Below are positions 1-64,000 of a stretch of DNA of 64,000 nt, one piece after another. The DNA comes from Phaeosaccion multiseriatum (lineage: Eukaryota; Protista; Ochrophyta, other classes), in the NCBI GenBank assembly GCA_965112735.1, contig OZ218952.1:2542001-2606000 (forward strand), written 5' to 3'. Position 1 is the first letter of the stretch, and the number at the start of each line of letters is the position of its first letter. The notes beneath the pieces are model-generated. The model was not told where the DNA came from. It saw nothing but the letters and a program-made list of their open reading frames with translations, and searched no databases. Made by a program: the position numbers and the translations under genes.

Positions 1-162
1 AGGAGGATGCTCTCCCCGCCTAGAGACAAATCAACCCATCATTTAACCAACCAACCAATCAACCATCCAACCGACTGACCTACCAACCCTTCTTCCCTCC
101 CTCCCTCCCTTCCACCCTCCCTTCCTCCCTCCCATCCAACCAACCTTCCCTCTCGAACGCAG

Positions 163-704
163 AGCCCCAAGGCCGGTCGCGGTGGAGGTGGAGGAGACGG
201 CGAAAGGGGCGAGAGGGAGTTCTCCGCAGCGGCTCTGGACTGGCAGCCACCCGAGAGACCTGGTGTGGACAACTCCGTCAACATCGTGGACACCATGCAT
301 CAGCTCCGGGATGAAGGCTATGAGGTGCGTGTGTGTGTGCGCGCGCGTGCGTGGGTGGGTGCGTGGGTGGGTGCGTGGGTGCGTGAGTGCTCTTTCTCCC
401 TCTTTTTTTATCTCTCGCTAGGTCCATCTCTTGCTCTCTCTCCCGGCCTCTCTCCCTCTCGCTCTTGCGTTCCCTCTCCCTCTCTCATCGCTTTCGCTCT
501 CTCTGTACGCAACGTCAGGTACCCGAGGTGCTGACTAGTCTGAAGTACATTCGCACGGCCGGAGCCGACGACGTCAATACCGAGGTGAAGGAAGTGAAAG
601 AGCAAGCTGCGGTGGAGTGGGAACATCGCATGCAGCGTTTCTCCTCGCAGCAGGAAGATGGCAGCGACGCCACGCCCAGACAGCAATTGCATCAGCAGTA
701 CCAC

Positions 705-743
<39 letters not shown>

Positions 744-836
744 AAACAGCAGACGCAGCAGCGGCAGAAGCCACCGCAGCAGCCGACGCAGGAGTCAGGC
801 TCTCGCCTGTTCGACAGGATCGTCGCAGCAAGGTGA
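163..836 (+). CDS. 3' part of an unknown protein (last two exons, about 163-324 and 519-836; gene starts before the window)
   Basis: cgcag|163 acceptor, gag|gtgcgt donor at 325, tcag|519 acceptor. Spliced frame reads ...VDTMHQLRDEGYE|VPEVLTSLKYIR...polyQ...RIVAAR*. No family recognised. Confidence 0.6.
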
Positions 837-1045
837 CGAAACGCGATGCTAAACTGCGGTGGGCAACTGAGCCGCGAAGCGATGATGCCGTCACTCACAG
901 CTTGTGGCACGGTAGGCAGAGAGGCCGAGCCCCCGTGCGTGAGCATGCGCGTGCGCGTGAGTGTCCGCGAGAGCGAGCACAACTACAGATGATAGGTTTG
1001 GCCTCCCTTAGCTACTCCACCCCGGGGGGGGGGCGTTCTGACCCC

Positions 1046-1450
1046 CTCACCGCCCCGTGGAACTTAGCCCCCAAGGTCGTATCTCTCCGACTCGTTCGGC
1101 CCCTGACATGTTTCTGAGGCGGCCCTGGTTCCTGCTTCTGGCCGGCGTCAGCGGGCCAGGCAGGTTCCAGGTTCTGGGGGAAAGCCATGTAATAAGGCAA
1201 TGATGACGGCCAAGGCTGGTTCCTGCTTCTGGCCGGCGCCAGCCGGCCTGCTTCCTGCTTCTGGGCTGGCCTGTCTCAGAAGCGTGTCAGGGGCCGAGAC
1301 TCGTCAGTCCTCCCCATCGGAACAAAGTTGATACCAGCCAGCGTTCTGTGTCGAATCGACCGTTCGTGTCGGGCCCGCTGGAGCGCAACGGCCAATCGCC
1401 GCCGAATGACGCAAACAGCTCTCGCATAAGCCCCCATGTCCAGATGTTCG
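1046..1450 (-). mobile_element. 5'-truncated 3' end of a non-LTR retrotransposon (restriction-like endonuclease type, CRE-like), interrupted by a MITE
   Basis: After removing 1096-1304 the minus strand reads EHLDMGAYARAVCVIRRRLAVALQRARHERSIRHRTLAGINFVPMGRTDESERYDLGG*. This is colinear with the copy at 60860-61283, which carries upstream RLE motifs. Confidence 0.75.
1096..1297. mobile_element. MITE, 202 bp, 23-bp TIRs, 7-bp target-site duplication GACTCGT
   Basis: Left end tcggcccctgacatgtttctgag matches the reverse complement of the right end tcggcccctgacacgcttctgag (2 mismatches). GACTCGT lies at 1089-1095 and 1298-1304. The empty site is visible in the paralogous LINE copy near 61235. Confidence 0.9.
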
Positions 1451-1725
1451 GGGGGGGGAGAGAATTAAAAGGAGAGGGAAGATCCGAGAGAGACAGGTGG
1501 GAAAAAAGAAAAAAGAAAAAAGAGAAAAGAGAAAAGAGAAAGAAAATTAAATACAGGCGTTGGTCGTATAAACTCACAGCTGGCTTCGCTCGAACCAACT
1601 TTCCTTTCAACTTCTTCCGAGAAGAGAGAGCCTGTTTTGTACCGCAGCATGTTGAGGATAGAGAAGGGAGACGCACTATCCCAAGGATCCGGGCGGGCTA
1701 TCGCTGAGGCTTCGTCACGGGTGGG

Positions 1726-4700
1726 ATGGCGGCAGTAATACGCCCAAGAGGAGACGTTGCGGGTGGGATGGATGTTCCTTTCCCTACTAGAGAGGATGAA
1801 GGAGACTTCGAAGTGAGGGAGCTTCCGCCCCCTCCTCAAAAGGCTGAGCGACAGTCCTCAATACTGAATATCCTCAAGCGTGGGTCAAGCTCGAGAAACC
1901 GAAGCGGGATGGAGGGAAGACGGCGAGACATGAGTGAGGTGGACAGCGAACAGAGTCTCGACGAACAGAGTCTCGAGGGTACATTAGAGACGGAGAAGGA
2001 AGGACGATCGAGCAGTAGCTCAATCTACTTGCACAGTAGTCCCGCCAGCGGTGGGGGTACTGCTTGGTCCTTCCTGTCCTCTATGGTGAGGTCTAGGTCG
2101 CAAGGACCAGCAGCAGCAAGAGGAGGAGGAGAAGGAGGGGGCGGAAGAGAAGTAGGACGAACGCTTTCGCAGCCTGGAGCTGCAGCACGAGTGCAGAGTG
2201 ATAGGGAAAGTTCGGGGGGCATCTCCCTCGCAGGCCTGTTTCTGTCGGACCGAAGAGGCTCACGCAGCAAACACGATAGCGGGGAAGATGTGGAGCAGGA
2301 GAAGAGAGGGAGCGGTGGCAGCGGCAGAGAGCAGGGGGCAGCGAAGCAGGGACAGGAGCAGCAGCCGGGAGTGGACGAAGAGCAGCAGGAGCAGCAGCAA
2401 GCTCTATTGAAGAGCAGGGCAACCCTGATCCAAGAGGTATGGTGTTCGCCCTGTAATAGAATGTCGTTCCTTCCCTTCGTGTTGACTGCGGTAAGGCCTT
2501 ACTCGCCCCCCCTTCTCCAGTACCTTCGCCAGTCTTGTGCTCGAAGGCAGCCTGCTATCGCTCATGATCTCTTTCTTATCTTCTCCTCTTTCTCTCCCCC
2601 TCCCTTCCCCTGTCCTTTTCCCGCTCTCTCTCTCTTCCTCTGTCCCTCTCCCTATCTTTCTCTTTCTCTCTCTCCGTTTATCATGTCCATCTTTATCGCT
2701 CCCTCTCCCCTGCTCTCTCTCTCTCAGCTGATGGAAGGCCTTCAAGACGAGGAGCTCACCCGCCTCGGTATGGCCCCTGGTGGAATAGACGACTTCATCA
2801 TTGGCTGGATACATGCTTGCCGCTTCAGGCAGGCCGAGGTGAGTCGGGAGCTCCATTCAATTAATAGGCTTGCTTTCCCCTCTTTCCATTGGGGGATTGC
2901 TGGCTGTGAGGTGGTGCTTATTGCTGTTTATCCACGCTCTCTTGCCGCAATTAATCCTAACCCTCTCTGTGGTGTTGACTTTTCACTTCGCTTTACTTTG
3001 CCTTGCTTCGGGGTTTCCGCTCAGGCGTTGCGGCGCGTCAAGGCCGTGGTGTCGTGTTGGACACCCCAGTTCCGGTCACACGACTTGCAGGCACGAGACG
3101 TCATTGACGCACTCCTCCCAGGTACTGTACTGTTGGGTTTCTCCCTCGCTCTCCCTGTCTTGCTTCCCCTCCCCCCTCTCTCTCGCTCTCCTCCCTCACC
3201 TCCCCCCCTCTCTCCGTCTCTCTCACTCTCCCTATATCCCTCCCCTCCCTCCTTTCTCTCCTCTCCCACCCTCCCGCCCCCTCCCCCCTCCCTCTCACTC
3301 CATCCCTCTCCCTCCTTCCTCCCCCCACCCCCCCTCCCCCGCCATAGGGGCGTACAAGCTCCTGCCCGGCAGAGACGGATCGGGGCGCTTCCTCCTCGTG
3401 GTCACGACACGCTTGGTGGACTACGACCGTTGCCCAAAGGAGCAGTACCGACGATGCCTTGCATACCTTATGTCGATGGTGTGTGCCTCCCACAAGTGGC
3501 GGCAGGACAATGCAGGGAGGGCAGGAGGAGGGGGGGGGGGGAGCGGTCCAAGGAGTGGTGGTAGTATGGGCGGTGGTGTGGGTGGGGGTGGGAAGAAGAA
3601 CGGGGCCGATCGGAGCATTGCGGGTGATGATGATGATGATGGTGAGGGTGGTGGTGTTAGTGATGATGACGAAGCTGTCGGGCCCCCAAGAACGAGGGTT
3701 GAAGGAGCAGGAGGAGGAGGAGGAGGAGAAGGAGGAGGACGAGGAGGAGGAGGAGGAGGAGGAGGAGGAGGAGGAGGAGGAGGAGGAGGAGAAGCAGAAG
3801 CAGGAGGGGAGGGTTCTGGCGTCGATGATCGCGATTGCAGCACAAAAGGAGGCAGCAGGATGTCAAATAGCACAGAGGAGGAAGGAGATACTGGGAATGT
3901 AAATAGAGCAGCAGGAGGGGAAGGAGAGGAAGAAGAGGAGGGAGAGGTTGACGAGGAAGAAGAAGACAACAACATGAGAGAGATGGGAAGGATTGCTCCA
4001 CCTTCGCAGGAGGAACGCTTGTCCAGCGACCAAGGCGAAGGGAAGGCGGGACGCAATTGCCACTCCTCATGGGCAGAGAGAGCTTCTTTTCCCAGTCTCG
4101 TGGTCATCATCGACGCCAAGACAGGTGCGGTGGGGGGGGCACTTTTGCTCTGCCTTTGCTTTGTCGCTGTGCCTGGTGGTGATGCACCTGCAGCTGCTGT
4201 GCCTGCTACTGCTGTGCCTGCTACTGCTGTGCCTGGTGGTGATGCACCTGCAGCTGCTGTGCCTGCTACTGCTGTGCCTGCTACTGCTGTGCCTGCTGCT
4301 GCTGTACCTGCTGCTGCTGTGCCTGCTGCTGCTGTACCTGCTGCTGCTGTGCCTGCTGAGAGTGGTCTGGGGCCGGGAGGGGCATGCTGTTCCCTTGCCC
4401 CTCTGAGCCTCCTTTCCCCCTTGGGGTACACACTCTCTCTCTCTCATACACACACACACACAACAGACGTCAGTTCCAAGGCAACGAGGGCGGTGATCGA
4501 GACCCTCTGCTCGGACAGAGACCTTGAGGGAAAGGCCTTCTCCGACAGCTTTGTGAGCCCTCGAGTGTCGGCCCAGCCCATCGGTCTCAGCAAGATGATG
4601 GTGGTCAACGCCTCCGCTCTCGTCAGGTGGGTATCGGTGGGTAGAGGGTATGGAGAGGGAGGGAGGGACGGACCCACGGAGGGAGGGAGGGAGGGAGGGA

Positions 4701-7700
4701 GGGAGGAAGGGAGGGAGGGAGGAAGGGAGGGAGGGAGGGAGGGATGGAGGGATGGAGGGATGGAGGGGAGGGAGGGAGGGAGGGAGGGAGGGAGGGAGGG
4801 AGGGAGGGAGGGAAGGAGGGAGGGAGGGAGGGATGGAGGGATGGAGGGGAGGATGGGTGGGATGGAGGGAGGGAGAGGCTGCATGCTACTCACTGACTTG
4901 CCCACTGCGATGAGAAGGCCGTCTGTTTTTGTAGAGGAGAGAGGCATTGTTGCGCTCTGCCGCCGGCCTCCTCAGCGATGAACCTCTCTCCCTCCCGCCC
5001 TGCTTATGTATCAATCTACGTCTCATCCCCCCCTCCTCAACGACGGATGCAGAGCCGGTCTACTTGGCTACAAGACCGACAGCGGCAAAGGTGGTGCCGC
5101 TCCCGTCCTCACCCTCGGTGAGTGTAACGCTTGACATGCTCTGTAACGCTTGACATTGCTCTACGCGGAAGCCTCGGCTCATTCACTCCTTTCTCTTTCT
5201 TCTACTTCTCCATGCATGTGTGTGTGTCTCTCTCTGTGGGTGTGTGTGCGTGTGTCTGTCTGTCTGCCTGTCTCTCTCTCTCTGTGTATGTGTGTGTGCG
5301 TGCGTGCGCCCCCTTATCCGAGCAGGTGACGTGCGGCCCTCAACTTGGGAGCGCGAGGTGGGCAGCGCGGGTATCGCCACCCTGCCCGACGACCTCGGGG
5401 CCGGAGGGAGGGCCTGTGGCTGGAGCTGGAACGATATCGTGGGGAACTTCATCCAGTGAGTGAGAGGGAGCGAGGGGGGGAGGCAGGGAGGGAGAAGGAG
5501 AGGGGGAGAAGTGCTGCAGTACGTCGTAGTGTGCTTTGCTTTTTTTAGGCTCAAATCCCCTCCCTCCCCTCCTTTTTTCCTCCTCATTCATCGCCATCCA
5601 CCCGCCCACCCCCCCCCCCCTTCCCCCATCCCATCCGCTACCATCCCATCCACTGCCATCCACTGCCATCCCTAGACGCGAGGACCTGATGAAGCACTAC
5701 GAGGCCTCCCCCTTTGTGTCGGACATCTCCACTTACCTCAATGTGGCGCACAGGGTTTCCGAAGCCTCCACCGCACTCGCCTATCTGGAGGCCCTGCAGA
5801 AGCTCGCTTTGCCCATGACGGACGGAGAAGGAAGAGAGGGTGGCGAGGGTGGTGATGAAAGTATGTGCATCGACGTCGCCGCCGACTCCGAAGGTCAGCA
5901 CGAAGGCCAGCATGAAGGCCAGCACGAAGGGCACCTGCAGCAGCAGCAGACACGGCAAGGAGGAAGAAGCCTTCTCAGAAGGCCCCTTCTCAGCCCTTCT
6001 GCGGGGCAAGGCTTGGCTGTGCCTGTGGCCTGGGTCAAGAAGGAGCTTGGAGATGTGAACGATGCAAGGCTCGTGGTGGAGCAAGTGCCTTGGGAAGGCA
6101 ATGGTGTCAAGAGCGAGGTGAGGAAAGGAGGGGAAGAGGAGAAGAGTGTCACCAAGTCCTGCTGCTATATCACCAGCTGCTGCTGCTGCTGCTGCTGTAT
6201 CACCAACTACGGCTGCTGCTGCTGCTCTACTTGATTTAATACAGGTGGCGCAACTCATGAAGGACATGCAGCGGGACAATGTCGAAGTCAACGGTGAGTG
6301 ATTCAGTAAGTCAGTCAGACAGTTAATGAGTCAGTAAGTCAGTGAGTGAGTGAGTGAGTGGGGGAGCGAGGGCTTATCCCTCTCTATTTGAGTCCTCGCA
6401 GTCGCTCTTTGTCCCACCTTCCGCCGCATCACCAACCACTGCTGCTACTGCTGCTGCTGCTTCTTTACCCTTGCTCTTCCACCTCCCCCCCTCCGCCCCC
6501 TCCCTTCCCTTCTTCCCCCTCCCCTTCTCCCAAAACAGGCCTAGAGATTGACCCCTCCAAGAGCGAGCCCGGAGCAGTGATCCAGGCACTCGCAGAGGCC
6601 ATGAAAGAGGCGGCTCGGAAGCCCTCTTTAACCTCCGCCCAACAGCAGTACGACGACTTGTGTGTGATTGATCCCTTGGGGGACATTGATGCCTTCCTGG
6701 CGGCCAGGGACGTGTTGCTTAGCACCAAGAGGACGAGCAGCGGGGGGGACATTTGGATGTGCGTCAATCGCCTCTGCAGGAAGGGTGAGTGTTTTGCGTG
6801 AGGGAGGAGGGAGGGAAGGGAGGTGGGAGGGAGAGAGGGAGGGAGGGAGGGAGGGATGGAGGGAGGGAGGGAGGGAGGGAGGGAGGGAATAAGGAGGACA
6901 AGGTGGGGAGTGAAAACGGGGAGGGGGGCTGAAGGGGGGGGCGAGCAAGGAGACGGTAGGTCTTGGGTTGGGAGGGTTGCTTGTGACTGGGCTCCCAACA
7001 CTCGGTGGCACTTCCACCGTCCGTGGTGATATTGTATATATGCCAATGATCCAAACCTTACGTATGTGGTGTGGATACGTGTGCGTGTGTGTGTGCGTGT
7101 GTGCGTGCGTGTGCATGGGTGTGTGGATGGCGACAGACGATGTCGTGGTGGTGTGTCCGTCATCTTCGGAGGCAGACCCCCTGCACATCACTGTTGAATG
7201 CATGCGTATGGACGGGCAAGTGTACGTGGAGGGGGGGGGGCTGGAGCCGGAGGAAGGTCAGGAGTGCAGCCAGCAGCAGCAGGAGCAGGAGGAGGAGGAG
7301 GAGGAGGAGGACGGGGCGGAGGCGGGAGACGAGAGTGGAGGGGAAAACACTTCGACGGGGGCAGGGGTGGGGGGGGGGGGCGACGACCCGAGCCTCGGTG
7401 CGAGTAGTCCTGGTAAGAAGAAGTGGAAGCTCCGGAGGCGGAAGAAGAAGGACAGGGAGAAGAAGGAGAAGGAGAGGGGCGTGTCGGCGGAAGAAGGACG
7501 GCGCACCTCTGGTGATGAGCAGGACGAGGGGGCACGGAAGCGAGCTTCTCGCGGACGCATCAGATCCTGGAGGAGAGGTGAGTAAAGCTCAGAGGGGCCA
7601 GGGGGGGGGAGGGGGGGGGGGGGGTGAGAGGGGGGTACCCTGCTGTCTTTCTTTCCGCCTTTCGTTCACGCGCTTGTGTAATCATGTTTTTAAAATCAAT

Positions 7701-8457
7701 AAATAAATGTGTTAACTACTTAAATGTTTAATTTTGATTGCGGGGTCCACAGGGTCCAAGAGCTTCACTAAAGGCAGCTCGAACGGACCCGGAGGAGAGG
7801 CGGAGGAGGCAGAGGTGGAGGGGGCAGGTCCTCCTTTGGACCGACAAGCCGCAGCGAAGGTGAGGGAGCCAAAGAAGATGGGCGCTACAAATAGCACTCT
7901 CATGAATAGTGTCCATGTACCTCAAGTCCTTCACTTGCTTCCCTCTTGGTCGTCGTATGTGTAGCCTCACATTCTTTTGCTTGCTTGGATGGCTCCATCA
8001 CTAGTATTGTCACCTTTCTTCTTTCTGAATGTCCCTCTCTCCCTCTCCCTCTCCCTCCCTCCCTCTCCCTCTCCCTCCCTCCCTCCTCCTCCTCCTCTTC
8101 TCTCTAACGTGATGGGACTGATTTGCACACATATATTTGGTCTATCGTCCCTCGATCCCCCAACAGAGCGGAAAGGGCAGCAAGTCTTCCCTCATGGACA
8201 CGGCTCCTGCTGCCCTTGCCCCTGTGATGAGGAGAATGTCATTCCGCAAGATTAAGCGGGGTACACCGCAGAGCCGCTCCGCCGGTGATGTGAACGACTG
8301 GACTGCCGTCAGGCGTAAGAAAAGCATCACGCAGCAGGTGAAGCTCGACTCAGACCCTGACCCTGACCCTGACCCTGACCCTGGTCCCTGACCCTGACCC
8401 TGACCCTGACGCTGACCCTGACCGTGGTTCTGACCCTGATCCCTGTCTTTCGAGGGT

Positions 8458-8506
<49 letters not shown>

Positions 8507-9546
8507 ATGTGTCATGAGAGAGTATCCGGAGGAAAGCCGTCTGTCTCGCGCGTGTGTTTGTGGTGGGCATGTGTGGTTGGTTGTTCATTGGTCTCATTTT
8601 CTTCCCCTTTCCACACGTCTTCTTCCCTTCCCCACCTCTCCTTTTCGCTCACAGCCATCTGTGAGGCGAACGTCGCGGGCCTTGGAAGACATTTCTGAAA
8701 CCGGAGCCGCCACCGCCGCCGGAGCAGCAAAACCCATGGGGGTTACCGTAGGCCTCCCCAAAAAGATGCCTCTCGGAGCGAGTCACGGCTTGGGCCACGG
8801 CACGAGTCGATCTGCGGACGACATTAGTGCAAAGGCACAGGGCTTTGTGCGCATCACGTGAGTGCGTGTGTGTGTGTGTGTGTATGTGTGTGTGTATGTG
8901 TGTGTGTGTGTGTTTTTTTGTGGGGTGATGTGGGTGGTTAGTGGTGGTGACGTGGATGGTTAGTGGTGGTGATGTGGATGGTTAGTGGTGGTGATATGGA
9001 TGGTTAGTGATGGTGACGTGGATGGTTAGTAGTGGTGACGTGGATGGTTAGTAGTGGTGATGTGGATGGTTAGTGGTGGTGATGTGGATGGTTAGTGGTG
9101 GTGACGTGGATGGTTAGTGGTGGTGACGTGGATGGTTAGTAGTGGTGACGTGGATGGTTAGTGGTGGTGATGTGGATGGTTAGTGGTGGTGAGGTGGGTG
9201 GTTAGTGGTGGTGACGTGGATGGTTAGTGGTGGTGATGTGGATGGTTAGTGGTGGTGATGTGGATAGTTAGTGGTGGTGAGGTGGGTGGTTAGTGGTGGT
9301 GACGTGGATGGTTAGTAGTGGTGACGTGGATGGTTAGTGGTGGTGATGTGGATGGTTAGTGGTGGTGAGGTGGGTGGTTAGTGGTGGTGAGGTGGGTGGT
9401 TAGTGGTGGTGAGGTGGGTGGTTAGTGGTGGTGAGGTGGGTGGTTAGTGGTGGTGATGTGGATGGTGGTGTGTCAATTGTATTGAGGCCTCAAATGCATT
9501 GGGATCTAGCAAAGCCCGCCCCCTTACCCCACTGTATGTTTGTGCG

Positions 9547-9584
<38 letters not shown>

Positions 9585-10249
9585 CCATACATTTGTGCGG
9601 TGTGTGCGTATTGTGCACATGCGTGCGTGCGTGCGTGCAGGTGCAAGACCAAGATGTCGTACAAGATCTGCGAGGCCGACCCCAAGAGCGAGGAGGACGC
9701 CGTACTCTCTCGCGTGGACGGGAGTTACGAGCGTGTCTTTGAGCTCAGGTGTGCCCATCGGTCCACCACCACCACACCACCACAGCACCGCCACAGCACC
9801 GCCACAGCACCACCACAGCACCACGCCCTCGTCAGGCCATCAATGTTCCACCCCCTCTCTCTCTCCCTCCCCCTCTCTCTCCCTCTGTCTCTCCCTCTCA
9901 TCATCTCTTGCCGAGCCCCCTCTTTATTTCCATCCAAACTCACCTTCTCCCTTGTCCTCTGTCCCCCACCTCCCTTAACTGTATCGTGTACGTGTGTGTG
10001 TGCGTGCGACACGAAACTGCCATTCCATCCATCCATCGATGGGTGACACACAACAGGAACGGGTCCATCTCCTCGGGGCTGGTACCCAACATGGAGAACC
10101 CAATCGTGCGCATTTGGACGGCACCGGCCCGACACCCGCAACACTCCCTGCACTTGGCCAGAGCCAGGGTGCTCACCGACGGCGTCGACGCGGAGGGCTT
10201 GCACGCTCTCGTGTTGGATGGGGGTGGAGGAGGGGGCGGCGGGCACTGA
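1726..10249 (+). CDS. Large multi-exon protein with a CRAL-TRIO/Sec14-like lipid-binding domain and an unrecognised C-terminal region
   Basis: Exons such as 1726-2436, 2728-2838, 3025-3121 and onward give IDDFIIGWIHACRFRQAEALRRVK (CRAL-TRIO N-like), LLPGRDGSGRFLLVV, SLVVIIDAK and SKMMVVNASALVR. GT-AG exons continue to ...[12 protein letters not shown] at 10249. Middle exon boundaries are less certain. Confidence 0.6.
4166..4357 (+). repeat. Intronic 15-bp tandem repeat (gctgtgcctgct[a/g]ct)n
   Basis: Read directly from sequence; lies within predicted intron 4125-4466. Confidence 0.85.
8930..9469 (+). repeat. Intronic 22-bp minisatellite GTGGATGGTTAGTGGTGGTGA(T/C/G), about 24 copies
   Basis: Read directly from sequence; units differ by only a few substitutions. 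Confidence 0.95.
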
Positions 10250-10377
10250 CGGACGGAGTAGGGAGGGGGTCGAGGCCACCGACGGAGGGGAGAGGGTGAG
10301 GGACTTAGCAGGGGCGCTGGCGAGGGTACTGAACAGACCCAGGGGGGTAGGGGGTGGGGGGCAGTGGACGGGACGAA

Positions 10378-10411
<34 letters not shown>

Positions 10412-10751
10412 ACAGTCGGGTTTGGTTTGGTTTTGTTACCCTTGGGTTCCTTTTTGTATGGCGTTTTGTACTATCGTACGTACCCTTTGGTTTATGTTGC
10501 TGAGGAGGGGGTGAAGGGAGGAGAGGAGAGCTTGGAGGGAGGGAGAAATTTTCTAGAGCGCGTGTTGGTGCGTGTGTGTGTGCTTGCGTGTTTAGGTGTT
10601 TAGAGAGAGGGGATTTATAGATGCATAGCTACGAGAGAGAAAAGAAGAGGGAGGGGAAGCGAGAGGGGTGGGTGTTGGCTGGCAGCGGTCAGGAGCGAAG
10701 ATTGGCATTTTGCGTATCATTCTCTGGGCCTGCCTCTTCCCCCTCCTAGTG

Positions 10752-10990
10752 TCGGCCCTGGAAGAGGTTATCAGATTACTGATTACGGCCGGCGCAGCCG
10801 GCCTGATTACTGATTACTGCCGGCGCCAGCCGGCCTGATTACTGATTATGGCGCCAGCCGGGCCTGATTACTGATTATGACCGGCGCCAGCCGGCCTGAT
10901 TACTGATTATGACGGGCGCTAGCCGGCCTGATTACTGATTTTTGGCGCCAGCCGGCCTGATTACTGATTAGTAACCTCTTCCAGGGCCGA
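10752..10990. mobile_element. MITE with perfect 19-bp TIRs, 6-bp duplication CTAGTG and an internal ~30-bp tandem array
   Basis: tcggccctggaagaggtta ... taacctcttccagggccga. CTAGTG at 10746-10751 and 10991-10996 (alternative reading: 20-bp TIR plus TAGT). Interior is about 6 copies of ggcgccagccggcctgattactgatta. Confidence 0.9.
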
Positions 10991-11085
10991 CTAGTGAAAA
11001 AGAAGAAAAGAAATTAAAAGTAAAGGTGTCTAAAAGTAAAGGTGATCATCCCAATCGGCGTAACGGGCAGAGAGGAAGTGGAGAG

Positions 11086-13400
11086 ATGGAGGCGCCGCGG
11101 CAGCAGCAGAAGCAGCACAAGCAGGGGAAAGTCACGAAAGCACATGGTAGGGGGGGGGGCTATTGGACTGGCGAGCGAAAGCGTACGCTGAGAGAGATTG
11201 TGGCTCGACGTCTTTACGACTTTGGAGAGGTAGCAAGGGAGCTGCAGGAGAGAGATATAGGCCCGGCTGATGCGCCGCCCCTCTCGGCAGACGAGGTCAG
11301 GAAGCTGTACGCGGACCTCGACAAGTCTGTGAAGAAGAAGAAGGCCAAGGCGCCAAAGGCTCCTTCTTCTTCTGTCGGAGATGACTCTGCTCGAGATGGC
11401 CCGGAGCGGCGGCTGCAGGAGCAGGAGCAGGAACAGCAGCAGCAGCGATTGACTGAGCCCGATGCGACTCTTCAAAGCTTCAACGATATTGTCAAGTCTC
11501 AGGAACAACTGGAGGTTGCGTACGAGAAGAATCAGGAGAGGTGAGGCTCCCGTAGTGCTCGTTGTTCTCACTTCGAGCTCAAGTGAAGCAACAAGGGAAT
11601 TGATAAAAAGCAGGGCCAACCCCTCTCTTGTCTCCCTCTCTGTCTTTATGTGTCTCTTCTGTCTTCTCTGTCCTTCTCTCTCTGCTCCCTGCATCCCTCT
11701 CTTTTCTCTATTTCTCTCGCTGTGGTTCGCTCCTCTCGTCCTCTATGATGTGTCGCCTCCCTCCCTTACATTGTCCCCCCCCCTCCCTTCCTTCCTCAGA
11801 GTGTTCTCACGGGTGCTTGATGCCTTGGCCAGCGAGGAGGGAGGCGACAAGGCCGAGCAAAGAGGGTCAGACATGACCGCTGCGCTCCCTCCAGATATCC
11901 GGCTGGCATGGGAGTCCCGGCAGCAGAGGAGGGAAGACGCCGATTTAGCTCGCCAAACGCTAGAAAGCAAGGTACGGCCAGGGGTGGAGGCAAACACTTT
12001 TCCTGGGAGCGTCTGTGAGCTGGGCATTTTTTGCACTACTTCCTTACCCCCTTTGCTCGGCATTGCCAGGTGGCAATCCTAGTCGGTCCACCGGCAGCCC
12101 TTAGCGAGTGTCAGGCTCCTTCACTCTCTTCTTTGTCCCAAACAAGTCTAGACTCAATAGCTGCTTATCCAAGGACCTTATTGAGCTGATGATACCGAAC
12201 TTCTCATCTCTCTCTCTCTCTCTGTGTGTGTGTGTCTATGTACGACAGGCGGAGGAGGAGAGGGTGCTGGAAGACCAAAGAGCGCGACTTAAGTCTCGCT
12301 ACGAGCCGGGCAGTGTCGACGCCGATGGGGTCAACCCCTTGGCTGAAGCGGACAGGAGGGGCGCAGAGGAGAAGGGCGGAGGTTGCCGGCGTCTTATTGG
12401 TGGCAGAGGCGATGAGGGGAGGGAGGAGGAGGGGGAAGAGAACGAGGAGGAGGGGGAGGCAGAAGAAGTAGGCGGAGGGAGCGCGCCCATTCGCCTCAAC
12501 TTCGGTATGAGTGAGGAGCGCTTAGAGGAGCTGTTGAGCCTTGTCGAGGCGGAGGCCAAGGCTGCCACGCGACATGAACAAGGGCAAGACGGAGGTACTA
12601 GCAGCAGCAGCACTAGCAGCACGAGAAGTGAGATGGCACACGTGCTGGACGTGTTGGAGACGGCCAGTCGAGAGGCGGCGAGGGTCAGATCGAGCGCCAC
12701 AAGACAGGCGCTGCTACTGCCAGCAGGGGCTGGGGCGACTGCGGCACCTGCTGCGAGGAGGAGGGGCAAAGCAGGACCCTCGTCGTCGTCTTCGTCAATG
12801 TCGAGTAGCGATAGAAGAGGGGCGGGGGTAGGCGCTTCCTGTGTCGGGGAGGGCTCTGCCTCGTCCGGGAGGCGTTTAGTGGAGAGTCTTCCCTGTGAGC
12901 AGCGGGGGGCGCAGAGGGGTGGTGAGGATGGTGAACAGCAGCAGGAGGAGGAGGAGCAGCAGAAGAAGAGGAGGGATGCCAGAAGTGGCAGCGGTAGGAA
13001 GGGTGACATTTACAGAGTCGATAGTGCAGAGGAGGAGGGGCGGAGGGGGCGGCGAGGCAATGGAGGAGGAGGAGCAGCAGGAGGAGGAGGAGGAGGAGGA
13101 GGAGGAAGAGAAGGAGAGAATGAAGACGACCACTCCAGCAGCTCGGATTCAGACGCAGAGTTTTTCAGGTCGAGAAGGATGGACATGAAAGTGGCCTCCG
13201 CCTCGTCTCCCGCTGCCGCCAGAGGAGGGTCTGCTGCTGCGCTTAGTGCCTCAGGGCCTGCCTCAGGGGAGGCGGAGGCGTGGGGTTCCTTTTCGAGGCA
13301 GCAGCAGCAGCAGAGGAAGGAGGCCGCGAACGCTGCCTCTCGACGGCGCAGGTTCTGTAACAGCGGCGTCGGCCAGCAGCACGAGCACCAGCACGAGTAG
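11086..13400 (+). CDS. Unknown protein, 3 exons (11086-11540, 11800-11971, 12249-13400), largely low complexity
   Basis: ATG at 11086 and phase-compatible GT-AG junctions. Short helical N-terminal segment YWTGERKRTLREIVARRLYDFGEVAREL. No family recognised. Confidence 0.65.
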
Positions 13401-13441
13401 CGAGAGGGAGGTGTAAGTAGATGCCACTGAATCACTAACTA

Positions 13442-13560
13442 GTCGGCGCCAGGCGAGGTTTCTCTGGCCCCCGATAAGCAGAAGCCAGAGGCGGCCTACG
13501 GCCGAAAGCAAGAAGCCAGGAGCCAGGGGCTGGGACTGCGGCTTCAGAAGCCAGCAGAAC
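13442..13560. mobile_element. Degenerate fragment related to the TCGGCCC MITE family
   Basis: Starts tcggcgccagg and has repeated aagcagaagccag, the reverse complement of the ctgg.t.ctgctt motif of the 1096-1297 MITE. No intact second TIR or TSD. Confidence 0.35.
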
Positions 13561-13625
13561 AGCACCTCCCCCCCCCCCATTATTATTTTTTTTCTCTCAG
13601 CCTGACAAGCCTGAAAAGAAGAATT

Positions 13626-13720
13626 TGTGTCGGATCGAGCGTTCGTGTCGGGCCCGCTGGAGCGCGACGGCCAATCGCCGCCGATAATGCAAACAGCATC
13701 GCATAAGCCTCGTGTCCAGA
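13626..13720 (-). mobile_element. Short fragment of the same LINE 3' region
   Basis: About 95 bp closely matching 1349-1444; encodes RRRLAVALQRARHERSIRH. Confidence 0.8.
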
Positions 13721-13806
13721 AGATAAAAAATCAAAAAATCGAATAAAAGATGGTTCAACAGTTGGTCATCCAACAACGACGGACGGCAAAAACAAAACAC
13801 ACCTGC

Positions 13807-16126
13807 ATGATGACAGTCCGGCAGGGCGTAGTAGTGGCAGTAGCTACAGCTGCATTGAATTTTCTCATACTCTGTACCCCTCATTCGGCCTTCGTATCTG
13901 CTCCAGCAGTAGCTGTACGTAGCAGAGCACATGTTTGTAAGAGAAAAACCCCGGTCATGATGGCCGATGGCGAGGTGAGTTCGCGTGATGCTTAGAGGCT
14001 TAGAGAAGATACCTCCCTCTCTCCCTTTGTTGAGCACTATTCTCACTCTCCTCTCTCCTCTCCCCCATCGCAGCTAAACCAGAAGGGAAACCCCAGCCTC
14101 GCCATCGCCTTGCCATTGAGCAGGGACCAGCAGATTGGTCAGGCGCAGAGGGCTGTACAGGCGGCGTTTGAGGACGGCATAACGAGGCAGCTGCTCGTTC
14201 TCAGTCTTCCTCTGACTGGGGCAACAGAGATGGTACGTGTTCAAGTCCAGATCACTGGCTGGCTTTTCGGTCTGGCGTCTTTTTCGGCAGGCTAATCCTT
14301 GATCTTCCCCCCGTGTCCGTTCCCCTCTCTGTGTGTCACATCTGCCCTCAGGATGATTGGCCAGGTGAGGGTGGGGCTTCGGCCTGTCGGTGTAGCTTTA
14401 GTTGCGGCCTCCAAGCATAGGACTCCTCTGCCTCTATACCCGCCCCTTTTTCCTTGCATCCATTCACCATACCCCGTGTGTGTGTGTACCAATGCTGACA
14501 ACGCTCACACAACAGGCGGCGTTGTGCAAATGTACTCGGCCGCAAGCCCTATGGCGAAGAGCATCATGCAGGCCTTACCCACTTGGGCGGCAGACGCAGC
14601 TGCAGATGAGGGAGAAGGAGGAGAACAGACGAAGCCACCACCATCAGGCTCTGGCAAGAGGAAGGTGATTGAGCAGATCATAGACTCTGGGGACAGCGTG
14701 GGCCTCCTGCAGTCCGTGGCTGACGACCCTCGGGACGATGCGTACGCCTTCGTGTTCCCCGCGGTCGAGTCGCTCGAATCCATCCAGCAGGTGTGCGCGT
14801 GTCTTGAGTGTGTTTTGTGTGTGTGCTTGCTTGCTTTCTTGCCTTCGGTGCTGTACTATTGTGCTGCTGCTACAGCTGCTGCTGCATATATACCCTAGGC
14901 CTGGTCTGTCCCCGTTCTACCCAAGGCCTTCCCCCACTGCTCCTGTGCGGCCGATCCAAGGGAGACCAATACAACTACGAAACTGAAAGTACAAACTCTC
15001 CTTTTACATGCTTGGACACACACACATACAGGTGGACGCCTCTGCGAAGTCTAGGCTTGTGGCGCTAATAAATCCCCAGTGGAAGAGTGTGGCCGACTTT
15101 GGGATGTTCGCCAAGGATCCCGCAGAGGTGGGTTGGGTTGAGTGGGCGGGAGGAAGATTCCGCTTAGCTTACTAAAGTGCAGCTCCGTCGATAAAATGTA
15201 GAGGTCTGCGTGTGCTTGCGTGCATACTTGGGGCTCTTTGACACCCACACACACTCACAGGCGCTGCATCCCCACTCTTGCTCCTCGCGTCCAGCGGCTG
15301 CTCCGCCCCGCTCCCCCTCCACCCCTGCCCCGGTCCCGGCTGAAACCTGACACCAGCTACCCCAACTCGCCCCGCGTACTCTGCCCTCTCCCCCCCCCCC
15401 CCCCCCCGCTATGCTCTACACCTATCCCCCGCTCCGTCCGTCCTGTCTGCTATACCCTTGTTTGTCTACATGTGTTGCAGAAGTACCTGGCCCCCTACGC
15501 TCCCGTGTATCACCTCCAGTCCTACATCTTCAAAGGCCTGACGTGCAGACTCCTCAGGGCTTACCCCAACCCGTGGCAGGTCTGTCGGTAGCGACGAGTC
15601 ACGTCCTTGTAGCGTTATCCTTACTCTTATCCTCACGTACCGTACATACTCTTTACGCTCACCCTTTACCGCCGTTCCCGTTCCTATTCCTCTTCACCGT
15701 CTTCAATCAATCACCCGTAGAAGAGTCTCTTTTGTGGCCTTGCTGTACTTCCTCCCGTCTCCCGCGCGTAGCGTTGTTCAAGATTGAAGAGGAGATTGAA
15801 GAGGGGCTGTTGCTGTTGCTGCTGTTGCTGCTACCGGGGTGTCAGTCCCGCTCACCCCTGACAACGCGCTGCTCACGTTTTAACCATGCCCCCCCCCCCC
15901 TCTAACCTCTGCACTGCTGTGGCTATATCACCAACTGCTCCACCTCCTACACCGAAAGCTGTTCAAGGTAGACGAGACAATGGGCAGCCGCGAGTTCGTA
16001 ACCTCGTGGGAGGAGCGACCCTCCACCGCCGAGCTCGAGAGCGCGCTCTTCTCGGCCTACGGGGAGCCGAGCACCCGAGACAGGATAGATACGGCCGTGC
16101 GCCTCATCAAGGAGTCGGGCATGTAG
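13807..16126 (+). CDS. Plastid-targeted DUF1995-like protein
   Basis: Signal peptide ending HSA-FVSAP (ASAF-type motif). QAQRAVQAAFEDGITRQ, LPLTGATEM|DDWP|GGVVQM (13-nt microexon 14352-14364), ALINPQW and LLRAYPNPWQ resemble DUF1995 proteins. Ends ...KESGM*. Confidence 0.75.
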
Positions 16127-16571
16127 TCAGCCGCTGGAACGGCTGTCACGGCACGTCAGTTATTTTCCCACGGTGTGTGTGTAGCGGTGCGGTGCGGTGC
16201 GGGTGCGACGGGCGTAGGGTGGGGTGGGCTGAGTTGGTGCGCTCGATGCAGTGAATCACACGCCGTCCCGTCAGAGTCAATCGTTCTCTCAATTCGCCGT
16301 GGCCAGGCATACATACATTGCCTGATGAAGGAGCCAGTCAGTAAGTCAGTAATAGGGGACGAAAAGTCCCTAAAGCTTACAATATGTGGACTCGATGATG
16401 ATATTATAAATAACAAACAATGGGTTGTATCGCGAGTGATGGCTCGTCATGAGAGCCGCTACCTTATGCCGAGGCTGTGCCCAGGAGCTTTCAGATTCTG
16501 TCCCAAAAGCCCAAGGCCGTTGTTTGGAGTCTCCTTCGCCTCGACAACGGATCAATCCGATGGGAAACAGA

Positions 16572-16645
<74 letters not shown>

Positions 16646-17074
16646 ATCACCCCCTGCTTCTACAAGGGACAAGGGACACACAAGTACATCATGCTTTGAA
16701 GTACATGGCATCGCTCACCCTCCATAGCCCCCCCCCCCTCCCTCCCCCCCTCTCCCCCCGTCTGCTGTTCTCTGTTCCAAACAGAGAACAAGCGTTTGTA
16801 GAAGAAGAACAAAGGGAAACATACATACACACACATTAACACACATGCATACACTCACTCACACACACACACACACACACACAATTGGCGAGATGTCCCG
16901 TCCCGCCCAGCAGCAGCTGATTGCCTTCAGGGGGGGGGTGGAATCCATCCATCACGAGCTTGCTGCAGAGCGGAACGACCCGACTCACACATTCACACCA
17001 TTCACCATCCTCACCCCAGCAGCCCCCCTGGGTGCTTCACTGGGCTTGAGCATTCCGTATGCTTGTCTATTCCG

Positions 17075-18274
17075 TCACATGGAGGAGCCTGTCCATACGT
17101 ACACGCCGATGGCCACAATGAGCGCGAAGAGGATGAAGGTGTCTTGTATGTGCTTGTGTGCAAGCTCAGCGTGTCGCTGCCCTGCCACGCCCACATCATC
17201 CACACCCTCACCCCCACCCTCACCTCCATCCACCACCCCATCAGGCCCCGGGGCTGCACCCCCAGCGCCAGCGCCAGCACCGGCACCGGCAGCAGCACCA
17301 GCCCCAGCACCACCTCCCACACCCCCACCAACACCCCCACCAACACGGCCACCAACACGGCCACCAGAAGCAGCTGCAGCAGAAGCTCCCACGTGCCGCC
17401 GCGGGGGCTGTCCCGATGAGTCTCCCCGGGCGGTGTCTGCTCCGGCTGCTGGTCTGGCTGCCGCTTGAGCTCCTTCTACTCCTGCTTGTTCTCCTTCCAC
17501 TCCCACCGACCGACCCTGTGATCGCCCCACTGGCCTTCCCCCCGCTGCCGTTACAGTTTCCGGAGTCGGGCCGTTGGCCGAGGCTGCAGGGAGAGGGAGG
17601 CCAGTGCTGGTTCGCTTGCGACTCTCCGCATGTGTGTGTGTGGGGTGGTAGAAGAGAAGCACACTCTGCACCTGCACGTGGCGCTCGTCCTCCACCACGT
17701 AATAGTCCCCGGCCGCCGAGCCATCCGTACCAGAGGCAGCAGCAGCCCCAGCAGCAGTAGCAGCAGCACCACCACCACCACCACCACCACCACCACCACC
17801 ACTGTCCCTGGCCGCGGAGGTAGCGCCATCGCTGACGCTCTTACGCACCGTCTGCCTGCCACTGTTGGCGTCCAGCCGATGCCCGCAGTCGAGGACCCTG
17901 ACCTTGAGCAGCATTTGATACTGCAACACGCCCGAGTCGTCTGTAAAGATGCTGCCCTTCCACCCTTTCCCGTCGCCCCTCTTGGCAAAGCCCAGGGCTG
18001 TGGATGCGTCTCCGGAGAGGTAGATGCCGTCTCCGAAGGCGGCTCCGGTGGCTTGCTGCCTGCTTCCACTCATGTTCCGCAGTCCTACACCACCGGCAAT
18101 GGCAAGGAGGAAAGGGAGAGAGGGAGGGAAGGAGGGAAGGGAGAGAGGTTAAGCATTCGCCCTGCTTCAGACATCCGCCTCTCGGTCCCCCTCATGAGGG
18201 CAGCAGCGGGGCCAAAGGGACAGACAGGGCGAGAGATGCAAGCGTAAAGACAGGAGAGAAAGAAAGAAAGAAAA

Positions 18275-18330
<56 letters not shown>

Positions 18331-18812
18331 CAGAAAGAAAGAAAGAAAGAAAGAAAGAAAAGGAGAGAGACAAAAAAAAGGACAAAGACAGAGAGACATC
18401 AACAGAGACAGATACAAATGTCGCCACCCACGCACTCATCCCTCACTCACCGTGGTGGGCAATGTTGTGTATGTTAGTGCTGCTGGTCCCGTGATAGGCT
18501 ACGCAAGCCCCGTGCTCCTCTGCCAGTCGCTCGAAGCCCGGATCCGGCGGCCTCTCCACACCCAACTCCGCCACAGGCTGATCCAAGAGCTCTTGGGGGG
18601 GTCTGAGAGCACCCAACTTGGCCGTGTCCAGTTGAGTGGATAGACGGGTAAAGAGGAAATGCAGCACAGATAGAGAGGCTGGAGAGAGAGCGGCCCTTCC
18701 CTTGCTGCCACTGGCTCCCCCCCTTCGCCTCGCCCTATCCTCTTCTGCAGCACCCTCGTCACCCCCTTCCGCTTCTCCTCCTCCACATTGGCAGCATTTG
18801 TAAGCGTGGCCC

Positions 18813-18866
<54 letters not shown>

Positions 18867-20218
18867 GCTCCTTCTGCCCTCTCCTCCTTCGTCGCGCTGC
18901 TATCACCATCCTTATGCCCCGTCCCGCCACCAATACTACAGCTGCTGCTGTCGCTATCCGCTAGAGCCTCTGCAGCGGCCAATTCCCCTCCCCCCTCTGC
19001 TGCCTTCTTCCCCCCCCCGCACCCCAAGCACCCCCTCCCGTTCGGTGCCACGTCATCCCGGAACAAGTCCTGAAGAGGAGGAATGTCGTCAATCGCCCCA
19101 AGGAGCCCCGCATAATCGCTGCTTTTCACACCCAATTGCCATTGTGCCGGAAACGGACTCGCCACGGTATCTCGTCGATAACTCGCAAGTGCCATGTGAA
19201 AGCAAGTTAACGCCACATCACAGCCAACGGGGTTTCTCGCCAGGAGGTCAAAGAGGGAGTCGTCGAGCCTCCGCTGGAGAGTCAGCCCCCCGAGCAGCAC
19301 CCCCGCCCGCTCCCGGAGCTTTCGCGCCGCCTTGACCACGATGAGCACTTGCATCATCACGGAGGACTTGAGGTAAAGGGAAGGAGCCGAGTCCGAAGGA
19401 CAGGTGCGTGGGGGGTAGGGGGTGGTTCGAGGTGGTTCATGGCGGTGTGGTGAGGGCATAAACAGTGCAGGCAGGCAGGCAGGCAGGTGGGCAGGTAGGC
19501 AGGAAGGCAGCAGCAGGCAGGCAGGCAGGTCAGGCAGAGAGACAGGCAGGTAGGCAGGCAGGTAGGCAGATAGGCAGGTAGGTAGACAGGCGTATGGGCA
19601 GGTAGATGGGCAGGCAGATGGGCAGGCAGATGGTGCGGGGGCGGACAGAGAGGCCACAGAACGAATTCATCCCCTTACCTTGGTCAGGGGGACCATGCGG
19701 GCGTTGGCCTCTTGTACGGCAGGACATAGCCAGTCCTCCGCCTCACAGAAGCAAAAGGGAGGCTCGGCCATGGAAGCGGGGAAGAACATGTACACACAGC
19801 CCATCGAGCTCCTTCCGATGAGCTGTAGCGCTCCCTCGTCTGTCGTCTCCTCCGCCATTGTTGCCTCATCACAGTTCCCCAGGCTGGTGTTGCTGTTGCT
19901 GTACTCCGAGGCGCCAATGCGCATGGGAGCTTGGAGAAATATGCTGAGGATCCGATCGTCCTGCTCGGCAACGGGGGGGTACACACAGCAGCAATGCGTT
20001 TGGCATTTACAGTCAGTGGGGAGGAAGGAGGAGATGGAAGGGGAGGGGGAGGAGAGATGAATCATCCTCGAGCTCACCTCATCCCAGTGCAAATGGTGGA
20101 CTGTGGGATCCTTCTTCTCAATGTTCTCTCGGGAAACAAGCTCCTCCACCTCCTTGAACAGAAGCGCGTCGCTGTCCTTCTCTGCTGCCAGGGCACCTGG
20201 TGCTGTCGTATTGATCAT
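17075..20218 (-). CDS. PARP16: PARP16-like tail-anchored mono-ADP-ribosyltransferase with an N-terminal extension
   Basis: FHMALASYRRDTVASPFP (PARP16 helical domain), AYHGTSSTNIHNIAHHG|LRN, AFGDGIYLS, DYYVVEDERHVQV (H-Y-Y triad) and C-terminal TM FILFALIVAIGVYVW. Confidence 0.85.
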
Positions 20219-20468
20219 CCTTATCGATGTGCCTTTCTCGAGGTAGCGCCCAGCAACGACTCAAGCAATATCAGGAAGGAGTCGACATGACTCTTCTCCA
20301 CACTCTAAGGCCTCACAACGCTTTGAAGGCTCCCCTCTAAAAGAGAGCGGAGAGTTGCTTTTGGCAATTGCTTTTGGTGGAATGGGGAGAAGTGAATTGT
20401 TTAGGGTTGGGCCGACACCCCCTTGGGGGGGGGCGAAAGAGCAGCAAGAGACAAAGAGAAAAAAAGAA

Positions 20469-21398
20469 ATGGCAGAGTTCGAGGGAGCTGCTGCGGCTGG
20501 GTTGGTCAACGATGACGTAGAGAGGGAGGAGCAGCAGCCAGAGGAGGAGGAGGAAGAGGAGGAGGAGGGGGAGGAGGAGGAAGAGGGAGAGGCCGAGGTC
20601 GACTACCCATTGAAAGTCATCTACTGTGGAGGTGAGTTTGGTGGAGGTTCTCGGCACAATGCATGCTCTGACGAGCTGATGACGCGCACTCAGGGCGTGC
20701 TTAACTGTGAGCAGCAGCAGCTATTCTTAACCACCCTTCTCGGTGATAATACCCTTTCCATCCCTCTCCCTTTCTCGGCCCCTTGTACCTCGCCCCCACG
20801 GCCCTCCCCGCTGCACAACATGACAGTATGCGGTCTTCCACCAGAGTATTGCTCTTACGGCTCCTCCGAGGCAGAGTGCAAGGCTTGGGCAGAGGCCAAT
20901 TGCCCCGATGAATTGAAGGCTTTAGAGGATAGGTTAGCGGCAGTCAGCGTGAGCAGCGGCGGCGGTGGCAAAAAAGGCAGCAAAAGCAAAGGAACGGGGG
21001 GTGACACAGCGGGCGCGGATGGTGAGGGGGAGGAGGAGGAGGGAGACGGAGGAGGAGACGAGGACAAGAAGGAGAGAAAGAAGAAGAAAAAGAAGAGCTC
21101 AAAGGAAAAGAAGAGCTCCTCTGGAGAGGTGAAGGGCGAGACGAGGGTGTGGATCGCGCGCGTGAACCGCAATAAGAGAAAATACGTGACGGTGGTGGGC
21201 GGCATGGATACCGTACCTGGCGTTAAGCTCAAAGACGCCGCCAAGGCCATGGGGAAGCACTTTGCTTGCGGTGCGAGCGTCAACAAGGGCGCCACTGCGG
21301 AGGAGATTATCATTCAGGGCGATGTCGTCATGGACCTGCCGGATTGGCTGGCGGCGACATTTAATGTGGGGGCCGATAAGATTTTCCTCCAGAGCTGA
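20469..21398 (+). CDS. DENR: Density-regulated protein DENR/Tma22 (SUI1 domain); intron 20632-20826
   Basis: YPLKVIYCG|VCGLPPEYCSYG zinc motif; RNKRKYVTVVGG...FACGASV...EIIIQGDV SUI1 domain. Confidence 0.95.
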   Translation: MAEFEGAAAAGLVNDDVEREEQQPEEEEEEEEEGEEEEEGEAEVDYPLKVIYCGGEFGGGSRHNACSDELMTRTQGVLNCEQQQLFLTTLLGDNTLSIPLPFSAPCTSPPRPSPLHNMTVCGLPPEYCSYGSSEAECKAWAEANCPDELKALEDRLAAVSVSSGGGGKKGSKSKGTGGDTAGADGEGEEEEGDGGGDEDKKERKKKKKKSSKEKKSSSGEVKGETRVWIARVNRNKRKYVTVVGGMDTVPGVKLKDAAKAMGKHFACGASVNKGATAEEIIIQGDVVMDLPDWLAATFNVGADKIFLQS

Positions 21399-22564
21399 GC
21401 AGCACATCTGCTACCTGTGTCTGCCTGTCTGGCAACGCAGACCCTTGAACTCGTCAAGTCTTGCCGGGTGGGGATGGAGGTGGTGCTGGTGGGGCATATG
21501 CTCTTCGTATTGTACTACGTACTCATTACCAGATGTTGCATTTTGCCTTTCGGTAGGTAGGTGCTTGTTGATTTCCCTGTCCGGAGCGAGGGAAGAAGAG
21601 AACAACATGTTGGGGCAAGACTGGCTGGGCTGGACTGGCTGTGTATTCTACGTGCAAGACGAATTCGAGGAGGAGGAGGAGGATGATGATGTTGATGCTT
21701 GTGCAGCAGCAGAAAGGGAGGAGGAGGAGGAGGAGGAGGAGGACGAGGAGGAGGACGAGGACGAGGACGACCCCAGCACAACAAGGAGGGTACACATACT
21801 TACGAGCCTCATTAACCCCCCCACCAAGCCCAACTATCTCTCTCTCTCTCCCTCTCTCTCTCGGTGTATTGGAGGCCGCAGATTTGAGGCAGGCGGGTAT
21901 CCGCGTGTTGAGGCGCACCCCTCTTCCGCAAAGGCTGACTCATTGGTGGCAATTAATAGACCGATTTTTGATAAGCAGTACGTGCTCTGCCCTGTCTGCT
22001 CCTCATCACCAGCAGTAAGAGACTGAAGCACAAGTCATCAGTCCTACTTGTAAAGGACTGACACACACACGTCATCATTCCTACTTGAAGGCATGAGATG
22101 AACGGTCTTCACCAGCCATCAATCAATGAATCAATCAATGACTCGACGCGTGTGTGCACGTGTTGAGTCTTCAGTGTCCGTCACCAGCCCTATACACGAG
22201 ACACAAGAGGAGGGAGGGGGAGGTGAGGGGGGGGGGGGGGGGTGAGCGGGGGTGAGGGGTTACGAAACTGCCAGAGGAGCGAAACGACAGGGGAGGGGGG
22301 GGGGGGGTCAGGGGGGGGGAAGCCCCTTCACCACGAGCCCTCGCCTCCCTCCCTCCCTTCCTGCCTGCCTCTCGCTTTCATCCAGAGCCAACGTCCTTTC
22401 CGTAATGCCTTGACCAGCAAACATAGTGCCCCTGGACAGCCCCACCACCACAGGGTGCAAAGCAGCAGCGGAGGAGAGAGGTCGCAATGGCGAGCCGCAA
22501 GAGCACCAGCAGCATCACTCGCTTAAAAGCGCTAAACAACTCACCCACGCACTCACTCACTCAC

Positions 22565-23015
22565 TCAATCAACCAACCTCTGTCCTCCATCCCTCCCTCC
22601 CTCCGTCCGTCCCTCCTCTCCCTCACTCACAGCGAAGATGAAGCTCTGCAGCAAAGGCACGACCTTAAGCCTACTGCCATCCCCGAGCACATCCAACACT
22701 TCCTCAGGGCCCTCTGCAGAGAGAAGAGACTCGGCCCTGAACACGAAGATGGCAGCCGACAGGACAGGGAGTAGTGTCAGGCTGTCGTAGCCCAGCAGAC
22801 GATCCCACAGCAAGAGCACCTAGAAGGGGGGAGTGGGCAGGGCAGGGGGGGGGAGGGGGGTGTCAGATGGTGAAGAGGGGCCAGAGGTCCTCGACGGAGC
22901 ACACTCACTGCATGCATTGAGGCAAGGCATTGATGGAGGCAGGAGAGGCGTTGCTCCGCTTGATGCTGGGCCTCGCACCGTCTTGGGAGCACTTAGCAAG
23001 CATCCAAGGAAAGAG

Positions 23016-23071
<56 letters not shown>

Positions 23072-26000
23072 TTGTCCTCTCTTTGTCGTACCTGATCCAC
23101 TTGCAGGAAGCCTGCAAAGCCGAACTGAATCCAACGCATGGCGATGGAGAGAGGCTGCACGCCGATATTCAGCAGGCTAAGCACAAGGCAGGGGGAGTGC
23201 CGCTGGAGCAGATCCTGGGCCACGCCATCGTTGTTTGGGGGTGGGGTTGTTGGGTAGGGTTGAGGGGCGCAGAGGGAGAGAGAGAGAGGGAGAGAGGGGG
23301 GGGAGAGAGAGGGAGAGGGAGAGAGAGGGAGAGACAGAGCGGGAGAGAGATAGAGCGAGCGAGAGAGGGAGAGAGGAAGAGAGAGAGGGAGAGAGAGGGG
23401 GGTGTAGAGAGAAGAGAAGGGGGAAGGGGGCAGGGGTTTGGAGAGAAACGAGACGGGGTGGGGCAGCAGGTATGGTGGTGAGGGGGTCTCACCGCCTACC
23501 TGCAGTACTATTGAGGCAGTGGGCCAGCAATGGAGGGAATCAACTACTGACCTCGAAGAGCTTGAGTAGGTACACGAGGCCGTCGGGGGCGGAGCGAATG
23601 GCGTTGAGCTTGCACCAGTAGCGGCAGTACATGGCCCGCAACACGAAGTAGACCGGCACCTCCTCCTCGAACAGGAAGCACAGAGGGGCCGCGTAGCTCA
23701 CCATGCCTCGGAAAGGCTGTTCGGGGGGGTGTAGTGTGTAGGGTGTAGTCGTTGGGGGGGCGCATGGGGGATGGCAGTGGATGGGATGGGATGAGATGGG
23801 ATGGAAGTGGATGGGACGGGGATAGCAGTGGATGAGATGGGATGGCAGTGGATGGGACGGGGAGAGCAGTGGATGAGATGGGATGGAAGTGGATGGGACG
23901 GGGAGAGCAGTGGATGAGATGGGATGGCAGTGGATGGGACGGGGATAGCAGTGGATGAGATGGGATGGCAGTGGATGGGACGGGGATAGCAGTGGATGGG
24001 GTGGGGTGGGGTGGGATGGCAGTGGATGGGACGGGGATAGCAGTGGATGAGATGGGATGGCAGTGGATGGGGACGGGGATAGCAGTGGATGGGGTGGGGT
24101 GGGGTGGGGTGCTTAGGGGGGGGGGATAAAAGGGTGAGCATTTCCCTCTCTCTACCACACGCACTCTCTCTCTCTCTCGCTCCGTCACTCACTCCCACAC
24201 AGACCTCACCAACCACCCACCCACCAACCCACCTGCACCCCACAAGGAGGCACTGCCGTCCCCGGCGTCTGACCCTCGCAGGCATGCCCTAGGATGGGTT
24301 GATGCACCCTAACGAGGCTGGAGCGCAGCACATACGTGTCTCTGGCAAGGGCCATGAGCACGTGGCGGAGTACCTCCTCGAAGGGGAAGTACATGTCGTC
24401 GTCAATGATGAATTGGATGTCCAACTCGTACAGAGAGTCCGTCACGAGTTCGAAGCTTGAAGCGGCAGCCGCAGTAGAAGGAGTGGGTAGCGGTGGCGGT
24501 GCAGCGACAGTGGGTGAGGGACGTTCGGTCGTTCCATTCCATTCGTTCCGTGGTGTGGTGTGGGGCGATGTAGCGTGGCGTGGCACAGGGGCGTCCATCG
24601 AGTTAAAACGATGCGAATGCGAAGAGGCAAGATAGTGAAACAAGAGGGAGAGGGAGGGACGGGAGGGGTTGGGTGGGTGGAGGGCGATGGAGGACATGCA
24701 TGCACGGGTCAGAAGGTCTACAAGAGTTGTTCACAACGCCCCCAACCGCTCAGTGCGCATACTGGATAGAAAGGAGGAAGGAGGAAGGAGGAGGAGGAGG
24801 AGGAGGAGGAGGAGGAGGAGGAGGAGGAGGAGGAGGAGGAGGAGGAGGAGGAGGAGGAGGAGGAGGAGGAGGAGGAGGAGGAGGAGGAGAAAGGAGGAAG
24901 ACAACAAGCTGCGTGACATGTCCCAGTGACGTGAGTACAACGTGCGTATCTATGAAGTGAAGTGCCTATCACGCCCACGTACGTACCTGTCCACGTCAGC
25001 TCTGAGCTTGTCCATGTACTGCACCTCCTCCTGTGTGGTGCCCTGCGGCAGGCCCAGCATAAGCCTCCAAAGGCGGGGCCGGAGGGCGGTGGGGAGGCCT
25101 CTCCTGGCCAGCTGTCGAGCGCGATGCACCTGGGCCGACTCCAGCACGGCTTCGCTCTGCTCGCGTCCCTCGAGGACGAAGCGCATCGTACTTTCGTCGT
25201 TGTTGTTGTTGCTATTGTTGTTACTAGTGCCGCTGTTCAAGCCCCCCCCTCGACCGCTTCCTCCTGCAGTCGAGGTCGCGCCGCTACTTGCTCCTCCCCC
25301 CGAGTCTTGGGCTCGGGGCCGCCCTCTCTCTCCATCCAGCCCCACTTGTCGATGCTGAGGAGACAAGTCTCGAAACTTTACCTGCGTGGGGGAGAGAGGA
25401 GTAGATATAAAGGGTTGTGTGTGTGTGTGTGTGTAAGAGAAGAGAGAAAAATACGGAGGGGAGGAGGAGATTGACGCAGTTTACGGTAATGAAGAGAAAA
25501 GGGGGATTTGCTGTCTCTCAATCCCTGCCCTCTCTCTCTCTCTCTGCCTCCCCCCCTCTTTATCTGCCTCTGCTCCATCTTGCCTTCCCTTTTGCAAGTC
25601 CCGCCACTGACCTGCAACTCCTCTAAAGTTGGGGTCTTGAGCTGTATGCCCAAGTGGCCCCAGCTGGCATCCCCTCCGCCCATCTGAAGGAAGGCCTTGG
25701 ATCTGATGGTAAGGCGTGAGTCAACAGAGGACCGATAGGCAAGGAGGGGGAGGAGGAAGAGGAGGAGGAGGAGGAGGAGGAGGAGGAGGAGGAGGAGGAG
25801 GAGGAGGAGGAGGAGGAGGAGGAGGAGGAGGAGGAGGAGGAGGAGGAGGAGGAGGAGGAGGAGGAGGAGGAGGAGGAGGAGGAGGAGGAGGAGGAGGAGG
25901 AGGAGGAGGAGGAGGAGGAGGAGGAGGAGGAGGAGGAGGAGGAGGAGGAGGAGGAGGAGGAGGAGGAGGAGGAGGAGGAGGAGGAGGAGGAGGAGGAGGA

Positions 26001-26243
26001 GAGGAGGAGGCAAGTGAGAATTAAGGCATGCACTACGCCAGCTGCTCTTGAAATGCTTCCGAGTCGCAAGGGTGGGGAGCAGGAGGGGAGAAAAGGCGCC
26101 TGAAGGAGCCGGTGAGACAGACGTATACTCACACACACATGTATATTTCCCCCCCATGTAAAGGTATATGGGTAGAATGCTGAGCGAGCAGCATTTGGTA
26201 CAGGTGGAATCCTATGGGATACGTGAAAGTTATTTCACATGGG

Positions 26244-26280
<37 letters not shown>

Positions 26281-27685
26281 GTTGGGCGAGCGAATGCCTC
26301 CAATGGCTTCAAGCAGGTCTGCAGAGTCAAACAAGAAGCCCAGGTCAGGCCGCCCCTTCCCTGAGGTGCCGCCGCTTCCGGCTGGGAGGGACGAGGACCT
26401 TCCTCCTCCACCTCCCCCTGCCGCTGTGGACGCCTTGGGAGAGCGACCCATGGCGGAGGAAGAGGAGGCGGACGAGATGGATGAGGAGGAAGGGACTGGA
26501 GGGTCACGAAAGCCCCCTTCGTTGCCGTCCAGTCGGTCCTCCACCCTCCTTCTTCGGCGAGCAAAAGGCTGGCCCATTTCCTGCGACATGAGAATCACTT
26601 CGTCGTTGATGCTGCGCTCCCAATCCCTGAGCCGCCGTCGAGAGAGGAGTACAAACAAGGAGAGAGAGAGAGGGGGGGGGGGGTGAAGAACAAGAAGAGC
26701 TTGACAATGAGCGCCTCTTTTGTGGAGGAAGACTTGGGCTGACTGACAACACCACCCCTTATCGGGGCCCAAGGAAGACGGGGTTGAATATTGTCTGATG
26801 ATGTCTGTGACTGGCAGGACAGGCTTCTGACTTGCAGGACACGCTTCTCGGCTTGTCAGTCGCTCGCATTGAAAGCTTCAGCGGGGCTGACTGGGGAGGG
26901 GCTCTCCTCCCCGATGGCCCACGCGTTGGATCACCAACCGATGCGAGTCCGCGCATGGAACTGCCCACCCACCTGCAGGCGGCCCTGACGTGGTCGAGAG
27001 GCTCCTGATCGTGTTCCTTGTGGTCCAGCTCCGGATACAAGCAGCGCAGCTCCGCGGGTAGCGCTCCGTTCATGGCCCCGACGCGTTGCTTGGCCTCTGC
27101 TTTGCTGTGCAGCGAAGACAGGAGGCTCAAGAGCTCCTTGTGGTACCCCGACTGGTGCAGCTCCTGCAGGACCATCGCCTCGGCATCTGAGGATCCTCCT
27201 TCTTGCTGTTTCAGCCTGAAGACATTGCGTACGGAGCAGAACAGAGTGACAACAGCAAGGGAGGGGGGGTGGTGGTGGTCTCCTTCTTTTCCTCCTCCTC
27301 CTCCTCCTCCTCCTTCTCCTCAGGGATGTGGTCCTCCTCCTCCATCTTCTCCTCCTCCTCCTCCTTCGCCCCCTCCTCCTCTCACCTTTGCGCCACCCTA
27401 TCCTTGATAAGTGCCGCCATAGCCCAGTACGCTTTGTTGGAATAGAGGGCCTGCTCGATGCGGGCAGCCTTTTCGTCATCGTTGAGGTTCCCAGTGTAGT
27501 CCACTGGACTCACGAAGCTAAGCGAGGGAGAGAAATCCATGAAAAAAAATCACACGGGAAGAGGTGTAGGGGGATGTCCAGGACAAATTAGGTTTACTCC
27601 CTATCTTAAAAAAAAAAATTGTCCTCCTCTGCGGCACTCACTGGGGGCTGTACAGGTGGGGATGGTAGCACTGCTGCTCCGCCAT
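22565..27685 (-). CDS. TBC1D19: TBC1D19-like Rab-GAP (multi-exon; the 3' end may include one more short exon)
   Basis: GLPTALRPRLWRLMLG, DDDMYFPFEEVL, PFRGMVSYAAPLCFLF, RAMYCRYWCKLN, LLLWDRLLGYDSLTLLPVLSAAIFVFR and KVVPLLQSFIF. First exon MAEQQCYHP starts at ATG 27685. Confidence 0.88.
23770..24092. repeat. Intronic ~41-bp minisatellite built from gatggcagtggatg/ggacgggga units
   Basis: Read directly from sequence; the related short motif also appears near 5625-5670 and 43535. Confidence 0.85.
25759..26000. repeat. (GGA)n tract of about 80 units in a TBC1D19 intron
   Basis: Read directly from sequence; shorter GGA tracts at about 24785-24890, 40008-40090 and 44572-44635. Confidence 0.95.
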
Positions 27686-27914
27686 TGTAGATGATGAGAC
27701 GAAGAAGTGTCACCGAGGCAGAGACAGCCGCGTTGCCTTTATTGTGGCCACCATTTGGCTTATCCTCGAGGCAATCGGTGAGGAGAGTGCGTTTTCGTTC
27801 GCGTGTTGGTGATCGATTGGGTCACAGATTACAAACCTCGAACACACTTCTTTTTCCTCCATTTTTCTCTTTTTCCGACTTCCCACTCTCTCTCTGGTTC
27901 AATATCCCTCTACC

Positions 27915-30900
27915 ATGGTTCAAGCTCTTGGACCTTCTCGAAAGAGGAGTCGACAAGGTGCGCTATGCGGGAGCAGAAGCAGCAGCAGAGGCAGAACTCG
28001 AATGCCATCATGTTTCTTAGTCGTGCTAGTCGGCCTGGTATGCCGCTGCAAGGCACTTTCTCCGACCCAAGTGCAGACACCGCAGTACACCGATACTGGT
28101 GCTGCTGCTGTCACAAGCGCCAGCTTTCAGTCGAGGTGAGTGTTGTAGAGGAAGGGGGAAGGGGAATTCCGTTTAAGGGGTTTCAAAAGACACTACCTCA
28201 CGCGTACAGTTGTCCTTCGCTGCCGCTTGCTATTGTTCTCCAGTGATGGGGACGACGAGCCAAGCACAAATAGAGGACATACCGTGGTGACCAGGGGGCA
28301 GGATTGGATACTGGAGCATACCCCAACCGCGTCGGGAGCGGCGGGAGTGGCGGGAGGAGCGGGAGGAGCGGGCGCAGCTTCAGCAGCAGGGGTCGTAGAG
28401 CCCCTGGATAGAGAAGTTGCTGCTTACCGCCGCCCCCACGGGCTCGATGCACTGATGGGTAGACACAGCAGTAGCAACAGCAGTCAGAACCTGAGCAGGG
28501 GCCTTCAATTCTCGGGCGGGACGGCGGCACCAGAGAGGCTCTGGTCGTTCCTCCGGACGGAGGACTATCGACCCAAACATCGGCACGCCCTGGTCTTCCT
28601 CCTCGTCGGAGCAGGAGAGGGAGGAGGAGGAGGAGGAGGAGGAGGAGGAGGAGGAGGAGGGAAGGATGCAGATGGTGACTCTGGGACCACCAGCGACGGC
28701 TCGAGCGACTTCGGAGAGAGGAAGGAGGGTGCTGGTGCTGCAAGTAGTGGCGTGAACGCGAGCCTCCCGTCACTTCTGACCGCGATACATAGCGTCGTGG
28801 TTGCTGACCTCCTCTGTGACTTGGACTTTATCGTCCTTACTGACTCGGACGGACACGCGGAGGTAGCCGAGGCGCTGCAGGCTATGCCCATGGGTGAGTG
28901 CTTTGGCGCCTTTGCCGTTCGCCTCAAGCTGGAGACGTTCCGGATAGGAGGAGGAGGAGGAGGAGAAGGAGGAGGAATTGAAGTGGGGCCGAGGGTGGGG
29001 CCGGGCTGCACAGAGGAGGGAAGCTTCTTGTACCTGGCCCTCGCCAAGCTCTTGCCCACTGGCATGACGGAGTACGAAACGGTCACCTTTCAGGACCTGG
29101 ACGTGGTGGTGTTACAGCCTGCACGAGGAGGCGATGGTCCTACAAGCACGGGTATAGCGGGCATGTCGAACGGCGTTCTCATGAACCTAAGGGAAGGGCT
29201 GCATTTCTGGGCGGTGGGGGGCACCATATCACCCATCAATGCAGGCTACTTCACCCTGCGGCCCTCCCGCGACCTGTTCGATGACTACGTCAGGGCGCTG
29301 GAGCTGGGCTTCAATGTGGAGAGAGGGTGGCTGGACAGAGGCCCCGTTCCAAAGTGGGCGACAAAAACCTTTATGCAGGGGGCGGAGGCGGCCATTCCGG
29401 AGGCCATGCTTCCGTATAGAGACACGCCAGATGGAGGCAGCTTGCCTTGGGTGTTCCACGGAGCCTGTTCGGACCAGGGGCTGCTTACTGCCCTCTTCTG
29501 GCCGACAACAGACAGTGGTGGATGGGCGGCCGCAGCCGCAGATGCCGAAGGAGGAGGAGGACGAGGAGGAGGGAAAGTTTGGTCGGTGGAAATGCTGGGG
29601 GGGCGGACAGGCATCGTCGTGCCCCAGCGAGTGGGGTTTATGCACTACTACGGCGCTCTGAGACCTTGGGTTTTGTCGAGCGAGTGGTATGTGGCACTGG
29701 CTAAGCGGAGCAAGCGCATACAGAACTTTCGCCCATGGTGAGTGAGTGAGTGAGTGAGTGAGTGAGTGAGTGAGTGAGTGAGTGAGTGAGTGAGTGAGTG
29801 AGTGAATGAGTGAGTGAGTGAGTGAGTGATGGCGAGGGAGAAGCAGATCCATCCGAGAGAGAGGCCGGGGGTTATGTTGGTCCTTTCCTGATGCTGCTTG
29901 CGACTCCTTCTGTATTTGGAAGGTCACCTCCCACACTCCCCGCCTCCCTGGCACTACTTTCTGTCCTAACACCTTGACCAAATCTTGAAAAACCCACCCA
30001 AAACACACACACACATGCACACACACACGCACACACCCCGCCCCTCCTGAACCCAAACAGGTATACGTACTTCTCGGACCTGCTCCGCACGTACCCTGCC
30101 TTACGTCAGTGGCAGTCCTTCCACTCCCTCTCTCACAGCGTTTACATGGACGAAGACGTACGGCCCAACCGCTCTATTCCTTTGGCCCTGACCTTGCCAT
30201 TTCCCGCCCTCGCGGACTCGAAGAACCCCTGCCTAGAGGTGGCGGGTAAGGTGGTGGCCTGTGTCCCTGCCTTCATCATGTTGGGGGTGCAAAAGTCCGG
30301 CACGACGGACATTAATGAGCGCATCACCAAGCACCCGGCTGTGGTGGAGACGGTCAAGAAAGAGGTACACTTTTGGTCGAGGAGGGCGAGGCGAGAGGAG
30401 CACTTGTACTTTGACCGCTACCTGAGCAACTTCTCCCCGCTTGTCGAGGCTCTGAATGAGCAAGGCCCCTCCACCGAGAATGGTCGTTGGCCGGACTTGA
30501 TCTCTGGCGACGCCTCTGCAACAACGCTGTACCTTCATCGGCCATTCTACGGTCCCACTTCGCGAGAGGCCTTCGCCACTCCCAGGCTGGTGGCTGCCAA
30601 CATCCCTTCTGCCAAGTACATTGCCATCTTCCGCAACCCGGTGGATAGGCTGCTGTCTGAGTTTCACTACTTTTGGGTGAGAAGGAGAAGGGAAGGAAGG
30701 AAGGAAGGAAGGAAGGAAGGAAGGAAGGAAGGAAGGAAGGAAGTGCGCATCGGTCCTGGGCGGGGTGCGGCGGCGGCGGCAGCTTGGTTTTACCCTGCTT
30801 TGACCTTGTGCTACCCCCCCGCCCGACGTCCCTACCCTTCTGAGTTCTGTCTCTCTCTCTCTGTGTGTGTCTCTCTTGTCGCCTCTGCTTCTCCCTCCCC

Positions 30901-31870
30901 TCGCCCTCTGCTCAGTCGCGTGCCCTCTTTCCTCTTGGTCTCCCTCCTTCCCTGTGGTCACACCGCTGTGGAGGCCTGCGTTTGGCGTCCTCTTACCCAC
31001 TGAACATGGAAGCTTGTCTACAAGTGTGTGTGTCTGTGTTTCGACTTTTACTCTCAACACTCACTCTCCCGTATCCTTGTTGCATTGGCCGTCGCGCTCC
31101 CCTGCCCCTCTCCCTCTCCCTCCCTCCTTCCTGGGATGGGGAATGGGACGCATGCACGCACGCGCGCACACACACCCACACAAACACACACGCACACACA
31201 CACTCACTCACACATACACACACACATACACACACAGATCGCCGAGAAGGTGCTGTGGGATAAGGAGGACCCCAAACAAGCCGTGCAAGGGGCCCGTCTC
31301 CAATGCAACGACCTCCGAACGCGAGGCATCCAAAATCACATTGCCAAGAAGGCAGGCTTTGGGCCCACGCCGGAGCTGTTCGACGCCCTTGTGGACCGTA
31401 AGCTTGAGTGGTGGGGAGAATGCTCCCTGGCCAAGGGAGCCGAGGAGTGTGCCTTCTTGCCGGAGTTTGCGGACGATCCCAGCTTCGTGTGCCCTCAGTT
31501 GGTGATTGCGATTGGTATGTATGCCATCTTTGCCAAAGAATGGCTCAAGGTCGTGCCCCGAGAGCGTATTTTGTTTATGCATGCCGAGGCTTTTAAGGAG
31601 GATATGAAGGGGAGTCTGCGGTCGGTGTTTGGGTTTCTGGAGCTGGCTGAGCCCTCCGAAAGTGAGTGGGAGGTGGTGTTGCATTCGGACGTTGGGAACA
31701 GTCATAGCTATAAGGACATTTTGGGCATTGATACCGTCATGCTGCCCAAGACAAGGGTCAAGCTTGAGAAGCTGTACGCCCCCTACAATCGGCAGCTGGA
31801 TGCGTATATTGGACAGGAGTTTTCGGCCAGATGGATTTATGTGGACAAGGAGAAAGGCGGAGTAGTGTGA
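27915..31870 (+). CDS. Predicted secretory-pathway fusion protein: GT8-like glycosyltransferase + carbohydrate sulfotransferase (CHST15/HS3ST-like). Exons 27915-28135, 28244-29737, 30061-30676, 31238-31870
   Basis: Basic N-tail followed by hydrophobic FLVVLVGLVC. GT8 motifs: FQDLDVVV, INAGYFTLRPS, SDQGLL, HYYGALRPW. Sulfotransferase motifs: 5'-PSB GVQKSGTT, KKEVHFW, 3'-PB FRNPVDRLLS, IGMYAIFAKEWL. The junction TG|G keeps frame. Confidence 0.8.
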
Positions 31871-32538
31871 GTAGTGGGAAGAATGTGACACACGAACACG
31901 TACACACACACACAGAGAGAGAGAGAGACCAAAAGAACAAAAGAGACAAAATTCTTAGAAATAAATGTATTGGGGAGGAGGCCCAATTGTGCTTATTATT
32001 GCACCAGAGGAGAGGGAATGGTGCAACGGGGACGTAACGGTCCCCTCAATTACATCTTCATCCATCAATCCATCCATCCATCCATACAGCGTGCAACAGA
32101 TTAGACACAAACGCCCCATGATGCCACTCACTGCAGCAAGAGCGCTCCGTAGCGCAGGCTGGTGCTTGACCAACGTAACACCCAAAAGCATCGAGCACAC
32201 ACACTTGTACGCACCGCTTCCCCCCCCCTCTAGGTTTTGCGCAGGCACGTACACGCAGAACCTGCTTCCATCCCACACCCTTGTTGGGCTTTTGAACAAA
32301 TATACCCCTCTTCAGCGTGTTGATTCGGATACATCTCTACACTGTGCGTCCTCGTGGTCTGGGCCTTTCACGTCACTCCCAAGGGAATGTCGTGTAGCGC
32401 GCAGAGCCAGGGCTGATTATCTTCCTGAGCGTTGTTTTTTTCTCTCTCTCTCGTTTGTACGGGCCGTGCGCGTGGTAATCACATACAGACGAGAAGCACA
32501 GTCCTTGATTAGCTTCCCTCCTTCCTTCCATGCTCCCG

Positions 32539-32953
32539 TCACAGCAGCGTGATCATCACGTCGTCGTGCGCGCCCTTGAGCAGCATCTGCCCCTTCCAGT
32601 CAATGGCCCCGCGCTTCCTTGCCGCTTTGAGCGTTCCCACCAGGCTCTCCAGGGTGTCCTGGCATTCCTCCATATCGAATAGCTCCCCAAAACTCACCGT
32701 GACTGGAGAGAGCGATTTCAGGGCGAAGGTGCGTGTGTCAGATAAGACATAGAGAGTAAGGGGGAGACAGAGCGCACAAGAGAGAGAGGGAGAGAGAGAG
32801 AGAGAGAGAGTGCTGTGAGAGAGAGAGTGGGAGAGAGGGGGGGGGGTCGGGAGAGAATTTGAACTGACCTTTGCCATCCTCTCGTGGCTTCCCAATCTTT
32901 TGGAGAAAGCCCTTCAGCAGCTCCACCTCCGCCAGAACATGCGACTCGTCCAT
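32539..32953 (-). CDS. ABRACL: Costars family protein (ABRACL-like); exons 32953-32869 and 32702-32539
   Basis: HVLAEVELL...DGKVTVSFGELF...LVGTLKAARKRGAIDWKGQMLLKGAHDDVMITLL*. Confidence 0.95.
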
Positions 32954-33240
32954 TTAGCTCCAGGCTTACAAATGAAGGAAGGAAGGAACCGAATCGAAGG
33001 AAGGAAAAAGGGGGGGAGAAGATGTCAATGAAATTTGAGTGGAAATTCCATGGAGAGTTTCAGTTTCAGTTTTAATTTTTCCTTTGTCTCCTTTCCATTT
33101 GTTTTCTCTTCAACGCACAGCGACTGAGATTGGATCTGTTAGAATGGAGGAGGGGGGAGTGTGATTTTACTACTTCAAATTCCTCTTTTCTTCACTGACG
33201 TCTGTACCTTTTTGTCGTGGGGGGGGGTGACAATCCTAAA

Positions 33241-34867
33241 CTACGCCTCTGGTGGCACCTCCGTCAAGACGGCGTTGTCATCACCCCAGGCGCGCCCATT
33301 TCGATCAGTATTGACGGCCGCAACCCCTGTATCTAAAATGACGGCACCAGTGAGCCGGTACTGAAGAAAGATCCTGTCTATAAAGGAGGCAGACTGTCCA
33401 CTTCCACAAGACTGGAAGTAATTGGTGGAGTCCACTCGAATGCGAGAGACGTAACCGTGTCCTTCACTGGAGTCGGAGGAGATCCGGGGGTCGCATTCGA
33501 CCGTCGACCCTGCGACCCTATAGCCCCCTTCCGAGTATCCGCCCAAGAGCAAGTCGCCGTAGTAGCTTCCACTGGCCTCATTGTCCGAAATGGTTACATG
33601 TGACGTGGTGAGACAATTCTCAGCACCGACTTCATAAGCCCACGGCGCATTGATGACTTTATTCCCACTGATTTTGATGCGGCGGCCGCCGTCCACATAG
33701 ATAGCCGCTGCCCAAGAGTGCTTGTTGCCGTACTTAGGGTTGTTGAGTGTGCTCATGTTTTCAACAACATTGTTCAAGATGAAGCCGTAGCGGGCAGCAT
33801 CAAGGGCGCCGGGGACAACCCTCCCAGGGGGGCCCTTGACGGGTGCCGTCCCCTCTCCCCCGATGGCATCGATTGCAATGTTGTTGACATCCTTGACGGT
33901 GTTGTTGATGATGGCCCAACGCTGCACGTTCCCATTCACCACGATGCTCTCACTGGACCCTGTTTTTTTTGTTTTGGTTTCATTGGCAAGATAAAAATAG
34001 ATGGGGGGGAAGAGGAGGAGGAGGAGGAGGAGGAGGAGGAGGAGGAGGCGGAAGGGGGGGTTATGGATGTGCTTCTGAAGCTGCACAGTATCGCTCTTCC
34101 GCCGTGTCCTTTTTCGTCCCCGCCTCCCGACCCCCACCGCCTACCCCCCCCCCCCCCCCCCACTCAACACTCACCACCCATCCACCCACTCAACACACTC
34201 ACCCAAACGCCCCCCTCCCCCCCCCCGCGAGCACACAAACACAAACACACACACATACCGCACCTGTCATCATGTCATGGACATTGTTGCTGTCAATTAG
34301 AATGTGCCTTATGCTATTGGCGTTCGAATCGCCTGTTCCCCAAAAAGCAATCCCATGCGCGTCCTCCCCGGTCTTGTAGTTATGAATTTCATTCCCACGA
34401 ATGATTACGCCATTGATGTTCTCCCCATAGGCAACAATTGCGAAGATACCCGCTGTTGACAAATGGCCCTCAAACTCAATGTCCTCAATCACCACGTGGA
34501 AAGTGTTGCTCTCGATGGAGATGGTATACTCCCAGTCCTTTGACCGCAAGGGATCCATGCCGGAGAAGCCGACCAACTTGGTTCTCGGACGGGAGATCCA
34601 CAAGGGCTCCCTCGTCGCGGAGTCCGCGATTTGGACCACGCAGTACCCCGTCGGCCCCACGACATCATTACAGCTAAAAATGGAGTCGTTCATGCTCTCC
34701 GTGGCAATCACATCAGGCTCAGAAGAAAATCTTCTCTCCCACCTCGTTCTGGGGTAGAACTTTTGATCCACAGGGTCCGCATCCCACGCCGCTTGAGTGG
34801 CTTGAGCTACAAGGATGAGGGACAGAAAGAGAAGAAAGGGGTTCAGGGTTTGTGCAACCATCGCCAT
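33241..34867 (-). CDS. Secreted right-handed parallel beta-helix (pectin-lyase-fold) protein of bacterial type; exons 34867-34264 and 33959-33241
   Basis: Signal peptide FLLFLSLILVAQATQA. Repeated I.I..N.I/V motifs, plus AHGIAFWG, TGSSESIVVNGNV, NNIAIDAIGGEG, NPKYG and AAIYVDGG, which I recall from bacterial YwoF-like beta-helix proteins. Confidence 0.8.
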
Positions 34868-35220
34868 CGCCTCCAAGCACTCTACTGAGCTGCTATTGTA
34901 AGATGTACAAGAAGAGCGTGATAGGGGAATTGCGTCAGACAAGCTGTGGTAGTATTTCTTGTGGAGCGTATGCTTTAAGCGAGCTTTCAGCAAAACCTAA
35001 AAATTACATGTGCTCGCTCGCTAGCTCGCTTCATCAGGAGTTCTTTACTTCTTTAACTTCTTTTTTTCTGGCTGAAGCAAAAATCTCACCAGAGGGGGAG
35101 ATGATATCGGGAGATGGAAGATGCTCCTAAGTCAACAAGATCCGATCCTTTTTTTTTTTTTTTCTTCTCCCTTCTCCTGGCACTTGTATAAAGGGTGTAA
35201 TATATTCCTTCTCCTCTATC

Positions 35221-36041
35221 ATGGACCCAGCGATACTGTCCCGTATCCAAGGCTTCGTGGGTGCAGGGTCGCCAGCAGCTCCAAGGCAGGATGCTCAGCA
35301 ACCGAAATCGGAGACGGCTCCTCCCTTGATCCAGATAGGAAAGGTGGAATTGGCATCGGCATCTGCAGCGCACGGACTTGCGACGGTGTACATCCATCTC
35401 GTCGTCTTCTCCAAAGATCGGCCCCTGCAGCTCGAGCTGCTGCTGGGATCTGTGCACAAGCACCTCTTGGGTGGAAGAGGCCCCTCGGCGGGGGGCGCTG
35501 GGGTGGACGACGACGAAGATACCCACTTTACCGTGTCGGTCATCTATAAGGCGGACGAGGTAGTGTGCGGCGGGTGAATAACCCCCCTCCCCTCCTCCCC
35601 CGCCTCCCCCACCTCTCTCGTACACTGCATTTACCAAGCAACTCAGTTCTTTTGTGCCCTCTTCGTAATCAGGTCTTCCTCTCCGTTTGTTTGTCCTGAA
35701 GTCATGTGCCGCCCCCTGCCCCCCGTCTTACCGATATTCACAGAGATTCCAAGCAGCATACAATGCTCTCAAGACCCGATACGCATGGGTGGAGTGGAGA
35801 GAGGAGGAAAAGGAGGACGAAAGTGAGGACGAGGAGGAGGGGGAGGAGGAGGAGGAGGAGGAGGAGGAGGACGAGGATGAGGGGAGCAAGGGCGACAGCA
35901 GGGGTGAGGCCTTCAATGAAGGAGCCGTGAGGGCAGCGGTAAGGAAGGTTATCCCTAGGAGGAGCTTCTGGAATCACGTAGAAGCCTGTGTGTTGCGCCC
36001 GCAGCCTCAGCCCCACACCAAGGAGGATGGGAGACGCAGAC

Positions 36042-36073
<32 letters not shown>

Positions 36074-39000
36074 GGCAGCTTTGTGCTCTTTGCAGTGGAC
36101 GACATGGTCTTTTTCCGACGCTTTCGACTGCGGTAAGAAGAAAAGCCTCAGGGGAAGAGGAGGAGGAGAGGGAGGAGGAAAGAGGCTCCAAGCTGAGGGT
36201 GGAGGGTCTCGCACCTGTCGTAGCAGGAAGGGATCACATTGGAATGCCGCCTTCTTCGTCGATGGCCGGCCTTCCACTTTGAACCCGGTCGGCTGCTCTC
36301 TCTCTCTCTCTCCCTCTCTCTCTTTTCGCCTCTTCAGCGCATCGACTGACGTTCGCCCCCCCCTCCTTCTTCCTTCACCGTCCCCTCCCCACCTCCCCCC
36401 CCCCTCCCAGCGCGGCAGCTAGTCTGCTCCACTCCCGCCCCGATGTCTTCTCCTTCCACCTCAAGCTGCATCCCGCAGTAACCTTCTGCCACCCCGCCGG
36501 GAGCACCTGCATCGTGCCCACACTGCGCCCCGCCAATGAGACCAATGGGAAGGAAGAGAACGAAGAGAACAAGGAGGGGCCTCCCCAAGGGGGTCACGTC
36601 GGGGGCACTAATGCCCCTGCTGCTGCTTCTCCTGCTGCTTCTCCTGCTGCTGCTACCGACTCGGCCCCCACCCCCAGCATCGAAGTGCTGACTTTCAGCC
36701 GCGCGGAGGGCAGCTTGGACTGGGCCTACCCGTGGGACCTGTCCGGGGGGCTCTACCGCCAGAGCGATGCCAAGCGAGGTTGGTCATACACGTTGTTCCG
36801 CTGTGCTGTCGCGATCTGTTGGAAGAAGGTTGATCTCCTCCTCCTCCTCCTTTGTGTGATGTTGATGTGGTTGTTGTTGATCTTCACATTTGAGTCTCTT
36901 TTCTACAGCCTTGTCATTACACCTCTGCGGCCTCTCATTCGGCCCTCTGCAACAGATGGACACGGCACGATCAGTGCCCCTACTCCTGCATAAGTCCTAA
37001 GTCAATGAAATGCCCCATAAGTCAATAAATTCCCCTGCCCCTGCCTCCCTCCCTCCTCTCTCTCTCCTTCTCTCTCGCCCTCTCATGAGTGGTGCTGGGG
37101 CTGTCTGCTACTCACGGCGGCCGAGCGGTGGCGAACCCCAATCTCCTGGAGCACTTAGGGGATGCGCTGCTCAGTAACACTAAGAAGCGGCAAGGAGCAG
37201 CAGTTGGTGATACAGGAGCAGGCTCATTACCAGCTGAGGGTGAGGGTGTGGTGGCACTGGGGCCGAGGTCGGCATGCCCGGCCTTCCCCGTCATGGCCGT
37301 CGTCGCAGTCAATAGGGTGAGTGAGTGGAGAGGAACGGGAGAGGAGAGGGGGCGGGGGTGACCAAGGCAGGGGTGGGGCCGAGGATAAGGTACCCAGCCG
37401 CGAGGACAGTGGCAAGGAAATTCGTCCCGAGAAGGAGGTTCGGGAATCACATAGAAGTGTGACGCGCAGAAGAGGACGTAGAGGCACAGACACTTCTTCC
37501 TTTCCTCCCTTGCTTTCTTTCCCTCCTTCCTTCCTTGCTTTCTTCGTTGTTGTTTGTTTTTGCCTCGTGTTGGTTACCTTACGCACGCCTTCGCGCCGCT
37601 CCCCACCCACGCCTCCCACCCACGCCACCACACACGCCATCACACAGGTACAAGACACGTACGACACGCCCGTGTACCCTAGCGAGGCTCAGGACGTTGA
37701 CTCCCTCCAGGCAATGCTGTATGAGAAGGGGAGTCCCATAGGGGAAGATGTGGGTCCCGTTCACCATCAGGATCAGGGTCAGGGCCAGTCCGATTCGAGG
37801 TGGCAGGTGAACGCGGAGGCCTATCGCCTTGAGCTCTACAATTCGGTGCACGTGGGGGAGCTGCTGCTAAGTAGAGGGGCGCATGGGGCTGCAGCAGTTG
37901 GTGATGCAGCAGCGGTAGAGGTGTACGACAGTCGCCACCCGAGCAGCGGCAGTGACCTGCTGCTGCAGGAGGAGGGACAGGAGCGGCAGGAGAGACAGCA
38001 GGAGAAGGAGGAGGAAGAGGAGAGGTCTGATGCATCTCGTCCGGAGGTAAAGTTTGGAGGGGCGACCCCACCTCTATATCTCAATCAATCTCTCCCCTCC
38101 AAGTTGCTGATGTGTATCCAATCAACCAAACAACCAACCTACCTACCAACCACCAACCAACCAAGCGAGCAATCCATGTCTCCCCCCCAACAACAGGTGT
38201 CGGTGATTCTCCCTGTGCGCAACGCTGCAGACACGCTGTCTGCTGCCATCCTCAGCATCCTCAGAGAGCAAAGCGCAGTGCGCCTTGAGCTCATCGTCAT
38301 CGACGACGCCAGCACCGACGGTGGCCTGGAGGGGGTGGGGCTACGAGACATTCTTGCGAACGGTGTGTGTGTGTGTTTGGGTGGGTGGGTAAGTGGGTGG
38401 GTGAGAGAGGGAGAGTTGAGTGTGTGCTTGAGTGCGGGAGTGTGTGTGTATGTGTGTCAGTGAGTGTGAGGGTGCGTGCTGGCCTGGTGCAAGTGAGCAA
38501 GAGGAGCTCACCCCCCCCCCCCCCTCCCCCCCCTATTTGTCTCACCTGCCTACCTACCTACCTGCCTACCTATCTACCTGTGCCCGCAAGCAGCCGACAA
38601 CGTTACGGTCATTACCAACACTTCCAGGAAGGGCGTCGCCGCCTGCCTGAATCAGGTGAGTAGGGAGTAGCGTTGGCGTGGGTGTCAGGGAGTTCTCTCT
38701 CTCTCCCCTCTCTCCCCCTTCCTCTCTTACCGCCCTCCTCTCCTCCCCCACTCCCCAGGGCCTCCAAGCGGCGAGGGGAGACCTCGTGGCGAGGATGGAC
38801 GCCGATGACATCTCTGTGCAGGTAGGAAAAGGGGTAGCGGGCTTCTTATTCCTCCTCCTCCTCCTCCTCCTCCTCCTTCTCCTCCTCATTCTTTCTGCGT
38901 CTCGCTCTACTCTGTGAACAGGGGCGTCTCCGGCGGCAGGTGGATATGATGAAGGCCCACCCTACTCTCAACGCGCTCGGCACCTCTGTCGCGGTGTTTT

Positions 39001-40877
39001 CAGGTTCGTATCTCACTGACTTACACCGGTGTGGACGCAGCCTCATGCGCCTGACAGTCTGGCTGTCAGGCTTCCCCCCTATGCACACATTCTCACAGGT
39101 CCTCTATCTTGCTCTTGAGGCCGCGTACGCACGTACGCATACTCACGCACACACACACTCCCTCTCTCACTCACTCACACACACACATAGACACACATAG
39201 ACACAAATACACACACACACAACACACATACTCACTCACAAACACGCACATAATACAGACACTCCCTCACTCAGTCACACACACACACACCCCCCACAGG
39301 CGATGTGAAGCTCCAGCGTCTTGCCGTGCACCCCACCGACCCGTGGATGCTGCACTGGTCCATGTTCTTCAGCTGCTGCCTCGCGCACCCCTCCGTTATT
39401 ATGAGGAGGTAAGCTTGCGTCGCTCTGTCTTCTTCTTCTTCTTCTTCTTCTTCTTCTTCTTCTTCTTCTTCTTCTTCTTCTTCTTCTTCTTCTTCTTTGT
39501 AGTTGTATGGGTCTTCCAGACAACTCAACTCAACCCAACAACCCCCCCCCCCCCTCGGAGTTCTCGCGTTGCGTGCCTTCTCTCTCTCACTCCCCCTTCC
39601 CTCCCCTCCTCCCTGGGCACAAAAGGGACGCCTGCCTGTCGGTGGGAGGGTACTCAGAGTCATGCGGCGCTGCTGAGGACTACGACTTGTGGCTGAGGAT
39701 GGGCATCTTCGCACCCGCCACCATCGCCAACCTAGGGGAGCCGCTGCTGCTGCTCAGGAGGTCGGTGAGGGAGTGAGGGAGGGGGAGTGAAGGAGTGAGG
39801 GAGGAAGTGAGTGAGTGAGTGAGTGAGTGAGTGAGTGAGTGAGTGATTGAGTGAGTGATACCACCAGCTGCTGCATTATACCCCTCTGCAGGCACGCGTC
39901 CAACACCTCTTTGCGCAATCGGGAGCAGCAGAGGAGACATGCCGAAGCGGTGTGTCTGCGCGCCGTCCAAACCACTCTCGAGGATTACGATAACGGTAGC
40001 AGCAGTAGAGGAGGAGGAGGAGGAGGAGGAGGAGGAGGAGGAGGAGGAGGAGGAGGAGGAGGAGGAAGAGGAGGAGGAGGAGGAGGAGGAGGGTCCCCTC
40101 TTGTAGACGAGGTTGAGATCGGTCTGTTGCGCACGTCGGGTATCGGGATGGACATGCCGGAAGGCGAGCAGCAGCAGCAGCAGCAGCAGGCAGAGGCCGG
40201 GGTGGAGCAGTGGAGTGCTGCGGCTCGGCTGCTGGAGAGGCTTGAGGAGAAGGTCCTTGCACAACTGAGGGAGAAGGTGGAGCTAGGTGAGTTGAAGGGT
40301 GGGTGGGGGTGGGGGGAGTGAGGGGAGCGAAGGGGTGAGGGGCGGAGAGAGTGGGGGTGAGAAGGCAGGGCTGAGGGGTGGGGGGACGAGAGGGTGACGG
40401 GGGGAGAGAGGTGTGAGGGTGGGAGTGAGGCTGGGGGTGAGGGGGTACAGAGCCAAAGACGCAAATGTGGACACATCATGTGCGTGCTGACAGATATGGT
40501 ACGGAGAGAATTATCCATGGCGCGTGGATGATGGAAAAGATGGCATGATTCTTCTTGTCCCCATGCGAGGGCTCATTTTTTTGGCGCTGCGTTTCCCCTA
40601 TTTCCGCCAGATTGGCGCCTTCCCCCCCCTCCCTCACTTCCTCCTTCCTCACCCCCTCTCCCCCCCCCCCCCTATATTAGGCGAGGTGCCCCTTCCCAGC
40701 GCCTACCGCCAAGCGGCCATGATCGTGCGTGACGCCACGTCCCGGCTGGGGGCCTTGGCTATGCAGGCCATTGGACACTTCGGGCCCGCCGCAGTGTCTC
40801 TTGTGGCGCTGTGGAAGGCGAGGGGAGAGGTGGACAGCCGCCTCCAGAGGGCGGGCTTCGGCAGGGGCAGTTGTTAG
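35221..40877 (+). CDS. pgtA: PgtA-like cytosolic bifunctional Skp1 glycosyltransferase: N-terminal GT74 (alpha-1,2-FucT), C-terminal GT2 (beta-1,3-GalT)
   Basis: GT74 motifs: VFSKDRPLQL, LFAVDD, LKLHPAVTFCH, DWAYPWDLSGGLYR, NPNLLE, VNRVQD. GT2 motifs: VSVILPVRN, IVIDDASTDG, ARMDADDIS, LAHPSVIMR, EDYDLWLR. No signal peptide or TM. The two domains are joined in frame across intron 38047-38196. Confidence 0.85.
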
Positions 40878-41947
40878 TGCAGCAGTTGGTGGTACAGAAC
40901 CATCTGGCGGCAGGGGCGGCGGTAGTAACAAGGGGATATGGAAGTTGTTCCTCCACCCTGGCGTCGCCTCTGCACTCGAAGCGGAGCGTGGTGGACTCCT
41001 TTGAACGCCTGCTGTGGGCCCAAGCGATTCGCATGTGCGTGTGTGCGCGTGAGTGTGGAGACTTTGAAGGCCGCTGATAGAAACATGGAAACTTTGAAGG
41101 CATGTGTGGTCGCTGTGTGCAAGCCCCTCCACGAGAAGCGGTGTCCCTGGAGTGAATAGAACGTGTGTTCTGTAACGCTCCGAAAGGAATCAGCACGGCC
41201 CAAGGACTCTCCAATGGCGGCGATCCGAGCATCTTACCGGGAAGGGGAGGTGTCCGTGGGACAACGGTCGTATAGGTCGAGAATGCTGTGAGAGGAGGGA
41301 GTCTGGAGATGCTGCTGTGGCTTCTCTCGAAGGAAGCGCGTGCTCCGTTTCACAAGCCGCGATGGGGAGGGAGCTTGTTCCAATGAATGGCAACATCTCT
41401 CGTGGTGGAGTACCTACCTGCTGAATCATCCTCGCACGACACCCTTCCTTGCTGGAAGAGAATGGAAGACCCAGGGGTGGTGGTGTGGGGGCTGGGGGGG
41501 GCCTCGCGGCGTTGGGGGGGTGCGCAAAGGTGCTAGAGAGAGCTCCTCCACGCCACTGCCCGCCACTTCTACTGTTGGGAAATGCGCGCCTCCTGAGCGG
41601 GGGGGAGGGGAATCCATCCCGCACAGCAGAGGGGAGGGAAGGGAGGGAAGGCGGAAAGTCGAGGATAGTCGGCATGCGGCACACAATGCCTCAAAATCAA
41701 GCGCTTCTGCGCTTATGTTCTTTAGTGTACGTTACAGAAACACAAGGTCTGTACAATCTCTCCCTCCCTCCCTAGGTGAGCACCACGACACTCGAGTCAC
41801 AGTCGAGTCGGTTCGAGCACGCCTCTGCCAACGACCCTCTCTCTGCCGTGGCTGGTGCACCCCCCTGGGTCTTCGTAGAGCTGTGATAATGTAACAATTA
41901 AGTCAGCGCAACGCGTTCAATGGCGTTGGCGTTTCAGACACATTCTG

Positions 41948-42107
41948 AATCAAATCGCATCAGTTTCATCAGTTTGCCTGAATCAGATCGCATCAGTTTC
42001 ATCAGTTTGCCTGAATCAGATCGCATCAGTTTCATCAGTTTCATCAGTTTGCCTGAATCAGATCGCATCAGCTTCATCACTTTGCAGTTTCATCAGTTTG
42101 CCTGCTT
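41948..42107. repeat. 33-bp tandem repeat gaatcagatcgcatcagtttcatcagtttgcct (about 4 copies) at the stop codon/3' UTR of the minus-strand gene
   Basis: Read directly from sequence. Confidence 0.9.
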
Positions 42108-45100
42108 CTTGAGGTGCCTGAGGGGTACAAAGGGGAAGTGGGGGGAGGGAAGACGGGAGGGTTGGAGCCGCTGGCCAGCGCATTGTCGAGGTGCGACGAA
42201 AGTCCGCCCAAAGGCATCCATCCATCCATCCATCCACTGCCATCCATCCATCCATCCATCCATCCATCGAGGCCCATCCGTCCTTGGCGCCTCACCGGAA
42301 TCTCTGGAGCCAAGGCTGGATTTCGAACATGCCCTTCCTCAGCTTCGACTCAAGCACCTGTACACCAAACAACAACCACAACGCACAAAGAGGAGGAGGG
42401 GGGAAGGAGGAGGTTGCAGGGGGGACACGTGCGGGTGAGAATCAGCTGTCGTAAAGGACGGGCTGGCCGAGCTGTGTGTCTGCCCGCGCGCGTGCGTGTG
42501 TGTGTGCACGTGTGTGTGTGCGTGTGTGTGTGTGTTGTGTGTGTGTGTGTGTGTTGTGTGTGTGTGTTTATGCTGGTGCTCTCCTCACCACCCACTCGCA
42601 CGCCCGGGTTTGCTCCTCACCTTGCTGGGCAGATTTCGAAGCAAAGTCTCGCGAAGACGGACGCCGAGAGGGTGCCTGTGGCACATACACACACAACACA
42701 CACACGCACGCACGCACACACACGCGCGCGCACACGCGCACACACACACACACGCACACACACACACACACGCACACAGAGAGAGAGACACACAGGAGGG
42801 AGTGACGGGAGGCGGCAGGAAGTCGGGTCAGGTGCGGTGTGGTGTGGTCTCATGTGGGGTGGTGTGGTCTGATGTGGGGTGGTGTGGTGTGGTGTGGTGT
42901 GGTGTGGTGTGGTGTAGTGGTGTCTCAGCCACGCACGCACCGGAGCTGTCCGAGCTTCATCTGCTTGTAGCTCTCGTTGTAGATGAGCGTAGTGTGCCTC
43001 CGCCGGGCCCTCTCGTACAGGTAGAAGGCCTCGATGTGTCCGTCCGGCTCTGACCAATACTCGCGAAGCAGCACAGAGAGAACGAGAGCGTCTTCGATGG
43101 CCATGCATGCGCCCTGAAAGGAGCAAGGGGGGGGGGGGGGTAGGGTCGGTTTGTTGGCTTGGTGGGAGGGAGGGAGGGTTGGTTGGTGGGTAGACCATCG
43201 AGGGAAGATGGAAATGGGGCACATATCGTCATATGCTCTCTCTCTCCTGTCATACCCTCCTGCGAGGACGGAGGGGGGAAGGGCCTTCAAAGCACTGGGC
43301 TAAAACACACTTGCTCGCTCACTTACTCACCTGGCCGTTGTTGGGCGTCACTGCGTGGCACGCGTCCCCAACAAGGGTCACATGGCTGGAGCTCCACCGC
43401 GGCAGAGGAGGGCGGTCGTGAATGGCGTGACGGTACAGATGGGCACCCCCCGGGGAGTCCGAGTGTGCTTGCTGCAGCGCCATAGACTGCTTGCGGCCGC
43501 AAGAAAGAAGGAGATACAGAGGGTTGAGAGGAGTGGATGGCAGTGGATGGAGGGAATAGATGAGGCAGTGGGAAGGAGGGCACGGGTGGGGGCAGGCAAA
43601 GGAGCACACAGAAACATTATGGGTGGGGGAAGGAAGGAAGAAAGGAAGGAATGAATGAATGAAAGAACGGAGCGAAGGAAGGAAAGAAGGAACGAAGGAA
43701 GGACGGAATGACCTTCTTCTTACTCTTCATTCCTTCTCTGCTCTTCTTGGCATAGTAATTGTACCTTCACCGGCTCTGGCCAGCGCTGAGCCGCTCCCTC
43801 CAGCTCGCTCCGAAGCTCCTCCGAAGTACTGCGCTTCTTCTCCTCCCTCTCCCCCTGCTGCTTGACAAACCAAAAGGCCTGGCTCTTCTTGCCGTTAAGC
43901 ACTCCCCAGCTGAAGCGAATGCCGTCCCCGTAAGTCACCGACATGCTTCGCGGTCTTGTTTCCTCCTGAAAGAAAGGCACAGCAAATTGGCGAAAGCAGC
44001 GCAGTGAGTGTCCCAGACAGGTACACCGGGTCAGGTAAGAAAAGGAGAAGGGGTTGTCAAGAAAAAGAGGTCAGACGAAGCACTGCTGCAACAAGTAGTC
44101 ACCTTCCCCATATCTCTTCTCCCTTCCCTTCCCTCCCCTTCCCTCCCCTTCCCTCCCCTTCCCTCCCCTCCCCTCCCCTCCTCTCCCCTCCTCTCCCCTT
44201 CCCTCCCGTCCCCTCCCCTTCCCTCCCGTCCCCTCCCCTTCCCTCCCGTCCCCTCTCCTCTCCTCCCCTCCCCTCCCCTCCCCTCCCCCTCCCCTCCCCC
44301 TCCCCTCCCCTCCCCCTCCCCTCCCCTCCCCTCCCCTCCCCTCCCCCTCCCCTCCCCTCTCTCTCCGATTCCATCCAACTCAATCCGGCCCCTTACCCGC
44401 TTGGTAATCGACGCCAAAATGCCGTCTGCCGCCCCCGCCCCCTCCCCGCTGCGGGCTACAGAGGCCGCTGGGCCAAGGTCCACAAGTCCTCGATAGCACA
44501 CCTCGCCACCGTAGCGCTTGGGCGGCTCCTTGCCTTCCGTGACGTGCCTTCGCATCAGAGAGTTGATACCTGAGGAGGAGGAGGAGGAGGAGGAGGAGGA
44601 GGAGGAGGAGGAGGAGGAGGAGGAGGAGGAGGAGGATGAGCACAGGTGAACAAGGAGAGGCCAAGAGCAAGCAGCACCCACACCACCCGCCAAGGCACCA
44701 TTCCTTGGTTGGATACAATACCAGATCCTTGTTGGTTGGGTTGTGCCCCACACAACGGGCACATTCACCGCACACTACCCCACACCGCCATCAACAAATC
44801 GCCCCTTCTTCGGTCTGTTTCTTACCGTCACACCCAACAACGACGCGGCCAGACACGAGAAGTGCTGCCTCTTTGCTGCTGCTGCTGCTGCTGATGCTGC
44901 TGCTGCTGTTACCACTGCTGCAACAGAGCACCTCTGCCGTCCCTGCCTCGACCCTCTCCTGCACCTCAAGTGCCCTCACGCCGGTGCGCACGTTGAGACT
45001 GGCGTCGGCTCTGCGCATGGCTGCCATGAGCGCTGCCCTCCCGATGAGCACGAAGGCCTCTCCGGAGCCCTCCACCACTCCCTTCATGTTCACAGTCCGC

Positions 45101-45618
45101 AGCACCTCATCCTCCTCCGCTGACCTGTCGAAGTGGGTATGTGGGTGGGTGAGTGAGTGGGTGGGTAGGTGCGTGAGTGGGTGCGTGCGTACGTGCGTGC
45201 GTGAGGTCGACGCTCCAAAAGCAATATGACAGGGCGAGCAGGTCAAAGGAACCTCTCTCTCTTCTTTTCGTACACTCCTCCTGCTCTCTCTCCACTCCTG
45301 CCATGGCCAGTTTCAGTTTCAGCATCAGCTTCGGCCGAGACATCCACCCTCACTACTGCTACACCACAGAGGCAACTTTCTCACATACATACAGGAAGGG
45401 AGAGAGAGAGGGAGAGAGAGAGAGGCAAATACTCTGATACACGATCCGCCAAGATACCACGGCCTCCCCTCCGCCTCACAGGCCCTGACTCTCACTCAAC
45501 TCAGTCACCGCACTCACTCTCACTCACTCCCTCACTCACTCACTTCGCCTTTGTCATGTACACAGTGTCCACTGCATAGGCCTGCTCAGCCCAAAAACGC
45601 TTTTGCTGCTCCTCCTCC

Positions 45619-45654
<36 letters not shown>

Positions 45655-47953
45655 CCATCACCCCCCCCCACATGCTCCCTCGCCTGCCCCGCTGGGTCCT
45701 TCCCTCTGCCCACCCCCAGCTCCTTGAGTGTCTGAATGGCGGCGGGCCACAGGGCCAGGTCCGCTCCTTCGTCTGTGGCCTCGTTGCCCCCTGCCCCTGC
45801 CCTATGCGATGCCCCGCCTGCTGCTCGCGTCTCCAACACTTCGTACGGGATACCGAGTTGCTGTGGAGGGGAAGGAAGGGGAGAGGATGGGAGGAGAGTG
45901 GAGGGGAGGGGAGGAGAGGGGAGGGGGGGGAGAGGAGAGGGGAGGGGAGGGGAGGGAAAAGAAGGAAAGGACAACAGCGGGGCCAAGACGAACATGTTAG
46001 ATTCCCAGACGCGGGAGTACACACACATGCACACAGAGACACAGAGGCACACACGTCGAGCCCTAAAGTTGCGGCAACCCAACAGAACAGACAAGACGCT
46101 ACCCACAAGAGGCACCTGGACTCTCCAACTTCTTCCTATGCTCTCTTTCTCTTCTCTCTCTCTCTGTCTCATTCTCTTCTCTTCTCTCTCTCTCTCTGTA
46201 TCTTCTCTTGTCCCTCTCTCTCTCTCTTCTGCCTCCTCTCTCTGCATGGAACCCGAAAGGACGCGCCGCCTGCTCTCATCTTACCTTCAAGCAGAGGGCA
46301 AGGGTGAGACCGCCGACGCCGCCACCAACAACAACAACTCGGTTCTCCTCCTTTCTTGAGGACCCCTGTCCGGCGTCCCGCCCTGCCGTATAACCAACTG
46401 CAGCTGCTGCTGGTGGGGGCCCGCCCTTCTTCTTGGGAGAGAAGAACTGCACCAAGAAAGGGACGAGAGGTAAGCAGCGCAGCCCCAGAGAAGACACCTT
46501 CCTCAAACCCGGGGTCTCCGGTGCTAGAGCAAACTGCAGAATCTTTCGTTGTGGGGAAAATCATATCAGAAGAAGCACGGAAAAGGGAGGGCAGGGCGAG
46601 GGAGGGCGTGTTGAGAGGGCTAGTATGGTCGGTACCTTCCTGCAACCCCAACCCGGCAACCCCCACTGGCTTACATGCTGGCGCGCACAGAAGCGCAATA
46701 CACCTTTTTTGTCATGGTTACTTTTAGGCAAGCATAGATGGCACATCTAGGTGAAATATCGAACTTTCTCTCACCTCTCTGGCCAAGCTTTCTCCAAACA
46801 CGCCTAGCACGACGAATGGCGAGTGCTTCAGACACTGAAGCACCAATCCATCCACTCGATACCCCTCCCTTCCCCGCACACTTGTCGCTGCCGGACGTTG
46901 AGAGCACAAGACGTTTCGAGCTATGCTCGCCGCTGCGGGGGCGGAGCAAAGCACCGCTGCCATTGTCCAGCCACTGCACCAGCCACACAGATAGATGACC
47001 ACGGCACTCACGTAGGCCGCTGCGTTGAAGCTCGCCACTAGCAGTGCTGTCGTCTCGTCTCCCAGGAGCACGGGCAGGGTGTACTTACCCCCCGCCCAGT
47101 CTGCCCGCCGATCTGCCAGGTTGAGTACGAGGAACAGGCTCGCCTTGAGGAGGGCGGCGGGCACCACGAGGATGGCCAAGCGCAGCACTAGCAGCCCCGA
47201 CGATGGGGACGAGAAGGAGAAGGCCGCGCTTTGGACGAGGGCAGAGAAGAGGGGCAGGAGGACGTTCATGACGAGAGCCGCCGCCGCCTCGCCCAGGCCA
47301 TTGTGGTTGAGCTGGAAGGGGGGCGCACTGTATTGGTGGGAGATGGCCACCATCGACACGCCCAGCCATAAGCAACGCTTCATAGAGGAGTAGATAACAA
47401 CGCAGGGAGAGAGAGAGATGTCCAGCTCGTCATTGTTTTGGTTGGGAACACATAAAATAGCAAACTGACTCACCGATGGGAGCAAGAAGCGGAGGCACAG
47501 CATGGCAACCAGGAGGCAGATCCTTCCGTAGGATAGGCATGCCTTCTCACTGATGAGGCCGTTGACGAGCACCTTGCTTCCTCCCGTGAAGGGCCCGCCA
47601 TGCACATTGAGTTTGTCCGACGGGAGATCGTGTAGCTCCCCGTAGAAGTGTGCCGTGAGCTGGCAGGAGAGCACGAACAAGTAACCGCAGCAAAACAGCC
47701 AAGGGCTGAACACTGACACCGCCGCCTTCGCTTCAAAGCTGAGTGGGCCTCCCTCCCCCCCCTGCTGCTGCTGCTCGTGCTGCTGCTCGTCGAGTAAGCG
47801 GAGCGCGAAGGTGACTCCCGTGGCGTACGTAACGGCACTGAACACGGTCATCTTGAGCCGGGCGAGGCGCATCACCAGCTGCGGGAGAGACGGGGGCTGA
47901 GAGGTAGCACCCGGGCTGGGGCCATCCCCATCTGTTCGCCCTGACGGAGGCAT
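42093..47953 (-). CDS. UbiA-superfamily (MenA/UBIAD1-like) prenyltransferase fused by splicing to an FAD-dependent (group A) monooxygenase
   Basis: Prenyltransferase: [54 protein letters not shown] and many TM helices. Monooxygenase: [19 protein letters not shown]|[18 protein letters not shown]|[10 protein letters not shown] phase-0 donor after 46775 joins a phase-0 acceptor at 46542 or 46533, and the monooxygenase exon has no in-frame ATG. Confidence 0.78.
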
Positions 47954-48098
47954 TTTCTTTTGTTTTGGGGGCACAGATTGGATCCAGATTGATTCGGATT
48001 CGAGGATGGCAGTTCACGGCATTGTTGACTTACTTTCTCCCGCTGTCCCGCGGCTCGCTAAGACAGAAAGACAGAGCGAAACAACAACCGCTCTCCAT

Positions 48099-50380
48099 AT
48101 GGCAGACGCAGTGCGGAGGGGGGAAGGTCCAACTCGAGGGAAGTATGGAGGCCTACGGCGGATTCTCCTGCTGGTCCTGGTGGCAGTGTTTGCAGAGGTG
48201 AGGGGAGGAGACGAAACCAGTGGCTGCCTCTTCTCTTTTCTTCATCCTTCACTCGGGGATTCCACGTGAATGAGTGCTGACATTGCCTGCCGCTTGTCGC
48301 TCTCTCAGGTCGGAGCAGCGTCGACGAGGTCAACCGCCAACGTGGGCACTCGGGCAGCCGCAGGCCTCGAGCTGAAAGAGAAGGTAGGCAGGGCGGAACA
48401 AGGGTTAAATATTTGTATTACTTGAGAGCGTACGTATATTTCCCGCCCTTCTACGGCCGCCTGTGCCTGTATGTTTGTCATGTATCGCTGCTGGTGCTAA
48501 CAGGCAATAGCAGCGCACAGGAAAGGCGACTATGAAGCCGCGCTGAGCAGCTTTCGGGAAGCCGCGGAGACGCTGGACGGCAGCGACTCGCCAGCGGTGG
48601 CGCACTCCTGTCGAGTGGGCATGGCGGCAAGCTTGCTCAAGCTGGGTAGAAGCCAGGAGACAGAAGAGGCGTGTAGTCAAGTCCTGAAAGCCAGTGGGTG
48701 AGTTTCTTGCAGCAGAGCAGTTAGCAGGCGTGTAGTCAAGCAGGGGCGACAGGTTTCGGGGATGGACTATGAAATCGGCTGACGTGTGTACACGCTCCCT
48801 GGCCTGTTCTCTCTGGTTATTTCCCCCTTCCCTCTTTTTTTTCTTTTCAGGCGTGACTTGGACAGCGCTTTAGAGCGGCAGGCATACTTTCGGAGAGCCC
48901 TCGCGAGAGAGCGCCTGGCGGCAGAGGCGGCAGAGGCGGGTGCGGATAGCGATAGTAAGAGTAGCAAAAGATATTTAGCAAGGTCATACAGGGACGCCTT
49001 CTTGGCCTACAGTATGAGGGAAGGAGGAGCAAGTGCCGGAGGAAAGGCGAAGGAGACGGCCTTGCTGAGCCGTTTAAAGTCCGACGACAGACTGGATGCA
49101 TCGGTACGCAAGGCGGCAGAAGCGAGAGCCACACAGCACCTAGCAGCGAGGAGGAAGTCGGCAGGAGCCGCTGCCGCCGGACTCTCCCCCTTGGGCGGTT
49201 TGGGAGGGATGGGAGGGATGGGAGGAAGCGGGTTGGGTGGGATGGGAGGAAGCGGGTTGGGTGGGTTAGGCGGGGGGGGGGGGATGGGAGGGCTCGGAGG
49301 GATGGGGGACTTGGGCAGCCTGGCAAGCCTATTGGGGGGCGTGGGGGGCGGAGAGGGGCAAGCAGGAGCAGCAGGAGGCCTCGGGGCTCTCAGCGGACTT
49401 TTTGGTGCCGCTGGTAGCCCAGGGGCAGGGGCAGGAGGAGAAGGAGGAGGCGGGGCAGGGCTCATGGGCATGTTGGGACCCATGCTCGGGCAGCTGGGGG
49501 TCGGGGGTGGTCAGAAGGACGGCGAGACCGACCCCAAGAAGGTCGCTCGGGCGCGGCGGAAAATGATGAGAAAGGTCAAGAAGCAGGTCAAGTCGCCGGG
49601 GATGCAGGTGTGTGTGTGTATACGCCCAAGGAAAGGGAGGGGAGGGGGGGAGGGGGTAGAGCAGTACTGCTGAGTCAGGTTTAAATGGGCAAGTTCTGAG
49701 TGGAAGCGGGACGGTGCCCCTGACCTATGGGCCAGTGTCTCTTTTGCCTACCCTTCGCTTTCTCTCTCCCCCTCACTCTCACCCTCACCCGGCTCTCTTC
49801 CATCCTTCTCTCCTTCTCTTGTCTGTATTCATGCCTTATCCCATGGCGTGTGGCAGATGTTGATTTGCACTTTCCTCAAGCAAGCAACCCCCGAGAACAT
49901 GCGGGCCCTAAACTTGCCTTTGGAGGAGGAGCGTGTGGACTCCATCTCGGCCTTCATCACAAAGGTGAGGCGGGTGAGAGAGAGAGAAGATGGGGGCCTT
50001 CCTTCCTTGTCCTTCCTCCGGGAGAAGAAAGAAGTCTGCAGCTGGTGCGGTGAAGGCTTTTTGTTGACGGCCACCCTCACAACACCCCCTCCCCCCGCAA
50101 CCTACCCAACCTCAACCCCAACACACAGGTCACGCCGACGGATTTGACCCGCTGGACGGCTGTGGCGGAGTGGCTGGCTGGCGTTGCGGCGCAGCTGTCG
50201 CGTGCCATGGCGCTCCTCAAGCGCCTCATCATGCCGCTGGGCCTGTACATGCTCTACGTGTGGGCGCGCGCGTGCATGGGGCCGGTAGAGGTGTCGGCTC
50301 GGGCACAGCAAGCGGCGGTCAAGAGGGCAGCTCGAGCGGCCAAGGCGGAGCAGGTCCGGCAGCAGAGGCTCATTCGTTGA
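48099..50380 (+). CDS. TPR-containing protein with an N-terminal hydrophobic segment, a Gly/Met-rich linker and a C-terminal hydrophobic segment
   Basis: LELKEK|AIAAHRKGDYEAALSSFREA, AASLLKLGRSQETEEACSQVL and QAYFRRALARE form three TPR-like helix pairs. Confidence 0.7.
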
Positions 50381-50824
50381 ATGAAGGAAACTAGTAGTGT
50401 ATTTAATTAATTTTAGAGAAAAGAAACGAAAATTGTGGAGGGGAGGAAGGCCGCCCCAGTCCAGTGAGCTGCACGAGAGAAGAGGGCTTTCCAAAGCCCC
50501 TCTTTTACTTCCCTATGCACTTATCAGGAGGCCAAGAGCTTGATGACGACTTAAAAGCCCCCCTCCGCCACCAAAATATGTTTCCAAACAGAAAGCAAGA
50601 AAGCAATATTACGAAAACAGAGAGCCTCCCCTCCCCCCTCCCCTCCCCTCGCTCCTCCCGCCTAGCAAAAGTAATTGTCGAGGTAGCTCTTGTGCGCGCG
50701 CTCCTGCGCGCCCAGCAGCCGCGGCAGGGCGTCCTCCGAGCGCAGAAAGGTGACGCGGAAGTGGAAGGGTGCCATGAGGTTCATCCCCCTTCCTCTCGAG
50801 CACCACATGCTCCGTATTGCTCGA

Positions 50825-51031
50825 TCATCGGCTACCCTTAGGGCCATAGTCGATGAACTCAGGCTCGCCAGTGCTTTCATCCTTGCCAATGTAAGAGTAG
50901 CGGTCCCCGCCGGAGCCCTGCTGGGAATAAGTGTGGTATTCCCAGCCGCTGACCACCGTCGGTTCAGGTGCGGGCTGTGAACCCTTGTCACCACCCGACC
51001 CCGTGTTACCACTAGCTCCTTTGCCGCTCAT
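50825..51031 (-). CDS. Candidate small intronless protein, 68 aa, unknown function
   Basis: atcATG start; MSGKGASG...GWEYHTYSQQG...YSYIGKDESTGEPEFIDYGPKGSR*. Non-repetitive; starts 134 bp from the PIG-L ATG on the opposite strand, like the other divergent pairs. Confidence 0.4.
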   Translation of the reverse strand: MSGKGASGNTGSGGDKGSQPAPEPTVVSGWEYHTYSQQGSGGDRYSYIGKDESTGEPEFIDYGPKGSR

Positions 51032-51164
51032 GATGGAGAAGAAGAAGGGGAGATTGAGAGACAAGGCGGAAAGGACAAAGATACGAAAAATGAGGAGATT
51101 ATCGCAAGGAGCTTCAACTTGAGAGCCATCCAGTGCCATCTGCCTAATAGTAACGCCCCCCATA

Positions 51165-52123
51165 ATGGGGAGTCTCATGGGCTTCCCAGGTATTGGGCTG
51201 AGCTGTCGTCGCGCTGGCCTGGTGATTGCGCATCCCGATGACGAGAGCATGTTCTTCACTCCGGCGCTTTCGGCGCTGCTCAGGCAGGGTAGCGATGTCT
51301 TCGTCCTCTGCCTCTCTTCAGGTGGGCCGACCACCGACTCACTTCCCACGTGCACCAGCTTACTTGAAGCTTGTTGCTCATATCATTTGCTCCTATTCCT
51401 ACTACTTCTTGCTGCTGTTGCTGCTGTGCAGGGGACTACGACGGCTTGGGCCACTTGCGCAAAGGCGAGCTCGTCCAGGCCTGCCGCCTCCTTGGGGTGC
51501 AGCCCGCGAGGGTCTTTGTGGTGGAGGAGCCGGAGCTTCAGGACGGCATGAGTGCCGAGTGGCCGGTCCCGCACATAGCGAAGCTCGTGCATGCCTTTGT
51601 GCAAGAGAGGGCCCTCGACCTGGTGCTCACCTTCGATGCCTGGGGTGTGTCGGGCCATCCCAACCACTGCGCGGTGCATCGCGGCGTGGTGCACATGACA
51701 CGGCACATGCCCGGCTTCAGCAGGAGGGAGGACGAGGAGGGGGACACGCCTGGGTGCAGAGTGCTGGTGCTGGAGACGACTGGCCTCCTGCGCAAGTACA
51801 GCGGCTTGCTCGATGCCGCTGTCTCTCTCATGCAGTCCTCCAGCTCCAGGTGGTGGGGGAGAGGAGGTGGAACAGCAACCGCAAGTAGTAGCAGCCGTCG
51901 ATGGCGACGCCAACGCTGCTGTGTCATCGCACTCGACCCCATCAAGGTGTGGAGGGCCATGGCTGCCCACGAGACTCAGTTCGTGTGGTACCGCAAGCTC
52001 TTTGTGGTGTTTTCTCGGTACGTTTACGTCAACACCTTCCTCCACCTGGGGCCTTCTGGCAGTGCGGACAGTCCTATTGGGCCTGCTGTGACTGCTACCC
52101 CGCTCAAGGCCAAGATCACGTGA
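51165..52123 (+). CDS. PIGL: GlcNAc-phosphatidylinositol de-N-acetylase (PIG-L/Gpi12), one intron
   Basis: VIAHPDDESMFF, LCLSS|GDYDGLGHLRKGEL, LTFDAWGVSGHPNH, AMAAHETQFVWYRKLFVVFSRY. Confidence 0.97.
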
Positions 52124-53260
52124 CGGAGGAGAGGGACGAGGGCTCCGGGACCCGGCCAGGCTTATGCACCAACGAAGGATCGTGTATGGAATGAGTGAGT
52201 GCTTCTTGCGGGCACTGTATGGCCGGGGAGTGGGAGAGAGTCTTGAAGTGCACCGGTCACCGGGCTAAAGAGCTGCCCTGCAGCTGTTCCTCCTCCTCCT
52301 CCTTCGGCCAACATAGGGGCGAGGGGTCCGTAACTGCCACCACCAACCCACACACTGTTTCGGGGGAGGGCTGCATATCAATCGTCTTGCTGCGCCAGGG
52401 CTCTCTGAGGGAGAGGGTACTTTTTAGCCTCCAATGGGATGATGCCAAGAGCACACCTCAGGAAAGGCGAGCGCGAGGGCGAGGGCGACCACTCCCGGCA
52501 GGGGTGGAAGGCTCTTGATCAGTGACTAACACAACTGCTCGTCTCAACCACGGCCACGGGGAGAGCGACGATCGAGAACTTTCGATCGTCACCCCTTGAC
52601 TCGAGAGGCGAAGGGCCACCCGGAGTGCACCCCAGGGCATGACATGTCATCTCATCCATCGCGGCGAGTACCCCTCAACAGGAGATGATGGGCCCCGAAG
52701 CACGAGGTGCGAGGTACGCGGCTGCTGCTTTGGCAATGTGTGTGTGTGTGTGTGTACTCATGCCTTACCTCTTGGCCTGAAGTGATGCGATGCCCCGGAC
52801 AGAAGGGCGGAGTGATACGGAACGCAGACAGGGAGGCGGGGGCAGGCCCGAAGGCTTTGTTGAAGAAACAGCCTTGACACGCTGAGGGAGGGACAGAAGG
52901 AGAAGAAAGCAAAGGAGTCCCTCTCCCTGGAAGCGACCAAGGCACAGAGATGCAAGGCCAGCAAGGAGAGTGAGGAGGGGCGGTGAAGAAGCGAAAGCGC
53001 GACTGGGAGGTGGCACGAGTGGGGGAGAGAAGTGGCAAAGCCTAAGCGACAGGGTTCGCTCGGCTCGTCTCCCCCTTCCTCTTGACAAGAGAAACGATTC
53101 AATGCCCAAGTATATTCAGCTGCCGATGAGGGTGGTGATCTTGTGAGACCTCGAAGCGAACCAGAACTCTTACTCTGTCCGACGACGAGCAACCCTTCAC
53201 GCGAATACAAAGTCTTTAGAAGAAGAAAAAAAAAAGGGGAGAAGCTGGTACATATTTTGT

Positions 53261-54422
53261 CTATTTCGCTCCTGAGAGCACCTCCTTCTTCTCCTTGTCG
53301 AGGAACTTGATGTCCTTCGCCGGGATGCCCTGCTTGTGCATCATGAACAGCGCCAGCAGGCACTCCGCGTGGTTCATCTGCGTCAAAGGGTTGCGGTCCA
53401 AGTCGTCACTCACGCCGTAGTCGCCCTGTTTCCATCAACACAGGGCGCGAAGCAGACAGTAGGAGAGAGAGGGGGGGGGAGAGGGAGAAGGAGAGAGAGA
53501 GGAGAGAGGCACTATCAGACGGCTTTGAAGGGGATGGTCGGGAAGGGCGGGTAGGTAGAGGACAGGAGGTTCGTCCAAACGCCCACGTGCTCATGTGCTG
53601 TGTCCCCCATGCCTTGCCACCACCCCCTTTCTTCCCCTCCATTCTGCTTACCTGCATAAAGTACTTCTCAATGAAGGGGTTCCGCTGAACAGCCACCGCC
53701 AGCGTGAAGCTGGAGGAGGAAAAAGGGAGGAGAAGGGAAAAGAAGGGCACACAGCAGGCAGGATTAGCATGACGCTTGTCCTTCTTGATTCTCGTCCTCC
53801 TCCCAAGCAACGCTGGTGGGCGCCTTCCTTGATCCTCTCACCTGAGCTCCTCTCGCGCCTCCACCACCCCAAGTACCCTCTGCCTCACTGCGTCGGCCTC
53901 CTCTTCAGTGAGTTCCCACTCGGCTCCCATGTTGCGAGCGTCAAGCACCTGCTCCACCGTAGCCTCTGCCGAAGAGCCTTTCGACCCAAACAGGACACTG
54001 ACTAGCACGTTGATCGTCGTTGGGTCTATGGACGAGCGGACGGGGCGCCAGCTATCGGTCTTTGCATCTGATGGCTGAGAAGGCGGCGACGAGAAGAGCC
54101 TGGTGCTACTACCAGTGCTTTCACGATGGCTACTCCCGCTGCTGCTGATGGCATCCCTTGCATACTCAGGCTCTGTGCTCCTCCACCTCTTCCTCCTACT
54201 ACTTCTGCTCCTACTTCCCCTACTGCTGCTAGTACTGCAGCTATAGCTCCTGGTACACGAGCTACGTCTACTATCGACGGCGAAGGAAGTCCATCTTGAC
54301 GACGGAGCGACAAAGGCAGCCGCATGAGTCAACGGAGAGCCGCGGCTATCGACACTTGCACTCGCTGAAGGTGCAGCAGTAGCCACCACCAGGACCAGAG
54401 GAAGCACTCCAATACCCCTCAT
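53261..54422 (-). CDS. Unknown plastid-targeted protein, 3 exons
   Basis: Signal peptide, then AAAFVAP and a Ser/Arg-rich transit peptide. Spliced ...REELS|FTLAVAVQRNPFIEKYFMQ|GDYGV...NHAECLLALFM...IKFLDKEKKEVLSGAK*. Confidence 0.7.
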
Positions 54423-54598
54423 ACTTCTCTCCACTAGCTACACCTCCTCACCCGAAAAAAAATGGGGGTGGTCGATGGTTTTGGGTGTGGGGAACAATGT
54501 GATCGCGGAGCCCCTCTCCCTCGCCTGTTCTTCCCGTTCTTCCAGGTTTTTTAGGGCATCAAGTCAATGTTCCAAGGAAGAAAACACAACACAAAAGA

Positions 54599-56239
54599 AT
54601 GGTGAGTGTGCAAGAAGGGTCTTTGTCTTCTTCGTGGCGCGGCGTGACAGCTTCTTTTACAAGAGGGAATAACAGCGAGTCCTTCGCGTCTCTCCCCCTC
54701 CTCCCTCTTCCTCCTTCTCTTCCTGCCTCCCTTGCATCTTCTCCTCGCATCTCCTTCCCTCCACGCTCTCTCGCTCTCCCCGATCATGCAGTGCTTCTCC
54801 CCATCGCGCCTTGCCGCTTGTATTCCCTTGCTGTCCTCTTACTCCCACTAACTCTCCCTCTTCTCCTTCTCCTCTCCCCTCCCCTCTCCCCTGCTGCATC
54901 TTACACCTTCCCCGCTTGCCTCTGTGCACGTGCCCTTACCTCCCCCTTCTTCTCCCGCCCCTCTCCTGCGCCTCCCTCGTGTGGGTCTGGGTGGGATGGG
55001 TGACAGATCAACTTCCTGCTCCTCATTAGTCGGCAAGGCAAGACGCGGCTGACGAAATGGTACAATACATACACAGCAAAGGAGAAGGCGCGAATTCTAA
55101 GAGAAGTCACTAGCACTGTTCTGTCACGGCCACCAAAGGTAAGGGAGAGGATGGGCAGGACGTTAGATTCCTTCGCCCGCTGAGGCGATCCATCCCCAGA
55201 GGTAACAACACGCCCGAGGCGACCAATCCTGGGGGAAGAACATGCCTGCTCCTCTTGCCCGCCTCCCTCTCGAAAATTTCTCACACTCTGCTCTCCTCTC
55301 GTTGCTACTGATACAACTGCTCTGCTGTTACTGCTGCTGGCAATCCCTTTCCTCTGATTTATCAACTCCAAAGATGTGCAATTTCCTGGAGTGGCGGGAC
55401 AAGAAGATTGTGTACAAGCGGTATGCGTCGCTCTTCTTCGTGGCATGTGTAGATAAGGACGACAACGAACTCATCACACTAGAGCAGGTACAACTTTCCC
55501 TTCACTTGTACCGCCCAATGCCTCTCACGTGGAGGCCCAGTACAGCTACTGCCCACCTGCCCCGTGCTGAGCCGCTGCCGTGTTACCTGTTCCCTCGCCC
55601 GCTCTCTCTCTCTCCCTCTCTCTCTCTCGCAGGTGCACTTGTTTGTAGAGGTGCTGGATCGCTACTTTGGTAATGTGTGTGAGCTCGACATCATCTTTAA
55701 CTTCCACAAGGTCAGGGGGGAAAGGGAAGGAAGGAGGGAGGGAGGGAGGGAGGGAACGTGGGGTGAGAGCAGTGGTACCAGCCATGGCCGGAGAGGAATC
55801 ACAGTTTAGAGACTGGGAGGGTATGACCTGTCGGCGGTTGCTCTTCTTCTCTGTGCCTCCCTTGTTGTCTCGTTTCCAACCCGCCTTCGCAGCGGCTGCT
55901 TCTTCTGCTCCTCTTCCTCATCGTGTCGATCCATGTCTCGCGTGAGCCCCACTCTCTCTCCTGGTGCTGTCTCTTGTGGATTGATCGGAACCCATCTCTC
56001 TCTCTCTCCCTCATGTTCACCCAACCTCCATGATAAACACCGTCCCGTACCACCAACAGGCTTACTACATCTTAGACGAGTTGTTCATCGGAGGGGAGCT
56101 GCAGGAGAGCAGCAAGAAGGAGGTGCTACGCATGTGCTCCTCGATGGATGAACTTATGGAGGAGGTGAAGGATGACGGGCAGGAGCAGGGACAGGGCGGT
56201 GGTGGCGGGGGGGGCTCTTCCTCCAGAGGGAGGAGGTAG
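54599..56239 (+). CDS. AP1S: AP-1 adaptor complex sigma subunit; first coding exon is ATG only
   Basis: ATG|gtgag at 54599-54601, then [58 protein letters not shown]|AYYILDE. Confidence 0.97.
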
Positions 56240-57181
56240 AGGGAGGGAGGGAGAGAGAGCGGCATCTTCCATTGGAATGTACCTGCACACACACACACAC
56301 ACACACACATGTTAATAGACATATTCAACCACCCGCAACGCCATTCTTTTCCTGCCCACGGAGAGAGAGGGAGCAGGTTGGGTATCGCACATACTTTGGG
56401 GGTGCGGCGGACCTCCGGAGTAAGTGATTCTCCTCTTCTTCCTCTTCGCCATCTACTGCCTGGACCATTGGCTGAGTGCGCAAGCCTAGACAGGAATAGA
56501 CAGGAATCCTCAGTCCGTCTAGCAGACGAGTGGGGGGCGGAGGTGACAGCGAAGTTGCACCTGTGATCTCTCAGACCGATGTGAGATACGCGAGATACAT
56601 GTTTACCTGCGTAGGAAATCTGCACACAACATGTACGAAGTATTACGTTACACTGCCCGGCACGTCGCCTTACCTCCCACGCCCTCCCACACAAAAGCTG
56701 ATCTCTACTCCCCAGCAACAGCCGCCGTACACCGTCCTCCACGAAAACACATCGCCCCACCCACCCCCTCTCCGATATCCCTCTCCAAAGCGAGAAGGGA
56801 GGGCCATTGGGCTGTTGCGTGGTTTTCGCTAAGAAACAAGTTCACTCAGCTATATCTGTGTCCATCTTCTGTGTCTGCTTAAGACTGTATATATGCATAT
56901 CTCAGCTCAGCTCCTCACTCTCCTCTCCTTGCCTCTACATATGCCTGTCCTTAAATTACCCCCCCCTCTCCTCGCCCACATGCCGCTACTCACCCTCACA
57001 CACACTTACTGAGACTACCTACCGCAGACTTCAACGAAGCTACAAGAACCCCCTCCTGCTCACCCTCCCGCTCCCTCTCCTCTCCCCCCCCCTACTCCTG
57101 CTCTCTCCCTCTGTCGCTCCCCCCTCCCTCTCTGCTCCTCTCTCCTACTCCCCTCCTACTCCTACTCTCTCCCTCCGTCTC

Positions 57182-59323
57182 CTAAAAGCGATTCTTCTTG
57201 CACACCTTCTCATATACCTCTGGAAAGGCCTCTGTGGCCCTGGGCAGTCTCTTCCTGAGGGCATCGTACTGCGTGTGGTCGAACATGCCTCGGAACTCTG
57301 CCTTGCTCATGTAACTGTCAGCGTAGAGCATTTGGTAGCCCTGTGTTGAGAGAGAAGAGAGAGAGAGTGTGTGTGTGTGGGTGTGTGTGTGTGCACGAAA
57401 TGGGCAGTAAGACGCCGGGCACGCACGCACCACGCACGCATGCAAACACACGCACGCACACACGCACACACATATACGCACACACACACACACATACACA
57501 CACATACACACATACACACACATACACACACATACACACACGCACACACACGCACATACACACATACACACGCACGCTCACATACATACACAAGGCACCT
57601 TCTTGGCCCTGACAAAGGCCTCCACAGCCCTGCAGCTCTGTCGTGCGTTGAATGCTCCTTTGCTGGGCTGAGGGTTGCCGTAGGCCCCAATGTCCACGTA
57701 CATATCCTCGCCATCGGTCAGGGGGCCCACGAGACCCGCCACAGTGCTTGCGGGGATGCGGAGGGGGCAGAGCCACAGAGGGAAGATGAAGAACTCTGAG
57801 TCGAACACCTGAGTGAGTGAGTGAGGTGTGTGAGAAGGGGAGGGGAGAGGAGAGGAGGGGGGAGGGTGTAAGAAGAGGTGGAGAGAGCGGAAGGAGAGGA
57901 GGCGGGATTGAGAGAGGGATAGAGAGAGAGTGTGTGAGACAAAGAGGCCGAAACAGGGAGAGAGAACTGGCTAGAGAGAGGTAAGAGAGAGAGAGAGAGA
58001 CAGAGAGAGAGAGAGGCGACAAACCTGCAGAGCCTCCTCGAGGTCCTTTAGCGGCACAATCATGTCCTGTACGACATGGTGCTTCTCATAAAGCTGCCGA
58101 AGCGCCTCCGTCTGCGTGAGCTTGAGCAGGGAAGGCTTGGGGGGCATCATCCAGCCCAACGAGTAGCGGAAGAGGGGCATGTTGGAGAACGGCATGATGT
58201 CTCTGATCTCCCAAAAGAGCGATCGCGTGTGGCGGTGGTAGTACTGTTGGGGAGGGAGGGAGGGGAGGGAGGGAGGGAGGGAGGGAGGGAGGGAGGGAGG
58301 GAGGGAGGGAGGGAGGGAGAGAGGGAGGGCGAGAGGGGGGGGAGGGGGGGGAGAGCAGGCACAGGAAGGGAGAGAGAGTGCGTGAGACAGACACAGAGAA
58401 GGAGAGAGTGCCTGAGACAGATACACTTGCACCCACACACATAAGCAAGAGAGATACGGGGGGTACACTTGTACCTGTCGCAGAGGAATGTACTCCGTTT
58501 GCTCCGCGCCTTTGGCCGATACTCCCTCCACGTGTTTGAAGAACCAGGGCTTGAAGTATCTACCGATGCGGTTGATCTGGTGGAGACACCAGTGCCGCGG
58601 GGGTGGGAGGGGGGTATTGAGGGAGGAGGGAAGGGGATGGTGTGATTGATTGATTGATTGATTGATAGCCTGACTATACCTTGCTCGTGTCCACCTCGCT
58701 TGTGTGCACCATAGTGCCCAGCATCACGACAAAGGCGGAGGGGCCGAAGGCAATCGCCTCCACGAAGTCGCTCACGCCGTCCTCTCTGCTCCTGTTGGTG
58801 GTACAGCAGTAGTGCAACATGCCACATGAGTCATGGGGGAGAGAAGAGGGAATGGTGACAGGGTGTTGGAGTGACTGAGTGAGTGAGTGAGTGAGTGAGT
58901 GAGTGAGATTAGAGAACGGGGAGCAGAGGCAGGGGGGCGATGAAGAGGAGGGGAAGAGCGGCAACGGAGGGAAACACAGAGAGACAGACAGACAGAAAGA
59001 GAGAAAGAAGACAGAGAAGACAGACAGAGAGAAAGAGATCCGAAGTGGTCAGGCTCTCCCTATCCCCCTCTCCTCCCTTCACCTGCGGGACTCCTTGTCG
59101 AAGAGCGCGCACGCCTCCTGTCTGCTCTGACACGGAATGTACCTGAGCCGCACAAAGGGCTTGCAGGGTACGATTCGTATCCAGGCCGACACGACGAAGC
59201 CCAGCGTACCGTGTGACCAAGGCACATTGGAGAACAACGCTGGGTTCTGTGGTTGTGTGGAAGGGAAGGGGAAGAAGGGGGGGGGGAAGAAAGAGGGACG
59301 ATGGGTGAAGAGGAGCGGACACG

Positions 59324-59359
<36 letters not shown>

Positions 59360-60547
59360 CAAGTGGCCGTGAAACAAAGCCCCCACTCCACTCTCTCACC
59401 TCGTCCTCGGAGCACTCCACCACGGACCCGTCGGCCATGACGAGCTCCAGCCGGAGACAGGTGTGCTGGAACAGCCCATAGAGGTGGCTGCTAGTTTCCA
59501 CCCCCACTCCAGCAATGAGCCCTCCTACCGTCAAGTCGTCGAGCTCCGGCAGGACAGGGAGGGTCCAGCCCAGGCCGTTGAGGGCGGCAGAGAGCTGCCC
59601 CATTGAGACCATGGGCTCTACACGCACCCATCTGTCTCTCGTATTGACCTGTTTTCACAAGGGGGGGGAAGAGAGGGCGGAACGATCGTGGAACGGATCT
59701 GGGGTGTGAGGGAATGGCGGTGTTGCTAATACTGCTGTCGCGTGGTCGATTCCACACAAGGGAAGCACTTGCATATTGCACAGGAGGGAGGGGGCTACGT
59801 ACCTCGAGGATGTCGAAGAGGTCGAGTTTGATGAGTGTGTTGGTTCTCTTGTACCTTCCGCTTCTGAGCGACATAGCTTGCCAACCCGGCCGAGCCGAGC
59901 ACATGTGCTGTTTATCTCCCTCCTTATTGGCTCCCCAGTCCAGCACCTGGTGGGGTACATGCACACGTGCACATATGGACACATACACACACGCACACAC
60001 ACACGCACACACACACGTGCACACACACACGTGCACACCTTAATACAGGGAATTGGAAGGGGCGTAGGACGTCACATCAGAGCATGGGAGGGAAGCAACA
60101 CACGTACCTGCTTCTGCACCTCTGCCACCCGATGCCTGTGCTTCTCTGGGGCCCGCTTCCTGTCCGGCGTTAGGCAGGGGAGACATGGGCAGGGGTCGCG
60201 TTGGACGTTTGGGGTGTAGGGGGGGAAGGGATCATTGATGCTGCAAGGTTGCAGCACTATGGATTGCATCAGCATCAGCAGCAGCAGCAGGAGGAGGATA
60301 CACAAGCTGGCATGGCACCCAACCAAAGGACTCAAGACGCGGCGGTAAGGTCAGACAACACACTCCCGTTCTCTTACCTCCAGAAAAACTGGTAGCTGCT
60401 GCACACCGCCATGTACAGGTCGAAAAGAAAGCTTAGAGGCAGTAGGAAGAGCAGGCAGAAGACTCCCCGGTAGTTGGTCAAGATTGACTCGAGTGAGAGC
60501 CTTGACACCTTTGCCGGTGTTGCCGTTGAGGTTGCTGAAGAAGACAT
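57182..60547 (-). CDS. DHCR24: Delta(24)-sterol reductase (DHCR24/DWF1)
   Basis: [94 protein letters not shown]. Confidence 0.97.
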
Positions 60548-60859
60548 AGCAGAATGACGCTGCGAAGAAAACTTTGAGGGGCGGGGTGGAAGAAGTGAAG
60601 AGGGCGGTGAGGAAGAGGGGACACTACCGCTGAGCTCCCAACTGTGGCTGGAAGTCCTCAATGATGGGATGCAAAAGAAAGGGGGGGAACGGGGATGTTG
60701 AAGGTTTGGGGAAAGGAGTCGCGAAGACAAGAATAGGAGACGGAATGGGCGAGCGGAGGGATCAGATGATAACCCAAAGGCAAATCTGCACCCTCTATTT
60801 TCTCTTTGTCTCTGCTACGCGCTTATATTTGGATTTCAGTGGATTATAGTGGAAGGGTC

Positions 60860-61283
60860 TGAACTCCAACCCGTGTACTCACAGATGGGGAGACGCTGGT
60901 TGGTCGACGTCACGCTCACGGATGCCACCAACACCACCGGGCCAACATCGAGGCATGGAGGGCCAGGGTGGAGACATCCACTATGACCCCACGAGGTATC
61001 ATCTCGTCCCTTTTGGGATGGAGCAGCAAGGCGCATTTGGTCCGTCAGCATTATCAAAACACTCGCCACCCACATGGCTAGGGGGCACGAACATCTGGAC
61101 ATGAGAGCTTATGCGCGGGCTGTTTGCGTCATTCGGCGGCGTCTAGCCGTTGCGCTCCAGCGGGCTCGATACGATAGATCGATTCGCCATAGGATCCTGG
61201 CTGGCATCAACTTTATGCCAATCGGGAGACCTACCGCATCGGAGGGATACGACCTTGGGGACTAAGTTCCCCGGGGCGGTGAG
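60860..61283 (+). mobile_element. Degenerate 5'-truncated non-LTR retrotransposon (restriction-like endonuclease C-terminus, CRE-like)
   Basis: Across frameshifts: GRRWLVDVTLTD ... YHLVPFGMEQQGAFGPSA ... IIKTLATHMA ... IRRRLAVALQRAR ... YDLGD*. This fits the DVT / VPxxxExxGxxG / RLxVALQR pattern at the end of RLE-type LINE ORFs. Confidence 0.78.
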
Positions 61284-61339
61284 ACATTACTTTTAGACAA
61301 TCATAGATGGCACTTAAAGGGTGTAATATATAACTCCCC

Positions 61340-61511
61340 TAACCCCTGACAGGTTCTGGGGGAAAAGCGTGTAATAGGTTCCAGGTTCCCCGGAAAAGCC
61401 GTGTAATAAGGCAATGATGAGGTCCCCCTGAACCTGGATCCAGCCAGGTTCTGGCCAGCCCCAGGTTCCAGGTTCTTGCCTGGGTCGCCTCAGAACCTTG
61501 TCAGGGGTCGA
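61340..61511. mobile_element. MITE related to the 1096-1297 element (left end eroded)
   Basis: acccctgacaggttctg ... cagaaccttgtcaggggtcga inverted ends. Shares aggttctgggggaaa and gtaataaggcaatgatga with 1170-1206. No clear TSD. Confidence 0.7.
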
Positions 61512-62147
61512 GGTTGGCGGTACGCGGTAGAGCCGTTCACGTTGAGCTGTCCCAGGGATGCGCGCAAGTCTGTACCTCTGTGCCTGGCTGGCTGTGTCCC
61601 GAACTGACACACTTTATTATTTGCAAAGATAAGATTTATGCTGAACCTCTGTTTTATAACAATACATGTACCCTATTCACACCGCAAACAAGCTCAAACA
61701 AAATAAATTCAAATGGTCATCAAGTCGTGCACTTCCGCATCGCAGCTCAATAAAGCACCCTCCGCCTTCCCTCCCTCTCTCCGTATGTATACCTCTCTCT
61801 CCTTGTGTCTCCCTCTCCCTCCCTCTCTCCGTATGTCTCCCTCCCCCCCCCCCTCTCTCTCTCGCAGTCTTCTCTCCGCGTGTCAAGTCACCTCTTTATG
61901 TGTCACTCCCCCCACAGCGTTGTCGCTCCCATCGTCGCTAGCCAAAGGTGAGTGGTTATGCCAATCCGCTCCGCCTCTCCTCTCCCACAGGTCCGAAAGC
62001 ACCAATACAGCATACGCCCCACCGTAGAAAATGCTCTACATACACCCTGTACCCAAACATCCCTAAGTCATCCCTCTGCTATCCGTTGAAGCTGGCGGTA
62101 CTACCACATGCTATACCAGCGCTGTACCACCACATGGCGTACCAGTA

Positions 62148-62585
62148 CTACCATAAGTCAGAGGCGTCTCGTCCCCAGATGAGGCTGTACCCCGCGCTGG
62201 TGAGGTGGTCGTGAACCTGATCCATATGGTCCTTGTCCACGGTCTCGATCACGCACTTGATCTGCACCTGGTCAACGTGGGTGTGCAGCCACGCGCGCTC
62301 GTGATAGATGTCACGGATGGACGCCCCTGTTGAGTGTTGTTGTTGTTGTTGTTGTTGTTGTAGAGTACGAGGCAGGGAGAGGAGAGGGAGAGAAGAGAGA
62401 GAAGAGCGAGAAGGCAGACACACAGAGAGAGAACGAAAGAGAGATGGAGAGTGAGAGAGAGAAGGAGAGGGATGGAGAGTGGAAGGGGTGAAAAGCAAGC
62501 CTCAAACCGGAACGCGCGCAGGGTACAGATAGCAGACAAAAGAAAAGGTAGCGCAACAGCTCTCCTGCTCTCTGCGTTCTCCTCC

Positions 62586-62623
<38 letters not shown>

Positions 62624-64000
62624 TCCGCCTACCTCCTTCCCCCCCTCCCTCCCTCCACCCACCCCTCCACCCCTCGCACCTGCATCGTACAGCGCCTTGG
62701 CCAGCTCCTTGATGCCCCCCGGCCTGTCGCTCACGTTGGTGGCGAAGCGCACAAGGCGGTGGTCAGCAGCAAGCCCCCTGTCCAACACGCGATGCAGCAC
62801 GGGAATGTCAATGTTGCCGCCGCACAGAGGCACCACAATGTTCTTGCCCTTCATCTCGGGAATGTCCAGGGGAGCGCCTGAGGAGTGAGTGCACACATTA
62901 GGAGGGTTGAGTTGGGTTTGTTTGTTTCTTTGGGGGTGTTTTCTACGTAGTCTAGTAAACACTTTCCAAGTATATTTGTGTATAGTCCATCGATCTCACG
63001 AGTGTGGCATTGCACCACCCAGGGCGACAAACCCGAGGAAAGCCACGAAAGACTCGCACGCACCGCCGAGACAGAAGAGACAAGAAACAAGAGAAGACGA
63101 TTATCACTCACTCCTACTCACTCCCTTGCTCTCTCTCTCTCACACACACACACTTTCCCTCTCTCTCTCCCCCCTCTCTCCTCTCCCTCTCCCTCTCTCT
63201 CTCCCTCTTCTCCCTCACTGACCTGGTAGCAGGGCCGCTAGACCGACAGCGCCTCCCCCCTCCACCATGACTCTCTCGTGCTCGATGAGGCGCAGCACGG
63301 ACAGGGCCACCTCCTTCTCGGACACCTGCAGGCAGGCAGAGCAGTTGGTGATACAGGGCAGGTGGTGGCAGTTGGTGAGACAGGGCAGGGCAGGGGTGGC
63401 GGTGGTGGTGGCTCACAGACGGGAAAAGAGAAGTAAGGGAAGCCAAACGAATGTTCGTGGTCTCTTTCCAGCAGCAAAACCTGAAGTGATCCCGCTTGCT
63501 CTGCCTCTGCCTTGCCACATGGTGAGTGACAACAGCTCCCCTCTCCACATCACCAAACATCTGACAACAGCTCTCTCTCTCTCGTTATCTCTCTCTTCCT
63601 CTCTCCCTCTCGCTCATGCTCTTTCTCTTCTCTCCTGTCTCCCTCCTGCCTCTTCCCTCCACCCCCTCTGCTCCCCTCCTTCCTCCTGCCCGCTCACTCA
63701 CCTGTACGACATCGTCAACGTAATGCCTCGCCACCTCAAAAGCCGTGGGCCCCACCTCGGGCACAGCAAGCCCATCGGCGAGGGTGGGGGTGGTCTCTGC
63801 GTGTATGGGTTTGCCTGCCTTAAGAGCTGCAGAGTAACTTGCGCAGAACTTTGGCTCCACTCCGATAACCTTGGAGGGGAGGAAGGGGGGGGGGGGTTAG
63901 GTGTGCAAGTGTGTGAGTTTTGTTCTCTTCTTCCTGTTCTACTCCTTGTCCCTCCTCTTCTCCTTGACATTCACTCATACACACACTCACTCTCTCACTT
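62148..64000 (-). CDS. Threonine/serine dehydratase (PLP-dependent, C-terminal ACT domain), 5' part outside the window
   Basis: VIGVEP, TLADGLAVPEVG, VVEGGGAVGLAA, VVPLCGGNID, VSDRPGGI and IRDIYHERAW. Confidence 0.93.

Follow-up and report, generated by a model that had tools for sequence, protein, structure and literature searches.

A predicted fusion of a GT8-like glycosyltransferase domain to a sulfotransferase domain in the ochrophyte Phaeosaccion multiseriatum

The locus occupies positions 27915 to 31870 of a 64,000-nucleotide stretch of Phaeosaccion multiseriatum DNA, referred to below as the window. In the preferred gene model it is comprised of four exons, of which the second encodes a GT8-like domain and the third and fourth encode the two halves of a sulfotransferase domain. 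The features of the locus are as follows.

27915-28135, + strand: exon 1, containing the start codon and encoding a tail of some 30 residues rich in Arg and Ser and a short hydrophobic segment (assigned from the open reading frame and the sequence)
28136-28243, + strand: intron 1, 108 nt, phase 2, with GTGAGT...TCTCCAG ends; the frame is restored across it
28244-29737, + strand: exon 2, a low-complexity stem and the entire GT8-like (glycogenin-like) domain
28581-29690, + strand: GT8-like GT-A catalytic domain, exon 2 residues 113-482, from the family HMM, a profile match and structural alignment
29094-29102, + strand: DxD motif (D284-L-D286 of exon 2), in nearly invariant columns of alignments A1 and A2
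29738-30060, + strand: proposed intron 2, 323 nt, phase 2, starting with (GTGA)23 and ending in an ACAG acceptor
30061-30676, + strand: exon 3, encoding some 65 linker residues and the N-terminal part (one half) of the sulfotransferase domain
30062-30145, + strand: 28 codons of the linker, open and coding-like, that precede the first ATG in the sulfotransferase frame
30284-30307, + strand: 5'-phosphosulfate-binding loop GVQKSGTT, aligned with GVRKGGTR of 3-OST-5
30362-30364, + strand: Glu of KKEVHFW, aligned with EIHFF of 3-OST-5
30632-30658, + strand: 3'-phosphate-binding motif RNPVDRLLS, from alignment to 3-OST-5 and a bacterial sulfotransferase
30677-31237, + strand: intron 3, 561 nt, phase 0, starting with (GGAA)13 and ending in (CA)n and a 213-nt AG-free zone
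31238-31870, + strand: exon 4, encoding the rest of the sulfotransferase domain (its C-terminal half), with a TGA stop

The spliced coding sequence is 2964 nt long, corresponding to 987 codons and a stop. It contains no internal stops, the phases fit at all three introns, and GC3 is coding-like across exons 2-4. The donor of exon 1 reads GAG/GTGAGT. The homology searches and the folding were performed exon by exon, and the joined coding sequence was used for length, frame and hydropathy. The hydropathy of the joined model peaks at 1.83 at residues 30-48, which are encoded by exon 1 (about 28005-28052). This segment is the sole candidate for a signal or an anchor, as the remaining hydrophobic peaks fall within both catalytic domains. 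The original prediction had placed both domains behind one N-terminal anchor, and this is borne out by the hydropathy profile, in which no other anchor is found and none precedes the sulfotransferase. The exon 1 segment would be a type II signal anchor; if translation were to start at the second ATG (28002), it would be a signal peptide instead.

The GT8-like domain is strongly divergent. Exon 2 matches no Pfam family at E <= 1 or at E <= 10 and does not reach the GT8 gathering score, and it has no match in NCBIfam. A phmmer search of 1.84 billion representatives gave 11 weak matches and no more. A word-index protein search with the same exon gave nothing, probably because words from Gly runs crowd out the candidates; the domain has three loop insertions rich in Gly, products of (GGA)n-type repeats in the DNA. 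Its kinship emerges at the level of the family. Residues 113-482 of exon 2 score 115 bits against an HMM of the family from which the window sequence had been left out, and the relatives P0011, P0012 and P0014 match the Pfam family PF01501 with 28, 25.5 and 24.8 bits (cut-off 24.3). Among solved GT8 enzymes, the A2 family profile finds glycogenin-1 (6.7e-19) and Gat1 (1.6e-15); in the case of glycogenin-1, positions 14-271 of the profile pair with residues 20-269 of the chain and so span the entire domain. The A1 family profile finds Gat1 at 1.4e-12.

The motifs DLD, SPINAG, SDQGLL and MHYYGALRPW of exon 2 lie at nearly invariant columns of this small protein family in both alignments, and the profile alignment pairs DLD with DAD in glycogenin. 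The nucleotide-sugar and metal residues are intact: D284/D286, the K of AKL, N332 (of NAG), D410/Q411 (of DQG) and the H and R of MHYYGALRPW. In A2, the residue at the position of glycogenin Asp159 is non-acidic in this GT8-like family. An early AlphaFold model of exon 2 from 11 sequences was poor (pLDDT 43.6); with a deeper alignment, AF2 gave a model of moderate confidence (pLDDT 61, pTM 0.68). Every one of the top 41 Foldseek matches of this model is glycogenin or Gat1, and other GT8 enzymes (XXYLT1, GlyE, LARGE1 and WbbM) come next. VIA-align superimposes the model on glycogenin with a Z of 15.5 and an rmsd of 3.0-3.4 A over 205-212 residues. Profile, predicted fold and motifs agree, and they support the assignment of exon 2 as a GT8-like domain with a GT-A fold nearest to GT8 structures, as had been proposed from the DLD, NAG, DQG and HYYG..RPW motifs.

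The sulfotransferase domain is divided between exons 3 and 4, which cover the Pfam Sulfotransfer_1 profile (PF00685) in complementary parts. When scanned separately, each is barely above the gathering score of 22 bits: exon 3 matches profile positions 4-112 with 25.7 bits (E 9e-6) and exon 4 matches positions 135-186 with 22.3 bits. In the PDB, the sulfotransferase half weakly matches heparan sulfate 3-O-sulfotransferase and NDST chains and a bacterial sulfotransferase (E 1e-3 to 1e-5). The Glu of KKEVHFW stands at the position of the catalytic base in heparan sulfate 3-O- and N-sulfotransferases. A word search with exon 3 gave no match, and a metagenome scan with the same exon gave one locus, L002, a stand-alone bacterial sulfotransferase of 299 residues with 32% identity and no GT8 domain upstream, which is the nearest sulfotransferase relative found. 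Within the region of the 3'-phosphate-binding motif, L002 carries KYIAIFRNPVDR, identical to the window sequence, and the C-terminal LYAPYNRQL...F..RW motif of exon 4 is common to both. These comparisons support the identification of exons 3 and 4 as a domain of the heparan sulfate 3-O-sulfotransferase type in which the PAPS-binding loops are intact. The earlier assignment of a PAPS-binding sulfotransferase thus holds, with the split Sulfotransfer_1 match, GVQKSGTT, KKEVHFW and FRNPVDRLLS all present.

Whether the two domains belong to one polypeptide depends on the removal of intron 2. The arithmetic of the in-frame join proposed in the original prediction is correct: a phase 2 donor at 29737 meets a phase 2 acceptor at 30061, and the coding sequence is free of stops. 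Frame and phases of that claim stand, and splicing itself is a matter of likelihood. Removal of intron 3 is obligatory, as this intron interrupts the sulfotransferase domain between positions 112 and 135 of the Pfam profile. Introns 2 and 3 are alike in build: in both, GTGAG is followed by a microsatellite and the tail is rich in CA. Intron 2 ends in a CA/C-rich, 138-nt AG-free tract ahead of its ACAG acceptor, and the AG-free runs that precede the acceptors of the two introns are the two longest of the 4.8-kb region.

The linker provides a second line of evidence. GC by codon position in 30062-30145 is 0.46/0.43/0.79, and its GC3 excess of 0.339 is larger than that of all 1619 local non-coding windows (maximum 0.304). 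In the exon-3 frame there is a stop at 29975 and then no start codon until ATG 30146. Taken together, this evidence intrinsic to the sequence makes splicing of 29738-30060, and hence a single polypeptide, the most likely reading, and one held with some assurance.

Three further arguments were considered and set aside. Codon log-odds trained on this gene alone (-4.4 for the linker against -14 and -13 in the other two frames) carry too much noise for a decision. The TGA stop at 29739 overlaps a perfect GTGAGT donor, but both are products of the (GTGA)n repeat, and their overlap says nothing about splicing. An argument from poly(A) signals (TGTA-like motifs) was weighed and dropped for want of a reference set.

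The principal alternative, which we consider unlikely, is that two genes lie next to each other at the locus, in the same orientation: a secreted, stand-alone GT8-like enzyme ending at TGA 29739-29741, and a separate sulfotransferase. The latter would start at ATG 30146 or in a mini-exon running from ATG 29891 to a weak donor at 29923 and joined in frame to 30061. The GT8 domain is whole within exon 2, and a protein that ended at TGA 29739 would be plausible on its own. Such a division, however, leaves the coding-like stretch 30062-30145 in a frame that no start codon opens unless a further exon lies upstream. The mini-exon would supply one, but its putative donor, GTCACC, is poor, and GC3 in the exon-3 frame is low (about 0.41) over 29822-29974. 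The space available is small as well: the 404-nt gap between the two genes would have to hold a 3'UTR, a promoter and a 5'UTR, with about 120 nt of it occupied by microsatellite. In favour of two genes, this genome is compact: downstream, convergent stop codons lie 669 nt apart, so an intergenic gap of 404 nt is tight but not impossible. A separate sulfotransferase would also be left without a convincing targeting signal, although SIPLALTLPFPALA, which follows Met 30146, is mildly hydrophobic and might act as a weak one.

Comparison with relatives gives the two-gene alternative some support. Relatives with a GT8-like domain followed by Sulfotransfer_1 were sought by phmmer with exon 2, by word searches with exons 2 and 3, by the metagenome scan and on the contigs of relatives, and none was found. 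The nearest relatives outside the clade fused to Sulfotransfer_4, which is described below, show no sulfotransferase on their contigs (L001 and L003-L006), which were searched for one. P0001, the closest relative, is a fragment of 184 residues from a contig of 1.1 kb. The stand-alone form of the L002 sulfotransferase also fits two genes. The only sequencing runs found to contain the locus are four DNA-like ones from one sample, in which the introns are covered and no joints are seen; on transcripts they favour neither one gene nor two.

A further alternative, which appears quite improbable, accepts the fusion but has one domain catalytic and the other acting as a glycan- or nucleotide-binding module, or takes the gene as a decaying, unexpressed copy. 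It accords with the strong divergence of both halves (no direct Pfam GT8 match, and Sulfotransfer_1 scores near the cut-off), with the long stretches of Gly-rich sequence inserted into the GT8 loops and with the non-acidic residue at the Asp159 position, but not with the intactness of the motif residues checked (K, DxD, N, DQ and H in the GT8 domain; K, E, R and S in the sulfotransferase) or with the 2964 nt of open frame whose GC3 is coding-like in exons 2-4.

The preferred reading is that the locus is probably one four-exon gene for a GT8 and sulfotransferase protein of about 987 residues that would enter the secretory pathway. Removal of intron 2 would put both domains on one chain, in the order short cytosolic tail, N-terminal anchor, disordered stem, glycogenin-like GT8 domain, linker of about 65 residues and 3-O-sulfotransferase-like domain, and the protein would be situated in the Golgi lumen. 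By analogy with retaining GT8 enzymes, the GT8 domain is predicted to use a UDP-sugar as donor and a divalent metal, transferring the sugar in alpha linkage, and the tethered sulfotransferase, with PAPS, would sulfate the added sugar or a neighbour on the same growing sulfated glycan. That one protein adds a sugar and sulfates it, as the original prediction had it, is in this sense an inference.

The pairing of a GT8-like domain with a sulfotransferase is not unique to the window: uncharacterised proteins with the reverse order are present in public data, which adds to the plausibility of such a combination. In these proteins (P0011-P0021 and P0028), found in a diatom transcript and in metagenomes, a Sulfotransfer_4 domain (PF17784) is followed by a GT8-like domain. 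The family includes a transcript of Trieres chinensis (MMETSP0160) and a member encoded by a single intron-less open reading frame of 850 codons on a 2.7-Mb contig. Like the window gene, it pairs a sulfotransferase with a GT8-like domain of the window's protist clade, and the motifs SPxNAG, GW, DW.F.G, DQGLL and H..G..KP are common to both. The difference lies in the order and in the partner: PF17784 comes first in the family, whereas in the window the GT8 domain comes first and the sulfotransferase is of the PF00685 type. The window GT8 domain scores 46 bits against the Sulfotransfer_4-fused subset and 130 bits against the remaining family, and it falls outside the fused clade, adjoining the fragment P0001. 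The window fusion probably arose independently of the Sulfotransfer_4 family because its GT8 domain lies outside the fused clade, the order is reversed and the sulfotransferase family is different.

No description of a GT8-sulfotransferase enzyme was found in literature searches. The statement in the original prediction that no characterised enzyme has this architecture is to that extent sustained, and the uncharacterised reverse-order pairings with Sulfotransfer_4 have to be set beside it. The enzymes with which algae assemble and sulfate their extracellular polysaccharides are, to our knowledge, almost all unassigned. We tentatively suggest, as a possibility somewhat short of even, that ochrophytes have repeatedly and independently fused glycosyltransferases to sulfotransferases, giving 'add-and-sulfate' Golgi enzymes. 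For one GT8-like clade this would have happened on two or more occasions, with either domain first and with sulfotransferases of two families. If this is true, the window gene is a lineage-specific example in which each half names the substrate of the other, and it would give the first direct handle for matching transferase to sulfotransferase in the synthesis of algal sulfated glycans. A natural fusion serves as a 'Rosetta stone', telling which glycosyltransferase clade partners which sulfotransferase, and it offers one protein for expression and assay. The functional link would be reinforced by the two independent pairings of the GT8-like clade with a sulfotransferase, one in the window and the other in the diatom transcript and metagenomes. 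The practical value hinges on the transcript being truly fused.

Among known enzymes, the GT8-like domain most closely resembles the retaining GT8 enzymes glycogenin and Gat1 (PDB 6eql, 3v90 and 6mw5), with which it shares the GT-A fold (Z 15.5, about 205 of 224-260 residues) and the DxD, N(A/S)G, DQG and H..KPW motifs, at an identity of only 17-20%. Glycogenin and Gat1 are cytosolic, whereas the window protein is predicted to be membrane-anchored and luminal; the large Gly-rich loop insertions, the GW and DW motifs of the protist clade and the fusion to a sulfotransferase are its own. The sulfotransferase domain shares with those of 3-OST and NDST the K-x-G-T-T and R-x-P-x-x-R-x-x-S PAPS loops, the Glu of E-x-H-F and the C-terminal Y-x-P-x-N...F..W motif, but its matches to them are weak (E 1e-3 to 1e-5) and the stand-alone bacterial enzyme, at 32% identity, is nearer. 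NDST is a bifunctional heparan sulfate N-deacetylase/N-sulfotransferase, a type II Golgi protein with a C-terminal Sulfotransfer_1-type domain (PMC10864358). A glycan-modifying domain thus stands ahead of a sulfotransferase on one chain, the same logic of coupled modification as is proposed for the window protein; the partner in NDST, however, is a deacetylase and not a glycosyltransferase, and homology to the window is limited to the sulfotransferase domains. In the brown alga Nemacystus decipiens, a sulfotransferase gene is reported to be fused to a neighbouring gene of a presumed sulfated-fucan pathway, one for an alpha/beta-hydrolase (PMC6418280). This fusion differs from the window gene in having a hydrolase, not a glycosyltransferase, as the partner and in being supported by RT-PCR (PMC6418280).

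The gene was read from positions 27500-32300 and a table of open reading frames as a four-exon model on the forward strand:

27915-28135, + strand, exon 1
28244-29737, + strand, exon 2 (GT8-like domain)
30061-30676, + strand, exon 3 (sulfotransferase domain)
31238-31870, + strand, exon 4 (sulfotransferase domain)

The donors of introns 1 to 3 are, in order, GAG/GTGAGT, TGG/GTGAGT and TGG/GTGAGA, and the acceptors TCTCCAG/, AAACAG/ and ACACAG/. The intron phases are compatible, and the spliced coding sequence of 2964 nt (987 residues) has no internal stops; the proposed join across the putative intron 29738-30060 is in frame. Hydropathy gives just one candidate signal or anchor segment, at residues ~30-48 (MPSCFLVVLVGLVCRCKAL), preceded by an Arg/Ser-rich tail. 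The remaining peaks fall within the GT8-like and sulfotransferase catalytic domains, in agreement with the single N-terminal anchor that had been proposed. Database searches and folds were run per exon; the joined coding sequence was scripted for length, frame and hydropathy.

Exons 3 and 4 encode one Pfam Sulfotransfer_1 domain: exon 3 matches profile positions 4-112 (E 9e-6), and exon 4 matches positions 135-186 (E 1e-4). Since the domain is divided by intron 3, this intron must be removed. Sequence matches in the PDB are heparan sulfate 3-O-sulfotransferases, NDST and one bacterial sulfotransferase. Both PAPS loops (GVQKSGTT and RNPVDRLLS) and the C-terminal YAPYN...F..RW motif are present, as is the Glu of KKEVHFW at the catalytic-base position of the 3-OST/NST family, in which the role of this residue is established. 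The domain matches and intact motifs uphold the sulfotransferase assignment. The nearest JGI metagenome relative is a stand-alone 299-residue sulfotransferase (32% identity), whose contig carries EF-G and other bacterial-type genes; the language-model neighbours of this half are haptophyte sulfotransferase clusters. On the bacterial contig L002 (8933-10894), an open reading frame that is by eye a putative alpha/beta-hydrolase directly precedes the stand-alone sulfotransferase. If it is a hydrolase, the two match the pair whose clustering or fusion has been reported from brown algae (PMC6418280), possibly by coincidence.

Exon 2 has no matches in Pfam or NCBIfam, and a word-index protein search with it returned nothing. 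An exhaustive phmmer search across 1.84 billion representatives turned up just 11 relatives, all weak (best E 2e-6); there was no self-hit, so proteins of this genome are absent from that library. Two alignments of exon 2 with its relatives, A1 and the deeper A2, share a first strand A-x-V-x-L-L, a Lys, the DxD (D284 and D286 of exon 2, nt 29094-29102), SPxNAG, RPS, GW, DW.F.G, DQGLL and H..G..(K/R)P(W/F). Against solved structures, the A1 profile matched Gat1 (1.4e-12) and glycogenin (4.5e-12), and the A2 profile matched glycogenin-1 over the whole domain (6.7e-19). A leave-one-out HMM, built with the window sequence excluded, matched residues 113-482 of exon 2 with a score of 115 bits. The first AlphaFold model of the domain was poor (pLDDT 43.6), and its top 37 Foldseek matches were already all glycogenin or Gat1. 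The second, from 21 sequences (pLDDT 61, pTM 0.68), gave glycogenin or Gat1 as its top 41 matches, followed by XXYLT1, GlyE, LARGE1 and WbbM, all GT8; VIA-align superposed the model on glycogenin with Z 15.5 (rmsd 3.0-3.4 A, 205-212 residues). Profile, leave-one-out HMM and fold thus place the exon 2 clade in GT8, as had been judged originally from motifs; the Pfam model misses the domain because of its divergence.

Three Gly-rich insertions, specified by (GGA)n-type repeats, sit in loops of the GT8-like domain. The in-frame (GGA)n/(AGG)n microsatellites lie at 28608-28660, 28946-28976 and ~29550-29575 and encode as many as 14 consecutive Gly residues; the closest relative, the 184-residue fragment P0001, is without them. 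In each of the four DNA-like sequencing runs that contain the locus, the contigs are interrupted at these microsatellites. The contig from run X4 lacks one base in the G-run at 29597, inside exon 2, where the three other runs agree with the window, in whose reading frame DQG and H..RPW stay linked; the missing base is probably an assembly slip.

The locus is present in four runs only, from one sample. The runs are DNA-like, with the introns covered and no joints, so the fusion was judged on sequence features. The frame is open through the 28 codons at 30062-30145, with an in-frame TGA upstream at 29975 and no start codon until ATG 30146, and these codons can therefore be translated only with an upstream exon spliced on. 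These 84 bases share the coding signature found in the two sulfotransferase exons, with GC at the three codon positions of 0.46/0.43/0.79 compared with 0.56/0.45/0.74 and 0.60/0.37/0.69 in those exons, and their GC3 excess of 0.339 exceeds that of all 1619 windows from introns and flanks (maximum 0.304). Across the 4.8-kb region, no AG-free runs are longer than the two that terminate precisely at the intron 2 acceptor (138 nt) and the intron 3 acceptor (213 nt). The two introns are alike, with a 4-nt microsatellite after GTGAG and a CA-rich tail before the acceptor. Donor 29738 is the last usable one ahead of the stop and is in frame with 30061, and a convincing targeting signal of the sulfotransferase's own is absent.

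Several observations weigh against a single protein. The GT8 domain is complete within exon 2, and a (GTGA)n repeat generates both the stop and the donor. The genome is compact, with convergent stop codons downstream 669 nt apart. No orthologue with the GT8-then-sulfotransferase order was found by phmmer with exon 2 or by word search and metagenome scan with exon 3, and the contigs of relatives without a sulfotransferase have none nearby. A small first exon running from ATG 29891 to a donor at 29923 in intron 2 could also join in frame to 30061 and would provide a separate sulfotransferase with a short hydrophobic N-terminus (MLLATPSVFG...), but its donor is weak (GTCACC) and the composition of 29891-29922 is not coding-like. 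On balance, the splice and coding signals make it fairly probable that the GT8-like and sulfotransferase domains lie on one protein. The original prediction is confirmed in what it observed, namely both domains with intact motifs, the frame and the anchor, and partly supported in its interpretation, the single polypeptide being a sequence-based reading.

Such a protein would be a type II Golgi protein, in which the GT8 domain would add an alpha-linked sugar taken from a UDP-sugar and the tethered sulfotransferase, using PAPS, would sulfate the added residue or a neighbour. About 5.5 kb downstream of the gene, an open reading frame at 37321-38460 (+ strand) matches Glycos_transf_2 (E 2.9e-6) and is possibly another glycan-synthesis gene. 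A Costars-domain exon (32539-32895, - strand) faces the gene tail to tail, the 669 nt lying between the stop codons, and upstream there is a gene for a DENR/SUI1 translation factor (20355-21395, + strand).

A pairing of this kind occurs in reverse order elsewhere. One of the 11 phmmer relatives, P0011, has a Sulfotransfer_4 domain (PF17784) followed by a GT8 domain, and as a query it recovered, from JGI, ENA, Logan and MMETSP data, a family of proteins with Sulfotransfer_4 and GT8-like domains. Among its members are a complete transcript from the diatom Trieres chinensis and an uninterrupted 850-codon open reading frame at 3001-5553 of the 2.7-Mb ENA contig L007, whose protein has a long Tyr/Gln/Asp-rich tail. 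Some members, P0012 (777 aa), P0002 and P0015, have additional thrombospondin type 1 (TSP1) domains along with a weak PLA2G12-like region, which hints that the targets or partners are extracellular-matrix proteins. In a tree with long branches, the window's GT8-like domain groups with P0001, outside the set holding all Sulfotransfer_4-fused proteins, with supports of 91/60 and 93/86, both below the tool's strong-support threshold. The score of exon 2 is 46 bits with the fused subset and 130 bits with the remaining relatives. Tree placement and scores together indicate that the window's fusion is probably independent of the Sulfotransfer_4 family, a second joining of this GT8-like clade to a sulfotransferase. 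The literature searches gave no description of a GT8-sulfotransferase enzyme, so that the original statement that no characterised enzyme has this architecture holds for the literature searched, but it has to be set beside the uncharacterised reverse-order proteins in public data. The nearest published cases are the Nemacystus sulfotransferase-hydrolase fusion (PMC6418280) and the bifunctional NDST (PMC10864358).

Follow-up and report, generated by a model that had tools for sequence, protein, structure and literature searches.

Does one gene of the ochrophyte Phaeosaccion multiseriatum encode both a membrane prenyltransferase and a flavin monooxygenase (FMO), or do two neighbouring genes merely appear as one? 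The question is raised by a 64,000-nt stretch of contig OZ218952.1 (positions 2,542,001 to 2,606,000 of assembly GCA_965112735.1), hereafter the window, in which an earlier note had proposed an in-frame, single-gene fusion of a UbiA-type prenyltransferase with an FMO. The proposal held: the gene model is collinear with about 20 two-domain homologs, the domains are joined through a linker exon, and several relatives carry the whole fusion in one open reading frame (ORF). The locus is very probably a single intact, intron-rich nuclear gene for a UbiA prenyltransferase, a linker helix with spacer and a class A FMO, which would act as a two-step enzyme.

Gene model and fusion junction

The prenyltransferase-FMO gene lies on the minus strand and comprises 11 exons encoding 907-929 aa, with GT-AG introns throughout, CAG acceptors in nine of ten introns and a sole, terminal stop (Table 1). 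The coding sequence runs from the ATG at 47953 to the stop at 42294-42292. The start is the one previously given, but the end is 42292 rather than 42093, and a 55-nt micro-exon (42621-42675) is included.

The UbiA ORF occupies 46724-47974 on the minus strand, and its first ATG is that at 47953. The 96-nt in-frame intron within this ORF (47378-47473) was absent from the earlier description. For annotation, the lesson is that a fusion can go unseen where an intron stays in frame and read-through leads to a stop.

Table 1. Exons of the prenyltransferase-FMO gene and the two introns discussed in the text (window coordinates; a slash marks the splice site)
Feature	Coordinates	Strand	Description
Exon 1	47474..47953	-	Start ATG 47953; N-terminal UbiA helices; GELHDLPSD 47615-47641; family signature TGGSKVL
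Intron 1	47378..47473	-	96 nt, in frame, stop-free, TCG/GTGAGT ... TGAAG/CGT; aligned to a gap in all homologs
Exon 2	46775..47377	-	Remainder of UbiA domain; NLADRRAD 47099-47122; end 46775 (GAG/GTGAGA) or 46745 (GAT/GTGCCA)
Intron 2 (fusion junction)	46534..46774	-	241 nt, consensus-best GAG/GTGAGA ... CTGCAG/TTT; alternatives 46543-46774, 46498-46744
Exon 3	46285..46533	-	Linker motif LRCLPLVPF, low-complexity spacer, FAD Rossmann motif (10 residues), GGGVGG 46309-46326; no in-frame ATG
Exon 4	45544..45860	-	FMO segment (14 residues); acidic Asp/Glu-rich insertion
Exon 5	44826..45124	-	FMO segment, GCD-G at end; DG motif divided by phase-1 intron 5
Exon 6	44397..44569	-	FMO segment; invariant GEVCYRG
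Exon 7	43765..43965	-	FMO segment; SMSVTYGD ... WFVKQ ... WPEP
Exon 8	43331..43471	-	FMO segment; GD motif (GDACH; 15 residues); G6 run at about 43446
Exon 9	42941..43113	-	FMO segment; GACMAIEDA ... KQMKLGQL
Exon 10	42621..42675	-	55-nt micro-exon (18 residues); matches C-terminal helix of homologs
Exon 11	42292..42357	-	C-terminal tail (21 residues); stop 42292-42294

Two donors and three acceptors are available at the fusion junction, all frame-preserving, and the five combinations tested were all in frame. Splice consensus favours GAG/GTGAGA with CAG/TTT (908.5 bits), and the HMM favours GAT/GTGCCA with AAG/GTG (914.5 bits). The donor originally proposed was recovered, 46775 being the last exon base (GAG/GTGAGA). 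The phase-0 acceptor paired with it also exists (AAAG/ATT, first exon base 46542, 232-nt intron), but other in-frame sites fit equally well or better. As had been described, a TGA lies in frame upstream of the GGGVGG exon, no in-frame ATG precedes GGGVGG, and read-through of intron 2 closes the ORF with VPSMLA and a stop at 46724-46726. In every relative the linker LRCLP(L/I)(V/Y)P(F/Y) forms the end of the UbiA part, even where the ORF ends directly after the motif; in the window it shares one ATG-less exon with GGGVGG. The RNA runs listed matched the locus only through low-complexity 31-mers, with stretches of 30-36 nt in metatranscriptomes. Splicing across 46775-46497 is a prediction.

Intron 2 might also be regulated, with retention giving a stand-alone prenyltransferase beside the bifunctional protein and hence two enzymes from the locus. 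Retention would bring a stop 16 codons past the donor at 46775, the two donors and three acceptors would suit alternative use in that all are in frame, and several isoforms of the orthologue occur in the Tribonema gayanum transcriptome, where P0055 ends shortly past the linker motif. However, these Trinity isoforms may be unprocessed pre-mRNA, and the product of the retained intron would be without the conserved LRCLPLVPF helix. Regulation of this kind is therefore judged unlikely, and a gene for one bifunctional protein is the preferred reading.

The two domains and their proposed activities

The N-terminal part scores 48.1 bits with Pfam UbiA (PF01040; E = 1.2e-12), above the superfamily threshold of 34.2, and its Asp-rich motifs, G105-E106-x-x-D109-x-x-x-D113 and N246-x-x-D249-x-x-x-D253, do not vary within the family. 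The first motif had been called atypical. Its leading Asn is indeed replaced by Gly, but the spacing is normal, since ELHDLPSD reads as ExxDxxxD; the Gly is invariant in 14 of 14 aligned eukaryotic relatives, and bacterial relatives have NE or ND. Hydropathy analysis revealed hydrophobic segments throughout residues 1-390 of the window model, and the number and topology of the membrane spans of the UbiA part are to be taken as predictions. The nearest NCBIfam models are those of MenA, and their equivalog cut-offs were missed (NF004749, 53.8 vs 277 bits; TIGR00751, 26.8 vs 102.15), so true MenA orthology was rejected.

The same UbiA subfamily, recognised by N(E/D)xxDxxxD...TGGS(K/R)VLV, occurs in bacteria fused to NAD(P)H:quinone reductase domains and also to O-methyltransferases, which suggests quinone-type chemistry. 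No informative operon was found in the bacterial neighbourhoods of P0016 (the nearest UbiA relative), P0053 (an FMO relative) and P0054 (a quinone reductase-UbiA fusion).

In the C-terminal part, individual window exons gave weak FMO matches in Pfam (class A, PF01494), and the GxGxxG, DG and GD motifs (G429/G431/G434, D647-G648 and G807-D808) are intact, as previously reported. With NicC, the FMO profile of the homologs reached an E-value of 1.5e-40; tropone monooxygenase, HpxO, decarboxylative vanillate and 4-HB hydroxylases, 3HB6H and VibMO1 were matched as well. The AlphaFold model of homolog P0025 (pLDDT 79.8, pTM 0.80) is an all-helical bundle over 24-359, with helices at the linker motif, disorder over 364-397 and then the FMO fold, which aligned to HpxO with a target-based TM-score of 0.82-0.83. 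The FMO of the homologs lies far under every NCBIfam equivalog cut-off, and P0025 missed those for UbiH/UbiF/COQ6 (TIGR01988, 62.9 vs 224.65; TIGR01989, 44.8 vs 489.3). Orthology to COQ2/COQ6 was rejected on missed cut-offs. Because both the UbiA part and the FMO of the homologs are far below the equivalog cut-offs, substrates cannot be assigned by homology. An archaeal-lipid logic (DGGGP synthase plus geranylgeranyl reductase, GGR) was likewise discarded, since the FMO fits hydroxylases far better than GGR (1e-40 vs 3.8e-13).

Fusions of such kind identify consecutive pathway steps. The substrates, reaction order, membrane topology and product in what follows are proposed. The N-terminal part is a polytopic aromatic prenyltransferase of the UbiA superfamily, from a subfamily of its own with distant kinship to MenA/UBIAD1; its two Asp-rich motifs would bind Mg2+ and the prenyl diphosphate, and a phenolic or quinol acid would be alkylated in the membrane. 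An additional conserved hydrophobic helix (LRCLPLVPF) and a disordered spacer then lead to a soluble FAD monooxygenase of class A (PHBH fold). This tethered enzyme would use NAD(P)H and O2 to hydroxylate the ring once prenylated, possibly removing the carboxylate as well, in the manner of VibMO1 acting on prenyl-4-hydroxybenzoate. The likely product would be a prenylated hydroquinone or quinone. Such a sequence has been described for separate enzymes, with a class A FMO acting on prenyl-4-HBA after a UbiA prenyltransferase; VibMO1 takes UbiA-made prenyl-4-HBA as its substrate (PMC10257657, PMC11574748).

Read alongside the bacterial proteins in which this UbiA subfamily is joined to quinone reductase or O-methyltransferase, the present fusion points to an uncharted prenyl-quinone route. 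A bolder proposal, which we hold only tentatively and regard as doubtful, is that the family makes an unrecognised prenylated hydroquinone or quinone lipid other than ubiquinone, plastoquinone or phylloquinone; this lipid would have a patchy distribution among eukaryotes, covering PX-clade algae, Blastocladiomycota, Plasmodiophora and a protosteloid amoeba, and would arise by channelled prenylation and decarboxylative ring hydroxylation on one polypeptide.

Instead of hydroxylating the ring, the FMO could epoxidise the prenyl chain, as do enzymes of the PaxM/Trt8 type in fungal meroterpenoid pathways, and deliver an epoxy-prenyl aromatic ready for cyclisation. Indole-epoxidising CtdE and PhqK do appear among the PDB matches, and the nearest ESM Atlas clusters by language-model features are generic clusters of ascomycete FAD_binding_3 proteins, about 30% of them with a squalene-epoxidase domain too, but the Atlas score of 0.83 is under the meaningful level of the tool. 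The best sequence and fold matches, in contrast, are phenolic-acid hydroxylases (NicC, HpxO, 3HB6H, vanillate/4-HB 1-hydroxylases, salicylate hydroxylase and VibMO1), and no terpene cyclase partner was seen. Chain epoxidation is accordingly considered quite improbable, and ring hydroxylation is retained as the proposed second step. The feature search of the ESM Atlas returned no large cluster of UbiA-FMO fusions.

Integrity of the gene and distribution of the fusion

Both domains are intact and the fusion is conserved. The model aligned end to end with the full-length fusion of Nemacystus in BLASTP (42% identity over 998 columns, E = 0), with one HSP spanning residues 25-916 of the window model, and 99 of the 101 columns invariant among 14 full-length homologs are kept, with both domains represented. 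A short-read contig (record 25 of run X7, depth 46.5) has one base fewer at 43446 and at 43273, both positions lying in G6 runs; the contigs of this run span introns, which identifies it as genomic DNA. If a five-G run at 43446 were real, the 11-exon model would be frameshifted in exon 8, upstream of the GD motif, and the gene would be a recently inactivated pseudogene. This is very improbable: both base differences stem from one assembled contig, inspection found no phase-compatible alternative splice for the five-G version, and with the window sequence all 11 exons are in frame and 99 of the 101 invariant residues persist, among them those past 43446.

The fusion forms one uninterrupted ORF in P0021 (2364 nt), P0026 (2469 nt) and P0025 (2505 nt), the last belonging to the same clade as the window protein. 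A complete 802-aa two-domain ORF is present in the Diaphanoeca transcriptome set, and in Trinity isoforms of Tribonema gayanum UbiA is continuous with the linker or with FMO exons. These intronless and transcriptome ORFs of relatives suggest that in Phaeosaccion, too, both domains reside on one mRNA and in one polypeptide. That the locus holds two adjacent genes, a stand-alone prenyltransferase ending in VPSMLA at 46724 and a monooxygenase with a missed first exon, is hardly credible: read-through of intron 2 does leave a closed 416-aa ORF and some database relatives are UbiA-only (325-365 aa), but the GGGVGG exon lacks an in-frame ATG, has the TGA upstream and opens with the linker, which in all relatives is a piece of the UbiA part, the UbiA-only P0005, P0007 and P0008 end just past the linker as ORFs running into an intron would, three relatives have the fusion in one ORF, and every junction option tested (5/5) keeps the frame.

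The suggestion that the fusion is unusual or new did not survive, because the UbiA+FAD_binding_3 architecture is widespread and already deposited, namely in Ectocarpus (CBJ28407/D7FH29), other brown algae, Tribonema, Phaeothamnion, Planoprotostelium, Plasmodiophora and Blastocladiomycota. In the phylogenetic tree, brown algae, Phaeothamnion and Tribonema share one clade with the window protein (support 100/99). Judged by sequence comparison, the window gene is an orthologue of an existing, uncharacterised eukaryotic fusion family, and the fusion is real and not unique to the Phaeosaccion genome. Our literature search found no paper on the UbiA-FMO architecture, on the Ectocarpus accessions or on the function of any family member. 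The fusion marks a conserved two-domain enzyme family, without published function, across distant eukaryotic lineages, and the Ectocarpus or Blastocladiella relatives, or the intronless P0025, are ready material for expression and assay.

Comparison with known systems

The UbiA part resembles MenA/UBIAD1 in its best NCBIfam matches, in its sole solved-structure match (8DJK) and in the second Asp-rich motif, which aligns as NxxDxxxD. It differs in that the first motif of the fusion family starts with Gly rather than Asn and in its extra TGGSKVL and QYSxPP signatures, and the fusion family is joined to an FMO and found in non-photosynthetic protists and fungi. The FMO has the same fold as NicC, HpxO, 3HB6H, vanillate and 4-HB 1-hydroxylases and VibMO1, and every one of their FAD/NAD(P)H fingerprint motifs, whereas identity is only about 20% and these enzymes are soluble and stand-alone instead of tethered to a prenyltransferase. 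COQ2 with COQ6, or UbiA with UbiH/UbiF, likewise combine ring prenylation with subsequent flavin-dependent ring hydroxylation, but as separate proteins, and the UbiA part of the fusion is MenA-like, not COQ2-like.

The closest counterparts are the fusions of Ectocarpus siliculosus (CBJ28407.1/D7FH29, named 'Flavoprotein Monooxygenase'), Tribonema minus (KAG5181541.1), Planoprotostelium (PROFUN_10845) and Blastocladiella (H9P43_000928), which share with the window protein the domain order, the linker, and the Asp-rich and FMO motifs. Fusions of the Ectocarpus D7FH29 type are 32-43% identical to the window protein over its whole length and differ from it only in lineage-specific low-complexity insertions and intron positions.

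Gene model and sequence of the locus

The UbiA ORF (46724-47974, minus strand; first ATG at 47953) matched the Pfam UbiA model with 48.1 bits, against a gathering score of 34.2. When homologs were used as tblastn queries, a run of short minus-strand exons downstream of this ORF was found to constitute a complete class A flavin monooxygenase (FMO). The splice sites were set from homolog alignments (Table). All introns of the resulting model are GT-AG, the acceptors are CAG in 9 of 10, the donors are mainly GTGAG or GTAAG, and the sole stop in the coding sequence is the terminal one. The earlier note had overlooked the 55-nt micro-exon and an in-frame 96-nt intron (47378-47473) within the apparent UbiA ORF, at which every homolog has a gap.

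Table. Coordinates of exons, candidate junction splice sites and repeats
Feature	Position	Strand	Remark
Exon 1	47953-47474	minus	homolog-guided model
Exon 2	47377-46775	minus	homolog-guided model
Exon 3	46533-46285	minus	homolog-guided model
Exon 4	45860-45544	minus	homolog-guided model
Exon 5	45124-44826	minus	homolog-guided model
Exon 6	44569-44397	minus	homolog-guided model
Exon 7	43965-43765	minus	homolog-guided model
Exon 8	43471-43331	minus	homolog-guided model
Exon 9	43113-42941	minus	homolog-guided model
Exon 10	42675-42621	minus	homolog-guided model; 55-nt micro-exon near 3' end
Exon 11	42357-42292	minus	homolog-guided model
Candidate donor	46775	minus	GAG/GTGAGA
Candidate donor	46745	minus	GAT/GTGCCA
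Candidate acceptor	46542	minus	AAAG/ATT
Candidate acceptor	46533	minus	CTGCAG/TTT
Candidate acceptor	46497	minus	GGAAG/GTG
Intron microsatellites	42492-42919, 43628-43708, 44121-44359, 44572-44640, 45865-45956, 46141-46243
33/42-bp tandem repeat	41945-42083		about 200 nt downstream of stop codon
(CATC)13 array	42215-42268		follows the 33/42-bp tandem repeat

BLASTP of the translated model gave one end-to-end alignment with full-length two-domain proteins, including those of Nemacystus (42% over 998 columns) and Choristocarpus (43% over 908 columns). Comparison of 14 full-length homologs gave 101 invariant columns, distributed across both domains, and the model retains 99 of them. Such retention is far beyond chance and shows that both halves are under selection. 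Exon 4 contains an in-frame poly-Asp/Glu insertion (45600-45700, minus strand), in which approximately 11 Asp are followed by Glu/Gln; it lies within the FMO, flanked by KELGVG and FW. Brown-algal orthologues also have an acidic insertion there, but a shorter one.

The window is eukaryotic DNA of about 58% GC, with short introns rich in microsatellites. Nearly all introns of the gene are filled by (GT)n, (CA)n, GGTGT, GGAA, CCCTC x47, (GAG)23, GGAGG and (CT)n, which explains spurious 31-mer matches in metatranscriptomes. G6 runs are located at 43271-43278 (intron 8) and 43445-43450 (exon 8), and each is one base shorter, at 43273 and 43446, in a short-read contig (depth 46.5) that run X7 yielded for the source DNA. 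These differences could be assembly error, contig error or allelic variation. We provisionally take the window sequence as correct, because its frame is intact and the invariant residues downstream of the exon 8 run are retained.

Junction of the two halves

The observations on which the earlier note had based a one-gene prenyltransferase-monooxygenase fusion were confirmed. The donor GAG/GTGAGA after 46775 is present, as is, roughly 230 nt farther on, a phase-0 acceptor whose exon opens at 46542; an in-frame TGA lies upstream of the exon leading into GGGVGG, no in-frame ATG precedes GGGVGG, the GxGxxG, DG and GD motifs are intact, and the read-through product ends in VPSMLA and a stop. The fusion itself is supported by three comparative lines. 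Firstly, the start of the GGGVGG exon, which without an ATG is unable to begin a protein, includes the hydrophobic linker motif LRCLP-x-x-P-F/Y; in all relatives the UbiA half ends with this motif, and so it does in database ORFs that terminate just past it because they enter an intron. Secondly, both domains occupy one uninterrupted ORF in three relatives (P0021, 2364 nt; P0026, 2469 nt; P0025, 2505 nt), and the intronless P0025 groups in the clade of the window protein. Thirdly, transcriptome-derived proteins of relatives contain the fusion or cross the junction, namely, a complete ORF of 802 aa in an entry labelled Diaphanoeca grandis and, for Tribonema gayanum, Trinity isoforms. RNA-run matches to the locus were low-complexity 31-mers only, and run X7 is genomic DNA.

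Both candidate donors and all three candidate acceptors are in phase 0 and the same frame, so each combination tested gives a fusion. The splice consensus of the gene itself prefers the pair 46775 and 46533. Scored against a profile built from 15 homologs, 46745 with 46497 comes out ahead by a small margin (914.5 vs 908.5-909.6 bits), since the read-through SSIFHL resembles SLFHL or SIFGH of the relatives and the spacing becomes gap-free. Both junction forms may exist.

Distribution of the architecture

A new architecture was not borne out, as the same two-domain family is already deposited for brown algae (Ectocarpus CBJ28407.1 / D7FH29, 'Flavoprotein Monooxygenase'; several further Ectocarpus species, Scytosiphon, Nemacystus and Choristocarpus), Phaeothamnion, Tribonema minus, Chrysoparadoxa, Planoprotostelium fungivorum, Plasmodiophora brassicae, three Blastocladiomycota (Blastocladiella, Catenaria and Paraphysoderma) and several metagenomic eukaryotes. 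Our literature search on the UbiA-FMO fusion family found no paper. The gene adds a member to a fusion family whose sequences are deposited but whose function is unexplored.

Grouping in the maximum-likelihood tree roughly follows organism, and the window protein falls in a stramenopile clade (support 100/99). The choanoflagellate transcriptome entry P0046 (EukProt EP00040 Diaphanoeca grandis) lies inside this ochrophyte clade on a long branch, and may therefore represent contamination and not a gene of a holozoan. The deposited Tribonema minus model P0047 (KAG5181541.1, 1072 aa) duplicates short segments, such as the second Asp-rich motif region, LGVFADCL and PKRNK, which suggests an artefact of annotation or assembly. 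P0013, P0014 and P0015 (586-602 aa) form a divergent branch; their FMO half is reduced by approximately 200 aa, and no GD motif can be recognised in it. Either these ORFs are truncated by introns or the monooxygenase domain is degenerate.

Domain affinities and proposed chemistry

The NCBIfam models nearest to the UbiA half are those of MenA (53.8 bits vs a cut-off of 277), and its sole solved-structure relative is UBIAD1 (8DJK, E = 6e-4), aligned across the second Asp-rich motif. The first Asp-rich motif, called atypical in the earlier note, does begin with G instead of N, but its spacing is normal: G-E-x-x-D-x-x-x-D is invariant in the eukaryotic family, whereas bacterial members of the subfamily begin with NE or ND. 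TGGS[KR]VL and QYSxPP...N-H-x-x-x-G-E are further signatures of this subfamily. By profile, the FMO half matched 6-hydroxynicotinate 3-monooxygenase (1.5e-40), tropone monooxygenase, HpxO, 3HB6H, salicylate hydroxylase, VibMO1 and decarboxylative vanillate and 4-hydroxybenzoate 1-hydroxylases, and scored well under the cut-offs of UbiH/COQ6. The AlphaFold model of P0025 (pLDDT 79.8, pTM 0.80) has a bundle of helices, further helices where the linker motif lies, disorder in the spacer at residues 364-397 and then an FMO fold similar to HpxO (Foldseek TM-score 0.82-0.83 by target).

In the proposed mechanism, the Asp-rich motifs would ionise a prenyl diphosphate, and a phenolic or quinol acid would be alkylated in the membrane. 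An extra hydrophobic helix past the canonical bundle, at LRCLPLVPF, plausibly brings the chain back to the cytosolic face, and the flexible spacer would then let the FMO reach the lipid product. We tentatively favour a prenyl-hydroquinone or quinone as the product, at slightly short of an even chance; epoxidation of the prenyl chain by the FMO half is less likely, and other chemistry may apply. A prenyl-hydroquinone or quinone is favoured by the nearest relatives of the FMO half, which hydroxylate phenolic acids, often with decarboxylation, and by VibMO1, which performs decarboxylative hydroxylation of a prenyl-4-hydroxybenzoate supplied by a UbiA enzyme (PMC10257657, PMC11574748). It is also favoured by bacterial fusions that join this UbiA subfamily with NAD(P)H:quinone reductase domains or with O-methyltransferases. 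In P0052/P0054 (Pseudomonadota MAG, L008 3816-5348), an NAD(P)H:quinone reductase of Flavodoxin_2/FMN_red type lies N-terminal to the part with the subfamily signature; in P0050/P0051 (JGI metagenomes), an O-methyltransferase takes this place. Both enzyme types are typical quinone-tailoring partners, and these bacterial fusions provide Rosetta-stone hints of quinone chemistry.
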